A stretch of DNA of 64,000 bases from Squalus acanthias (taxonomy: Eukaryota): NCBI GenBank assembly GCA_030390025.1, contig CM059425.1, positions 28,024,001 through 28,088,000 of the forward strand, in the 5' to 3' direction. This document shows positions 1-64,000 of the stretch, one piece after another; within the stretch, counting starts at the first letter, position 1; the number at the start of each line of letters is the position of its first letter. The translations under genes were made by a program, and so were the position numbers. The notes below the pieces were generated by a model that saw only the letters and a list, made by a program, of their open reading frames with translations, was not told the DNA's origin and ran no database searches.

Positions 1-1069
1 TAATAACCTTGATGAGTTTACAATGATTTAATTTAATTTATGAAGTCACTGGCTGAAAGGCTTCTTCTCATTTGACCCTTCCTTCTGATTTTGGCAATGT
101 TCCAATTTATTTCTTATGCAATTTTACTTCTGCGATAAATTTCCCAGATTTATATTTTAGCAGTTGGTTTCCTAATTCTGTCATGCAGCACAACCATTTT
201 CCGTATCTCGGTTTTGATGGCCTGACTAATGGTTTTCAGAAAAGATCAGTGAGCTGACAGCAAAAGCTCTGTGCAGTCTCTTAAAGACGTGGAGAGGGCA
301 TACGTGTGCTGTATGCCAGAAGAGTTCAGCATGTGCCATGCATGCACTTATTTTACATTTAAGAAATTACCTTCACATTTTGAAGAGTCAGGTCACAAGT
401 GACTTCATGCCGCTACCTTAACCTGATATTAGTAATACATTTTAGGCAGCAATCTGGTGTATGGATGTTGTGGTTAGAAATTGGTTCTTATCAATCTGTT
501 TGAGCCTACAACATTTTAAAATAAAATCTATTATTTGATCTGGCATTTTTGAATGCGGATTATACATATAAAGAGCCTGAGGCTAGGAATAAGATATGTA
601 ATATTTAAGATATGTGTAACACATTTCTAAAATAAGCTTATAATAATTAAGTTTAAAATTTAATGTACAGTAAGGCATCATTCTGAAGAATTCTTCATTG
701 TACATCAATCTTTATTGGAGGCTCTTTGGTATGTTAAAGAAAGAAGCTTTACCATCTGTACTAGTTAAGAATCAAATGAATAATTAAAATTTCACTATAA
801 CCGTAGACTCCTGCACAAGTATGTATGCTTTTCACACGTTGCAACAATCTTATACTCAGCAGTATTTCTGATTTCAGTTGTCAGCAGGTTTAAAATTTGG
901 CAATTATGTCCCAGGAGCACCTGCGCAACTAAAAGGCCTCAAGCCGATCAAATATTGTTCACTTTGAGTCTCTCATCTTCATCATATGAAGATTAATATT
1001 TTCAAATGTCTAAACTTTGCACTAAAAAAATGACAGAGACAAATGGGAGAGAGAAAAGGATAATTTATT

Positions 1070-1935
1070 TTTATTCGTTCCTCGGATGTGGGGGTCGCTG
1101 GCAAGGCCAGCATTTATTGCCCATCCCTAATTGCCCTTGAGAAGGGGGTGGTGAGCCGTCGCCTTAAACCGCTGCAGTCCGTGTGGTGAGGGTACTCCTG
1201 TAGTGCTGTTAGGGAGGGAGTTCCAGGATTTTGACCCAGTGATGATGAAGGATCGGCGATATACTTCTAAGTCAGGATGGTGTGTGACTTGGAGGGGAAC
1301 TTGGAGGTGGTGGTGTTCCCATGCTCTGCTGCCCTTGTCCTTCTAGGTGGTAGAGGTTGCGGGTTTGGGAGGTGTTGCTGAAGAAGCCTTGGCGAGTTGC
1401 TGCAGTGCATCTTGTAGATGGTACACACTGCAGCCACGGTGTGAGGGTGGTGGAAGGAGTGAATGTTTAAGGTGGTGGATGGGGTGCCAATCAAGCGGGT
1501 TGCTTTGTCCTGGACGGTGTTGAGCTTCTTGAGTGTTGTTGGAGCTGCACTCATCCAGGCAAGTGGAGAGTATCCATCACACTCCTGACTTGTGCCTTGT
1601 AGATGGTGGAAAGGCTTTGTGGAGACTGGAGGTGAGACACTTGCTGCAGAATATCTAGCCTCTGACCTGCTCTTGTTGCCACAGTATTTATGTGGCTGGT
1701 CCAGTTAAGTTTCTGATCAATGGTGACCCCCCAGGATATTGATGGTGTGGGATTCGGCGATGGTAATGCCATTGAATGTCAAGGAGCAGTGGTTAGACTC
1801 TCGCTTGTTGGAGATAGTCATTGCCTGGCACTTTTGTGGTGCGAATGTTACTTGCCACTTATCAGCCCAAGCCTGAATGTCATCCAGGTCTTGCTGCATG
1901 CAGGCATGGACTGCTTAATTTTCTGAGGAGTTGTG
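1070..1935 (-). mobile_element. Non-LTR retrotransposon (CR1-group, second family), 5'-truncated 3' fragment
   Basis: Frameshifted RT C-terminus (QQDLDDIQAWADKWQVTFAPQKC; GVTIDQKLNW; LSTIYKAQVRS). Its 3' UTR recurs at 8426-8577 and 59130-59468. Confidence 0.8.
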
Positions 1936-1937
1936 AA

Positions 1938-2234
1938 GAGTCCAAAAATCTATCTATCTCAGCCTTGAATATACTCGATGACTGAGCATCCACAGCCCTT
2001 TGGGGCAGAGAATTCCTAAGATTCACAACCGTATGAGTGAAGAAATTCCTCTTCAATTCAGTCTTAAATGGCCTACCCCTTATCCTGAGGCTATGCCCCC
2101 TAGTTCTAGACTCTCCAGCCAGGGGAAACAACCTCTCAGCATCTACCCTGTCAATCCCCTCAGAATCTTGTATGTTTCAATGAGATCACCTCTCATTCTT
2201 CTAAACTCCAGAGAGTATAGGCCCATTCTACTCA
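1938..2234 (-). mobile_element. CR1 LINE ORF2 C-terminal fragment
   Basis: MGLYSLEFRRMRGDLIETYKIL...RTRGHSLRIRGRPF; near-identical to part of 52814-53571. Confidence 0.9.
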
Positions 2235-2688
2235 ATGAAATCATTAACCCATTTAAAATAATTAAACAGGTTAACGACTTTATTAAAAGAATTCCATGCA
2301 AACATGTTAGCCATTGCATAAACAATATTACACAGTGAAACTGCAACCAAAATCAAAAGAAAAAGTCCGGGGGGGGAAAAAAAGCCTTTGCAAAAAAAAA
2401 TCTAACTAATGATTTCTTCATAGTTGGACTGTACAACAATGTCGTTCAAATTGTGGTAAAATGGCAGTAATAATAAAGTCTGCAGAGCCTGGCAGTAACC
2501 GATCTGTGGCCATCTTGGGAAATTGTATATTCATTGCTGTCAAATGTTGTGAGTTGGGAGAGATGTGATGCTCTTGTTATTTTTTTTCCCAACACTATGC
2601 ACCAGACTGATTGGAACACTGCTTATCACGAGTGTGAATTCACAGTGTGCAAAAAATACTCCAATATGTTTTATCTTTTTTGTTATAG

Positions 2689-2818
2689 TTGTAAAACCAA
2701 CAGATTATCCCCCGTTAAAACCCTGGTGGACGGACATGGTCATTTTAATTGCGGTGGGTTGTGCAACGCTTGCTTTCCTGGTGGTAGCTGTAATTATCTG
2801 CTACAAAGCAATAAAAAG
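2689..2818 (+). CDS. PRIMA1: PRIMA1 (proline-rich membrane anchor 1), penultimate coding exon with the transmembrane segment
   Basis: Polypyrimidine tract with AG at 2687-2688 and donor AG|GTAAG at 2819. Encodes VKPTDYPPLKPWWTDMVILIAVGCATLAFLVVAVIICYKAIK(R), matching the recalled PRiMA motif WW..LVIIIAV.CA.L.FL.V.VIICYKAIKR. Confidence 0.93.
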
Positions 2819-4408
2819 GTAAGCCTAGATTTTTCACATTCTATGGACCAATTTGACTTATGTAAGTGTTCTGTTGGTTTATTTTGTGACTTTGTCTTCC
2901 TTGTTGTTTCACCAGGTAACTTGCATAAAAACCAAACCACAACGTAGCCTTTATAAACGATAATAACTTATAGTTAGACCTGATATATCTGCACTGTGGA
3001 TTTTACAGTTACCATAATATAGTCATGTCTGCTTATTATGCAGTTTTAAGGAGAAAATGTAGAATAGGGATTTTGTGGGTAACATTTTTAAAAAGTTCTA
3101 ACTTCACAGTTCATAAACCGGAAGAGCAAAACCTGAACAGTTCATGATCACTACTTGAACCGTGACATTGAACAACTGCTGCCTTTAACTCCATCGCAGT
3201 GCTTTTAATTTTATATAGTATATATCGTATGTGTTAATCAGTTATTCAATGGGGATACTTTTGCTGGTGGGAGATTATTGCAGTGCCCTGATGGTTATAT
3301 ATCTTTTTGGTTAGAAATGGAGTGGATTTTTACAAGAATGAGCCTCACTGTAACCAATAACTTGATGAAAGTATTTCAAATTTGTGAGATATTTTCAGTA
3401 TCTTGTTGGTGGTGGATTATTGTCATGTGGTGACTGTGTGGGTAGTTTTGTATAACTTACGTATAAGGCATCATTTCACGAGGCTGTGCTCCCAGCACTA
3501 TCTGTGAGCACAGGTTGGAGAATCCGAGCTACAGTGTTAAAGCCCTGTCACTGACCTATGTTCAAGTCCAGCGGCAATGAAGCTTTGCAAAATGGTCCTT
3601 TTAAAGTTATAACAGCTACTGATTTTTCACAAGAAGAATGGCAGCATCATGTGATAGGTACTGCAGAATAACTGCACCGTGAGATACTACATGTAACTCC
3701 TGAAATTACTCTCCCCGCTATTTTATTCGGGCATTAACCCATTTACAATAAATGGATTAGTACCTCCACTTAAATAGAGGAGAGAAGAATTAGACGCCAT
3801 TAATCACTTGCACATTTGTACCTCACTGCATAATTTTGAGGATTAAATGCTTTTTTGAAGATTGCTGGAGTATGTGGTGTAGAAGAATAGCGCAAGATAC
3901 ATATTAAGGAGGAATAATACGGAAATGGGTTGAAATCGCTCCGTACAATATTAGCAACTTATGTGTTAACGCATTTGTCTGAAAGTCCTTGTCCTCGTTT
4001 AATGAAGGCAGTAACCCATTTATTTTAATTAAGCTCGCATTTCTGTTAAAATAACAGACTGAAGAATCTCGTGCAAATGCATTGACACATAGCCTACTAA
4101 TATCACACAGTGTAGTAACACAGTAGATATTATACCCAGTAAGTCCATAAACAATATATGTATCATAAACATGTTATGCTATATTATATGTAATTCATTT
4201 TTTGAGGTAACAAATTTTTTGAATGTAGCCATGAAAATCATTTGTCTGCTTAGTTACTAGTACAAAAAATCTGAAGTAAGTCTTAGTATATTTGACATTA
4301 CTACACCAAGTATCAAATGGTCCTATTTTATGTAATCTTCAGTTCATTAACACCCCCCGCCCCATTATACACTTCCTCATTTATGTAATGTGGGCTAAGA
4401 AAGATTAT

Positions 4409-5600
4409 GACCTAGAAATTCGCTGACACCACACCTGGTTTACAAGTGTAAAACGGGCGCCTAAACGTCCAATATGATGGGCGGGAATTGCGCCGCCTGC
4501 CATATTGGTAAAGGCTGAAGTATAGGCATTCCGGGCCCACACCTGAAACCGTGTTAGGCCCTTTGCATATGCAAATAGGGGACATAACGCCTGTTTCAGG
4601 ACCCCTTCTTGATGTTAGTTTGCCCTGAAGTCAGCCAGCACTGGGCCGGTTGCGTTCAGGAAAACCAAGTCTACATGCAGCCTAACCAGCAGTCCTTAAG
4701 CAGTCAATATAAACTAAATGATACAATTTTAAAGGGGGTGCAGTAACAGAGACCTGGGGGTGTATATACACAAACCGTTGAAGGTGGCAGGACAAGTTGA
4801 GAAGGCTGTTAAAAAAGCATATGGAATCCTTGGCTTTATTAATAGAGACATAGAGTACAAAAGCAAGGAAGTTACGCTAAACTTTTATAAAACCCTGGTT
4901 AGGCCTCAGCTGGAGTATTGTGTTCAATTCTGGGCACCACACTTTAGGAAGGATGTCAAGACCTTAGAGAGGGTGCAGAAGAGATTTACTAGAATGGTAC
5001 CAGGGATGAGGGACTTCAGTTATGTGGAGAGACTGGAGAAGTTGGGGTTATTTTCCTTCAGAGCAAAGAAGGTTAAGGGGAGATAAAGGTGTTCAAAATC
5101 ATGAACGGTTTTGATAGAGTAAATAAGGAGAAACTGTTTCCAGTGGCAGACGGGTCAGTTACCAGAGGACACAGATTTAAGGTGACTAGTAAAAGAACCA
5201 GAGATGACATGAGGAAACATTTCTTTTACACAGCAGGTTGTTGTGATCTGGAATGAACTGCCTGAAAGGGTGGTGGAAGCAGATTCAATAGTAAATTTCT
5301 AAAGGGAATTGGATAAATACTTGAAGGAAAAAAATTTACAGGACTATGGGAAAAGAGCAGGAGAGTGGGACTAATTGGATAGCTCCACCAAAGAGCCGGC
5401 ACAGGCATCATGGGCCGAATGGCCTCCTGTGCTGTATCATTTTATGATTCTATGACTATTGAAGGCCGCCACCAAAACGGTAAGATCTTAACAAAAAATA
5501 TTTGCCTGAATGAGGAGCCGGGAGGAACACTCCTGCTCCTCCTTGCTCCACAGCAATCCTAAAGACCGTTGCTGACCCCGGCTTGGCTGCCTCCCAGTTG
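4409..5600. mobile_element. Harbinger-derived non-autonomous element interrupted by a CR1
   Basis: Starts GACCTAGAAATTCG, like the termini at 55985 and 60681. Subterminal sequence (aaaacgggcgcctaaacgtccaat) is shared with the element at 55985. Right end unclear. Confidence 0.5.
4703..5457 (+). mobile_element. CR1 LINE 3' fragment
   Basis: LVRPQLEYCVQFWAPHFRKD...; 3' UTR ends in a tatgattctatga tail. Confidence 0.92.
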
Positions 5601-5969
5601 TGGAGATAGCTCACTTGTATCTGTCATTAGATAAATATATGCTTTCTTTTCACCAATCTGTACAAACACAATGAAACTCTGTGGCAGGGGCAGGTAAAAG
5701 ATTTGAGAACATGAAGGGAAAAGAAAATGGAGATACTAAGGATCGATATGTAGATGTGACTATGTTGCACTATTTCTCCATTGTAAGTCTCACAAAATTG
5801 CTAAAAAGGAGGGAATCTAATCCATGTTTCAAAATGTACAGTTTTGATTGGCAAAACAATGATGTGCATTTATTAAGACAGACCAAGTTAAGGATACCGT
5901 CTAGAGCTGTTCTATCACATGGTGGAGTGTCAACCATTACCCCATTCAGCATCTTAACTGCAGTAGAAG

Positions 5970-7383
5970 CATAGAATGGTTACAGCACGGAAGAAGGCCA
6001 TTCGTCCTGTCGAGCCCGTGCCAGCTCTCTGCAAGATCACTTCAGCTCATCCCACTCCCCCGCCCTTTCCCCGTAGCCCTGCAAATATCTTTCCTTCAGA
6101 TACTTATCCAACTCCCTTTTGAAAGCCGTGATTGAATCTGCCTCCACCACCCTTTCAGGCAGCGCATTCCAGATCTTAACCACTCGCTGCGTAAAAAAGT
6201 TTTTTCTTACGACTCCTTTGGTTCTTTTGCCAATCACCTTAAATCTGTGTCCTCTGGTTCTCGACCCTTCTGCCAAAGGGAACAGTCTCCCTCTATCTAC
6301 TCTGTCCAGACCCCTCATGATTTTGAATGCCGCTATCAAATCTCCTCTCAATCTTCACTGCTCCAAGGAGAACAACCCCAGCTTTTCCAGTCTATCCACG
6401 TAAATGAAGTCCCTCATTCCTGGAATCATTCTCATAAATCTTTTCTGCACCCTCTCTAAGGCCTTCACATCCTTCCTAAAGTGCGGTGCCCAGAATTGGA
6501 CACAGTACTGCAGTTGAGGCCGAACCAGTGTTTTATACAGGTTCATTATAATTTCCATACTTTTGTACTCAATACTTCTGTTTATGAAGCCCAGGATCCC
6601 GTAAGCCTTTTTAACTGCTTTCTCAACCTGCCCTGCCACCTTCAATGATTTGTGCACACATACCCCCAGGTCTCTCTGTTCGTGCACCCACTTCAGGATT
6701 GTACCATTTAGTTTATATATCCTCTCCTCATTCTTTCTACCAAAATGTATCACTTCCCACTATTCTGCGTTAAATTTCATCTGCCACATGTCCGCCCATT
6801 TCACCAGCTTGTTTATGTCTTCCTGAGGTCTATCACTCTCCTCCTCACTGTTCACTATACTTCCAAGTTTTGTGTCATCTGAAATTTTTTAAATTGTGTC
6901 CTGTACACCCACGTCCAAGTCATTAATATATATCAAGAAAAGCAGTGGTCCTAGAACCGAACCCTGGGGAACACCACTGTATACCTTCCTCCAATCTGAA
7001 AAACAACTGTTCACCACTACTCTGCTTCCCATCACTTAGCCAATTTCGGATCCATGCTGCCACTGTCCCTTTTATTTCATGGGCTTCAACTTTGCTGGCA
7101 AGCCTATTATGTGGCACTTTGTCGAACGCCTTTTGGAAATCCATGTACTCTACGTCAACTGCATTACCCTCATCAACCCTCTCTGTTACCTCATCAAATA
7201 ACTCAATCAAGTTAGTTAAACACGATTTGCTTTTAACAAATCTGTGCTGGCTTTCCTTACTTAATCCACACTTGTCCGTTAATTTTGTCCCTGATTACTG
7301 TTTCTAAAAGCTTCCCCACTACTGAGGTCAAACTGACTGGCCTGTCGTTGCAGGGTTTATCTTTACACCCTTTTTTGAACAAA
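5970..7383 (-). mobile_element. CR1 LINE, 5'-truncated
   Basis: RT motifs YMDFQKAFDKVPH, LVRPQLQYCVQFW and RTRGHRFKV; multiple frameshifts. Confidence 0.93.
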
Positions 7384-7482
7384 AGTGAGAAGTCGCACAA
7401 CACCAGGTTATAGTCCAACAGCTTTATTTAAAATCACAAGCTTTCGGAGCGCTGCTCCTTCGTCAGGTGAAGTGAAGAATAC
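7384..7482 (-). mobile_element. Short Penelope-type terminal-repeat fragment
   Basis: Near-identical to parts of 38594-38757 and 57561-57663; contains a hammerhead motif. Confidence 0.75.
7434..7470 (-). ncRNA. Minimal type I hammerhead ribozyme motif
   Basis: Minus strand reads ucac-CUGACGA-a-GGAGC-agc-GCUCC-GAA-AGCU-U-guga: conserved core, 5-bp stem II, palindromic stem III, 4-bp stem I. Confidence 0.75.
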
Positions 7483-8425
7483 CCGCCTACTATTTAACCA
7501 GGATAAAAACTGAATGTCTGAAATCGTAGCAGAAACCAAGATGAATTAGTAATAATGGATTCCACTGTGCTCCACCAGGGAATGGAGAATAGAAGACTGA
7601 TTGAAGGACTCGAGTTTCTGATCTGTAGCTCATTGGCATGGTACAAGTGGTTATTGATCACTGGTTAATTTACATTAGATCTGCACTTCTGTCAACTTCA
7701 TAGCCAGTTATTTTGACATCAAATGTGAGATTGAGATGATCAGTTTGTGCGTTTGTCATTTTCCCATTGGCATTAATGTCACTTCTGTCAGTCATTTTTC
7801 TCAGGGGTAAAATGCAGTGGACGTGCTTATCACAGCATAGTTATCTACCTAGGGAATATATAGCATTGCGCCTGGACTGGGTCATTTTATGCCCTTCCCA
7901 TTTAATTAAAGTCATTTTGGTCTGTTAATGGTATAACAATCGATGCTGGTAACCTTGTCAGTAAGTTGATAGACTGTTAAACTTGTTTCTCTGTATGCTT
8001 GTGCAGGATGCTGCTCCAAATGTAGTCCCTCTTGCTCAGCTTTGATGAAGTATGTTTTGCCTCAGGCTACATTAAGTCTCATTGCTACAAGATGTAAGTT
8101 GTCTACCATAACTCTGGTACAGCCAGTCGCCTGCTTATTCCTGACAGATACTCCGCCTTAGAGCTTAGTGGTAGCAAATGGAAGTGTTCTGTTCACAGTT
8201 TGAAGCGAATACTCAAATCTCTTTGGTTGTCACTCATGCAGAGCAGTAAAGATTACAATGAGCTTGGTCCTTCTGAGGTATATCTTTATTGACGGGTGTA
8301 ACAATCTCACCACTGCATCTCAGCAAGCTGTGGTCGAGTATTTAACAAATCTTTACCCTCTGCCACAGTGGGATTCTGGCCGTGACAGCTGTCGAGTCCT
8401 GCTCAGATTACAGATTTTTTTAAAT

Positions 8426-8577
8426 ATTCATTCATGGGATGTGGGTATCACTGGCAAGGCCAGCATTTATTGCCTATCTTTAATTTTTTTTAATTCGTTT
8501 TTTAAGGGATGTGGGCGTCGCTGGCAGGCCAGCATTTATTGCCCATCCCTAATTGCCCTTGAGAAGGTGGTGGTGGA
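8426..8577 (-). mobile_element. Two adjacent short 3'-tail fragments of the LINE family at 1070-1935
   Basis: gggatgtggg...ctggcaaggccagcatttattgcc occurs twice. Confidence 0.75.
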
Positions 8578-8589
8578 ATAAAAAAAATA

Positions 8590-8890
8590 AGATCCAAGCC
8601 CATGGGATAGATGGATTGGCAAATAGTTGGTTGGTATACAACAAGTAGTAATGCAGGTGTTCAGTTAGTAGCCAGTTACCAGTGGAGTAGGACAAAGTTC
8701 AGTGTTGAGGCCGCTGTTTATAATTTTTATAAAAGATTTAGAAGAAGGAATTGTGTCCAAAGTGTCCAAATTTGCAGAGGATAGCAAATTGGGAGCTGAA
8801 AAATGCTGAATATCAAAACGCATAAATTGACGAGCTTGATCAGTGAGTGGGAAATGTAGGGTTATAAGATTTGGCAGAGAGAAGGTTGAT
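8590..8890 (+). mobile_element. Old degraded CR1 RT fragment
   Basis: Decayed [36 protein letters not shown]. Confidence 0.7.
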
Positions 8891-9868
8891 GTTTCCATGG
8901 TCAAATAGTCTGCTGATCCTCAGTGTCTGGATTCAAAGTAAAGAATGACCATTTTGGTGAAGTAACACCTTTAGGAGAAGAGGTGAAGAAAATTAGTATA
9001 GGTGGAAAGGTTCCATTTTACATACTGAAACTACAGCAGTAAAAGGGAACACCCTCCACTGGTCACTATGAATCCAGGACATGATGAGCATAGCAGAAGG
9101 ATTTCCTATGTATGCCATTTTGAGACAAAACCGTAAAAGAGTTCAAGAAAGTGTTTACAACTTCGCTGGATATGCTTAGAATGTCACTAACCCACAGCAA
9201 CCAGAGGAAATCTTTCCCCGCAATGATTAAAGCTGTGGCACTGAGTCTGTAACCAAAGCAGCCGTTAACAGGACTAATGTGTAGTGGCAAGGTTAGCTGC
9301 ACCCCGCACTCAGTAAAATGGCTATAAATACTTGAAAAGTAATTTTGTGTATTTACGAGCGTGAACTGTAAGAAACTGCAGCCATCCCCTTTGGAATATA
9401 TAATTATGCCAGAAAGGTAGTTTATAGCTGCTGCAAATCTCCACCAGCAGGGATTTAGTAGTAAAGTGAATCCATTAGTCTAATAGCACAACAGAAACAA
9501 TTACACGTTGAGAATTAATTAGCTGAGGTGCTATCCATGCTTGTTGCTACAGTGTGAAAATTGCCATGTTAGACTGCATAGTCAAAAGAGCATGTATTTG
9601 ATCGTATGGTAAACAACATAGTCATGATTACTCAGGATTGATGCCAGTGGCAATCGGTTCTAAATTTTTGTATGTTAGGTGGCGTATCAATAGGCTGAGG
9701 CCAGAGGCAACTATAACAATGACCAATGTCTCTTAAAATTGCCCCTGATGTTGCTGACTTCACAAAAGACTTGCAGAAATTAGCGCAAGATTGCCGATGG
9801 CCAAGGGAAAAGTTAAGCATCTTTATGATCTGCTTTTATACTGCACCAGTCCAGCTCAGAGCGGCATT

Positions 9869-12800
9869 AGAACATAAGAACATGAGAGCATAAGAAATAG
9901 AGCAGGAGTAGGCCATTTGGCCCTTCGAGCCTGCCCCGCCATTCAATAAGATCATGGCTGATCTTCTACCTCATCTCCACTTTCCTGCACTATCCCCATA
10001 TCCCTTGATTCCCTTAATATTCAAAAATCCATCCATCTCTGTCTTGAATATAATCAACGACTGAGCCTCCACAGCCCTCTGGGGTAGAGAATTCCAAAGA
10101 TTCACCACCCTCTGAGTAAATAAATTTCTCCTCATCTCAGCCCTAAATGGCCGACCCCTTATTCTGAGACTGTGACCCCTGGTTCTAGACTCCCCAGCCA
10201 GGGGAAGCATCCTCCCTGCATCTACCCTGTCAAGCCCTGTAAGAATTTTGTATGTTTCAGTGAGATCACCTCTCATTCTTCTAAACTCTAGAGAATATAG
10301 GCCTAGTCTACGCCATCTCTCCTCATAGGACAATCCCCCCATCCCAGGAATCAGTCTGGTGAACTTTTGTTGCACTCCCTCTATGGCAAGTATATCCTTC
10401 CTTAGGTAAGGAGACCAAAACTGTACACAATACTCCAGGTGTGGTCTCACCAGGGCCCTATATAATTGCAGTAAGACGTCTTTACTCTTATACTCAAATC
10501 CTCTTGTAATAAAGGCCAACATACCATTTGCTTTCCTAATTGCTTGCTGTACCTGCATGTTAACTTTCAGTGATTCGTGTACAAGGACACCCAGGTCCCT
10601 CAACACCAACATTTCCCAATCTCTCACCATTTAAAAAATACTCTGCTTTTCTATTTTTCCTACTAAAGTGGATAACTTCACATTTCTCCACATTATATTC
10701 CATTTGCCATGTTCATGCCCACTCATTTAGCCTGTTTATATCCACTTGAAGCCTCCTTGCATCCTCCTCACAACTTACATTCCCACCCAGCTTTGTATCA
10801 TCAGCAAACCTGGATATATTACATTTGGTCCCCTCATCCAAATCTTTGATGTAGATTGTGAATAGCTGAGGCCCAAGCACTGATCCTTGCGGTATCCCAC
10901 TAGTTCCAGCCTTCCAACCCGAAAATGACCCGTTTATTCCTACTCTCTGTTTTCTGTCCGTTAACCAATCCTCAATCCATGCCAGTATATTACCCCCAAT
11001 CCCATGAGCCCTAATTTTGTTTAATAACCTCTTGTGTGGCACCTTATCGACTGCCTTCTGAAAATCCAAATACACCACATCCACTGGTTCCCCCTTATCT
11101 ATTCTGCTAGTTATATCCTCAAAAAACTCTAACAGATTTGTCAAACACGATTTCCCTTTCATAAATCCGTGTTGACTCTGCCCAATCCTATTATTATTTT
11201 CTAAGTGCCCTGTTACCACGTCCTTAATAATAGACTCTAGCATTTTCCCTACTACTGATGTCAGGCTAACTGGTCTGTAGTTCCCCGTTTTCTCTCTCCC
11301 TCCTTTCTTAAATAGTGGGGTTACATTTGCGACCTTCCAATCTGCAGGAACCATTCCAGAATCTATGGAATTTTGGAAAAATACAACCAATGCATCCACT
11401 ATCTCTATAGCCACCTCTTTCAATATCCTAGGATGTAGGCCATCAGGTCCAGGGGATTTATCAGCTTTAAGTCCCATTAATTTCTCCAGTACTATTTTTT
11501 TACTAATACTAATTTCTTTCAGTTCCTCATTCTCGCTAGAGCCTTGGTTTTCCACTATTTCCGGGAAGTTTTTTGCGTCTTCTTCCGTGAAGACAGATAC
11601 TTAGGCCGCGATTTTGCAAATGGATGCGGCTTGGGAGCGGGTCAGCTGGTTTCCGGGTTCCAGTCCCGCCCCCAACTGCATCCGGCTAACAGACGTGATT
11701 TTACATTGATTGGCTTTGTTAAGCTCGCCCTGCAGGCTTGCCGGCCAATTAAGAGGAAGCCGGCCAGATGGCGTCATTTGATGGCGCGTCATCTGCCGGT
11801 TTTCTTAAAGGGACCACGCACATTTTTTCTTTGACAGCTCATTTCTCGGTGTTTGACAGCATTGAGGTGCTGCAAACACTGACAATCACTGTACAAAGGT
11901 GAGCTCTTGCACTCAGGCTCTCCAATGACTCCCTCCATAGGCTAGAACAGATGGCAGCTGCAGGTAAGGTTACAGAAGCGATCTGTCACTGGTGAGAGAG
12001 GTTCTCCCAATGAGGTGGGACTAGACAGCCAATTCAAAACTTGTTACCTACAGAAAAGTCTAAATGCATTAAAAATGATTTCCCCAACATTTTCTTACCT
12101 CTGAAACTCACCAGTGCACCATTGGATCCTTCACACCACTTCGGCAGCTGTCATCAATGCAGAAACATTACAGCAGACTCACAACACGCCACACCTACCT
12201 GGCGTGGTGTCCGGACGTTGGGGAATCTGAGGCAAAATTGAAAAAGAGCCTGTTAACAAGTATCAAGTTCCTGTTAACAGGCAGGTAAGTGGCTGTAATC
12301 CTCTTCCTGCCGCTAGGTGTCGGGTCCATGCGCAAATCGGGGACCCGACACTTGGGAAGATTGATTGGAGGCGGGTTGACAGTGGGTTTCCTACCCGCTG
12401 TCAATCTTTGCGATTTTGACAGCGGTCCCGCCTCCAATCCCGCACTCTGAGGACTGGCAAAATTCCGGCCAAAGTATTTGTTTAATTTCTCTGCCATTTC
12501 CTTATTCCCCATTATAATTTCTCCTATCTCAGCCTCTAATGGGCCCACATTTACTTTCACTAATCTTTTCCTTTTTACATACCTATAAAAGCTTTTACAG
12601 TCTGTTTTTATGTCTCTCGCAGTTTACTCTCATATTCTATTTTCCCTTTCTTTATCAATTTCATGGTCCTCCTTTGCTGAATTCTAAAATCCTCCCAATC
12701 CTCAGGCTTACTACTCTTTTTGGCAACATTATAAGCCTCTTCCTTTGATCTAATACTATCTTTAACTTCTCTTTTTAGCCACGGTTGGACCACTTTTCCT

Positions 12801-14800
12801 GTGGGGTTTTTGTGTCTTAAAGGAATATTTGTTGTAAATTATGTATTAATTCTTTAAATGCTAGCCATTGCTTGTCTACCTTCATACCTTTTAATGTAGT
12901 TTCTCAATCTACCTTAGCCAACTCGCCCCTCAAAGTAGTTTGCTTTGTTTAGATTTAAGACCCTAGTTTTGAATTTAACTAAATCACTTTCAAACGCAAT
13001 ATAAAATTCTATCATATTCTTCCCTAAAAGCCCCTTTACTACAAGGTTATTAATTAACCCTTTCTCATTGCACAATACTAGATCTAAAATAGCCTGTTCC
13101 CTAGTTGGTTCCTCAGCATACTGATCTAGAAAACTATCTTGCATACATTCCATGAATTCGTCCTCCACACTATTACTGCAAATTTGGTTTGCCCAGTCTA
13201 TATGTAGATTAAAGTCCCCCATGATTACTGTATTACCCTTGTTACATGTGCCTCTAATTTTCTGATTTATACTCTGCCCTACATTAGAACTACTGTTTGG
13301 GGGCCTATAAACAACTCCCACCAAAGTTTTCTGCCCCTTGCTGTTTCTTAGCTCCACCCAAACTGATTCTACTTCTTGATCTTTGGAGCTAAGATCCTTT
13401 CTCTCTACTATCTTTATCCCATCCTTTATTATCAGGGCTACCCCTCCTCCTTTTCCATTTTGCCTATCTCTTCTAAAAGTTAAGTAGCCTGGAACATTTA
13501 GTTCCCAATGTTGGCCACTTTGCAACCACGTCTCCATTATGGCTATTAGATCAAACCTGTTAATTTCTATCTGCGCTATTAATTCTTCTATTTTGTTGTG
13601 AATTCTTCGCACATTCAGATATAGTGCCTTTAGCTTAGACTTATTTCTATTTTTCCCTGATGTCACCTTAGTCACTGATGCCTTATTACCTTTGTTACTC
13701 TCTCTGTCCCTTCCTCACCCACTCTGCTTAGTTTTACCCAAAACTCTGCTCTAGAGCCTTGATATTTCTCTCACTGCGTTTAAATTTACTCTTTCCTGAA
13801 TCCTCCCACCCCCCTTCATTAGTTTAAAGCCCTGTCTACTGCACTAGTTATTCGGTTCACCAGGACACTGGTCCCAGCCTGGTTTAAGTGGAGCCCGTCC
13901 CAACGGAACAGCTCCCTCTTTCCCCAGTACTGGTGCCAATACCCCATGAACTGACACCCCTTCCTCCCACACCACTCTTTAAGCCACGCATTTAAACCGC
14001 TAATCTGTTTGTCCCTATGCCAATTTGCGTGTGGCTCAAGTAACAATCCAGAGATTATTACCTTTGAGGTTCTGCTTTTTAATTTGGAACCTAGCTCCTC
14101 AAACTCCCTCAGCAGAACCTCATTCCTAGTTTTACCTATGTCGTTGGTTCCTACGTGGACCACGACAACTGGATCCTGCCCCTCCCACTCCAAGTTCTTC
14201 TCCAGCCGCGAAGAGATGTCTTTAACTCTGGCACCGGGCAGGCAACACAACCTTCGGAACTATCGGTTGCGGCTGCAGAGAACAGTATCTATCCCCCTGA
14301 CTATACTGTCCCCTACCACAACTACATTCCCTTTCAGTCCCCCCACTTGAATGGCCTCCTGCACCATGGTGCCATGGTTAGCTTGTTCATCCATCCTGTA
14401 GGCTTTTCCCTCATCCACACAGGCAGCAAGAACCTCATACCTGTTGGACAAGGGCAAAGGCTGAGGCTCCTCCAGCTCTGCACCTGGGGTCCCCTTACCT
14501 GCCTGAGATGCAGTCACACCCTCCTGTCCCTGGCCACTAACCAGACCTATACCACTACCTAACCTAAGGGGTGTGACTGCCTCCTGGACCAAAGTGTCCA
14601 GGTAACTCTCCCCATCCCTGATGCCCCGCAATGTCTGCACCTCAGACTCCAGCTCAAAAACTCTGAGCTGCAGTTCCTCAAGATGCAGGCACTTACTGCA
14701 AACGTGGTTGTCCGGGATCACAATGCTCTCCACAAACTCCCACATGCTGCAGTTGCGGCACACCACCTGCACTGCCATCCCTATATGACCTTGTTTTATT
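9869..14800 (-). mobile_element. Near-full-length CR1 LINE (ORF1 zinc finger/coiled coil/esterase; ORF2 APE-RT), disrupted and interrupted by a MITE
   Basis: ORF1 at 14778-13819: CRNC..CSKC and SGNH motifs GDSIVR, HVGTND, DGLHLN. APE at 13675-12914: YRPP, MGDFN, ILDLVL. RT at 11555-9971: YLDFQKA, QGSVLGP, FADDT. Tail reads AAGAACAT repeats on the + strand at about 9869-9895. Confidence 0.95.
11604..12470. mobile_element. Harbinger-type MITE inserted in CR1 ORF2
   Basis: TIRs GGCCGCGATTTTGC / GCAAAATTCCGGCC (12/14 match). CR1 resumes exactly across it (agatac...aaagtatttg); flanking trinucleotides tta/aaa. Confidence 0.85.
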
Positions 14801-16012
14801 TAATTAAATGTAATATATTTGTATTTAAGTAACTTAGTTTACAGTGTAGTTTCCTGACTACTTACTTGATCTACTTTAAGTTAAGGGTACTGAAAGTAAA
14901 TATCTACCTGTAGCACAAAGCACTACAGGTAGTATAGGCAAAAAGCAACAACTCATTCCCCCCTCCTCTGCGAATTCCCACTCTTTCCAAATTCCCAAAT
15001 AAAACACTTTGTTCAAGTCCACTCCGTTTAATCCCGCTCTAAAACGGAGTGTACTTAAACAGAGTGTTTTATTCAGCATTAGTGAAGCCCACCTTTCTGC
15101 CGGATTTTCCAACCATGGACCTGAACAATACAATCAGCATATTTTGATTGATGAAGCTTTGGTTTTTTTTGGAGTGGTGAAGTGCTTAATTTTTTGTTTG
15201 CTAAGATGCTGAATTGTGATAATCACTGGTCTTTTGTGACTGCTTGCATATTGTTTGCTAAAAGTTACAAAAGTAGGGGACTGATAAGAACCCTTCCCAT
15301 TCCAACATATTCATAAGTTCTTCACATTATACAACATATAGTTCTGTTGGCCACCCACATTTGGACACCTGGTAATCTAACTGTAATTTCGTGATTCATC
15401 GCAGGTAGATTGTCAGCAGTGTTGCTTTTTTTCCCTAATTTTCGTGCATAAGCTCATTTTTTTTAAGCATTAACTTGCAGGGAAAAAATTGAAGGAGGGG
15501 CGAGATCACCCTCCTTCTAAATAACTGTCCAGTCCGCATCCTGTGTGGATCTAATATGCCTGACATCTTTACTGGGAAAGCAGTAATTATTGGATGTTAT
15601 CCTCACTTGATCCTTTCACTACACGCTGTTATCCTTTCACTACATGATCCTGATAAATAAACTCTTGTGGTACAGCTTTGTCTCTTTTTTAGCTGGCAGA
15701 GATTCAGGCCATGACTTGATGGATGATTCCCTTAAGCTGCTTTATGCACAGATGTGCTGTTGTGGAGTGTCAGGATAATTTTACAAATTGTGCACTGACC
15801 CCTTTGTTTTAGTCCTCAGCTTCCTCAGTCACTTCCGCTGGATAGCTCTTTTCTCTGCTTTTCTTTCATTTTTAAATTTGCAGATGGTCACATTTTTATT
15901 TTATTTGCTGTCTTACCCTTGAGATCTTACTTGTTCTCTCGCACGTTTGCAAAATTTACTGGCTCACACGTCACCACCTCTGCTGCAGTTCCAGTGTATT
16001 TAACAACTGTCT

Positions 16013-16282
16013 GTGGCAGCTTAGTGCTTGTGGTGATGTACCAGCAATCCAGGGGGTAGTGAGTTCATAATCCCACCATGGCAAATTGTGAAATTTAATT
16101 CAATAAATCTGGTCATTTTTGGGTTTGCGCCAGAAAATGACTGTTTAAACTGCTGGATTGCTGTAAAAACCCGACTGGTATCCTTCAGGGAAAAGAACCA
16201 GTAGACCTTCCTGGTCTGGCCTGCGTATGACTCCAGTTGCACACTACATGGTTGACTCTTAATGCCCTCAGGGCAACTAAGC
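16013..16282 (+). mobile_element. tRNA-derived SINE-like element
   Basis: A-box-like gtggcagcttagtg and B-box-like gagttcataatccc. The 3' end (cagggcaactaag) resembles the tail of the 1070-1935 LINE family. Confidence 0.5.
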
Positions 16283-16382
16283 AACTCAGGACAAAACACA
16301 ATTCATAATCCCAGTCTTAAAATAGGAGGTTTTATTTTTAATTGAGAAACTTTGGTAAAGCTCCATAGTTCTGACACCATTT

Positions 16383-17227
16383 TGTAAGCTTTTTATTTCG
16401 AGTGGCATTAAGTTGACAGCAAGACCAATTCTTTTGAAACAATTTGGAATAAGTTTATTAAACACACACAGTCATGCAAGTTTATTAAACACACACACAC
16501 TCATGCAAGTTTATTAAACACACACACACTCATGCACATCAAAACAATAGCCTACTGGTATTTATGGACCCTACTCGATTACAACTCGTAAGGTAACTGC
16601 CTAAGAAGGTAAGAATGGGTTAGATTTACACAGACTGGTACTTCCCTGAGTTAAGCAATGCACGCGGCCTTTTTCCTTGCTTCTTGGTCTGGTCTGTACA
16701 TCATGGTCTGTATGACTGTTGGACTATAACCTGGTGATGTGCGACTTCTCATCATGGTCTGTAGAGGGAGGGCTTCTTGTTCTTCCGCGTGGTCGTCCAG
16801 AGAGAGAGAGAGAGAGCCTTTGGTTCCTTGTTTTTATATCTTTTTAAAGTCCATTGTCTTCTAGTTTAAATTGCTAAGATGCCATGATTGGGTCTTAGAT
16901 TCTGGCAGTTCTTGATTGACTTTCCTTTGAACATGTCTGTCTGCAGTGGCTGGTGCCATTTCTTGCTAAAGTTAATTGTTTGTTGACACCTTTTAGTGGC
17001 TCTTGAGTTTCGATGGTGAGTTTCGATGGTGAGTTTCGATGGTGAGTTTCGATGGTGAGTTTCGATGGTGTCTCTGTGGGGGGTTATCCTGTTTTGCAGG
17101 TTTCCTTTGTTAAGTTTCGCACCGTTGCCTTACCCAGGGGAGATCCACACACATCAAATTTATCTTTATCTTATATTAATAGTCTCGAGTCCATCACACA
17201 TACAAAACATATATTTTTATTCTTACA
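16383..17227 (-). repeat. 3' LTR (845 bp)
   Basis: Inverted termini TGTAAG...CTTACA. Purine tract aaggcgggga lies just upstream on the minus strand. Minus-strand TATA-like motif near 16835 and AATAAA near 16455. Confidence 0.82.
17005..17070. repeat. 13-bp tandem repeat (gagtttcgatggt) x5 inside the LTR
   Basis: Read directly from the sequence. Confidence 0.95.
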
Positions 17228-17275
17228 GATTCCCCGCCTTGAGGGGGAAATATCCTTATTGACCCCTCATTTGGT

Positions 17276-17515
17276 TTATCTCCTCAGGGCTCGCGTATGG
17301 TGGTTCAGTTTTCTAAGGAGTTTTCTCAGGAAGCAGATCATGATGATCCCCACCACTACAATTATGGCTTGTGCCAGTATCATAAGCATTGAGAGGGTTC
17401 TGAGCCAGGGCTGTTGTCCTACATTATACATTGTTTCCCAGCATGGGCTGGCTCCTAGCTTTTGTATAGCACTGCTGTTTATGGCATTGTCCTGTGTCAT
17501 CTGTATCCGTATCAT
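17276..17515 (-). pseudogene. env-like C-terminal remnant (helix, Trp-containing segment, transmembrane anchor, basic tail)
   Basis: Lies between integrase and PPT; ...PCWETMYNVGQQPWLRTLSMLMILAQAIIVVVGIIMICFLRKLLRK... Confidence 0.65.
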
Positions 17516-17649
17516 GGTCCTGTGGGAAACAAGATCAATGTAGTATTTACTCTTTGGCAGTTTTTAACTGGTTAACATGATACCATTTCTTGTACTTAAC
17601 GCCCTTTTTCCCCGGTAACTGAATCAAATAAACCGCGGGGTTCAATCAG

Positions 17650-20600
17650 TCTATAATCATAGGCGGTCCCCACCACCTGGGCTCAAAGGCATGCTTCTTT
17701 TTCCCATAATTTGGAATCATTACGGTGTCCCCCACCTGATACTCAAAGGGATGTACTTTCTTGTCAAAGTACCTTTTAATTTGTCTTTTTGACTTCCCCA
17801 ATTTTGTGGCCACAAATCAATTCATCTGATCGGTGTGATCTACCACTTGTTCCAGCCACTTGGAACTACATGGTTCCATTTTCAAGGGGCTCATCCCCGT
17901 TAGTGTTAGCTGGCCTGGCGTTCTCATGAGTCTCCCTGTCATGGCCTGATATGGGGAGACTCCTGTTGTTTTATGAGGTGTGGACCTCATTGCCATTAAG
18001 CAAATTGGCAGCATGTTAGCCCATTGAGTGGGGTGGTCCGCACACAATTTTTTTAACATTAACTTGAGAGTCCTGTTCCCCCTTTTGACCCCTCCGGACG
18101 ACTGGGGGTGGTGAGCAACATGTAGTTTGTGTTTTATCCCCAACATTTCCTGCAGGTGGGTAAAAATCTTACTGGTAAAGTGTGAACCTTGATCACTGTC
18201 CACTTGTACCGATTCCCCACCTACAAAACACATGATTTAATAGTGCTTTGGCTGCCGTGATTGTGGTGTTGGAGCGGCAGGGGAATGCTTCGATCCATTT
18301 AGTGAATTGATCCACCACCACTAGGGCATGCTGAAAATTGCCCTGTGCCTGTGGAAGTGGCCCAATGAAGTCTATCTGGAGGGGAGTCCATGGCCCTTGA
18401 GGTGGGGGCGCGCTTTGAAGCAAGGCTCGGTTAGTGCATGCGGGAGGATTGTGCTGCAGGCACGGTGGGCATCGTGCCACATATAGGTTGATTGTTTCCC
18501 TCATGGAAGGCCACCAAGCTGTGGATGCCACCTTATAGAAGGTTACCAGGGCCGAATAGTGCCCTGCCGTGGGGTGGGAGTGAACGAGGGAGAGCAGTTC
18601 CTGACCCACCTCTGGTGGAACGCACCACCGGGCAGGCGTATGGCTTTCTTTTGAACATCAGCAACTGCTCCGCTGAGCCAGGGGCAGTGGCTAGTATGGT
18701 ATTGGGGGCCCAGGCTGTTGGTTGAGGAACAGGTCTGCCTTCCTCGTGCCAGGTGCTTACAACGGTGTATGGCCAGTATTGCTGCTACAGGGATTTTAAA
18801 TCTAGGTGACCTGTTGGGGAGTCCTTGCTAACAGCATTGCGGGGCTCAACAACTATATCCTCCATCTCCCCATCAATCGCAGCGTCCTTGGCTGCTCTGT
18901 CTGCTCTGGAATTTCCCTCACTATGTGGACCCCCTTTTCTATGGGCTGCTACCTTTCCTATGAAGCAGGGCTGGGATCGCTGTTTAAGGTATGACCAGAG
19001 CAGGCATAACCAGGGCCTTACCGTCTATTGTACGGTAGTCATTTTTGTGGTATAGGGGCAAGGAGAGCATGGTGTTTATAGCATAGGCACTATCGGACCA
19101 AATATTCACGGGTCTATCTGAGGATTCTTTCACGGCGGTTAGAAGTGTGGCGATTTCTGCATATTGTGAGGACTGTCGGTTGCATCATCGCTGGATGGTT
19201 CTCTCTGGCAATAACACAGCATACCCGGTGTGGGGGGATCCCTCGATGTGATATGAGGACCCATCGATGTAGACATCTGGGGCTCCCTGTATGGGCTCTT
19301 TCTGCACAGGATGGGTCTCAAAGTTAATCAGGGGTAACGGACATTCATGCGGTTCCCCCTCATAAACCAGAAATTGTGGCAGCAATGTGGTGGGTTTGGA
19401 AATGATACCAATGTCTCTTTCCATAAATTCCAATGTCCATTTGCTGAGGCGCTGCGAGGAAACTAGCGAATCGCCAGGTTTCATCAGTAGGTTTAGAGGC
19501 GTGTGAGCACTGTGAAGGATGGTCGCTTGTAGCCCAGAAATAAAGGTAAAATGATGTACCGCCCAGAAGACGGCCAGCAGGTGGCGCTCACATGCGGTAT
19601 ACGTCTTTACTGCCCCCTGCAGGATTCGAGACGCATATGCAATGGACTGCAGTCGATCAGCTCGCATTTGGCCCAGAACTGCGGCAAGGCTTTGTTCTGT
19701 GGCCCCGACCTCCAAATGGAAGGGCTGCGTGGGATCCGGAGGAATCAGACATGCAGTTTTTAATTTGGCCACGGACTGGGTGTGAGCATCAGTCCATGCC
19801 GGGCATATGTCATCACCTTGCAGTTTTATCAAATCATACAGGGGCTTTGCACACTCTGCAAAGCCTGGGATAAAGTTCCTTTGGTACCCCACCAAACCCA
19901 AGAATGATCGTAGGGTAATGGTAGTCGCTGTATTATCTCCACCTTGAGGGAGTCGGGGGACAATCCCTCTGGAGAAATGGACACTCCCAGAAAGGTGACC
20001 CGTTCTTTTACCAACTGAGCCTTACGGGGATTCACCTTTAGTCCCGCCTGAGCCAACAATGTCAACAGTTCGTGCAAAAGGGACAGATGCTCCTCCATGC
20101 TATCGGTTGCCAGCAGTAGATCGTCTCCGTACTGTAGCAAGCAGGTAGGGCAGGAAAAGTCTTTTAAAACTGCAGCCATTCTTTTGTGGAAGATCGTGGG
20201 GGCATTATGGAACCCCTGAGGCAGGCATGTCCAGGTGTAGCTCTGGTCCTCAAATGTGAACGCGAATTTGTACTGGTCCTCCCTTTTAACAGGGATACTC
20301 CAGAATCCATTGGCGATGTCGAGGGTCGAGAAGTTCTTGGAACCAGCAGGAATTTAAGATAATATGGTGGGAGCTTCTCTTACTGCCGGTGAGCAGGCTG
20401 GCATTACAGAATTTAACTTTCTGTAATCAATAGTCAGTCGCCAGCTGCTATCAGGCTTTTTAACCGGCCATGTGGGTGAATTGGTTGTGAAAGTGCCTGT
20501 CCTAACAACACCCTGCTCGACTAGGGATTTTATGGTGTCTCGGATGTAAGGGTGACTCTCCCTTGGGATGGGGTACTGTTTAGTGAATGAGTGGGGGGAG

Positions 20601-21180
20601 GGGTCCCTCAATAGACTCTTCGCCTGCCATTTTTCCACAATCGTGCTTCCACGTGGCAATCACCGCTAGGTGTTCCTGAATTAGTTTTGCCACAGCTTCA
20701 TTTTCGCTCCGCGGAGGGTCATACTCGGATGACTTTTCAACAGCAAAAACAGAGTGAGCATCTGAAATTTCGATCACTTTTGCATTATTTCTCAATCCCA
20801 TCCAAACACAGTCCCGATTGTAATCTATTACCGCGCCATACTGATCCAACACATCAGTCCCTAAAATTCCCCTTCCGTCAGGGGGTGGTCATCAGCATCG
20901 GCGCTGGGACTTTGCAGGTGAGGCCTCCCAACTGAAGTTCAGAGGCCTTCCCTGTATACACGGTGGTTGTATCACCATTAAACCCTTTAAGGGCCATACA
21001 ACCCTTGCCCGCCGCTGCATGGCGTTCAGGGTATGGGGTGTGGATGATGGTAACGGCTGAGCCAGTGTCTATAAGCATAATCTGTTGCCGGCCCCCTTTT
21101 AAGACAGCAAGGACTACTGGTCTCCCGCTACCATCACGTCGGAACCCCACTTCCGACCAATCTTTGGGGGCCAAACCCTG
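17650..21180 (-). pseudogene. pol pseudogene (PR-RT-tether-RNase H-IN), many frameshifts
   Basis: Motifs as listed for the element. The second RNase H is read across frames: YIDGS, QYAEI, WSDSAY, KVAAH, GNSRAD. Confidence 0.9.
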
Positions 21181-23255
21181 TCATAGGGTGGATCCTTGGA
21201 GGGGTCCCTCCAATGGGTGTGCATTGACAATAGGATTTTGCATTCCCAGTGGGTGTGCATTGGTGATTGCGTGCACCAGTAAATGATTTTGCATCCCCCC
21301 CGTGACAATTTGGGCTTTCATGGGGCCCTTACAATGTTTAAACATTGATTGCATTTCAAACAGTGTGAGAGAGTTGCCTATTTTCACTCTATCTATTTCA
21401 TTGCCTGAATCAGAGTGCACATTGGAATGTAGCAGAAGGAAAATTTTTGTCTGTCTTACATTCAGTTTTTAATATATTTAAAATAAAACAGATTTATAAA
21501 AATTGGTTTGTCTTCACAGGAAGCTTAGCTATATTGAAACACCAAAACAGATAATATGTACAAATCTCATGGTTTTTTCTGTAATTTGGATTTGATTTTC
21601 ATAGTGTTGTCCAAGAGGGCTGGGTCACCTTTGACCTGTATGACCTTTTGACAAAATGTAACCTGTTAACGATAGTGTATTAATGCTGTAAAAAGGCATA
21701 TTTTAAAAGAATACTCGGATAAGGCCTCAAATATGTATCCAAAAAGTTTAATTATTAATATTTAATTAAAAAAAAATGTAATTTTGAATATTGTTCATGC
21801 CCTTTCTGAAGCTGAGATGGCTGTTAATAGAGCCAAATTTCCACAGGACTAGATCCGATTCAGGTCCTGGAAATGTTCTAACCACTCATGATTCAGTAAC
21901 TGATATTGTTTGATTTTCAATAAAATAACTTGCATCATAAATTATTCCACAGTCTAATGAAATATAAGAACTGCCTTATTCATCAGCAACGACAATATTA
22001 CTGCCTGCAGGACTTGTGAATTATTCAGCTTTTTTCCTGAATTGTATGTTTCATTCTACATTTTTTCATAGAATAGATTTTGTTTGTCAGAAGACACTAA
22101 ACAGCTTCAATCATAATCTAAATGCCAGAGCCAACGCTTATTGTATTTTATTATATTTTGGTTAGAATTGTAAGATAATGGCCTCCTTCTGTGCTGTATC
22201 ATTCTATGATTCTAAGTGTTAAAAATCAAATTTCTCCACATTATCGTTTTTATGCTGTAATATCCAAGATTAAAAATAATCCTCAGAGCTCTTGTCAATG
22301 GATGATACTTTGGGAAAATTATAGATAGCAGCCTTAACCCTGACTTTTGCGCCAGTTTTAAATTTACTACTAGTGTAATATTCTTCTATGGCACCTAATT
22401 AGTATTTAAAACAAGGAATAATTCTACTTTTCAGATAGTGCTGCGGCACTTTCACCGTTTCCAAACATAGCAAGGAACGGGCTTCCACAGTGAAAATAAG
22501 TCCTGGCTTTATTTCCCTTCTTCCCCTTTGCCCTTTAAGATTATCTTTTATGAAACTGCTCAAATGCCCTTATGGATTATTGTTCCTTGACATTTTCTGT
22601 TGATACGCTATATTCAAAATTGTCGAGCAATGCCGACAACAAGGCGCCTACCTGTCATTAATCCCTGGCCCATTCATTAATTGTTTCAGTATGGCAGCCT
22701 GCCTGGTTCCCAGAATACGCATTGAACATCAGGCAGACAGAACTCAATAGCAAGTTCCAGAAATGGCTAATGTTAACAAGTTAAATAAAAAGTTACAATA
22801 ACATTGTCACAATTATAAAAAAATAAAATGGAAAGATAGATCTGCACAAGTGCTGGAAATTTAACTACAGATTCTTTTGGCAATGGATCAGCTGTTTTCA
22901 GCCACCTTAAGTAGGGAGAGTTACATCAGTTATGAAGTAAAATTCTAAAGATGTGAAGCTATCTGGACTTTTTTCCAAGTGCTAATGAAACATCTGTTGA
23001 GGAGGGCAGTCAGATGGCAGAATGGCTTGTGTTATTTCCAGACCAACATTTGAAAAGGCTGAATTTCACTCTCGCAATCAGTTACAGTCATGCGCACCTA
23101 TGATTTGGAAGACTGCTTTGAGCACCGACTACTGATAAAATTAATTGACATTGTTGCGATAAATTTGTCTTTCCAATTTCCGACTGAATCATTATAAATC
23201 CTTGCAGATGATAGAGCTAATGAGAAAGGCCATGAAATGTGGAAAAATATCCGTT

Positions 23256-23743
23256 GGGGACGATTTTCATCCCAGTTGGGCAGGAACAGGGCAATAGCGT
23301 GATAAAAATTGCAACGCAGCACTCGGGCCTGTTCCCGCTGATGTCCAGGTCACTATCATTTTGATAGGGGCCTTGAAATGGGTGGTCCAGGCACCCACCG
23401 GGAGTAGGTGGGAGCTTCATTAGCCCATGTAAGTCGGGGTCCTGTGACGTCAATAGGACCCTGATGCCATTTTGAATTGCCAGTGGGTGGAGTGTGCGCC
23501 AAGGTTTTTTAATGATTTTTGTAGTCAGGAAGAGCTTCCCTCCCCTCGCCCACTCTGGACTGGCTGGGCTCTACAGACTTACCTATCCTCTCTGATTGTC
23601 GAGCTGCCTCACATGTGCAGCAGGATTCAAATGAGGCCAGACCACGAAAATGGTTTGGACCTCCAGCCGCTTCCATTGATCGGGCACTGAGCTCACTCCA
23701 CCCACCTCCTGCGAAATGGAAGAGGTCCCTTCAAAATCAACCT
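23256..23743. mobile_element. Degenerate Harbinger-type MITE
   Basis: Ends ggggacgattttc and caaaatcaacct; GC-rich interior in an AT-rich context. Confidence 0.55.
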
Positions 23744-24005
23744 GATTGTGCTGAGCAAACACTCTTTTGGTTCTTGTTGAATTTCCTTGTTGATAAATAA
23801 TTTAAAGGAATTAAAAACAGTAACAAAATTAACAAACCTTCTGTACAGAACTGCATGGAATTTGGTTCTATTTTTGAGGAAACAAACAGAACAAAAATTG
23901 TACCCAAAAAAATAGGATAAGTTTGGAGGAATCAGTAAAAAAATTAATATTGCATTGGAACATTGCTAAAACTCAAAGAGACCAAGGCAGAGAAAAAAAG
24001 GCATT

Positions 24006-24727
24006 GGGGTAGAATTTGCGGTTGGAGGCGTACCTCCGGAGTACGCCCCTGACCCGCGAAACAAATCCGAACCTGCGTCCAGGCTGCAGAGAGTTCCGGT
24101 CTCGGGCCTCCAGGCAGATGTCAGCGTAAAGGCCCACGGATTCCAGGGACGCAGGTTCGTAAGTGTCCCTGGGATCACGTGGGCCCGGTCTTCCAATGAC
24201 AAAGGAGGATTCCATTGCAGTCATTTACGAAGGGAATTCCCTAATGATATGCAATGGAATCCCCAAATAATTATACAATGTACAGAATTCCACTAAATAT
24301 AAATGTACTGAATTACAATTTTATTCATAAGTCCCTTCATTGCGCCAACCTCAATAAAAATTTAATTTTTTGATAAATAATTTTAAACATCTTAATCAGG
24401 GCCAATATTTGCATAAACTGATTTAAAGTGTATGTACATAATTTTGGATTTTTAAATACCCTTACGCTGATGAAAGCAGGCCCTAGGCCTGCTTTTACCA
24501 GCCATAAGAGTTGTGTGGGCAATTGCTGGGCAGTTGTTGGGCAAATAGCCCAACGCTGCACCAGCAATACTGCTTTTCCATGTGGTTTGGATGATCTGTC
24601 AAGGTGTACCTTGACAAACCGCGATTTCCGGATTTTGCGCAAGTGCATGCGGAAACCCGGAAGTTGCAGTACCTTTTAAATGGATTACAGTGGCGTACGC
24701 CATCAGGGAGACTGCAAATTCTGACCC
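24006..24727. mobile_element. Harbinger-type MITE
   Basis: TIRs GGGGTAGAATTTGC / GCAAATTCTGACCC; subterminal ggcgtac motifs at both ends; flanks att/agt. Confidence 0.8.
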
Positions 24728-27700
24728 AGTGTTTCATTGATGAACACAATGATTGAGACTGTGACCAGCTATATCCTTGAGTTGAAAGGATAGTGTTCAC
24801 CCACAGCACCATCCTTAATATTTTTTTCAATTTTCAAATGTCGATGGATGCCTTTCGAATGAACTGGCTATTTGGATAAAATTCCTATTAGGAGCAGCAA
24901 TTTGTAAATGGGCCTGTTCTCCTTTTGGGTTTTGCACAACTCATTAGAATAGTACATAAGGAATTACTAGGCAAATCTCGCAGCAGTTGGTTAGTTACAC
25001 CAGAGGCTCAGAAGATACCTGGCAGGGGTGGGCTGGGGGGACAGTGTAGGAGGCATCGTTTAAAGCTGCACCAGCTGGTAGCATGGATCAAAAAGGAACC
25101 AAGAAGAACAGAGCCTCAAACTTCTCGGAGAGTGACGTAAATATTCACCGAGCTGAAATTTGGCATGGGTGGTGGGGGGGGGGGGCGGGGGACTAGTGTG
25201 AGTGGGTGGCAAGAGACCTGCCAATCTAGCAGTCAGAAACATGCGGAAAGAAATGGCACAGGTAGCCAGTGATGATTCTTTAAACGCCAGGACCCCTCTC
25301 CAATGTAGAACAGGATTTAATGAACCCACAAGGTCAACAAGGTCAGTGTTATGGACGGATTAATGTATAGTTTGTACATTTTAGAGAGTTGACCTATAAT
25401 CATCCTAAAGTGCATTAATAAATCTAAAGGTTCCTGTGTACTTAATGATCTGTGGTGACACTTGCACATGGAAGACTCAATCGTTTTACACTATTGCCAA
25501 AAGTTAAAATTACCCCCAAGATTTCTATTCCATTACAAACCTTTAGGCTCACAGTGGAATAGTAACATGCAAGACTCTGATATGGTTAAGCAAATTTTAA
25601 TGTTTCTTAGCTTGCAATTTATGCAACAGCTGTTAGACTGTCAGACCACAGCTTTCATTCCAAAATCGCTCCTGAAAACAAACAAACTTTTCCTTTAATA
25701 AGTTTAGCATTTTGCCTAATAATTACCGTAGCCACGTGTGTTGTGAAGGCCATTATTGTGTAGGAGAATGACAGGTAGGCTTACCCTTCTAGTATCGATC
25801 AGAAATCACATCTCAATAACTCTGTACAAGAGACAGCAAAGTCTTGTGTTTCAGATTTATTCTGAAAGCTACCAAAGGGATCCTCAGGAAAAGTCGGAAT
25901 GTTACCCAGGAAAAAATACAGCAAAAATAAAATTAGCAAATCACGCACAGAGGTTGTGAATCTGCTTCCCCTCAACCTCCTGCCATAATAACACAGGTCT
26001 GAGAGGACAGACATTATTTTTCTGTGACATAAGTCTGGATATAAATATATGCTGCTGAGAATATTGTTCATAATTGTCAAAATGAGCTAAAACAGGTCAT
26101 TTTTATACTTCGAAATTTTTTGAGGAGCAGATCAAATTGTTGTAAATAGAAAATTTGTACCAGTGTTAGTTTGATCACTGCTGGCTTCTGCAATTCCCAT
26201 GCTGATACCTAATTGATTGGCATCATTTCACATTGCTACCAAAGAGTTATGACCATCATTAATTAGAGTCCACCTCCGCCCCCCCCTCAAACAAGGTTTG
26301 TTAGCTAATAGGCAGCAACATTTTACCATCAAAGGAAGCTTTAATGAAAGTGACATCAATACCTATTCAACCCTAGTGATCTAAAGACCTGATGACCTAT
26401 TTATTTACTTAGAAGACAAAACATATCAAATTACTTTGAAGCTGCCAGCTGTTAATGTAAAAAAAAATTGGTAGACAACTGCAGATTCCATTTGCAGAAT
26501 ATCCAACTCATTCAGTTAACCAGGCTTAAAGCGATGCATTTAATCTAAAACAGAATAGAAACAGGTAAGATGTACAACATTTTCTTGAAATCTCTGAAAA
26601 ATGTAAATTGCGAGAATTGCAATAGTCATGCACAAGATTGGTCACATGTGAAAACATAAGATCTAACCAAAAAAACAAATCAGAAAGCGCAGTGCGTTGG
26701 GTAAATGACCAACTCATCCCTTACCATTTGCTGGAGTCAGTAAGTAGGCAAGGGTTTCACTTAGTAACGCAACAACTATTGAATAAAGAAAGGCCATTCA
26801 AGTGCATTCCCTGCCTGTAAAATTTGTACTCTAATAGACTCTTTCCAACTTATTTCATATACCAACGGAGGTGGATAGTCACTGTGTTTACTATTGATGC
26901 TTCAAGGTCAATTCAAAACAGACGTAACATTCTCGATCAACCAATGTAGAAGTATGTTTGCTACTGTAATACAGGTACACCTGGCAAATGAGCTGGTGCT
27001 GGAACAGCACTAAGTGAACACTGAACAGAAGACTGTACAGAACCACCAACAATACAGGAACTAGACACAGCAGCCAACTTTACAGCTATTGGCAAGGTTG
27101 TACTGTCATCACACTCGCTCTAAAACTACCTGAAATTCAGCACAAAATTTGAGTTGAGGTGAAAGCATTTACAGTATTTCCAATTGGTCGGCGAAGCAGC
27201 CACTTCCCAGACAAGACATAAAAAAGTCATCTTCTCCTCTCATTACTTTGTGTTTTAGCAACTTCAGCACAAAATCTCAACTATTCCAATGTTATATTTT
27301 CCTTTGTTATCTTGTCCCATTTATTCTTTGCTGAGGTAATACCAGCCACCGCACAAATTTTTAAAACTGCTTTTCTCTGTGCAAGTGTAAACCAATTAGG
27401 GAATTGCACCAGTATAAATGATCTTTGAGTCAAAGTGAAATTTTTTCCTATACTTAAGTGACTGTATTCTTCTTAATTCAGCTTTCTCCACACACTGCAG
27501 GGGCTACCCCTTGTCCAATTGATCTTTGGGAGCCACATGCTTGACATTGCAGAAAGTGATGACATGAGCCCACTTGTCAAGACATCCTTGCCTATTCCTA
27601 CCTAGCAGGCCTAATTGGCAGCACATTTCCCCCCAGCTCCAGTATCGAGTCCTCACTACCTGATGCTGTTTACATTGCTTCAGGTTGCTGACCTTGCTAC

Positions 27701-28955
27701 AAGATTTTCTCCAGAGATTATCATCAAGCTCATTTGTTCGCTTTACAATTATTTTTGAAAGAGCATCTCATCATATAAAAATACTTCAGTAAGGTGTGAG
27801 ACTGTCACCCTCTACAAGGAAAGGAAAGGTGCAGTCTGTTAAGGGATAAAGAGCAAGTTGTCTATCACAACAGTATGCACTCTTATCCAAATCTTCAAAC
27901 ATGATAAATGCCTGTTGCTGCAATGAAAATCCCTCAGTGATCTCCCGAAATTCGAACCAGCAGTAGGGCTGTTTGTGGAGGCCTGACAGGCACCGGCAGC
28001 TCACCCATATTATTTGGGTAAGGCCCGAGGCCCAATTTCAGGCCTGCCTCAGGTTTCCTGGTTTGGGCGGCATTGCAGCCACATCTATGTCTCTGTGCCC
28101 GAAGTCGGCCACCGATGATTTTCCACCCTGTGGAATATATTTTTGTTAAACAGGTAACTCTGTCCTATTAGAATTAGACAGAAAATTCTTTATTTCTTTC
28201 GTTTAGAAATAATTTATGATCACATTTAATCCAGAACTTTGAATAGCATTTCCACAATAAACTTTCATGGCTGGAATTAACTATTTCAGGCAGTCACCAG
28301 AGCAGCTCAGTATATTCTGGACTGAATCCGTTCAAAACTCTACTCCTATTTGAATTAACTTGCATATACTGGTATAAAAAAAGGGTGCATTTTGGAGCTG
28401 GAGATCTTCTAAATCAATAAACAGCTCTTGCCGTCTGAATAAATAAATTGGTGCGGCGCTCTTCACTTAAGGCTTCATGGGAGAACCGTTTTTGTGCTTA
28501 ACAAATCTGGCATGCAAAACTGTTGCACTGCATTAATGACTGAAGGACTTTTTTAACACAGGAAATGTATAATATATTAAGACACATAATTCTAGGTGTA
28601 CAGTACCGTGGAATCATTAAAAATTAATCAAACTATTTTTAGATTATAAATATCTTACTCGAGGGAGCTGGTTCTCAGAGAAACGTTGCTTGTGTAGCAT
28701 TTTATGTTTAGTTGAGGGATTTCTTTTAATTGATTGATAATTATAAGATCATAAATAATTCTGTATCTCGCTGTCAAATCATGAGTAGTAAGCTGTGGGA
28801 TTTTATCAATTTAGTTGGCCATTTAATGATTAGCTGAAACTTTATTAACAGTGTAATCAATGAACACTAATTCATAACGATTATGGAAAGTGATGCTACC
28901 GATTCTTCATCAGAAACCAAAAGGTGCCTTGTTAAAACGAACGGGTCATATTTCT

Positions 28956-30715
28956 ACAATAGCAAAATACTGCGGATGCTGGAAAACTGAAATAACAACA
29001 GAAAGCGCTGGAAAAACTCAGCAGGCCAGGCAACATCCGTGGAGAGAGAAACAGAGTTAACGTTTCAGGTCGAAGACCCTTCGTCAGAACTGAGAAAAAA
29101 GCAGGAAATGAAACAGATTAAAAAGCAAGTTGGAGGCTGGGGGAGGGAATGAAAGAACAAAAGGGGAGGTCTGTGAGAAGTAGAGACATTAAGAGATGCT
29201 TAAGGTGAGACGAGATGGTAATAGGACAGGTTAAGAAACAAAAGATGGCTCGGAAGTGTGAAATGCGCTGGCAGAATGAAAGACAGCTGCCATGGGGGAG
29301 AGAAAAAAAAAGGGAAAAGGCACAAACCAAAAGTTTGGATAAAAAAAAAATATATATATATGGTAGGGGCCGAGGTTATGATCTGAAATTGTTGAACTCG
29401 ATATTGAGTCCGGAAGGCTGTAAAGTGCCTAATCGGAAGATGAGGTGCTGTTCCTCGAGCTTACACTGAGCTTCCGTGGAACAATGCAAGAGGCCGAGGA
29501 CAGTGAGGTCTGAGTGGGCGTGGAGTGGCGAATTAAAATGACAAGCGACCGGAAGCTCGGGGTCACCCTTATGGACTGAACGGAGGTGTTCCGCAAAGAG
29601 GTCACCCAATCTGCGTTTGGTCTCCCCAATGTAGAGGAGACCACATCGTGAGCAGCGAATACAGTATACTAGATTGCAAGAAGTACAAGTAAATCGCTGT
29701 TTCACCTGGAAGGGGTGTTTGGGGCCCTGGAGAGTGGGAAGGGGGGATGTATAAGGGCAGGTGTTGCATCTCCTGCGCTTGCACGGGAAGGTGCCGGGCG
29801 AGGGGGAAGGGGTGCTGGGGGTGATGGAGGAGTGGATTAGGGTGTCTCGGAGGGAGCGGTCCCTATGGAATGCTGAAAGGGGAGGTGAGAGGAAGATGCG
29901 TTTGGTGGTGGGATCACGTTAGAGGTGGCGGAAATGGCGGAGGATGATCCGTTGAATGTGGAGGCTGATGGGGTGAAAGGTGAGGACAAGGGGAACTCTA
30001 TCGTGGTTCCGGGAGGGAGGGGCCGGGGTGAGGGCAGAAGTGCGGGAGATAGAACGGACACGGTCGAGGGCCGTGTCAACCACAGTAGAGGGGAATCCTC
30101 GGTTGAGGAAAAAGGAAGACATGTCGGAAGCACTGGTATGGAAGGTGGCATCGTCAGAGCAGATGCGGCAGAGACAGAGAAACTGGGAGAAGGGAATAGA
30201 GTCCTTACAGGAGGCGGGGTTGGAGGAAGTGTAGTCCAGGTAGCTGTGGGAGTCAGTGGGCTTGTAGTGAATGTTGGTCAATAACCTATCCCCCAGAGAT
30301 GGAGACGGAGAAGTCGAGGAAGGGAAGGGAAGAGTCGAAGATGGACCATGTGAAGGTGAGGGAAGGGTGGAAAGTGGAGGCAAAGTGAATGAAATTGTCT
30401 AGTTCAGGGCGAGAGCAGGAAACGGCACCGATACAGTCATCAATGTACCGGAAAAAGAGGTGAGGGGACCCGAGTAGGACTGGAACAAAGAGTGTTCCAC
30501 ATATCCCACGAAAAGGCAGGCATAGCTAGGACCCATGCGGGTACCCATAGCAACACCTTTGATTTGGAGGAAATGAGTGGAGTCAAAGGAGAAGTTGTTC
30601 AACGTGAGAACAAGTTCAGCCAGGCGGAGGAGGGTGCTGGTGGATGGGGACTGGTTGGGCCTCTGTTCAAAGAAGAGGCGGAGCGCCCTCAGGTCATCCT
30701 GGTGGGGGATGGAGG
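28956..30715 (-). mobile_element. Penelope-like element (RT C-terminus, GIY-YIG endonuclease, terminal repeat), 5'-truncated
   Basis: FLQIKGVAMGTRMGPSYACLF; HYKPTD; LVYCIRCSRCGLLYIGETKRRL...EH. Confidence 0.93.
29055..29091 (-). ncRNA. Minimal hammerhead ribozyme motif in the Penelope terminal repeat
   Basis: aguu-CUGACGA-a-GGGUC-uuc-GACCU-GAA-ACGU-U-aacu. Confidence 0.72.
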
Positions 30716-31239
30716 TATTTCTGCTTGTGTGAAAAAACTATTTGCTGTGTGTCCTTTGACAGGCGAGACACAAGGGCAGCTTTTACAGGTGTGACCTTGC
30801 AATGCAGAGCCTCTTCCATTGGGAGTAAATATTGGGGAATCCTAGGCATGCTGCTCATGAATTTCATGTCCGGGAGTGCTATTTTGTAAAAGCAGCCCGA
30901 TAAGCATGGTAGACACATGGAACATCTTTTGTGATGGACTTTAAGTCAAGCACTTGACTAAGACATTTCTGCAGTTTTTGATGCAGAACTGTAGTGAAAA
31001 AGATGAGTTAAGTGAATGTGTGATAGTTCCTCAAACACTTAGACTAATCTTAACAGTTAATTAAACAGTGCTCAACATTCAGTTCCCAAAAGTGGTGGAA
31101 ACCCTCCTTTTAACACTGCAAACTTGATCCTTTCCCAAAAACATATCAAATGCATGTGATTAATAAGTACTGACAATTAACATTTCTTTTCTGTTTTGTT
31201 TTTCCTTACATTTAACCATCCTTCCCTCACTGGAATCAG

Positions 31240-31339
31240 GAAGCCCATGCGGAAAGAAGAGAATGGGACAAGTCGAGCTGAATATGCAATGACCTCCCAA
31301 AACAACAAAATGCCGGACACAAATAGTTCAATCATTTAA
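31240..31339 (+). CDS. PRIMA1: PRIMA1 last coding exon (cytoplasmic tail)
   Basis: Acceptor CAG ends at 31239 and the phase matches the previous exon (AG|G = Arg). Encodes KPMRKEENGTSRAEYAMTSQNNKMPDTNSSII, stop TAA at 31337-31339; mammalian PRiMA as recalled reads KPLRKDENGTSVAEYPM... Confidence 0.93.
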
Positions 31340-32290
31340 CTTTTTTTTTAAACTACCACAAAGTTGTTTCAAGACAGGGGAGTGTTTAGTTCAAAATACA
31401 CACAATGTGCTGTGTGCAAAGGTTGAAAAGGTGTTCTGAGGATAAGGACCTCATTTCAAACAAAAAAGGGAACACATCAGTTATTCAGAGCAGAGAAGCA
31501 GACTGCCCTTCAGCCCAGTTGACTGTGAGGTGGAGGATAAGCCTGCCAATCAAACTAAGTAAAAGACAAGACCTCACAAAGGCATAATCGCTGCTTGCAG
31601 TCTCCATTGAAAGCAACAACTTCAAGATGCCTCAGCACCTGGGTGAATCTCAACTAGTTCTCACGAACAATCCATAAACTCTTGCCAAAATAAATGCAAT
31701 CTACTAAAATGGTTTTAACTTCTTGTATTCAGTTGCAACCAGAAGTGGGAATGTTGAAGCCTTTACCTGCATGACCCAGTGTCTTCAGAATAAAACAGGT
31801 TACAATGAAAGGGAGAAGATCGCTTCCATAAAACCAATGAACCAACAAAGAGCATGGCCGTCTATCACACAAAGCGCATTTGTAGTCTGATTGACTATGC
31901 AATTTCCTTTATCTGAAGAGATCTCATCGAAATGTACTAATTCTTTCAGAAAACATAGCCAGTCAAGTTTTGTGAATGACTTTTAAAACAGGTGCTTTTT
32001 AATCTTCATTGGCATATCATCGTCTGATTTGATTGGTAAAGCCTTTTCTACACTGGCAGGTTTTATCCCAAGTTGGTTTAGCATTATTTTAAATCACAAT
32101 AAAGAGTGCTGTTAATAGTCACAAACATGGTAAAATATTACGCTTTTTTCTCAAGACCAAATCAAGTGGTTTATACTTCAAGTGAAGTTAGAAACATTTA
32201 TTTTCTATATTAAACATGTACTGTATAATGATTTGCAGAACTTTTGAACATAATGTTTTGTAATAAACATTGGCAATATTCATTGGTAGT
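31340..32290 (+). other. PRIMA1: Probable PRIMA1 3' UTR (minimum extent) with candidate polyadenylation signals
   Basis: AT-rich sequence with no recognisable repeat after the stop. AATAAA at 31689, 31789, 32098 and 32262. True end unknown. Confidence 0.5.
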
Positions 32291-33371
32291 AGAACAGGTT
32301 CAATAGGGTTAGTCAGGATGGCAGATTTCTCATCACTTCCTTAAACCCTTGTATTATTTAAGTTGATGTTTTTCATTTTCTGGATTTTTGCTTATATAAA
32401 TCTTATTAATATATTTTTCTTTGAACTTTAAAGATTTACTTCCAATTTCCAAAGTAAACTTTCTTCTACTTTTTAATCTAAATGTATGTTTTGCAAATGA
32501 ACTGTTTTAGGTTCAGTAGAGTTCTTTTTCTGACAGATGAAGGAAATTTGAAAGATTCGTACATGTTGCTTCCAAAACTGAAATTAATTGACTTCAAAAG
32601 CAAATGTAGCCCAGTGTAAAAAAGGCTTTAGTTTACTCAAGATACGACTAAATATATCTCTGACTTTGTAGCATTTTGTAATACTGAAGCCACATTCCAG
32701 ATGCTTTCTACTTTAATGAACAACCAATAATTATGTTCTGTGGTAACTGCTGATAGTATTCAATAATGGGTTAAATTACCTAAATCTTAGCCAGAACGTC
32801 AGAGTTATTCCTTTTATGTTCATGATTCATACACATCGTACATTTCCATTTGTTACATATTCAAGTTGACCGCATGCAAAAGTGAGAATGTATATAGACT
32901 GAATGTAGAAATGATCAGCATGGCACAGGCTCAGGACCAGCTCCCTCTGATTGCATTCTTCCAAACTGTCCTCAAAGCTTTTACAAGCAGGTAGGTGTAA
33001 CATGACAGGGTCAGAAATTTTATAATCTAGTCATATCATTCGCACATATCTGTTCTTGTAAATTCCTCAACAGCGAAGCAACTTTGTGCAGATTATTCGA
33101 CAAGTATTGCTTGCATCAACACTTACTAGCCAACAAGTGTACTTTCTTTCAGATGATAACCAAGGAGTCAAAAATTGTTTTTTGATGCCTTGTGGCCATG
33201 ATTGAAGTCCATGTATAGAATTAAACACAGAGCAAAATTTGTGAACAGTGTCAATATTCCTCCTAGCACCTACATCCTTTTAACATCCATGCTAGGCATC
33301 ACCTAACCTCTACTCAATCTTTCCGACAGATAATTTAATTGATCCTGCACTCAGAGGAAGTGTGGGTCACA

Positions 33372-33808
33372 GTTATGATACTTGGAGGATGTGCAGTGAT
33401 AATGGAAATATCTCCGACCTCTTGAGAATGCCATTTTATATCGTCCAGCACCCTTCTGGAGATATCCTAGGCAACACTGGCCCTAATTTCCTACCTTTTG
33501 TGGTAGCTCAGCACTGGAAGTGCAGGATTGTTGAATTCACTCTCTACTCTATGCAGACTTGAAAGGGATCCTTCAACCAGGTTTTTCAATTTAAGAAAAA
33601 TGCTCCAATTCTGCTCTCATTCATTATGGAAGGACTTTCCTAATCAGTGCAGTAGTAATTAGATGTAACTAGAATTTGACAAGGAGAAAAAATCCTATTG
33701 GCTGGTTGCCCAGGATATCTCCAGAAGGCTGCTGGACAATATAAAATGGCATTCTCAAGAGGTCTGAGATACTTCCATTATCACTGCACATCCTCCAAGT
33801 ACCATAAC
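33372..33808. repeat. Long inverted repeat, 104-bp arms (33372-33475 and 33705-33808)
   Basis: Arms are reverse complements with few mismatches; 229-bp spacer. Confidence 0.9.
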
Positions 33809-33823
33809 ATTCTATTAAACATT

Positions 33824-34494
33824 GGGCCATAATTTGTGTCAAAATAACGGTGAGGCTAATGACACTCACGATTATTTATGCGCAAATGCTACAGCAACTT
33901 CAGGCGAGGGACAGATGTGCGGTTAAACTCAAATATCCAAAAGTTGCTGTCCAAGTTACGCCACTTCACCATTAGTTTTGTGAAAACAATGTCTCACTGC
34001 ATTGATTGAAGTGAAGTTGCTGTATTTGCACGGTAGATATGAACTAAACTTGACACAGAAAGTTAAGTCTTGTCCATTTCAAGTTACAAGTGTAGAATCT
34101 CATTCCTTCAGGGTTTAATCGTTGGAGATTTTAAAAATGTAATTTTTTAAATATATATTTCTTTTCATTTGTCTTTTTTTTCTCTCTCTCAATCCAATCT
34201 TTCTTTCCCTCTCTTTATTTCTCTTTCTGTACCTGATTTGACATTGAATTCACCCAATCTACTTTACACTTCCTTCTCAGTCCTTGCACTGTTAATTTCA
34301 CAATCCTTCAATCTGATTGGTTATGGGGATACACAGTTGCTTACCCTGTTCACTCAGGTCCCAGATGCCCGGTTTCCCCCGCTGCGACGTTATCAGCTCA
34401 CACTTCCAACAAGTTGCCACGGAAAAAACCTGCAAGGGCAAATCTAACTAACGGCAGTCACCGTTAGATGCCCTGCCACAGCAAATTATGGCCC
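33824..34494. mobile_element. Harbinger-type MITE
   Basis: Perfect 13-bp TIR GGGCCATAATTTG / CAAATTATGGCCC and perfect 3-bp TSD ATT. Interior is related, in inverted orientation, to 48662-49470. Confidence 0.9.
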
Positions 34495-35882
34495 ATTTAT
34501 TTTTTTGAATTTACAGCAACTAATATAGCTGCATGTGTGACTACATCTTTGGGTTGTGGATGTTCAGAACAATAGAAATTCAATCAAAAATCTCTGTGGG
34601 GTAACATTTGAGCATTTTCCCTTTCCAAGAAATGAAAATACATTTGTTTCAGTGGCCTGGATTACTTGTCCTTGAATGTGGTTGAATTATGGTTTAAAAG
34701 TTCAAAAGGCAATTTCTAAAAGGAGGAAGATCATAATATTAGTTACAATTAATACTAGCAATTATTCAACTATCACTGATACGGCTCAAGATAGGTAATT
34801 TTGGGGAAGGTTAGGAATATTGCAAGTCCACTGCATACCAGACCTTGAAATATAACCAATTCCAATTTTGCAATTGTTTTCATGGTACTGAATTGCTATG
34901 ATGAGCAGAAAACAATAGCAGTACACAACTCTTCAGTGTGTGACGGATTTCTCCCAGTTGCTTGTATACTTATCTAGAGTGCACACTTGAGAGTACGTGA
35001 GGCAGTGCAAAGGCACATCATAAGGGTGCTCCAGTACACTTCACAAGGAGTAATTGCACACAGGCTCATCCCTGTGATTCTTCATACATCAATTTCTAAT
35101 ATTAGGTTTGCTGCCAGAGAAAGATGTCAAGGAGAAGACAAACCCCTCTCTAAATATGAGAAGAGGTAAATGGGAGGGTGATTTGCTGCGGACCATTCTC
35201 ACAAACCTCCTAAAGGCCAACCCTATGCTGGTATTGGCAGAGGCCCAACACAGCTTAGCTGCACACCCACTCAGTTCCATGACATAAAAGGAAAAATGGA
35301 TGAATAGAAGTTATAACAAAACTTTTATTTATAAAATGGCTAGACTAATACAGTAGTTAATGTGGTGTTAGACTGAGATTAATAATTAACAGTTGGCTTT
35401 TACAGATCTAAGAATGGGCAAATTAAACTTTGTGCATTCTATGGGCTACAATACCATATGCTTCATTTTTTTCCCCTCCCTTTCCCTTTTTATTAGGCCT
35501 CCCTTCACCAAGAGGGCAGCTTCCTAACCTGTTCTGAGGCTTCTGCCAGTGCCATTGCTGTGGCTGACCACAGGAGGTTGGTGAGGATGGCCTAGTGTGA
35601 TTATCCTTCAGATTTCCTCTCTCTTTCCACAGCGAAGTACCTGAGCTGTTACACAGTGCTTCTCTAAAACAGCACAGTTGAGACTGAAAGTTGACCATGC
35701 AAGGAATCATGAGTGTAAACCCATGTTCTACCACTCTTATGGGATAGAGTTTTCCACAGTGCTTCAACATGCTACCCCATGAAATCAACCAACTGTACAA
35801 AATTGCCTTAGCATTACCATCCCCTTAAGAAAAGAGCTTCCTTAGAATTTAATGGGGACAATTTTAGGCTCACTGTAATAGT

Positions 35883-36432
35883 GGGCTGAATCTTGACAGG
35901 GGCGGGCTGTGTAGGCGGAGTGGTGGAGTTTCTGTCGGGAAACCCGGAAGTTCAGGTTTCTCTGCATGCTGTGGAGTTTTGACTCCACAGTGTGCGTAGA
36001 TTTGCTCTTTGACAGGTTCCCCGCCCGGAAGTCAGCCTGATTGATAGGCTTGGCTTCCAGTTGGGCGGGGAGCAGGCCGCAACCCCAGGTAGGAAGCCTG
36101 CTGCTGCTAGTGGGGGGGTGGAGGGTGGGGGTGCGGAGGGAAGAGTACGATCCCCGGCCCCAGGGGGAAGCACTTACCTTCTCTCCGCAGCTGTCCTTGC
36201 CACACATCAGCTGCCGGGTTTCCCAAGGCCTGGGAAACCTGCGAAGCAGGTTAAATCAGAGGCTGCCAGCCTCAGTAAAATATTTAATTGGCCAACCCGC
36301 CTCCTGGGAGCCGATTGGCTGCCCGCCCATTTCCCGCCTCCGTTAAACCGGTCGGGTCGAGTTTGAGATTTTTAAAGTTTTAACATCTCACCCAACCCCA
36401 ACCCACCCGTTTTTGGGGTTAAGTTTCAGCCT
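35883..36432. mobile_element. Harbinger-type MITE
   Basis: TIRs GGGCTGAATCTT / AAGTTTCAGCCT; flanks agt/att; GC-rich. Confidence 0.75.
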
Positions 36433-36553
36433 ATTGAGCTATAACAAGTTAATCAAAGCTCTAATGTCCTTTCCTCCATAGCTACTTACAGCTATACATT
36501 ATGATACATATTTACTATTGGAACAAAAGTGTAAATTGACATTTGTATGGAAA

Positions 36554-36753
36554 GAGGTAGATTTGTATCTTTACTGCGTTAAACATCACCTGGGTGGAGC
36601 ACAGGAAGGAAAGTCTGGCGGGGAGGATCACATGCACCTTACAGAACCGACTGGATATTTCTCCAATTACCAGCGTACAAGCCTCCCCGCCAGATTTTCC
36701 TTTCTGTGCTCCACTCAAGTGATGCCCAGGCGGTAAAGATGAAAATCTACTCC
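36554..36753. mobile_element. 200-bp fold-back MITE with arms of about 72 bp
   Basis: 36554-36626 pairs with 36682-36753; termini gaggtagattt / aaaatctactcc. Confidence 0.8.
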
Positions 36754-38593
36754 ATAGTCTTAAGATATGAGAAAGAAAGAGCCTGAATTTATATAACACC
36801 TTTTCGCATCCTCAGGACATCCCAAAGCACTTTACATCCAATAAGGAGATGAAGATTTTCGTTGTCTTAAATGGTATAAACAAGATAATATCTAGTTGTT
36901 CCTTATTGGTAGCTTCAACACTGACAAGTTTCGTTAAATCAGAAAATCACTGGTTCTGCACACTGCTGCATCACACATATAGCTGCTGTTTTATTCAACA
37001 CACTCAGTAATATTCTATCCACTGGCAACATTTGGCACTTTTTATTTGTTTCGAATTGACACGTTTCACCTCCAGTCCACACAAGTAATTGTGTACAATT
37101 TTCACACAAAAATACATTGAAATATTGTGATAAGTGAGAGAAACAAACTAAAATAATGACCGAACTTCATTCCTGTAATACAGGTCGTTTCAGAAGGAAA
37201 CCTGCAGTTTATTTTTATGATCGTTTTCTCACCCACATCAACACTATTGTCCCAGGTGCCAGGGTGCTTCAGTCACAGTTGTTTTCTTTGAATGCCATTA
37301 ACAAATCGGGATGAAAGCTTGGCAGACACTGGACTCTCGTTTTTTTTAAAAATCAAATGAATACATTTCAAAGTCTCACATAGCCTTTTAACAAAAATCT
37401 CTATAGTTTAATGTGACTTGCTGAATCTGCTTTGAATTTATATCAGCTTTGGGAACCCCCACCCTCCACAGTCCATTTTTAACATTTGGATTATTGGAGT
37501 TCTTTGCTTTCCTACCTGCATTTGAAAGCATTTTGCTAACCATGAACTTCTGTGAAAGAACAATTTAGGGAACAAAGTAGGCCAGCATCTGAAATAGGAA
37601 GTTCCCTGTCAAGTACATAATGAGATTACTACAGGCGCATTGCTTTTGAAGTCAAATCCCACATCTGAAAAGGTAGATTAAAGAAGGGATTGTCACTGAA
37701 TTGCTATGAAGTACAAAGGTGATGCTTTGCATAAGAATAATTTACCCATGATGAAAAGGCTAGAGGAGAATAAAAGCAGCATAATGGACCAAGGTGGACT
37801 GCAGCAGCATTTTCATTGTAATGTTATTTTAAATATCATGATGTGGATATTTTAAATATGACTGTTTTCATTTGCCAGGCCTTAAAACAGCCAGCTCAAG
37901 TACACGTGAGTTACTGGATACAGCTGTTCTTTTTAGCAATAAATATCCAATGTTAGCTGCTACATACATAATCACCTATGTTGGCAGAATTTGCAAGAGC
38001 AGATTTATCTAATAAAATATGGTTACATTAGCTCTGTGACATATAAACTTAAAATATACCCAACATCTGTGCATTTGAAATTGTAATCGAAAATGTATTT
38101 CAGATACAACCAATAGTGAGAACTAATGCATGAATGTAAATATTTAAGATTCAAAAATTTGCCTTCAGTACATTTACTAAGTGTACAGAAGAAATATCTT
38201 TATAGAAAATGAACTTTGGTGGAAAAGTTAAATTATAATTAGAGATTGAATTTATTGTTGTCATCTTTTCAGAACAAGCCTTTAATGTACATTTTAGTGA
38301 CTATAGGTTGTTGCACAATACGCTTTTTCGACGCTGACCCAATATGCTAAACATGTATTGTACATCAGTCTATTTATAATGCACCCTACTGATTTTTTTT
38401 TATTTTCAATAAAATGTAAAATTGAAGACTGTAAAAGTGTTTTTTTTAAGCATTTGTATGTTCTTTTGCAGCAGATTCTTTGACTTTCTTGATTAACAAG
38501 CAAATATATTATCGAACGACTTATAGTACAGTACTACAACATGAGCTCTGTTCAATACATGCTGAAAGATTATAAAATGACAATGATAAATTA

Positions 38594-38757
38594 TGATGCG
38601 GAGATGCCGGTGTTGGACTGGGGTGGACAAAAATGAGAAGTCGCACAACACCAGGTTATAGTCCAACAGTTGTATTTAAAATTACGAGCTTTCGGAGCTC
38701 TGCTCCTTCGTCAGGTACAGGTACAGTGAGGGAATACAAATCGATTACACAGTATAT
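38594..38757 (-). mobile_element. Short Penelope-terminus insertion with 12-bp TSD
   Basis: aatgataaatta duplicated at 38582-38593 and 38758-38769. Confidence 0.8.
38683..38717 (-). ncRNA. Minimal hammerhead ribozyme motif
   Basis: uac-CUGACGA-a-GGAGC-aga-GCUCC-GAA-AGCU-C-gua. Confidence 0.75.
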
Positions 38758-39188
38758 AATGATAAATTAAAGTAACGTTTTAATCAACATCTTAAATTTA
38801 TCGTTTGTAAGTTCCTCATGTTATTCAACTGCTGCTGCGGGGTAGTATTCAACAGTGTAATGGACTGCGAGTCGGTTGAGTTCTACTCAGTAAAAGAAGG
38901 AACAGACTTGCAGGGCTTGAGAACAAATGGCGTTACACAGGGAAGACTACATTTGGAAAATGTAAAAAAGGAATGAAATGCCTTTACTGAAGAGTTTGTG
39001 GCACGTTGAGTCTATCACCCGGCTGGGTACTGCTCTTGCCATTGAGTATAACCGTCAGTTTTCAGCTCTTATCATGACTTATCCTCTCAGCCTATCCAGC
39101 AGGCTAACAATGCAAGTAACAATGTGCTTAAGGGAAAGTTGGTCAAGTTAATACCTGAATATAATGGCAACTTTTTAAGCTTTCAATT

Positions 39189-40064
39189 CATAAGAACATA
39201 AGAAATAGGAGCAGGAATAGGCCACTTGGCCCCTCGAGCCTGCTCCGCCATTCAATAAGATCATGGCTGATCTTGGGCTCAAAGCCACTTCCCTGCCCGC
39301 TCCCCATAACCCTTCACTCCCTTATCTTGCAAAAATCTGTCTATCTCCACCATAAATGTATTTAATGACCCAGCCTCCACAGCTCTCTGCGGCAGAGAAT
39401 TCCGCAGATTTACGACCCTCTGAGAGAAGAAATTCCTCTTCATCTCAGTTCTAAAAGGGCGACCCTTTATTCTGAAACTATGCCCCATGTTCTAGATTTC
39501 CTCATGAGGGGAAACATCCTCTCTGCATCTACCTTGTCGAGCCCCCTCAGTATCATATGTTTCAATAAGATCACCTCTCATTCTTCTAAATTCCAATGAG
39601 TATAGGCCCAACCTGCTCAACCTTTCCTCATAAGTCAACCCCCTCATCTCTGGAATTAACCTAGTGAATCGTCTCTGAACTGCCTCCAATGCAAGTATAT
39701 CCTTCCTTAAATAAGGAGACCAAAACTGTACGCAGTACTCAAAGTGTGGTCTCACCAATACCCTGTACAGTTGTAGCAGGACTTCCCTGCTTTTATACAC
39801 CAACCCCCTTGAAATAAAGGCCAACATTCCATTTGCCTTTTTGATTACTTGCTGTACCTGCATACTAACTTTTTGTGTTCCATGCACAAGGACCCCCAGG
39901 TCCCTCTGAACTGTAGCATTTTGTAATCTCTACCATTTAAATAATAATTTGCTTTTTTATTTTTCCTGCCACAGTGGATAACCTCGCACTTTCCCACATT
40001 ATACTCCATCTGCCAAATGTTTGCCCACTCACCTAGCCTGTCTACATCCCTTTGCAGATTCTTT
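39189..40064 (-). mobile_element. CR1 LINE 3' fragment
   Basis: LVRPHFEYCVQFWSPYLRKD; tail reads cataagaacataagaa on the + strand. Confidence 0.92.
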
Positions 40065-40425
40065 GGGGGGGAAATTCAGTATCGCCCCGTTTGGGGCGCC
40101 ATTATCGGCCGTGCGCAAAGATTAGCGCCTGGCGCTAATTATGGCCTCCGACTGCAAACTTGGCTCTTATCGCCCCTGGAGGTGATTGGAGCGCTAAATC
40201 AGGCGCTACATACCTGTCTTAAGGCGCAAAGGCCGAGGAGCGAGGCGCTAACTCAGAGCGCGGGCGCAGCGCAGGTGATGTCAGTTAGCGATGGAACACA
40301 GACACACTGGCGCCGGACAGTTCTTAAAGGGGAGGGTCGATCTTGCTCTCCAGCCACACCCTGCTCATTGGAGCCTTGAATCTCGGCCTGGAGAAACCTG
40401 TGCCTAAATCTTCCAGCCAAGGACT

Positions 40426-42399
40426 ATGGAGAGGGTGAGAGAACGAGCTCAGCGCTTCAGCGAGCAGGCCTTGGATGCTCTGGTTGGCGCGGTGGAGTGC
40501 AGAAGATCTATACTCTTCCCTGAGAGTGGCAGGAGGCCTTTGCCGCGCGAGTACAGAGGAGTGTGGAGGGAGGTGGCTCAGAGCGTCTCTGTTCGATCTT
40601 TCGAACATCTAGCGAATTCGGAGCAACAATTGAATGCTTAACAAACACCGTTCGTAGTTTAAAGTACAATTCCAAAATGTAAGAGTCTCCTCCAGGAGCA
40701 TGGTGCCCAGGACCCATGTTCAATGTCGAAAAAAGTTCAACGACCTCACTCGGATCGTCAGGGTGAGTGGCTTTTTTTCAATACCTCTCCATCCCTCCAT
40801 CTCAACCTCACTCTATGGCCAGAGGGTCTTAAAACCCCAATGCCCAACACTCATCCAACACCTATGGCCCTCTCATGAAACACACACGCACATTCCACAC
40901 TTTGCATACAGTAAGGGCTATTCACCTATGGGAGGCACATCAGGCAAGACCATGGCTGCATACAGTAAGGGCTATTCACCTATGGGAGGCACATCAGGCA
41001 AGACCATGGCTGCATACAGTAAGGGCTATTCAATTATGGGAGGCACATCAGGCAAAACCATGGCTGTATATTTACTCAGACGCCGTCCTTTTTCTTGCAG
41101 GCTAAGCTATCTCATAATAGGAGACAGCAGCAACGGACGGGTGGAGGGTGGCCTCAGCTGCAACCCCTCAGCGATCTTGAGGCGCGCGTCCACAGGATTG
41201 TGGCAAGCCAGGTGATCGGTCCCGTCGCCCCTGGAGAGGCCGACCCCGTTCTGGACAGCAATGGTAAGGTCATCACCTTTTTCTCCTCTCTCCTTCCACT
41301 TGTCCCTCACAACACCAGCCTTTGACACTTTCAATCCAACTTACTAAATCGCTGCACTCATTCCTCCCTTACTGCCCCCCTGTCTTCACGCTAAAGCCAC
41401 TCTTGTACCTCCCTGCTTGCAGATGGTGATTCACCAACTGAGGAGACGGGCCCTCAAGCTGCCAGTGGGAGTGAAGCTGCAGGCGAGGAGGAAGATGAAG
41501 CCGGAGCATCAGCACCACCTTCTCCCGAGGAAGCCCATGCCCACACTGGGAACACGCCTTCCCTGGAGGGGAGCAGGGGGGAAGGGTCTGATGAGGGTGA
41601 AGCTCCAGGACCCAGCGGGCTGCAGCAACGCGATGGGGGTAGGGAAGCTCAGGGGCCTTCTCCCCGGAGGGAGAGTAGGCCAGCGAGTCCTGCTGCACTG
41701 GACGCAGAGGAGGAGCGGCTCATCGCTGAAATGAACACCCAGGCGGTGGACATGCACACTGAGCTCATGGGTGCAGTGGGAAGGGTGCCCGAATGCATTG
41801 AATCACTGGCAAGGAGTGCCGAGCGCTTCGCTGTAGCACAGGCGGATGCCACGCTAAAGCTTAGTGCTGCAATTCAGTCACTGGCTGCCATGACCCCATC
41901 TCAGACTGCTCTCATGCAGACTCAGATTGAGGTCACGCAAGCACTGACTGCTGCCATTCTCGCTGGTTCGGACACATTTCCCCGGGGCTCTCACCGCGCC
42001 GCAGCAGGCCAGCAATCTATGCTCTAGCAGATTGCTCCGGATGCTGAAGTGCTGCCCCGTGGGAGTGCCAGTGTGTCGGTCGAGCAGGGAGTTGCTGTCC
42101 TCTCTCAAGATGACAGCATTCCTGCTGCCACCACTGTCACTTCTCCACTGCACTTGCCACCGCCTGTAGGACAGACTGCTGCCGTCCATGCAGAGTTGGT
42201 GCAGTCTGCAGCCGGGCCCTCCAGGCCCAGAGTTGGTCGAGGCCATCCTTTAAGGGCATCTGCAGTCTCAGGTTCTGACAATCAGCAGCCTTCCAGCAGC
42301 CTTGCTGCAGCCACTAGGGTTCCATTACGGAGGAGCAATAGGGTGGGAAGGGGGGAAGTGCGCAAGGGAAGGAGATCACCCTCGAAGGGCAAAAAGTAG
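40426..42399 (+). pseudogene. Harbinger Myb/SANT-like gene, 3 exons (40426-40762, 41101-41263, 41423-42399)
   Basis: RERAQRFSEQALDALV...W...QCRKKFNDL; GT/AG introns. Disrupted by an insert of about 100 bp in exon 1 and a TAG at 42025. Confidence 0.85.
40903..41064. repeat. 54-bp tandem repeat x3 in Myb intron 1
   Basis: Units start at 40903, 40957 and 41011. Confidence 0.95.
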
Positions 42400-42698
42400 G
42401 AGGTGTGACAAAATGTTTGTCAATTTTTTATTAAAGGCCGAGGTTCGTGGTCAAACTTTTGTTTAGTGTTTTGGACATTATCTCCAAGTTGTGAGAACCG
42501 GTTATGTTAATGACTGTTTTTTTGTGTTTCTTTCTATTAGTTTGTCATGAAGAAATGACACACAGATAAATAAGTTTTTGTATTCAAAATGTACATGTTT
42601 GATCTTTGGAATCATTGCTGCCTTGGCCGGCTTAGGGGTTGCGGGTTGGTTTCATTCATGTTGTTCTCAATGGCAGAAGCCATTCCCTCAGCAGGGGC

Positions 42699-43643
42699 CT
42701 AGAAGCGGCTTGCTATCAGCCATTGACGGACGGCCCTTCCAGTTTCAACATTGTGGGCCTCCCTCCCGCCTTGGTGCTGCTGATGATCATCCTCCACCTC
42801 TTCCTCCTCCTCTTCCTCCTCCTCCTCCGGTGGTGCTCCAAGGCCTGGTGGCATTGGCTGGGTCCTGAGGATTGCCAGGTTATGCAGCATGCAGCACACA
42901 ACTATGAAGAGGGAGACTCGCTCAGGCGAGTACTGCAGGGCTCCTCCTGAGTGGTCCAGACAGCGGAACCGTTGCTTGAGCACGCCGATTGTGTGCTCAA
43001 CGATGTTCCTGGTGGTGAGATGGCTCTCGTTGTACCGCAGCTCAGCAGGGGTGTTGGGGGTATGGAGCGGTGTCATCAACCAGGTGTACAGTGGATAACC
43101 CTTGTCGCCGAGAAGCCAACCACTTGAGTGATGCGGTGCCTGGAAAAGGTCTGCCACAGCAGTCTGGCGCAGGATGAATGCATCATGGCTGCTGCCAGGA
43201 TAGCGGGCATTGACAGTGAGTATCAGCTGTCTGTGGTCACAGACCAACTGGACGTTTAAGGAGTGGAATCCCTTTCGGTTGCGGAAATCCACTGCATTCT
43301 CATGCGGTGCATGCAATGCCACATGCGTGCAGTCAATGGCACCCTGCACCATGGGGAAGCCCGCTGCCTTCAGGGATCTATGTACATGCATACCAAGGTC
43401 CCTCTGATCCTCTGTCCTTCCTAGGGTCCTACCATTCATTGTGTATTCCCTTGCCTTGTTAGTCCTCCCAAAATGCATCACCTCACACTTTTCAGGGTTA
43501 AATTCCATTTGCCACTGTTCTGCCCATCTGACCTGTAGCCTGAGGCTTCCCTCCTCGCTATTTACCACTCCACCAATTTTCGTGTCATCTGCGAACTTAC
43601 TGATCATACCTCCTACATTCATATCTAAATCATTAATGTACAC
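42699..43643 (-). pseudogene. Chimeric ORF: CR1 RT fragment fused in frame to a Harbinger (HARBI1-like) DDE transposase catalytic domain
   Basis: FADDT...VHRSLKAA joined to GFPMVQGAIDCTH...LGDKGY...IVEHTIG; junction at about 43360-43365. Confidence 0.85.
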
Positions 43644-44444
43644 TACAAACAGGCTAAATCAAAAAGGCTAATGGAATGCTGCCCTTTATATCTAGAGGAC
43701 TAGAGTACAAGGGGATAGAAGTTATGCTGCAGCTGTACAAAACCCTGGTTAGACCACACCTGGAGTACTGTGAGCAGTTCTGGGCACCACACCTTAGGAA
43801 GGATATATTAGCCTTGGAGGGAGTGCAGCGTAGGTTTACCAGAATGATACCCGGACTTCAAGGGTTAAGTTACGAGGAGAGAGTACACAAATTAGAGTTG
43901 TATTCGCTAGAATTTAGAAGGTTAAGGGGTGATCTGATTGAAGTTTTCAGGATATTAAGGGGAACAGATAGGGTAGTTAGAGAGAAACTATTTCCACTGG
44001 TTGGGGATTCTAGGACTAGGGGGCATAGTTTAAAAATTAGAGCCAGACCTTTCAGGAGTGAAATTAGGAAACACTTCTACACACAAAGGGATATAAATTC
44101 ATTATAGCCCAGGAATGGGCGGTGTCAGTAGAAAAGTTGGAGGATTAGCATCAGGCGCTAATGCTTTAGACTGCACTCAAAATTCGTGCTCACTGCTCAA
44201 AAAAATGATTGGTGTCCTAATTCAAGTCTTAAAGCCCAAGCTCATTGGCGTTACACTCAAAGGGTGGACCAAGATCAGGTGCAGTCTAATCGCAAGCCAT
44301 GATTGCCACAGGCTTTTTCAGTACTTAAAGGGGAGGTTCATTGATGCTGCAGCACCTCATTCTCGCATTGCTGGTTGTGCAGCTGCCTCAGCAAACAGAA
44401 GCAGGACAAGGAGAAGGAGCCAGAGGACTGAACCAGGTGTGATC

Positions 44445-46284
44445 ATGGCAGGTCCACGCCCCAGGGAGAGAGCCCGCAGGTTCTGCGATGAAGCACTGGA
44501 GGCATTGGTTTTCGCTGTGGAGAGACGGAGGGCGGTGCTCTACCCGGCAAGTGGCAGGAGGCCCTCGCCACAAGTCATCCGCACCATGTGGAGGGAGGTA
44601 ACGCTGCACATATTGGGCAGCACTGTGGTCCCCAGGACCCACACACAGTGCAGGAAGAAATTTAACGACCTCACTTGGGCGGTCAGGGTGAGTCAATGCC
44701 TCAACAAATGCGACATACCACCATCTGAGCCAGTCTTCACACACTGGCTAAACCACCACACCCCAGCACTCACCCACCAACAATCTCTACCTACCAACAC
44801 TCACACCCACATCTCATATCTTGCACACAATGACAGCTATTCAACTATGGCAGAAACATCACCCAAACACATTGCTCCACACTCACTCACACACTTTCCT
44901 TTCTCTTGCAGGCCAAGCTGGCTTACAACAGGAGGGAGCAGGAGCGCACAGGCGGGGGACAAGCCGACACCCAACCACTGTCTGCGCTGGAGAATCGAGT
45001 GCTGCAGATTATTGGGCGCCAGGTGGTGGGCGCCATGGCCACCGGTGACATTGACCCCCTTGGGGACAACAACGTTATGTTCATCCCAACTCCTCCTTCT
45101 CACATCCCACTTCCCCCTCACCCCACAAGCGTTTCGCACTTCCCAGCTAATCATGCTGTATGCATTTCTCACTTTCTGCCCCCCTCCCCTCACCTTAACC
45201 CGACTCTTTTGCCTTTATGCTTTCAGATAATCAACAAGCACCTGAGCAGCCTGTCCCTGAGGGCACGGTAGAGAGCGAAGCTGGAGAAGAGGAGGAGGAA
45301 GAACACACCGCATCACTGCATCTCTCACCCACAGACACCAGCTCAGATACTGGCACTACGCGTTCTTTAGAGGCTAGTATAGTAGCGGGATCTGCACAGG
45401 TGAGGCACCGGGGATGAGTGGGCTGCAGCAAGGCCGGGAAAAGGGTAGCTCGGGGCTCAGGTCCCCAGAGGGTGAGTTCGCGCGAGTTCTGCTGCACAGG
45501 ACTCAGATGAGGACCTCGATGGGGAGGCCGTTAGAAGAAGGGTGATGGGCATGCACATGGAGATGATAGGTGCAATGGCAAGGATGCCCGAGAGCCTCTC
45601 GGCAATGATAAGGAGCGTGGAGGAGTCCGCCTCCAACATTGCACAAGGCTCTGCACACACCATGGAGCCCATCATTTCCAGTCTGCAAAGGATGGTAGAC
45701 TCCCAGAGAGATCATGGCGACCCAGACCTGATGCCGCGTGTGATGGGCGATCTGGCAGCTTCCATTGCAGCACAGGCAGAAGCGACGCAACGTCTTAGTG
45801 CTGTAATGCAGTCTATGGTTGGTGCCATTCAATCTCAGACTGCTCTCATGCAGTCTCAGCTTGATGCCACACAAGCTCTGACTGCTGCCATCGTGGCTGA
45901 GTCTACCACCGTCAACCGGGGCTTTCATGGTGTCGCAGCAGGCCAGCAATCTGTGCTGCAACAGATTGCCAGGGATGCTGAGGTGCTGCCCCGGGGGAGT
46001 GGCAGTGGGTCAGTGGAGCAGGAACCTGCTGTCCTCTCTCAGGATGACAGCATTCCTGCTCCCACCACTGGCACTCTGTCATTGCCCTTGTCGCTGCCTG
46101 TCATCCTTCCAGGCCCAGAGCTGGTCGAGGGCGTCCTGCAAGGCCATCTGAAGTCTCCCGCACGGACACTCAGCAGCCTTCCACCAGTCCTGCTGCAGCC
46201 ACTGGGCCAACACTTTGTAGGAGCACTAGAGTAGGCAAAGGCACAGTAATGACAGGCACTAAGGGATTGCACAAGGGTGAATAG
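44445..46284 (+). pseudogene. Harbinger B Myb/SANT-like gene, 3 exons (44445-44687, 44912 to about 45074, 45227-46284)
   Basis: MAGPRPRERARRFCDEALEALV...QCRKKFNDL; second donor mutated; frameshifts in exon 3. Confidence 0.85.
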
Positions 46285-46448
46285 TTCATATTTTTGGTGT
46301 AAATATATGTTCACTGATTTTTGATATATTTATTAATTCAGTTTGGATTCTTTTGTGGTGTATCTCATTTCAGCTTTGCGCTGTGATATGGCCTGTGACG
46401 GGATGGAATGATGGGGATGTGTTGAGCAATGGGGATCCGGGGTGTAAT

Positions 46449-47630
46449 TCATTCGAACTGCAGTCTGATGAGGCAGTCACGGACTGCCCTTCCGGAAGGC
46501 CGATTGAGTGGCTGCCTCCTCTCTCGCTCCTGTTCCTCCTCCTCTTCCTCCTCATCCTCCTCATCTTCCTCTTCCTCCTCGTCTCCCTCTTCCTCCTCCT
46601 GAAGTTGTCCTACAATCCTTAGTGGCAAGGGCTGGGCCCTCATGTTGGCCAAGTTGTGGAGCATGCATCAGACCACCATGAAATGGGACACCCGCTCAGC
46701 CGAGTACTGGAGGGCTCCTCCTGTGTGGTCAAGGCAGCAGAACTGTTGCTTCAGCAGGCCAATGGTCTGCTCAATGATGTTCCTGGTGGTAGCATGGCTC
46801 TCATTATATGAGTGCTGGGCAGGAGTGTTGGGGTTGCAGAGGAGAGTCATGAGCCAGGTGAAGAGCGGATAGCCCTTTTCTCTGAGCAGCCAGCCGCGAG
46901 CTTGATGTGGTGGCTGGAAAATTGCTGGCACACCAGTCTGGCGCAGGATGAAGGCATTGTGGCTGCTGCTAGGATAGCGGGCATTGACATTGAGGATTCG
47001 CTGTCTGTGGTCGCACACCAACTGCACATTAAGTGAGTGGTAACTTTTGCGGTTACGGAAGATCTCAGGATTGTTATGCGGTGCCCACAAAGTCACGTGG
47101 GTGCAGTCAATGGCGCCCTGCACCATGGAGAATCCCGTTATCCTGGCAAGGCTACATGCATGCTCGTCCTGCTTCTCTCTGGTGATGGGGAAAGAAATGT
47201 AGTCCCTTCTCCTACTGTAGAGAGCCTCTATGACCTCCCAGATGCAACGATGGATAGCGAACTGCAAGATGTTACCTACGTTTCCTGTTACAGACTGGAA
47301 GGATCCGCTGGTGAAGAAATTGGCGACGGTGACCTTCACTGCCACTGAGAGAGCCGTGGTCGCCCTAGTCTGAGGCTGGAGGTCTGGTTGCAGAAGGTGG
47401 CAGAGTTCTATGATCACCTCCTTGGTGAAGCATAGCCTTCTAATACGCTGCTTCTCACTTAATTGGAGGTAGGATAAGTGCTCTCGGAATACCCTCGGAG
47501 GGTAAGGCCTCATGTTGAGAGCTCTGATGGCCCACCACCTCCCTCTGGGCACATGTCTTTCTCGCTGCCTCCTCCATAGATCCTGGAGAGTGAGGTCGAC
47601 TGTCAGTACAGCCCCCATTAATGTTACCAA
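46449..47630 (-). pseudogene. Harbinger B transposase, decayed
   Basis: GAIDCTH, HSLNVQLVCDH, RNIIEQTIG. The second catalytic motif reads LREKGY rather than LGDKGY; stop before MLHNL. Confidence 0.92.
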
Positions 47631-48661
47631 GTGTAGCAGTTTGATTCTTTGAAGAAAAAATGTAGCTACTTTTTAGTTGCCACAACACTCCTGATACAAA
47701 AGAACCTTGAAATTACTGAATGAAACTGTTGCAGTGGGTGAAACTGACAAGAAACCACTGAAACTGCACTAACCTGACAGCTGCGAGTCATTACTGATGA
47801 TCCCTTTAAATAATATCCCTGGAGCTGGCTTCCTGGTGCTTCACGCCAGTTCTCCCTGTCGGTGTTTACTCCAGGCGCTAATGTAGGTGGCGACAGTCAA
47901 TTTAGCAGATCGGGTGGTCAGTGAGCGTTGAACATTCACTGACGTCACGATCCACCTGGCATTGGCGTTCCTGGCGATAACTCTTACTGGTGGCACTACA
48001 GGGGAGGGGGGGCGGGATTTGGCATATGGCGTGGGATTCGCCTCGCCCCAGTGATACTGCTCTTACGCCCAATTAGCGCCAGCTGGCACTAACGGGAAGC
48101 GCTAAGAGGACGAATTTTTTCCCCAAAGGGTGGTAAAAGTTTGGAACTCTCTTCCACAAACAGCAATTGTTAATTTTAAATCAGAGATTGATAGTTTTTT
48201 GTTAACCAAAGGTATTAAGGGATATGGGCCAAAGGCGGGTATATGGAGTTAGGTCGCAGATCAACCATGATCTGATTGAATGGCAGAACAGGCTCAAGGG
48301 ACTGAATGGCCTACTCCTGTTCCTATGTTCCTGTGTAATTTATTAGATATATATGTTCTCTTGCACCTACTGACCACAAAAGTAAATGTATTAACTTGTT
48401 AACATTATTATACATTGAAAACTTTTATTAAACAGAACAAATAGTCTATTTTTATTAATATTATCTGTAACTTAATAATTCCCTCTTTGATTTTTTGTAG
48501 AAACTGTAAAAAATTATATGTAGCACTCAGGATTTCTAAGTAATAACTATTGATACAGATGAACTGATTTAGGTCTGTATCAGCATTTTTCATTATGCTA
48601 TTAAACACAATAAGGTTGCAGTTTGTATTTTGCTTTCAAAATATGATTGTACAGAGACATT

Positions 48662-49470
48662 GGGCTGGATTTTGCTCTCAGCGGCGAACGAATGGCGCCA
48701 GCCATTCATTACACTTGCACCTACCCACACACTTTCTATGGGATTTTGCACTGGAACTTACTTACAGTAAGAGAGCCAAAATAGTGCGGCGCCCTTTACA
48801 GGGCATCTGGGACCTGTGTGAACAGGGAAAGCAACTGTATATCTCCTTAACCAATCAGATTGAAGAATTGTTAATGAGCAGCACAGTGTCTGAACCAGGA
48901 AGTGTAAGTTAGAATATTTAATTCAATGTCAAATCATGTACAGAAAGCGAAATAAAGAGAGGGAAAGAAAGCTGGGATTAAGAGAGAAAGATAAAAGGGA
49001 AAGAAAAAGTAAAAAAACACTGATTTAATATTTTTAAATCTCCAACAATAATTAAAATCTGAAGGAATGAGACTCCACACTTGTGAAAGTTAATTTTCAA
49101 TGCCAGAGAGATTGTTTGGCAGTAATTAAGACTTAGCACGCTGTTAAAAATGTACTTACACTGAAATGGACAAGCACTAATGTTTTAGGAACATAGGAAT
49201 AGGCCATTTAGCCCCTCAAGCCTGTTCTGCCACTCAATGAGGTCATGGCTGATCTGTGACCTAACTCCATTTTCTGGCGAGTTTAGTGTTTATCACATAA
49301 GTACCGCAACTTCACGTCGTTCCATGTATTTCAATGCCGAGTCTCTCGGCAAGATACTGTTATAGCGCAGTTTCTGGAGGAGCAAGGCATCTCGGACAGC
49401 AACTTGCTGATTTCTTCGTTTAACTGACCACACACGGTTGCTGGAAGTTGCTGTCCGATTTACACTTTAA
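48662..49470. mobile_element. Harbinger-type MITE related to 33824-34494, with a short CR1 tail inserted at about 49187-49270
   Basis: Starts GGGCTGGATTTTGC; shares ccaatcagattgaag and aagttgctgtcc segments with that element. Confidence 0.7.
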
Positions 49471-49935
49471 TAATGCTTAGTGCTGTCCTTGACAAATCCA
49501 AGTAATAATGTTCGATAAATGTATAAGGCCTGCAGTACCTTTTCTTTAAATAGACTAATGAAGTTGAATTGCGTTTGACTCTCCCCAGGGTTTCTCTCAT
49601 TACTGGCTGGGAACAATGCAAGACGTGTCTGAGCCCAAAAGAAACAAATAACGATGTTGGTGTCTTTAGTGTGATTAAATAATAAGACAAAGACCTCTTT
49701 GCAGCAGTACAGTGGAACCTATGTTCCACCTCAGAGCCATAGGCAAAGAGAAGAGATTGTAATGTCTTGTGACAAGTGATCTTCAGACACTGTTTTCAGC
49801 AGAAATTTGCGATGTTACCCAAGGACAACTTTGTCCTCACGGCAGATGAAATAGGATTGTTTCTTAATTAGCTTATAGTTCACTGACCCATCTTTATGAG
49901 AGTAGTGCCTTTGAGATGGCACTTTTGTAGATGAA

Positions 49936-50828
49936 GGGGTAAAAATTCACTTGGTTGCGCCTCCCGTTAGCGCCTTAAGAGGGCGCTAATGGGGCGCAAA
50001 GCCGCTAACACCCGGGCGCAGCGATGTTTGCGCCGCTCGAGAACTTAACTTGAGATTGTGCGGCGGCGCTAAAACTTACCGTTGCGACCACCTGCGCGCG
50101 CAGATTGTGACGTCATTCCATGGTGCAACGCCCTTGTGGCGCCCCGTAGCGGAAATTGAGTGGCGCCCCCTGCCTTACCGCCTGGCGCTTCCAACGACCA
50201 GAAGACTGGAACGCTATCAATCGCTGTGGGGCTGGGGGGAGCGCTATTTAAAGGGGGCCTCTTCCTGTCTTTTATTGTTGGTGGCATTTTTGAACTACGC
50301 ATTCTGAGAGAGAGAGGGAGAGACTTCTGGAGAGATTCAACGTTGTGTGAAGGAGTTTTGGGTACTGAGCAGCACTTTGCAGGTTCATTTTGATTTGCCA
50401 TTCCTTGTATCGATTTAGCAGAGACTGTGGGAGCTGCACTCTGAGCTGTTTGCCTGGTACGCTCCATTGTTCTTTCCAGCACATTTGATGTGCAAGTCTC
50501 TCCAGGCCGAGATTCAAGGCAGCAATGAACAGGATGTGGATGGAAAGCAAGATTAACCATCCCCTTTAAGAACTGGCCCGTGCCATTGTGTGTGTGTTCC
50601 ATTGCTGACTGACATTACATGAGCTTCGCCAGCGCTCCGAGTTAGCGCCTCACTGCTCGGCCTTTGCGCCTTAAGAGAGGTGTGCAGCGCCTGCTTTAGC
50701 GCTCCACTCACCTCCCGGGGCGGTAAAAGTGAAGTTTCCTGTCAGTGCCGATAATTAGCGCCAGGCGCTAATATTTGCGTCCGGACGATATTTGCGCCCC
50801 AAATGGGGCGCGACCTAATTTCTACCCC
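49936..50828. mobile_element. Non-autonomous derivative of the Harbinger A family (893 bp)
   Basis: TIRs GGGGTAAAAATT / AATTTCTACCCC; TSD GAA; 50630-50828 is the reverse complement of about 40065-40260. Confidence 0.92.
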
Positions 50829-52220
50829 GAAGAGTTTCAGCTCATTGTCTCAAAGAAAAGATGCATATGTTTATGTAATACTAAAATTAAGATCCTGTGT
50901 CAGAGCCAGAAGGAAAAGAAAATCTTATGCGATTAGTTGATGCTCTTCCATTGATTATTTATTAAAGGCTGGATTAACTGCCTTATTGGAACTGGCTTGA
51001 CGTCCCTTGTTTAGTAACTTAAGAGATTATGATGTTTTGTGACAAGTGAACCTCAGAAATTGTTTTCAGTGGAAGTTCTTTGAGTATGCTAAAATCTTAT
51101 TTACAAGTAATGAGATCCAAGTCATCATTTTCCACTTGGCATAAAAACCCTCTCAATGGAACATTTTCTCGATGTTATTGTATCATACTGTATAATGTAG
51201 TAGGTCCGGTGCCTTAAATCTTTCCCATTCAATTAAAGTTTGGCCATATGAATGCCGCATCTGGCTATTCCTCTGGCATCGTTGCTCCACAGTGCAGCTG
51301 GGGCTGAAGTTAACATGTCCTCTTTCTGTTCCCTGTTTGAAGATAGGGAATGGGAGTCTTTATAGATTCAAAAAAGTGCTTTATTTCGGGGGTTGGGGGT
51401 GGGGGTTAATGTGGAAGGTTCTTCTTCCGGGTGAGTTCTTTTCTTTTTGGGAAAGTTCAGAATTGCTTTGAAGTTCTCTAAAAGACCAATGATAGCTGAC
51501 CAGAGATCCAGAGTAAGAATAGTAATAGAATCCACCTAATTAATTCAAAATGTAATTTAATTACTTTTTCAACACAAATGGACAGAAATCTAAGTTCATA
51601 CTAACTTGTGTTTTAAAAGAACTTAGGGAGTAGCCCAAGGGCTGGGTATGCTGTGAAGGATACCTTTACTGTCCTTTGCACTGGCATTTTAAAAAAAAGT
51701 ATCATTTATTTGTTGTTGTTGTTGTTTGTTAGTATATTTTGCCACATTCCATCTCTTCCTCTTACTCTACCCAGCCCCTCTTGCAACTTTTACTTCCAGG
51801 TCTCTGTATAAACAACCTATCCTTTTCTCATTGCAAAGTTGAAGGCCCTCTTGCAGGCAGCCTTATCACCAGCTGTCAGTCATCTGCAAGAAAGGAATTG
51901 TGAGAGACAGTTCAGACTCTCTACAGTGCAATTTAAATTAACTACTGTAAAGGTTTGCAGGACAGAGAGATACGTGCTGCTCACCTTGCAGTCTCCAGCC
52001 TCACTCTGAAAGGGTATTTTTTTTCTTGCCTTTTACGCCAACCAAGCACCTTGAGGCGCCATTGGCTCCATTCCAGTTACATTTCAATAACTCTCACAGA
52101 TTGCGCTGATTCATGGGTGATTTTAAGCTCGGGCTTATGGTAATTAGTTTGCGCGGAAACTTGGGCTCAATTTCACCTTGGCCATACGGGCACATTTTCG
52201 GGCGTATTTTCCCGATTGCG

Positions 52221-54240
52221 CCTCCTCATCCTTCTTGACTTATCTGCAGCCTTTGACACGGTTGACCACTCCATCCTCCTCCTACGCCTCTCCACCGTCG
52301 TCCAGCTGGGTGGAAATGCTCTCGCCTGGTTCCATTCTTATCTATCTAATCGTAGCCAGAGAATCACCTGCAACGGCTTCTCTTCCCGCTCCCGCATCGT
52401 TACCTCTGGTGTCCCCCAAGGATCTATCCTTGGCCCCTCCTATTTCTCATCTACATGCTGCCCCTTGGCGACATCATCCGAAAACACAGCTTCAGTTTCC
52501 ACATGTATGCTGACGACACCCAGCTCTACCTCACTACCAATTCTCTCAACCCCTCCACCGTCTCTAATTTGTCAGACTGCTTGTCCGACATCCAGTTCTG
52601 GATGAGAAGAAATTTTCTCCAATTGAATATTGGGAAGACTGAAGCCATTGTTTTTGGTCCCCGCCACAAACTCCGTTCTCTAGCCACTGACACCATCCCT
52701 CTCCCTAACTGCTGTCTGAGGCTGAACCACACTGTTCGCAACCTTGGTGTCATATTTGACCCTGAAATGAGCTTCCGACCACAAATCCGCAGCATAACTA
52801 AGACCGCCTATTTAAGAACATAAAAAGTAAGAGCAGGAGTAGGCCATACGGCCCCTCGAGTCTGCTCCGCCATTCAATAAGATCATGGCTGATCATCAAC
52901 CTCAACTCCACTTTCCCGCCCGATCTCCATATCCCTTGATTCCCCTAGAGTCCAAAAATCTATCTGTCTCAGCCTTGAATCTACTCAAAGACTCAGCATT
53001 CACAGCCCTCTGGGGCAGAGAATTCCAAAGATTCACAACCCTCTGAGTGAAGAAATTCCTCCTCATCTCAGTCTTAAATGGCCTACCCCTTATCCTGAGA
53101 CTATGCCCCCTAGTTCTAGACATTCCAGCCAGGGGAAACAACCTCTCAGCATCTACCCTGTCAATCCCCTTCAGAATCTTGTATGTTTCAATGAGATCAC
53201 CTCTCATTCTTCTAAACTCCAGAGAGTATAAGCCCATTCTACACAATCTCTCATCATAGGACAGCCCTCTCATCCCAGGAATCAATCTAGTGAACCTTCG
53301 TTGCACTGCCTCCAAGGCAAGTATATCCTTCCTTAGATAAGGAGACCGAAACTGTGCACAGTACTCCAGGTGTGGTCTCACCAATGCCCTGTACAATTGT
53401 AGCAAGACTTCCTTACTCTTATACTCCAACCCCCTTGCAATAAAGGCCAACATGCCATTTGCCTTCCTTATTGCTTGCTGTACCTGCATGCTAGCTTTCT
53501 GTGTTTCTTGCACAAGGACACCCAAATCTCTCTGAACACCAACATTTGAAAGTTTCTCACCATTTAAAATATATTTCCACCTCTGTAACATCACCCGTCT
53601 CTGCCCTTGCCTCAGTTCATCTGCTGCTGAAACCCTCATCCATGCCTTTGTTACCTCTTGACTTGACTATTCCAACGCATTCCTGGCTGGCCTCCCACAT
53701 TCTACCCTACATAAACTTGAGGTCATCCAAACTCGGCTGCCCGTGTCCTAACTCGCACCAAGTCCCATTCACCCATCACCCGTGTGCTCGCTGACCTACA
53801 TTGGCTCCCCGTTAAGCAACACCTCGATTTCAAAATTCTCATCCTTGTTTTCAAATCCCTCCATGGCCTCACCCCTCCCTATCTCTGTAATCTCCTTCAG
53901 CCCCATAATCCCCCGAGATATCTGCGCTCCTCTAATTCTGGCCTCTTGAACATCCCTGATTATAACGCTCAACCATTGGTGGCCGTGCCTTCTGTTGCCT
54001 AGGCCCTAAGCTCTGGAATTCCCTGCCTAAACCTCTCTGCCTCGCTACCTCTCTTTCCTCCTTTAAGACGTTCCTTAAAACCTACCTCTTTGACCAAGCT
54101 TTTGGTCACCTGCCCTAATTTCTACTTATGTGGCTTGGTGTCAAATTTTTTGTATTTTAATACTCCTGTGAAGCGCCTTGGGACATTTTACTTTGTTAAA
54201 GGCGCTATATAAATGCAAGTTGTTGTTGTTGTTGTTGTTA
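52221..54240 (+). mobile_element. L2 LINE, 5'-truncated, interrupted by a CR1
   Basis: [37 protein letters not shown]; (GTT)n tail at about 54219-54239. Confidence 0.93.
52814..53571 (-). mobile_element. CR1 3' fragment nested in the L2
   Basis: Open ORF2 C-terminus; tattt duplicated at 52809-52813 and 53572-53576. Confidence 0.93.
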
Positions 54241-54625
54241 TTTACTGTAATACTTAACAGCCCAATTTATTTAACGATATGGGTAATGTTCTACCAAGAG
54301 CCCACATCAATGGTGTATTCCATTTCTTCCATTAAAGTAAAATGCCATCTTTGCAGGTCTTCAGTATCGTATCCTCAATTAATGTCCAAAATGAGAAGAT
54401 AGTAATGCATTATTAATTGGGGCCAATTTTAAGCCACTCTGATGGGTAGGAAAAGGACGGGAGTGACCTGAAAATCACTGTGCTTTACTTACTGCCCTGT
54501 TCCCACTCCATTCCCACCCGCTGCCATTTTCCTGGGGCCCTGCACATGGGTGGCCCAGGCACCTGCCTATTTGTAGGCGGGAGACTCATTTCAATATGGT
54601 CCCTGGGGTCCTATAATGTACCTAT

Positions 54626-54932
54626 AAAAAGTATTTCCAATGGTTATTGAATCAGTAACTAGAAGGCATATATTTAAGATCATTAGCAAAAGAATCAAAG
54701 GAGAGGGTCGGAGTTTTCATTTACAATGGACTGTTGTTAGGACCTGGAATGCCTTACCAGAAACAGTGGTGAAAGCAGAATCAGTAATAGCTTTTAAAAG
54801 ATAAATTGATAAATGTTCGAAAAAGAAAATGTTTTAAACGTCAGGGAAATGGGGCTAAGTGGATAGCTCTTTTCGAGAACCAGTACAAGGGGTCAAATAG
54901 CCTCCTTCTGTGCTGTAAAATTCTATCATTCT
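54626..54932 (+). mobile_element. Old CR1 3' end, preceded by a MITE remnant (about 54419-54625)
   Basis: Decayed TRGH..K...WNALP..VV.A coding segment and gcctccttctgtgctgtaa tail. Confidence 0.65.
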
Positions 54933-55445
54933 CGATATCAACTGATTATTGTACTTTTTAAAATTGCGTACATAGCTCCGAAAATGTTGATGGAATCTAG
55001 AAGCAAAATAAACTGATTGGTTTACTGCAAGAGCTCGGATGTCACCTCATCACGTTTGAATTAAAATGATAGCCTTTGCCATTATTGCGTACAACATCGT
55101 TTTCATTAGTCATTGGCTGTTGTGTCAGATGAGCCAAACACTTGAATAAAATACTGAGATTTGCCACTGAGCAGAGTAATTAGGGGATTTGGCAATGTGC
55201 ACCAGCTGTGCTGTGAATATTTCAACCATTATCATTACAGCTGTGTCTCTACATCCTGTACATTAAACATCAGTAGGATTTTAGGAGCATTGCTGTACCT
55301 TTTTATTTCACATTTTCATAATTTAGATCAAACACAACAGATAAGAACCAAGTTGAAATTCTGATTGACTAATGAGATTTATGCACGCATTATTACTTTC
55401 TGACACTGAAAATACATTGTCGCGGAAGGAACGTACAGCAGTCCC

Positions 55446-55645
55446 TGACAGATCCTTCCACACTAATTCAACTTATTTATAGCTGATGGTACAGCCACCT
55501 CTTTTTGATGGGTCTTAGGAGTTGACAGTAGCATGAGTTTGGCTCTCTGAGACGTGGCTGTCAGCTTGGTATTGTTTAAAACGTGCGGAATGGAAATGTT
55601 ACATGATGCGACTGACAGGTGAGGCTGTTGCTCTATGGCCTGTCA
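55446..55645. promoter_or_regulatory. Candidate enhancer: five TGACAG (MEIS/TGIF/PKNOX-type) motifs
   Basis: TGACAG at 55446, 55523 and 55613; CTGTCA at 55558 and 55640; no recognisable repeat. Confidence 0.4.
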
Positions 55646-55870
55646 TGCTGAGAATGAAAAAAGGGAATGGTATTCAAATAATCAATTATTCAGCATAAAT
55701 CAATTAAATTTCCACATAATACTAGTATTTACCAGAGCTAGTTAAGCATACATGAGGGAAGTGTTCTCGGTGTATAGCTCTGTAAAAAGTCACTGAATTA
55801 GCCCCATCATGTTTTGTCTTTCCAGTGCCCTATATTATGCTGTTATATCACCTTGATCTGTTATTTCCTT

Positions 55871-55883
55871 CCAGCAGATGGCA
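55871..55883 (+). promoter_or_regulatory. CTCF-like core motif
   Basis: CCAGCAGATGGCA fits CCASYAGRKGGCR. Confidence 0.4.
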
Positions 55884-55984
55884 ATGGAAATAACTGACAA
55901 CTTATATCAATCACTCATCTCGTTTGTTGTTAAAAGAAAATGTCTGTCTGTTTTAAGTTTTAGATCCAGTTTTAAAAATTCAAT

Positions 55985-56576
55985 GGCCTAGAAATTCATT
56001 GGTGCCCCGCCTGTATTTCAAGCACAAAACGGGCACTTAAGCGTCCAATTTTGGATCGGGCTGCTCCATAGGCGCCTAGGGCATGCACTGGAAGCATGTT
56101 AAATGCTGAATAATGTATTTAAATAAAGATCCTACACTTGTGATAAACTCGCTCATCAACTCAAGGCATTAAGAGGCAGGAAGGTTTGCAGCAACTCTAT
56201 TTAAAGGGCTCATTCACTACATATGGGTTGGCTGCTGGTTTGTCTTTTTCGGCTGCTGGTTAATTTCTGGTTATGTTTTGGCCTGTTTTCTAACTTGTAA
56301 AAGTTAATTCTGACATCTGCAAAGTTTTTCTGCTGGTGCTGCCTGTTTTCGGCTGCGTTTTACTGCAGTCATGGATGGTTTAAAAGGACTGCCTTTGGGG
56401 CTGGACAATGAGGGGGGTGCAGCAAAGCAGACAGGAGATAGCAGGAGAAGCTGGGCGAAGAGGGAGGAGGAGGGGGTGGGCACTGCGCAGGAGGCCATAC
56501 CCACAGCAGGTCTTCAGGGAGCACTTCTCCTACCTGAAGTTCTCTGAGGAGCAATGTATGAGGTTCCTTCGCTTCA
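55985..56576 (+). mobile_element. Harbinger terminal fragment with transposase N-terminus, truncated by a Penelope element
   Basis: TIR GGCCTAGAAATTC; ALRRRPYPQQVFREHFSYLKFSEEQCMRFLRFT matches the start of the Harbinger B transposase. Confidence 0.82.
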
Positions 56577-57172
56577 CTCCCACTGAGACCTCACCGTCCT
56601 CGGCCTCTTGCATTGTTCCATGGAAGCTCAGCATAAGCTCGAGGAACAGCACCTCATCTTTCGATTAGGCACTTTACAGCCCTCTAGACTCAACATAGAG
56701 TTCAACAATTTCAGATCATAACCTCGGCCCCTATCAAATATATATATATTTTTTTATCCACACTTTTTGTTTGGCCTTTTTTCTTCCCTCCTACATGGCA
56801 GCTGTCCTTCATTCTGCCAGTGCAATTCACACTTCATCGAGAGCCATCCTTTGTTCCTTCACCTGTCCCATTACCACCTCCTCATGCCTTGAATATCTCT
56901 TAATGTCTCTCAATGTCTCTTAATCTCTCCTGCCTTCCATCCTATCACTGACCTTCCCTTTTGTTCTTTCATCCCCTCCCCCTTTTCCCAGCCCCTAAAC
57001 TTGCTTTAAAATCTATTCCATTTCCTGCTTTTTTCCAGTTCTGATGAAAGGTCTTCGACCTGAAACGTTAACTCTGTTTCCCTCTCCACGGATGCTGCCT
57101 GGCCTGCTGAGTTTTTCCAGCGTTTTCTGTTGTTATTTCGGATTTCCAGCATCCGCAGTATTTTGCTATTGT
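56577..57172 (+). mobile_element. Penelope-like 3' fragment, same family as 28956-30715 in opposite orientation
   Basis: KLEEQHLIFRLGTLQP..LNIEFNNFRS stop, followed by the shared terminal repeat. Confidence 0.92.
57037..57073 (+). ncRNA. Minimal hammerhead ribozyme motif
   Basis: aguu-CUGAUGA-a-AGGUC-uuc-GACCU-GAA-ACGU-U-aacu. Confidence 0.72.
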
Positions 57173-57560
57173 ATCTGTATATCTTTATTTCTCTTCCAAA
57201 ATCATTATTTTTAAAGTCTGCCTTTTTAAAAGAACATTGAGCCATCCCATCCACACTGTATCTCATGCCCTATATAGTCATTCTTTGTGAGTTTGGTTTA
57301 TTTATTCCATGGTCAACATTGGGAGAAGTTCTTGCTGCTCTCTGAAGCTATCTAGGGCCAGGTTTTTTATATTTATACAAGGAAGAAAACAAACAGATCA
57401 AGTACATGGGGTCATCGCAATTAAGCTAGACGTCATCACAGTAATACATTCAACAAGCCTAAAGGCAAGATCCAGGCATTGCCTCTACTCTGGATATCTG
57501 TGTTCCAGGAATTGAATTACTGATTACGTTACAAAAACACCATGTGCTTTTCTATAGTGG

Positions 57561-57663
57561 TCATGATGCGGAGATGCCGGTGTTGGACTGGGGTGGACAA
57601 AATTGAGAGGTCGCACAACACCAGGTTATAGTCCAACAGTTTTATTTGAAATCACAAGCTTTT
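57561..57663 (-). mobile_element. Short Penelope-terminus insertion with 13-bp TSD
   Basis: ttttctatagtgg at 57548-57560 and 57664-57676; homology to the other copies stops inside the hammerhead motif. Confidence 0.8.
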
Positions 57664-58179
57664 TTTTCTATAGTGGCAGCCCACCTACGTCTTGAGGGTT
57701 TCCATCTGTATCCTTATTTGGACAATTGGCTGGCAATAGCTTTGTTGAAATAGGTCAGTATGAGCTGTTCAGAATCCAGCTTTCAGATTACAGCAGTTAA
57801 AGCTTTTGAAAAACCTGAAAATGCGCAGATGGAATGTTCCCAGAATATCATCTTAATAGGAACTGAATTCCAGCCTTTCAAATAATAGTCTTCGTGCCAA
57901 AGGAGCATTTGCACTACAGGAAATGGGATACTAAAACAGCCTATTTCAGGACTCGGGGAATGTTGAGATCCCAGACGGTTTAATGAAAGGAAAGTACAGG
58001 AGGTGTATATCTTTTACAAAGTACCTTCCCTTTATATATAAAACAAATCTGAAAGCTGTATGCTGAACAACTCAAAGTGGCTTATTCCAAAAAACATCTG
58101 CCAGTTGTCCAAATATAGCTAGCGATGTAATTTAAAGAAATATCACAATTACAATATAATTTGTATTTACAGAGCACCA

Positions 58180-58839
58180 GCTCTATTCAGGCAAGATAGT
58201 GAAGTGATGGCTTCTGGGAGACATGATGTATCCCTTGCTTCAGTGCCTCGTGACCCCACTTTGGCTGCCAAACTCACCAGTGAATATCGCTACAATAAGG
58301 CCCCTGTATCCACCAGAGTGGTCATTGAGGGGACTCTCGGGATTCTGAAGGCACGCACTGCCACTGCCACCTTCCTCCACACGCTGACTGCTTTAGGTGG
58401 CTTCCTTCCCTATGAGCCCAGTAGGTGATTGCTCTTGTGGCATATTTCCTCCTGGAGGATATGTATAGGTTGGCATCTCCAAAACTCTGGGCTCGCCTCC
58501 TTTTGCCACCGCTTGCCTGATGCCTTTTTGTGCAAACCACCAGTGTGTGAAGTTGAAGGCATGAAGAAGTCTTGAGAAATTAAAACGGAATCTTTTGGTA
58601 CGAAATCGCTGCAGTTGAACATTCTGACAAAAGTTGGAGGAGTAAACACACACCACACTTCCCTGCTGCGCCTCCAAAAACCTGCTGCCACCTTAAGTTG
58701 CTGCCGCTCTTTAAATCCTGTAGCAACAGGTTTCTGCCCCAAGTGATTTACCCCCATGTTACACAAATTTAGGAAAGGGCAGAAGTCCTGCCCGACTGGC
58801 ATTACTGCAGCACAAATGGCGAAGCGGATTTCTGAGGCC
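58180..58839. mobile_element. Ancient, internally deleted Harbinger remnant
   Basis: + strand EYRYNKA..STRVVIEGTLGILKAR...GGFLPYEP (transposase C-terminus); TIR-like gatttctgaggcc at the right end. Confidence 0.65.
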
Positions 58840-59129
58840 ATTGTCTGTAATATGTTTCACACAATGATGTTTCTTTAAAAGTTTTGTTGGATAAGCTTGG
58901 ACTGTGGTGGCTTTTCTCTCTTATGATAATTAACAGTAGGTGGTTGAAGCACCTCAGCACCTCTTGTTTCAGTGCTCTTAGTTCAATCCCAGAAAGCTCA
59001 ATCCTACTTCAAGTTCACTATGACAATGTAATGAAGTATGCAACATTCCATGAAGATGTGACAAGCCTTTGAAGTATCAGAGTGCACCAACAAAGAAATT
59101 AATTACTCCATCTACTCTCCTCAGCACCG

Positions 59130-59468
59130 ACTTGCTGTGGCTGCAATCTACATGATGCACTGTAGCAACTCAGCAAGATTATTTTGACAGCATTTCTCTC
59201 CCCTGCGATCTCTACCACTGATAGGGCAAGAGCAGCAATCTTGTGGGAACATCATCACCTCCAAGTCACACACCATCCTGACTTGGGCCATGTATCACCG
59301 TTCCTTCATTGTCACTGGGTCAATATCCTGGTATTCCCTATCTAACACCATTGTGAGAGCATCACAAGGACTGCAACGGTTCACGAAGACCCGTCAGCAT
59401 CTTTGCAGAGCAACGAGGGATGGGCAATAAATGTGGTCTTACCAGCATCACCCACATCTCGAGAATAA
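59130..59468 (+). mobile_element. Degraded 3' fragment of the LINE family at 1070-1935
   Basis: Reverse-complement similarity to about 1075-1450. Confidence 0.75.
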
Positions 59469-60527
59469 ATAGTTTACTTAATGTGTTTCAATAAAAACTC
59501 AAAGGAAAAGAGATTGTAAGTTTTTCAAATATCAAAAGAATGTGCTTAGTAGCAGGACTTTTGCAATCACAGTAGGAGGAATCAACCCCCCAATTAAGGG
59601 ACAGGCATACATTTGAAAGTGACACTTTAGCAGAACAGACAGATCTAATCCAACAAGTAGGCGAACCATGGACAGCCATCTCTTTTAGATTTATAATTTG
59701 AGAATAATGCAATTAGACATTCTGAGCAATTTAAGCATTCATGCAATGTCCAACATGGGACCCCAGAACCGTTCAACAATAAACACATCCTGACAGCCTT
59801 AACAATAAGTGCAAATTTTTGCATTCAGTCAGAGAGGCCCTTTTAATCAGCTAGGAATTCTGCTTTGAAAAGAACAAAAATAAACAACATACCTTGTGAC
59901 AACATGTCTAATCCACTCATATTTTAATAACACTCACTTTTCCAGTGAAGCCAGTCAAGGGTAAACATCTTTATTTTCTTGCATCTCAAAACAGCAAATG
60001 AATTTTTTTGAATTACATTATGTTTTTGTTGATAACTAACAGTAGACTTAATCAAAAATGTAAATAAATATTAATATTTTCAATTGGAAGTGTATTGTTT
60101 AATTAACAAAGGTATCACATGTATTCTATTTGTTCATCCTCGTCCAAGTGTCTCTGTAGGAACCAAGCTAACACACGAAACAGTCATTTATACAGTAACG
60201 AGAGGTAATGTGAATAATAGTAGCACTGTTTTATGTCAACATCATCTATCAATGCCTCTCTGTATTCGAGATGGCAACGAAATTGGCGCTTAAACATGTC
60301 TCATTTACTTGTAGATGCCAAGCCAGTTGTGCTCTCTGGTTGAGTATGCTGTTCATCACCAAGTGGAAGAACAAATGTTCCATTGTGATGGGGAGTTCCT
60401 GATGATGAAGCAATCAGAACCAGTAAATCAAACCGTGTCTCTTTCTCTGGTTGTTGATGCCATAATCAGTGACTTCAGTTTGTTAGACAACCTGCGGGCA
60501 CGGATGTTAGAAATTTATATTTAATAA

Positions 60528-60680
60528 CAAGTGCCAGAGGACTGGCGGACAGTTAATGTGATTCCTATATTTAAAAAGGGAGCTAGAACAAGTCCAGGGA
60601 ATTAAAGACCAATTAGCTTAACGTCGGTGGTAGGAAAGATAATGGAATCCTTGCTCAAAGATGTAATAGAAAAACTTCTA
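60528..60680 (+). mobile_element. CR1 RT fragment
   Basis: VPEDWRTVNVIPIFKKG.R..PGN.RPISLTSVVGKIMES. Confidence 0.85.
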
Positions 60681-63600
60681 GGCCTAGAAATTCGTTAGCC
60701 CCCCGAAAACAGGCATGGGTTGATTGCGTGAACTTTGTGTTGCCTGCTCATTTCCATGATTGCGGCATTCAGCCCAGTACTGAACACGCTGCTGAGTGAC
60801 TGAATGCTCAGCAGGGAACCCAAGTTTGTGCGAGGCTAGCACCACTTAAAGCTAGCCTGCACTACTTAAAGGCAGTCTTCACCTCTTAAAGGGGAGGTAC
60901 ATCTTGTCTGCAACAGCTCATGCAACTGGCTGGAGAAGACAGTGAGAGGAGGAGAAAAGAAAAATTACGTCACAACAGGGGAGAGAGCATGCACCTAGGC
61001 TCTACGATGCAGCACTGGAGGCCTTGGTGCAGGAGGTCAACTCAAGGAGAGAGATTCTCTTCCCACAGGGTGCCAGGAGGCTCTCCAGGCAACAGTGTAA
61101 AGCCCAATGGGAGCAGATAGCCAATGTGGTGAATGCCAGCAGTTTTGCCCTGAGGAACTGGACTCAGTGCAGGAAGAAGTTTAATGACCTCACACGAGTG
61201 GTCAAGGTCAGTAAATTAATCTTCAAATGCCATATCCCACCATCTGCACCATTAGCCTCACACACTGCTCAATGCACCACACCCCCATCACTCACCTACC
61301 AACAATCTCTACCAAACACAACTCATCCCTCACATTCATAGCACTGCTGCAAGCCTCACACCCACATCGCACACCTTGCACACACTGTCAGCTATTCAAC
61401 CACGACAGGCACATCATCCAAACACATTGCACTACACTCACTGACACACTTCCTTTCCCTTTACAGGAAAAGGTGGCTTACAACCAGCGCCAGCAGGACC
61501 TAACCAGCAGGGAAAAGCGTGCCTGCATAAGCTGACCCCCATGGAGGAGACAGTGCTGGCCAATCTTGGCAGGGGCATGGCTGAGCCCATGGCCAGCAGC
61601 AGGGCTGAAAGAATAAAAGATGACGGTATCCTCATACATAATCCTCTTTCTCACATCTCACTTCCCCCTCATCCCACAATCTCTTCTGATTTATAAGCTG
61701 CACATGGTGTAAGTATGCACATCTTGCTTTCTTCCCCTCCCCTCACCACAACCCTACCCTTGTGCCAAGAAATCCAACCTGTCCAGCCAGTGATGCAAGA
61801 AGAAGAGGGAGAGGAGAGTGATGATGAAAAAGAAACACCGTCACTCGAGCTGACACTCGCAGCCACCAGCTCAGATACTGGCACTCCGCGGACCTCAGAG
61901 GGTAGCTTAGAGGCAGGAGCTGCACGTGGTGAGTCACCAGACACGAGTGGGCTGCAGCCAGGGCAGGGGGAAAGGGTAGCGCAGGTGCCAGCTCCCCGGA
62001 GGGCGAGGTCACACATGAGTTCTGCTGCAGGGGACTCAATGAGGACTTCAATGGAGCAGCCTACAGAAGAAGGCTGATGGCTATGCACAACAAAATGCTT
62101 GGTGCATTGGCAGGCCTGCCAGAAAGCCTGAGTGCAATGTCAAGGAGCATGGAGGAGTCCGGCACAAACCTTGCACAGGGCTTTGCGCAGAGCTTGGAGC
62201 CCATCCTTTCCAGCATGGAAGTGATGGCCAACTCCATTAGTGCACTTGTGGACCCAACCATGGTGCAGTGTCTGATGGCCAATGTCTCAGCTTCCATTGT
62301 AGCACAAACAGAAGCCACCCAACATCTGAGTGCTGCAGTGGAAGCTCAGACTTCTGTCAAGCAAGCTTAGACTGCTGCCATTGTGGCTGCGTTTACCAGT
62401 GTGGAAAGGAGCTTGCAGGGTGTCACAGCAGTCCAGCAATCTGTCCTCCAACAGATTACTAGGAGAGCTGAGACGCCACCCTGGGGGAGTGGCAGTGGTT
62501 CCGTGGAGTACGAATTTTCTGTCCTCTCTCAGGATGACAGTATTCGTCCTCCCACCACTGCCACTCCGCCAGTGCCGTGGCACTTGCCTGTCAGCCAGCC
62601 AGCCCGGACTGCTGCCGCCCATGCTGAGGTGGTGCAGTTCACAGCTGGGGCTTCCAGGCCCAGAGCTGCTCGAGGTCATCCTGCAAGGCCATGTGCAGTC
62701 TCCCCCATTGAAAGCCAGCAGCCTTCCACAAGCCATGCTGCAGCCACTGGGGAAACACTTTGTAGGAGCACTAGGACAAGCAAAGGCACACTGAAGACAG
62801 GCACTAAGGCAATGCACAAGGGTGATTAGTTGATTTTGTTATGTAATATTGGATGGATTGATGTGTAAAGTCAGATTGGAATGTTTCTTTTGTGGTGGCT
62901 CTTATTTCAGCATTGTGGCCAAGAGGATGCTGTGATGGTCAGTAACAGAGGGAAGGTAAGGTGTGGGACTATTTTTGAATGGGGAATGCGTTCACTCGTA
63001 CCGCAATTGGATGAGTCGATCTTGGACAGCCCGGGCAGAAAGGGGCTGTCTGGGTTGCCTCCTCCCTTCTGCTTTCTCCTCTTCTGCTTCCTCCTCCTCC
63101 TCTTCCTCCTCCTCAGCTGGTCGCCATATGCCTGGTGCAAGGGCTGTGCCCTCATGATGGCGAGGTTGTGGAGCATGCAGCAGACCACGACAAATCTTGA
63201 GACGCGCTCTAGTGAGTACTCCAGAGCGGTTCAGGCAGCAGAAGCGTTGTTTGCCAATGGTCTGCTCTATCAGATTCCGTGTGGCAGCACAGCTTTCATT
63301 GTACGCATGCTGCCCATGTGTGGTTGGGTTGTGGAGCGGAGTCATGAGCCAGGTAGTCAGCGGAAAGCCCTCGTCACCCAGGACCTACCCTCTAGTTTGT
63401 TGTGGTGGCTCAAAGACTGAGGGAACAGCAGGCTGGCACAAAATAAAAGCATCATGACTGCTGCCAGGATACCGAGCATTCACCATCATGATGATCTGAG
63501 CGTGGTCGCACAGCAACTGCAGTTGCGGTACATCTCAGCATTTAGATGCGGCACCCGCAAAGCCACATGCGTGCAGTCGATGGCGTCCTGCACCATGGAG

Positions 63601-64000
63601 AAGCCCGCTATCCTGGCAAAGCCATGTGCAAACTCAGCCTGCTTCTCTCTGGTCAGAGAGAAAACAATGAAGTCCCCTCTTCTGGCATAAAAAGCTTTTG
63701 TCACCTCTCTTATTCAGCAGTAGGTGGCGAACTGGGAGATGTTACAGATGTCGCCTGCTCCAGCCTGGAAGGATCCCAATGCAAAGAAAGTCAGGGCCAC
63801 GGTCACCTTCACAGGCACTGGCAGCGCTGTCCTTGCCCTGCAGTGAGGCTGCAGGTCTGATTGCAAGAGGTGGCAGAGCTCTGTGAGCACCTCCTTCATA
63901 AAGCGTAGACACCTCACACAATGCTCCTGGCTCAGGCTGAGTTAAGAGATTTTGCTCTCGGAAGACCCTAGGTGGTTAAGGCCTCCTGCTGAGAGCCCTT
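60681..64000. mobile_element. Harbinger transposon C (continues beyond the window)
   Basis: TIR GGCCTAGAAATTC directly after the CR1 fragment. Myb gene on + at about 60966-62829 (introns from 61207 and about 61626; WEQIA...NWTQCRKKFNDL). Decayed transposase on the minus strand from 62992 to the window end (AIDCTH, RNLIEQTIG). Confidence 0.9.

What the first reader, a model, noticed from the sequence alone, without database searches (positions are those of the whole stretch)
38582..38769. Tiny hammerhead-bearing insertion family with its own target duplications
Seen: the same non-coding unit of about 100-165 bp occurs at 7384-7482, 38594-38757 (12-bp TSD) and 57561-57663 (13-bp TSD), with a 37-bp piece at 16713. 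Two copies contain a complete minimal hammerhead. Their differences preserve pairing: stem I cac/gug versus uac/gua, a change confined to the stem II loop, and cleavage-site U versus C. No coding parent is in the window. Established: Penelope-like terminal repeats carry minimal type I hammerheads with a palindromic stem III that can act as dimers. Inference: either an abundant ribozyme-defined non-autonomous retroelement (retrozyme/SINE-like) or extreme truncations of a second Penelope family.
Basis: partly seen in the sequence, partly recalled or inferred. Interest (0 to 1): 0.7.

Follow-up and report, generated by a model that had tools for sequence, protein, structure and literature searches.

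The report
Clipped Penelope retroelement ends with hammerhead
These 37-164-base inserts are real, but they are clipped end pieces of a very abundant protein-coding Penelope-type jumping gene, not a separate ribozyme-driven family; the one extra clue is that about a third of such pieces in this genome stop just in front of the ribozyme motif, likely where the element's RNA begins.

Summary
The retrozyme/SINE reading does not hold. The unit is the terminus (pLTR plus ~40-nt 'tail' ending at the ORF's ATG) of an autonomous Penelope-like element of about 3.14 kb with RT, a Neptune-type Zn linker and a GIY-YIG-like end. 30 of 30 coding copies carry it; the 57561 copy is 102/102 identical to the leader of full-length copies; a 26-mer has 97,107 exact genomic hits. 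Two fixed 3' ends, variable 5' ends, head-to-head pairs with a one-sided tail (81 of 86) and 12-13-bp duplications are published PLE traits. No short tandem arrays were seen. Residual point: 80 of 250 5' ends fall within 13 nt just upstream of the hammerhead core, about 31 nt below a TATA box, likely run-off to the transcription start (inferred; microhomology blurs it). The window's own copies lie outside that class. This scan found the same reading on other DNA. Ordinary; low interest.

The parts
38582..38593 (.). Target-site duplication, left copy (12 bp)
38594..38757 (-). 5'-truncated Penelope-like insertion: end of pLTR plus tail; begins 43 nt upstream of the CUGA core, inside the TATA-like box
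   Evidence: 97.6% over all 164 nt to L148, which runs on upstream through the 3' UTR to the ORF stop; 87.8% to the 3' end of coding copy L031
38752..38757 (-). Remnant of the TATA-like box of the pLTR (predicted promoter element)
   Evidence: TATA-like motif 35-45 nt upstream of CUGA in 36 of 37 upstream variants
38681..38720 (-). Minimal type I hammerhead: stem I UAC/GUA, core CUGACGA (38714-38708), extra A, 5-bp stem II, GAAA, palindromic AGCU, predicted cut between 38686 and 38685
   Evidence: activity untested
38634..38669 (-). Conserved pLTR end; the short 3' end point of the family lies near 38634
38594..38633 (-). ~40-nt 'tail' = leader of the ORF; ends on the A of the start codon; AGUCCAACA (38619-38611) is predicted to pair with UGUUGGACU upstream
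38758..38769 (.). Target-site duplication, right copy
57561..57663 (-). Second copy, other subfamily; starts at the GAAA (no hammerhead core), has the tail; 13-bp TSD 57548-57560 / 57664-57676
   Evidence: 102/102 identical to the sequence directly upstream of the ATG of full-length copies L251, L252, L257, L260, L265-L269, L273
7376..7482 (-). Third copy, third subfamily; complete hammerhead 7433-7472 (predicted cut 7438/7437), short 3' end, no tail, no TSD; lies in another repeat
16713..16749 (+). 37-bp minimal copy (pLTR end only) with its own 14-bp TSD 16699-16712 / 16750-16763

Best explanation
The inserts are clipped terminal pieces of an autonomous Penelope-like retroelement (about 3.14 kb, RT plus a GIY-YIG-like endonuclease, Neptune-type linker), likely written into 12-14-bp staggered cuts by the element's own protein, which likely starts reverse transcription at one of two internal sites about 40 nt apart and stops early. 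Shown: the unit is the pLTR end plus the leader up to the ORF's ATG; it follows the ORF in coding copies; 3' ends are bimodal; 5' ends vary; TSDs are 12-13 bp; head-to-head pairs carry the tail on one arm. Inferred from the Anolis Poseidon biochemistry (PMC11167929): cutting of both target strands and internal RT starts make the two 3' ends and the pairs. Inferred here (about 55%): the many copies that stop 0-11 nt upstream of the hammerhead core are run-off copies of the leader of an RNA starting at a TATA/Inr promoter in the pLTR. The flagged copy reaches about 30 nt past that point, so it would come from the 3' end of a full or read-through RNA. The hammerhead is cargo of the pLTR, predicted to work only as a dimer or with protein help; its cut does not define the ends of these copies.
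For: Coding parent: L031 ORF 493 aa with YIDD, CHSNLCKTC and VVYLIRC..WYIGET; RVT_1 E 2.4e-9 above cut-off; 87 of 87 scored hits at 96-100% identity from 65,728 candidates; terminus after the stop in 30 of 30; 20 of 30 loci 95-98% like the flagged unit have ORF sequence within 1.5 kb. Full-length pLTR-tail-ATG-ORF-pLTR copies L046 and L150; 429 exact tail+ATG junctions, some in tandem at 3138-3142 bp. 3' ends: 61 short / 2 between / 42 long of 105; 83 / 2 / 63 of 148 in a second set; TSD starts at ATG-2..+8 in 62 of 63 tail arms. 86 head-to-head pairs, tail on exactly one arm in 81, TSD of 8 bp or more in 74 (57 of 12-13 bp) vs 40 of 2000 random flank pairs. 5' pile-up 80 of 250 in -1..+11 vs 13 in +12..+24; second set alone 58 vs 5; TATA-like box in 36 of 37 variants, 31-32 nt above the +7 A in subfamilies B/D; only 2 of 21 full-length copies stop there at the second passage.
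Against: No raw RNA reads could be laid, so the start site and cleavage are unobserved. Cap-G test inconclusive: G before +7 in 9 of 17 vs 21 of 66 elsewhere, p 0.16. The prediction written beforehand (note) that the pile-up shifts to +11..+15 where the TATA lies further up was met only in direction (median +10 vs +6; 19 of 35 vs 8 of 62 at +10 or more): the mode was +10, only 5 of 35 fell in +11..+15, and the +3/+4 and +10 peaks sit on GTAC microhomologies between the two arms. The pile-up is mostly in paired arms (66 of 170) and not significant in singles with a clean TSD (4 vs 1). The Inr consensus fits only some subfamilies. Pfam gives no GIY-YIG hit; PHROGs only E 0.088. BLAST-based 5' ends can be under-called: the flagged copy scored +29 against a near subfamily but is +43 by direct reading.
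Confidence: 0.93

Rival explanations
1. An independent non-autonomous retrozyme/SINE-like family: a short hammerhead RNA that self-cleaves, circularises and is mobilised in trans by the Penelope protein.
For: Hammerhead pairing is conserved with compensatory changes; about a third of 5' ends cluster; animal retrozymes derive from pLTRs (bioRxiv 10.64898/2026.07.22.740005); four head-to-tail dimers of 122-168 bp exist.
Against: The unit is not permuted at the cut site; ends at the predicted cut are few (7 of 25 ends in the stretch -2..30 lie at 14-17; test on 15-17 gave p 0.07, post hoc); two of four window copies lack the core; short copies match coding subfamilies up to 100%; the dimers join two different subfamilies and no array of three or more short units was seen among about 350 sites.
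Confidence: 0.04
2. Same element, but the 5' pile-up comes from junction chemistry or an RT pause, not from an RNA start: two cDNAs anneal through short complementary words (CTTC/GAAG, GTAC) that lie just upstream of the core.
For: Pile-up strongest in paired arms; several junctions read exactly as GAAG or GTAC overlaps; PMC3846280 ascribes palindromic junctions to self-priming.
Against: Also present in unpaired copies (14 vs 2, p 0.004); sharp fall beyond +12 in B/D; rarely seen at the second passage in full-length copies (2 of 21); canonical TATA spacing.
Confidence: 0.4
3. Solo pLTRs left by recombination or deletion of longer insertions rather than by primary short insertion.
For: The 7376 copy has no TSD; 41 of 77 singles examined show no TSD of 8 bp or more at the called ends; solo pLTRs without TSD are described in PMC3846280.
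Against: Three of four window copies have perfect TSDs at both ends with different 5' points, as primary 5'-truncated insertions do; many TSD-less singles are long copies or arms whose partner was not called.
Confidence: 0.08

Closest known systems
Endonuclease-positive Penelope-like elements, Neptune clade (PMC8557442, passages read)
   Same: Single RT-EN ORF, CX2-5CxxC linker, pLTR with hammerhead, heavy 5' truncation, partial tandems, inverted 5'-truncated copy, 30-40-bp tail on one end.
   Different: Nothing structural; this family was not matched to a named Repbase entry (no such library here) and no phylogeny with named clades was made.
Poseidon of Anolis carolinensis, PAc (PMC11167929, main text read)
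   Same: Two 3' end points that bracket a tail; AC-rich predicted stem-loop; AT-rich targets (71.5% AT in TSDs); hammerhead cut not marking insertion ends.
   Different: In PAc the ORF starts inside the hammerhead and RT starts 111-118 nt into the ORF; here the ATG lies about 120 nt downstream of the core and the tail ends on it. Here 1-6 nt target/RNA overlaps are in excess (mean 1.38 vs 0.41 shuffled).
Minimal hammerheads of metazoan PLEs (PMC4209133, parts 1-2 of 4 read)
   Same: Extra nucleotide between 9 and 10.1, G10.1-C11.1, palindromic 15.2-16.2, short stem I, mostly single dispersed motifs from truncated PLEs.
   Different: None of note; one subfamily has CCGA in place of CUGA.
Non-LTR retrozymes (bioRxiv 10.64898/2026.07.22.740005, parts 1-3 of 5 read)
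   Same: pLTR-derived, type I hammerhead, non-coding.
   Different: Defined by tandem units each with a hammerhead; here dispersed single or head-to-head stubs colinear with coding copies.
Very short Chlamys PLE insertions in Chlamydomonas (PMC9977147, passage read)
   Same: De novo PLE insertions of median 128 bp through 5' truncation.
   Different: Other clade, microsatellite targets.

Membership tests
EN+ Penelope-like element | Reverse transcriptase ORF directly upstream of the terminus | tested here: met
   RVT_1 E 2.4e-9, 37.6 bits vs cut-off 29.6; 30 of 30 linkage
EN+ Penelope-like element | C-terminal GIY-YIG endonuclease | tested here: inconclusive
   VVY..YIG motif read by eye; no Pfam hit; PHROGs GIY-YIG E 0.088; single-sequence fold unusable, pLDDT 32
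EN+ Penelope-like element | pLTR / partial-tandem organisation | tested here: met
   L046, L150; tandem period 3138-3142 bp
EN+ Penelope-like element | Inverted 5'-truncated copy and one-sided 30-40-bp tail | tested here: met
   86 pairs, 81 with tail on one arm; bimodal 3' ends
EN+ Penelope-like element | Minimal hammerhead in the pLTR | tested here: met
   96.6% of cells paired, covariation 0.216 vs 0.141 shuffled (0 of 500), slid controls at most 0.068; pairs-with-change measure 32 of 500; sequences are related and the core letters were fixed by the search pattern
Neptune clade | CX2-5CxxC Zn-finger-like linker between RT and EN | tested here: met
   CHGNLCKTC / CHSNLCKTC against the motif given in PMC8557442
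Neptune clade | RT phylogeny grouping with named Neptune elements | not tested
   no named PLE proteins were fetched
Non-LTR retrozyme | Tandem array of units each holding a hammerhead | tested here: not met
   12 same-strand neighbours under 1 kb among about 350 sampled sites; four chimeric dimers, no trimer; sample from contig C1 only
Non-LTR retrozyme | Self-cleavage and circular RNA | not testable with these tools
   bench test; no raw RNA run on offer
SINE | Fixed 5' head of its own (tRNA/5S/7SL) and fixed length | tested here: not met
   5' sequence is colinear with the parent's 3' UTR in each copy and varies in length; no Rfam hit

The most novel reading that the evidence does not exclude
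A third of this family's insertions are run-off copies of the element's own mRNA leader: the RNA starts at a TATA/Inr promoter 7-13 nt in front of the hammerhead, the protein primes internally at the tail, and two such cDNAs made from opposite target strands join head to head. The genome would then hold tens of thousands of fossil records of the transcription start and of two-ended priming, an in vivo counterpart of the in vitro internal-initiation result, with the hammerhead placed at the very 5' end of the mRNA.
Probability: 0.5. Interest if true: 0.45.

Novelty: new member of a known kind. Interest (0 to 1): 0.2.

Why it matters
As a new mobile family it does not matter: it is a known kind of element end. 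The statistics of ends (two 3' sites, one-sided tail in 81 of 86 pairs, 12-13-bp stagger, 5' pile-up below a TATA box) give concrete, testable constraints on the still unsettled insertion mechanism of Penelope-like elements, and warn that such stubs can pass for retrozymes or SINEs in repeat annotation.

Tried and rejected
Rfam scan of the window: no hit. Folding energy of whole units no better than shuffles (z -0.54, -0.31), so no support from stability. PDB sequence search: none. Sequencing runs: no RNA holder listed, contigs only, so no reads were laid. Protein atlas unavailable for this sequence; single-sequence fold of the endonuclease region unusable. All-against-all 5' extension was confounded by palindromic pairs and replaced by ORF-anchored references. 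Hammerhead cut site as the 5' end: weak, p 0.07 post hoc, one pair a likely duplicate. Cap-derived G: inconclusive. Spliced intron upstream of stem I as the cause of the pile-up: rejected, since junction sequence is partner arm or target DNA, not a shared exon, and most subfamilies lack an AG there. Link to the other Penelope family in the window: termini share no significant DNA similarity, proteins 28.5% identical. Rows dropped: 3 duplicate sites; 4 of 81 singles; variants seen once (85 of 133); the last 4 clusters and the last 7 were not fetched. The Fisher test used 2 of 20; the count is 2 of 21. Five paper searches turned up no paper on a 5' pile-up at the PLE start site; paper supplements and Repbase were not seen and may bear on this.

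Full report
1. Observation. The unit is present at 38594-38757(-), 57561-57663(-), 7376-7482(-) and, as a 37-bp piece, 16713-16749(+). Two copies hold a minimal hammerhead on the minus strand (cores at 38714 and 7466) with the differences described. Rfam does not detect it, and the whole unit folds no better than shuffles.

2. What it is. The host genome has 3.7 Gb. A 26-mer from the unit occurs exactly 97,107 times, the reversed control 0 times. Among the 30 best DNA matches several run on upstream into an ORF. Locus L031 holds an open 493-aa frame with the RT motif YIDD, a CHSNLCKTC linker and VVYLIRC..WYIGET; window 38591-38759 aligns to its 3' end at 87.8%. A protein search scored 87 of 65,728 candidates, all 96-100% identical; all 30 loci fetched carry the terminus about 200-250 nt after the stop. 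For the flagged copy's own subfamily, 20 of 30 loci at 95-98% have ORF sequence within 1.5 kb and L148 matches all 164 nt at 97.6% and continues to the ORF stop. The 57561 copy is 102/102 identical to the sequence just upstream of the ATG of at least ten full-length copies. L046 and L150 are full-length pLTR-tail-ATG-ORF-pLTR units; 429 exact tail+ATG junctions exist, some repeating every 3138-3142 bp. Pfam RVT_1 passes its cut-off; the GIY-YIG call rests on the motif and a weak PHROGs hit.

3. End statistics. I sampled consecutive pattern hits along contig C1: 105 sites, then 148 sites enriched for two subfamilies, then 97 for two others. 3' ends are bimodal, about 40 nt apart: 61/2/42 of 105 and 83/2/63 of 148; the long end falls on the start codon (62 of 63 within -2..+8). 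172 of 253 sites form 86 head-to-head pairs; 81 pairs have the tail on exactly one arm, none on both; 74 have a TSD of 8 bp or more, 57 of them 12-13 bp, against 40 of 2000 random flank pairs; 36 of 77 singles have one. 5' ends range from inside the ribozyme to over 2.7 kb. All this is the published anatomy of endonuclease-positive PLEs (PMC8557442, PMC3846280, PMC2377424: passages), and the two 3' ends match the two internal RT start sites shown in vitro for Anolis Poseidon (PMC11167929, main text). Very short PLE insertions are also known (median 128 bp, PMC9977147, passage).

4. The hammerhead. 335 sites gave 133 variants; over the 48 seen twice or more plus the two window copies, 96.6% of cells pair; stem I pair 3 is C-G 22 / U-A 25, stem II closing pair C-G 43 / U-A 4, with G-U variants elsewhere. 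The rows are related and the core was fixed by the search pattern, so this supports a conserved fold, not activity. It fits the minimal PLE hammerhead, which showed no monomer cleavage and low dimer cleavage in vitro (PMC4209133, parts 1-2). Its predicted cut does not mark the ends of most copies (weak cluster, p 0.07 post hoc).

5. The 5' pile-up. After dropping 3 duplicates, 80 of 250 5' ends lie from 1 nt inside to 11 nt upstream of the CUGA core, against 13 in the next 13 nt; the window was chosen on the first set and holds in the second (58 vs 5). The mode is the A of TCACTTC/TTACTTC, 31-32 nt below a TATA-like box found in 36 of 37 upstream variants; a TATA/Inr pair in pLTRs is described for rotifer and fly PLEs. 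Full-length copies stop there only 2 times in 21, which argues against a fixed RT pause. Against: the cap-G test failed to reach significance; the pre-registered shift for subfamilies with a more distant TATA came out right in direction but at +10 rather than +11..+15 and on GTAC microhomologies; most pile-up ends are in paired arms. I put the start-site reading at about 55%. The window's copies end at +43, about -23 to -27, +15 and -49, so none belongs to that class.

6. Retrozyme test. Non-LTR retrozymes are tandem units each with a hammerhead (bioRxiv 10.64898/2026.07.22.740005, parts 1-3). Among about 350 sites only four short head-to-tail dimers appeared, each joining two subfamilies, and no trimer. 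The sample is one contig, so a rare array elsewhere is not excluded.

7. Earlier scan notes. A sequence look-up gave nothing; a word look-up showed 18 findings in at least 8 genomes, including this genome, with the same reading, and one with a capped-start reading. I had noted the start-site idea before seeing them; the cap-G test came from that note. They are unchecked AI notes and not counted as support.

8. Verdict. Real, ordinary stubs of a Neptune-type Penelope-like element (93%); independent retrozyme/SINE family 4%. New member of a known kind, interest 0.2. That the motif is typical of cartilaginous fishes is my recollection and comes from no call.

Noticed in passing
window 28955-30632 (-) and 56572-57173 (+): A different Penelope-like family: broken RT/GIY-YIG frame at 29403-30632 (28.5% to P0001) and hammerhead-like cores CUGAnGA-A-GGUC/GACC-UGAAAC at 29087(-) and 57041(+) with UGAAA in place of CGAAA.
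   Followed up: partly
L187, L192, L276, L314: Head-to-tail dimers of 122-168 bp that join ends of two different subfamilies, suggesting template switching between RNAs or insertion at an earlier copy's end; possible seeds of retrozyme arrays.
   Followed up: no
TSD table: The same 12-bp target recurs at independent loci inside other repeats (TCTATTTATGAA 4 times, TATCTCATAGAA, GAGTATATTCAA twice each); TSDs are 71.5% AT, often start with T and end with A, hinting at a loose palindromic target preference.
   Followed up: partly
window 57548-57560 and tail arms: Target ends overlap the RNA just past the tail by 1-7 nt more often than chance (mean 1.38 vs 0.41 shuffled; 7 nt at 57561), suggesting primer-template pairing; maximal TSD extension may inflate this.
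   Followed up: partly
L126:5199-5239, L168, L174, L253: A subfamily with CCGA instead of CUGA in the core and a compensatory U-A closing pair in stem II.
   Followed up: no
window 31913 (+): Isolated CUGAAGA-GAU/AUC-GAAA match with a 3-bp stem; probably chance.
   Followed up: no
window 36557-36750, 14998-15073, 62481-62572, 33372-33808: Palindromes or inverted repeats seen in the self-comparison of the window.
   Followed up: no
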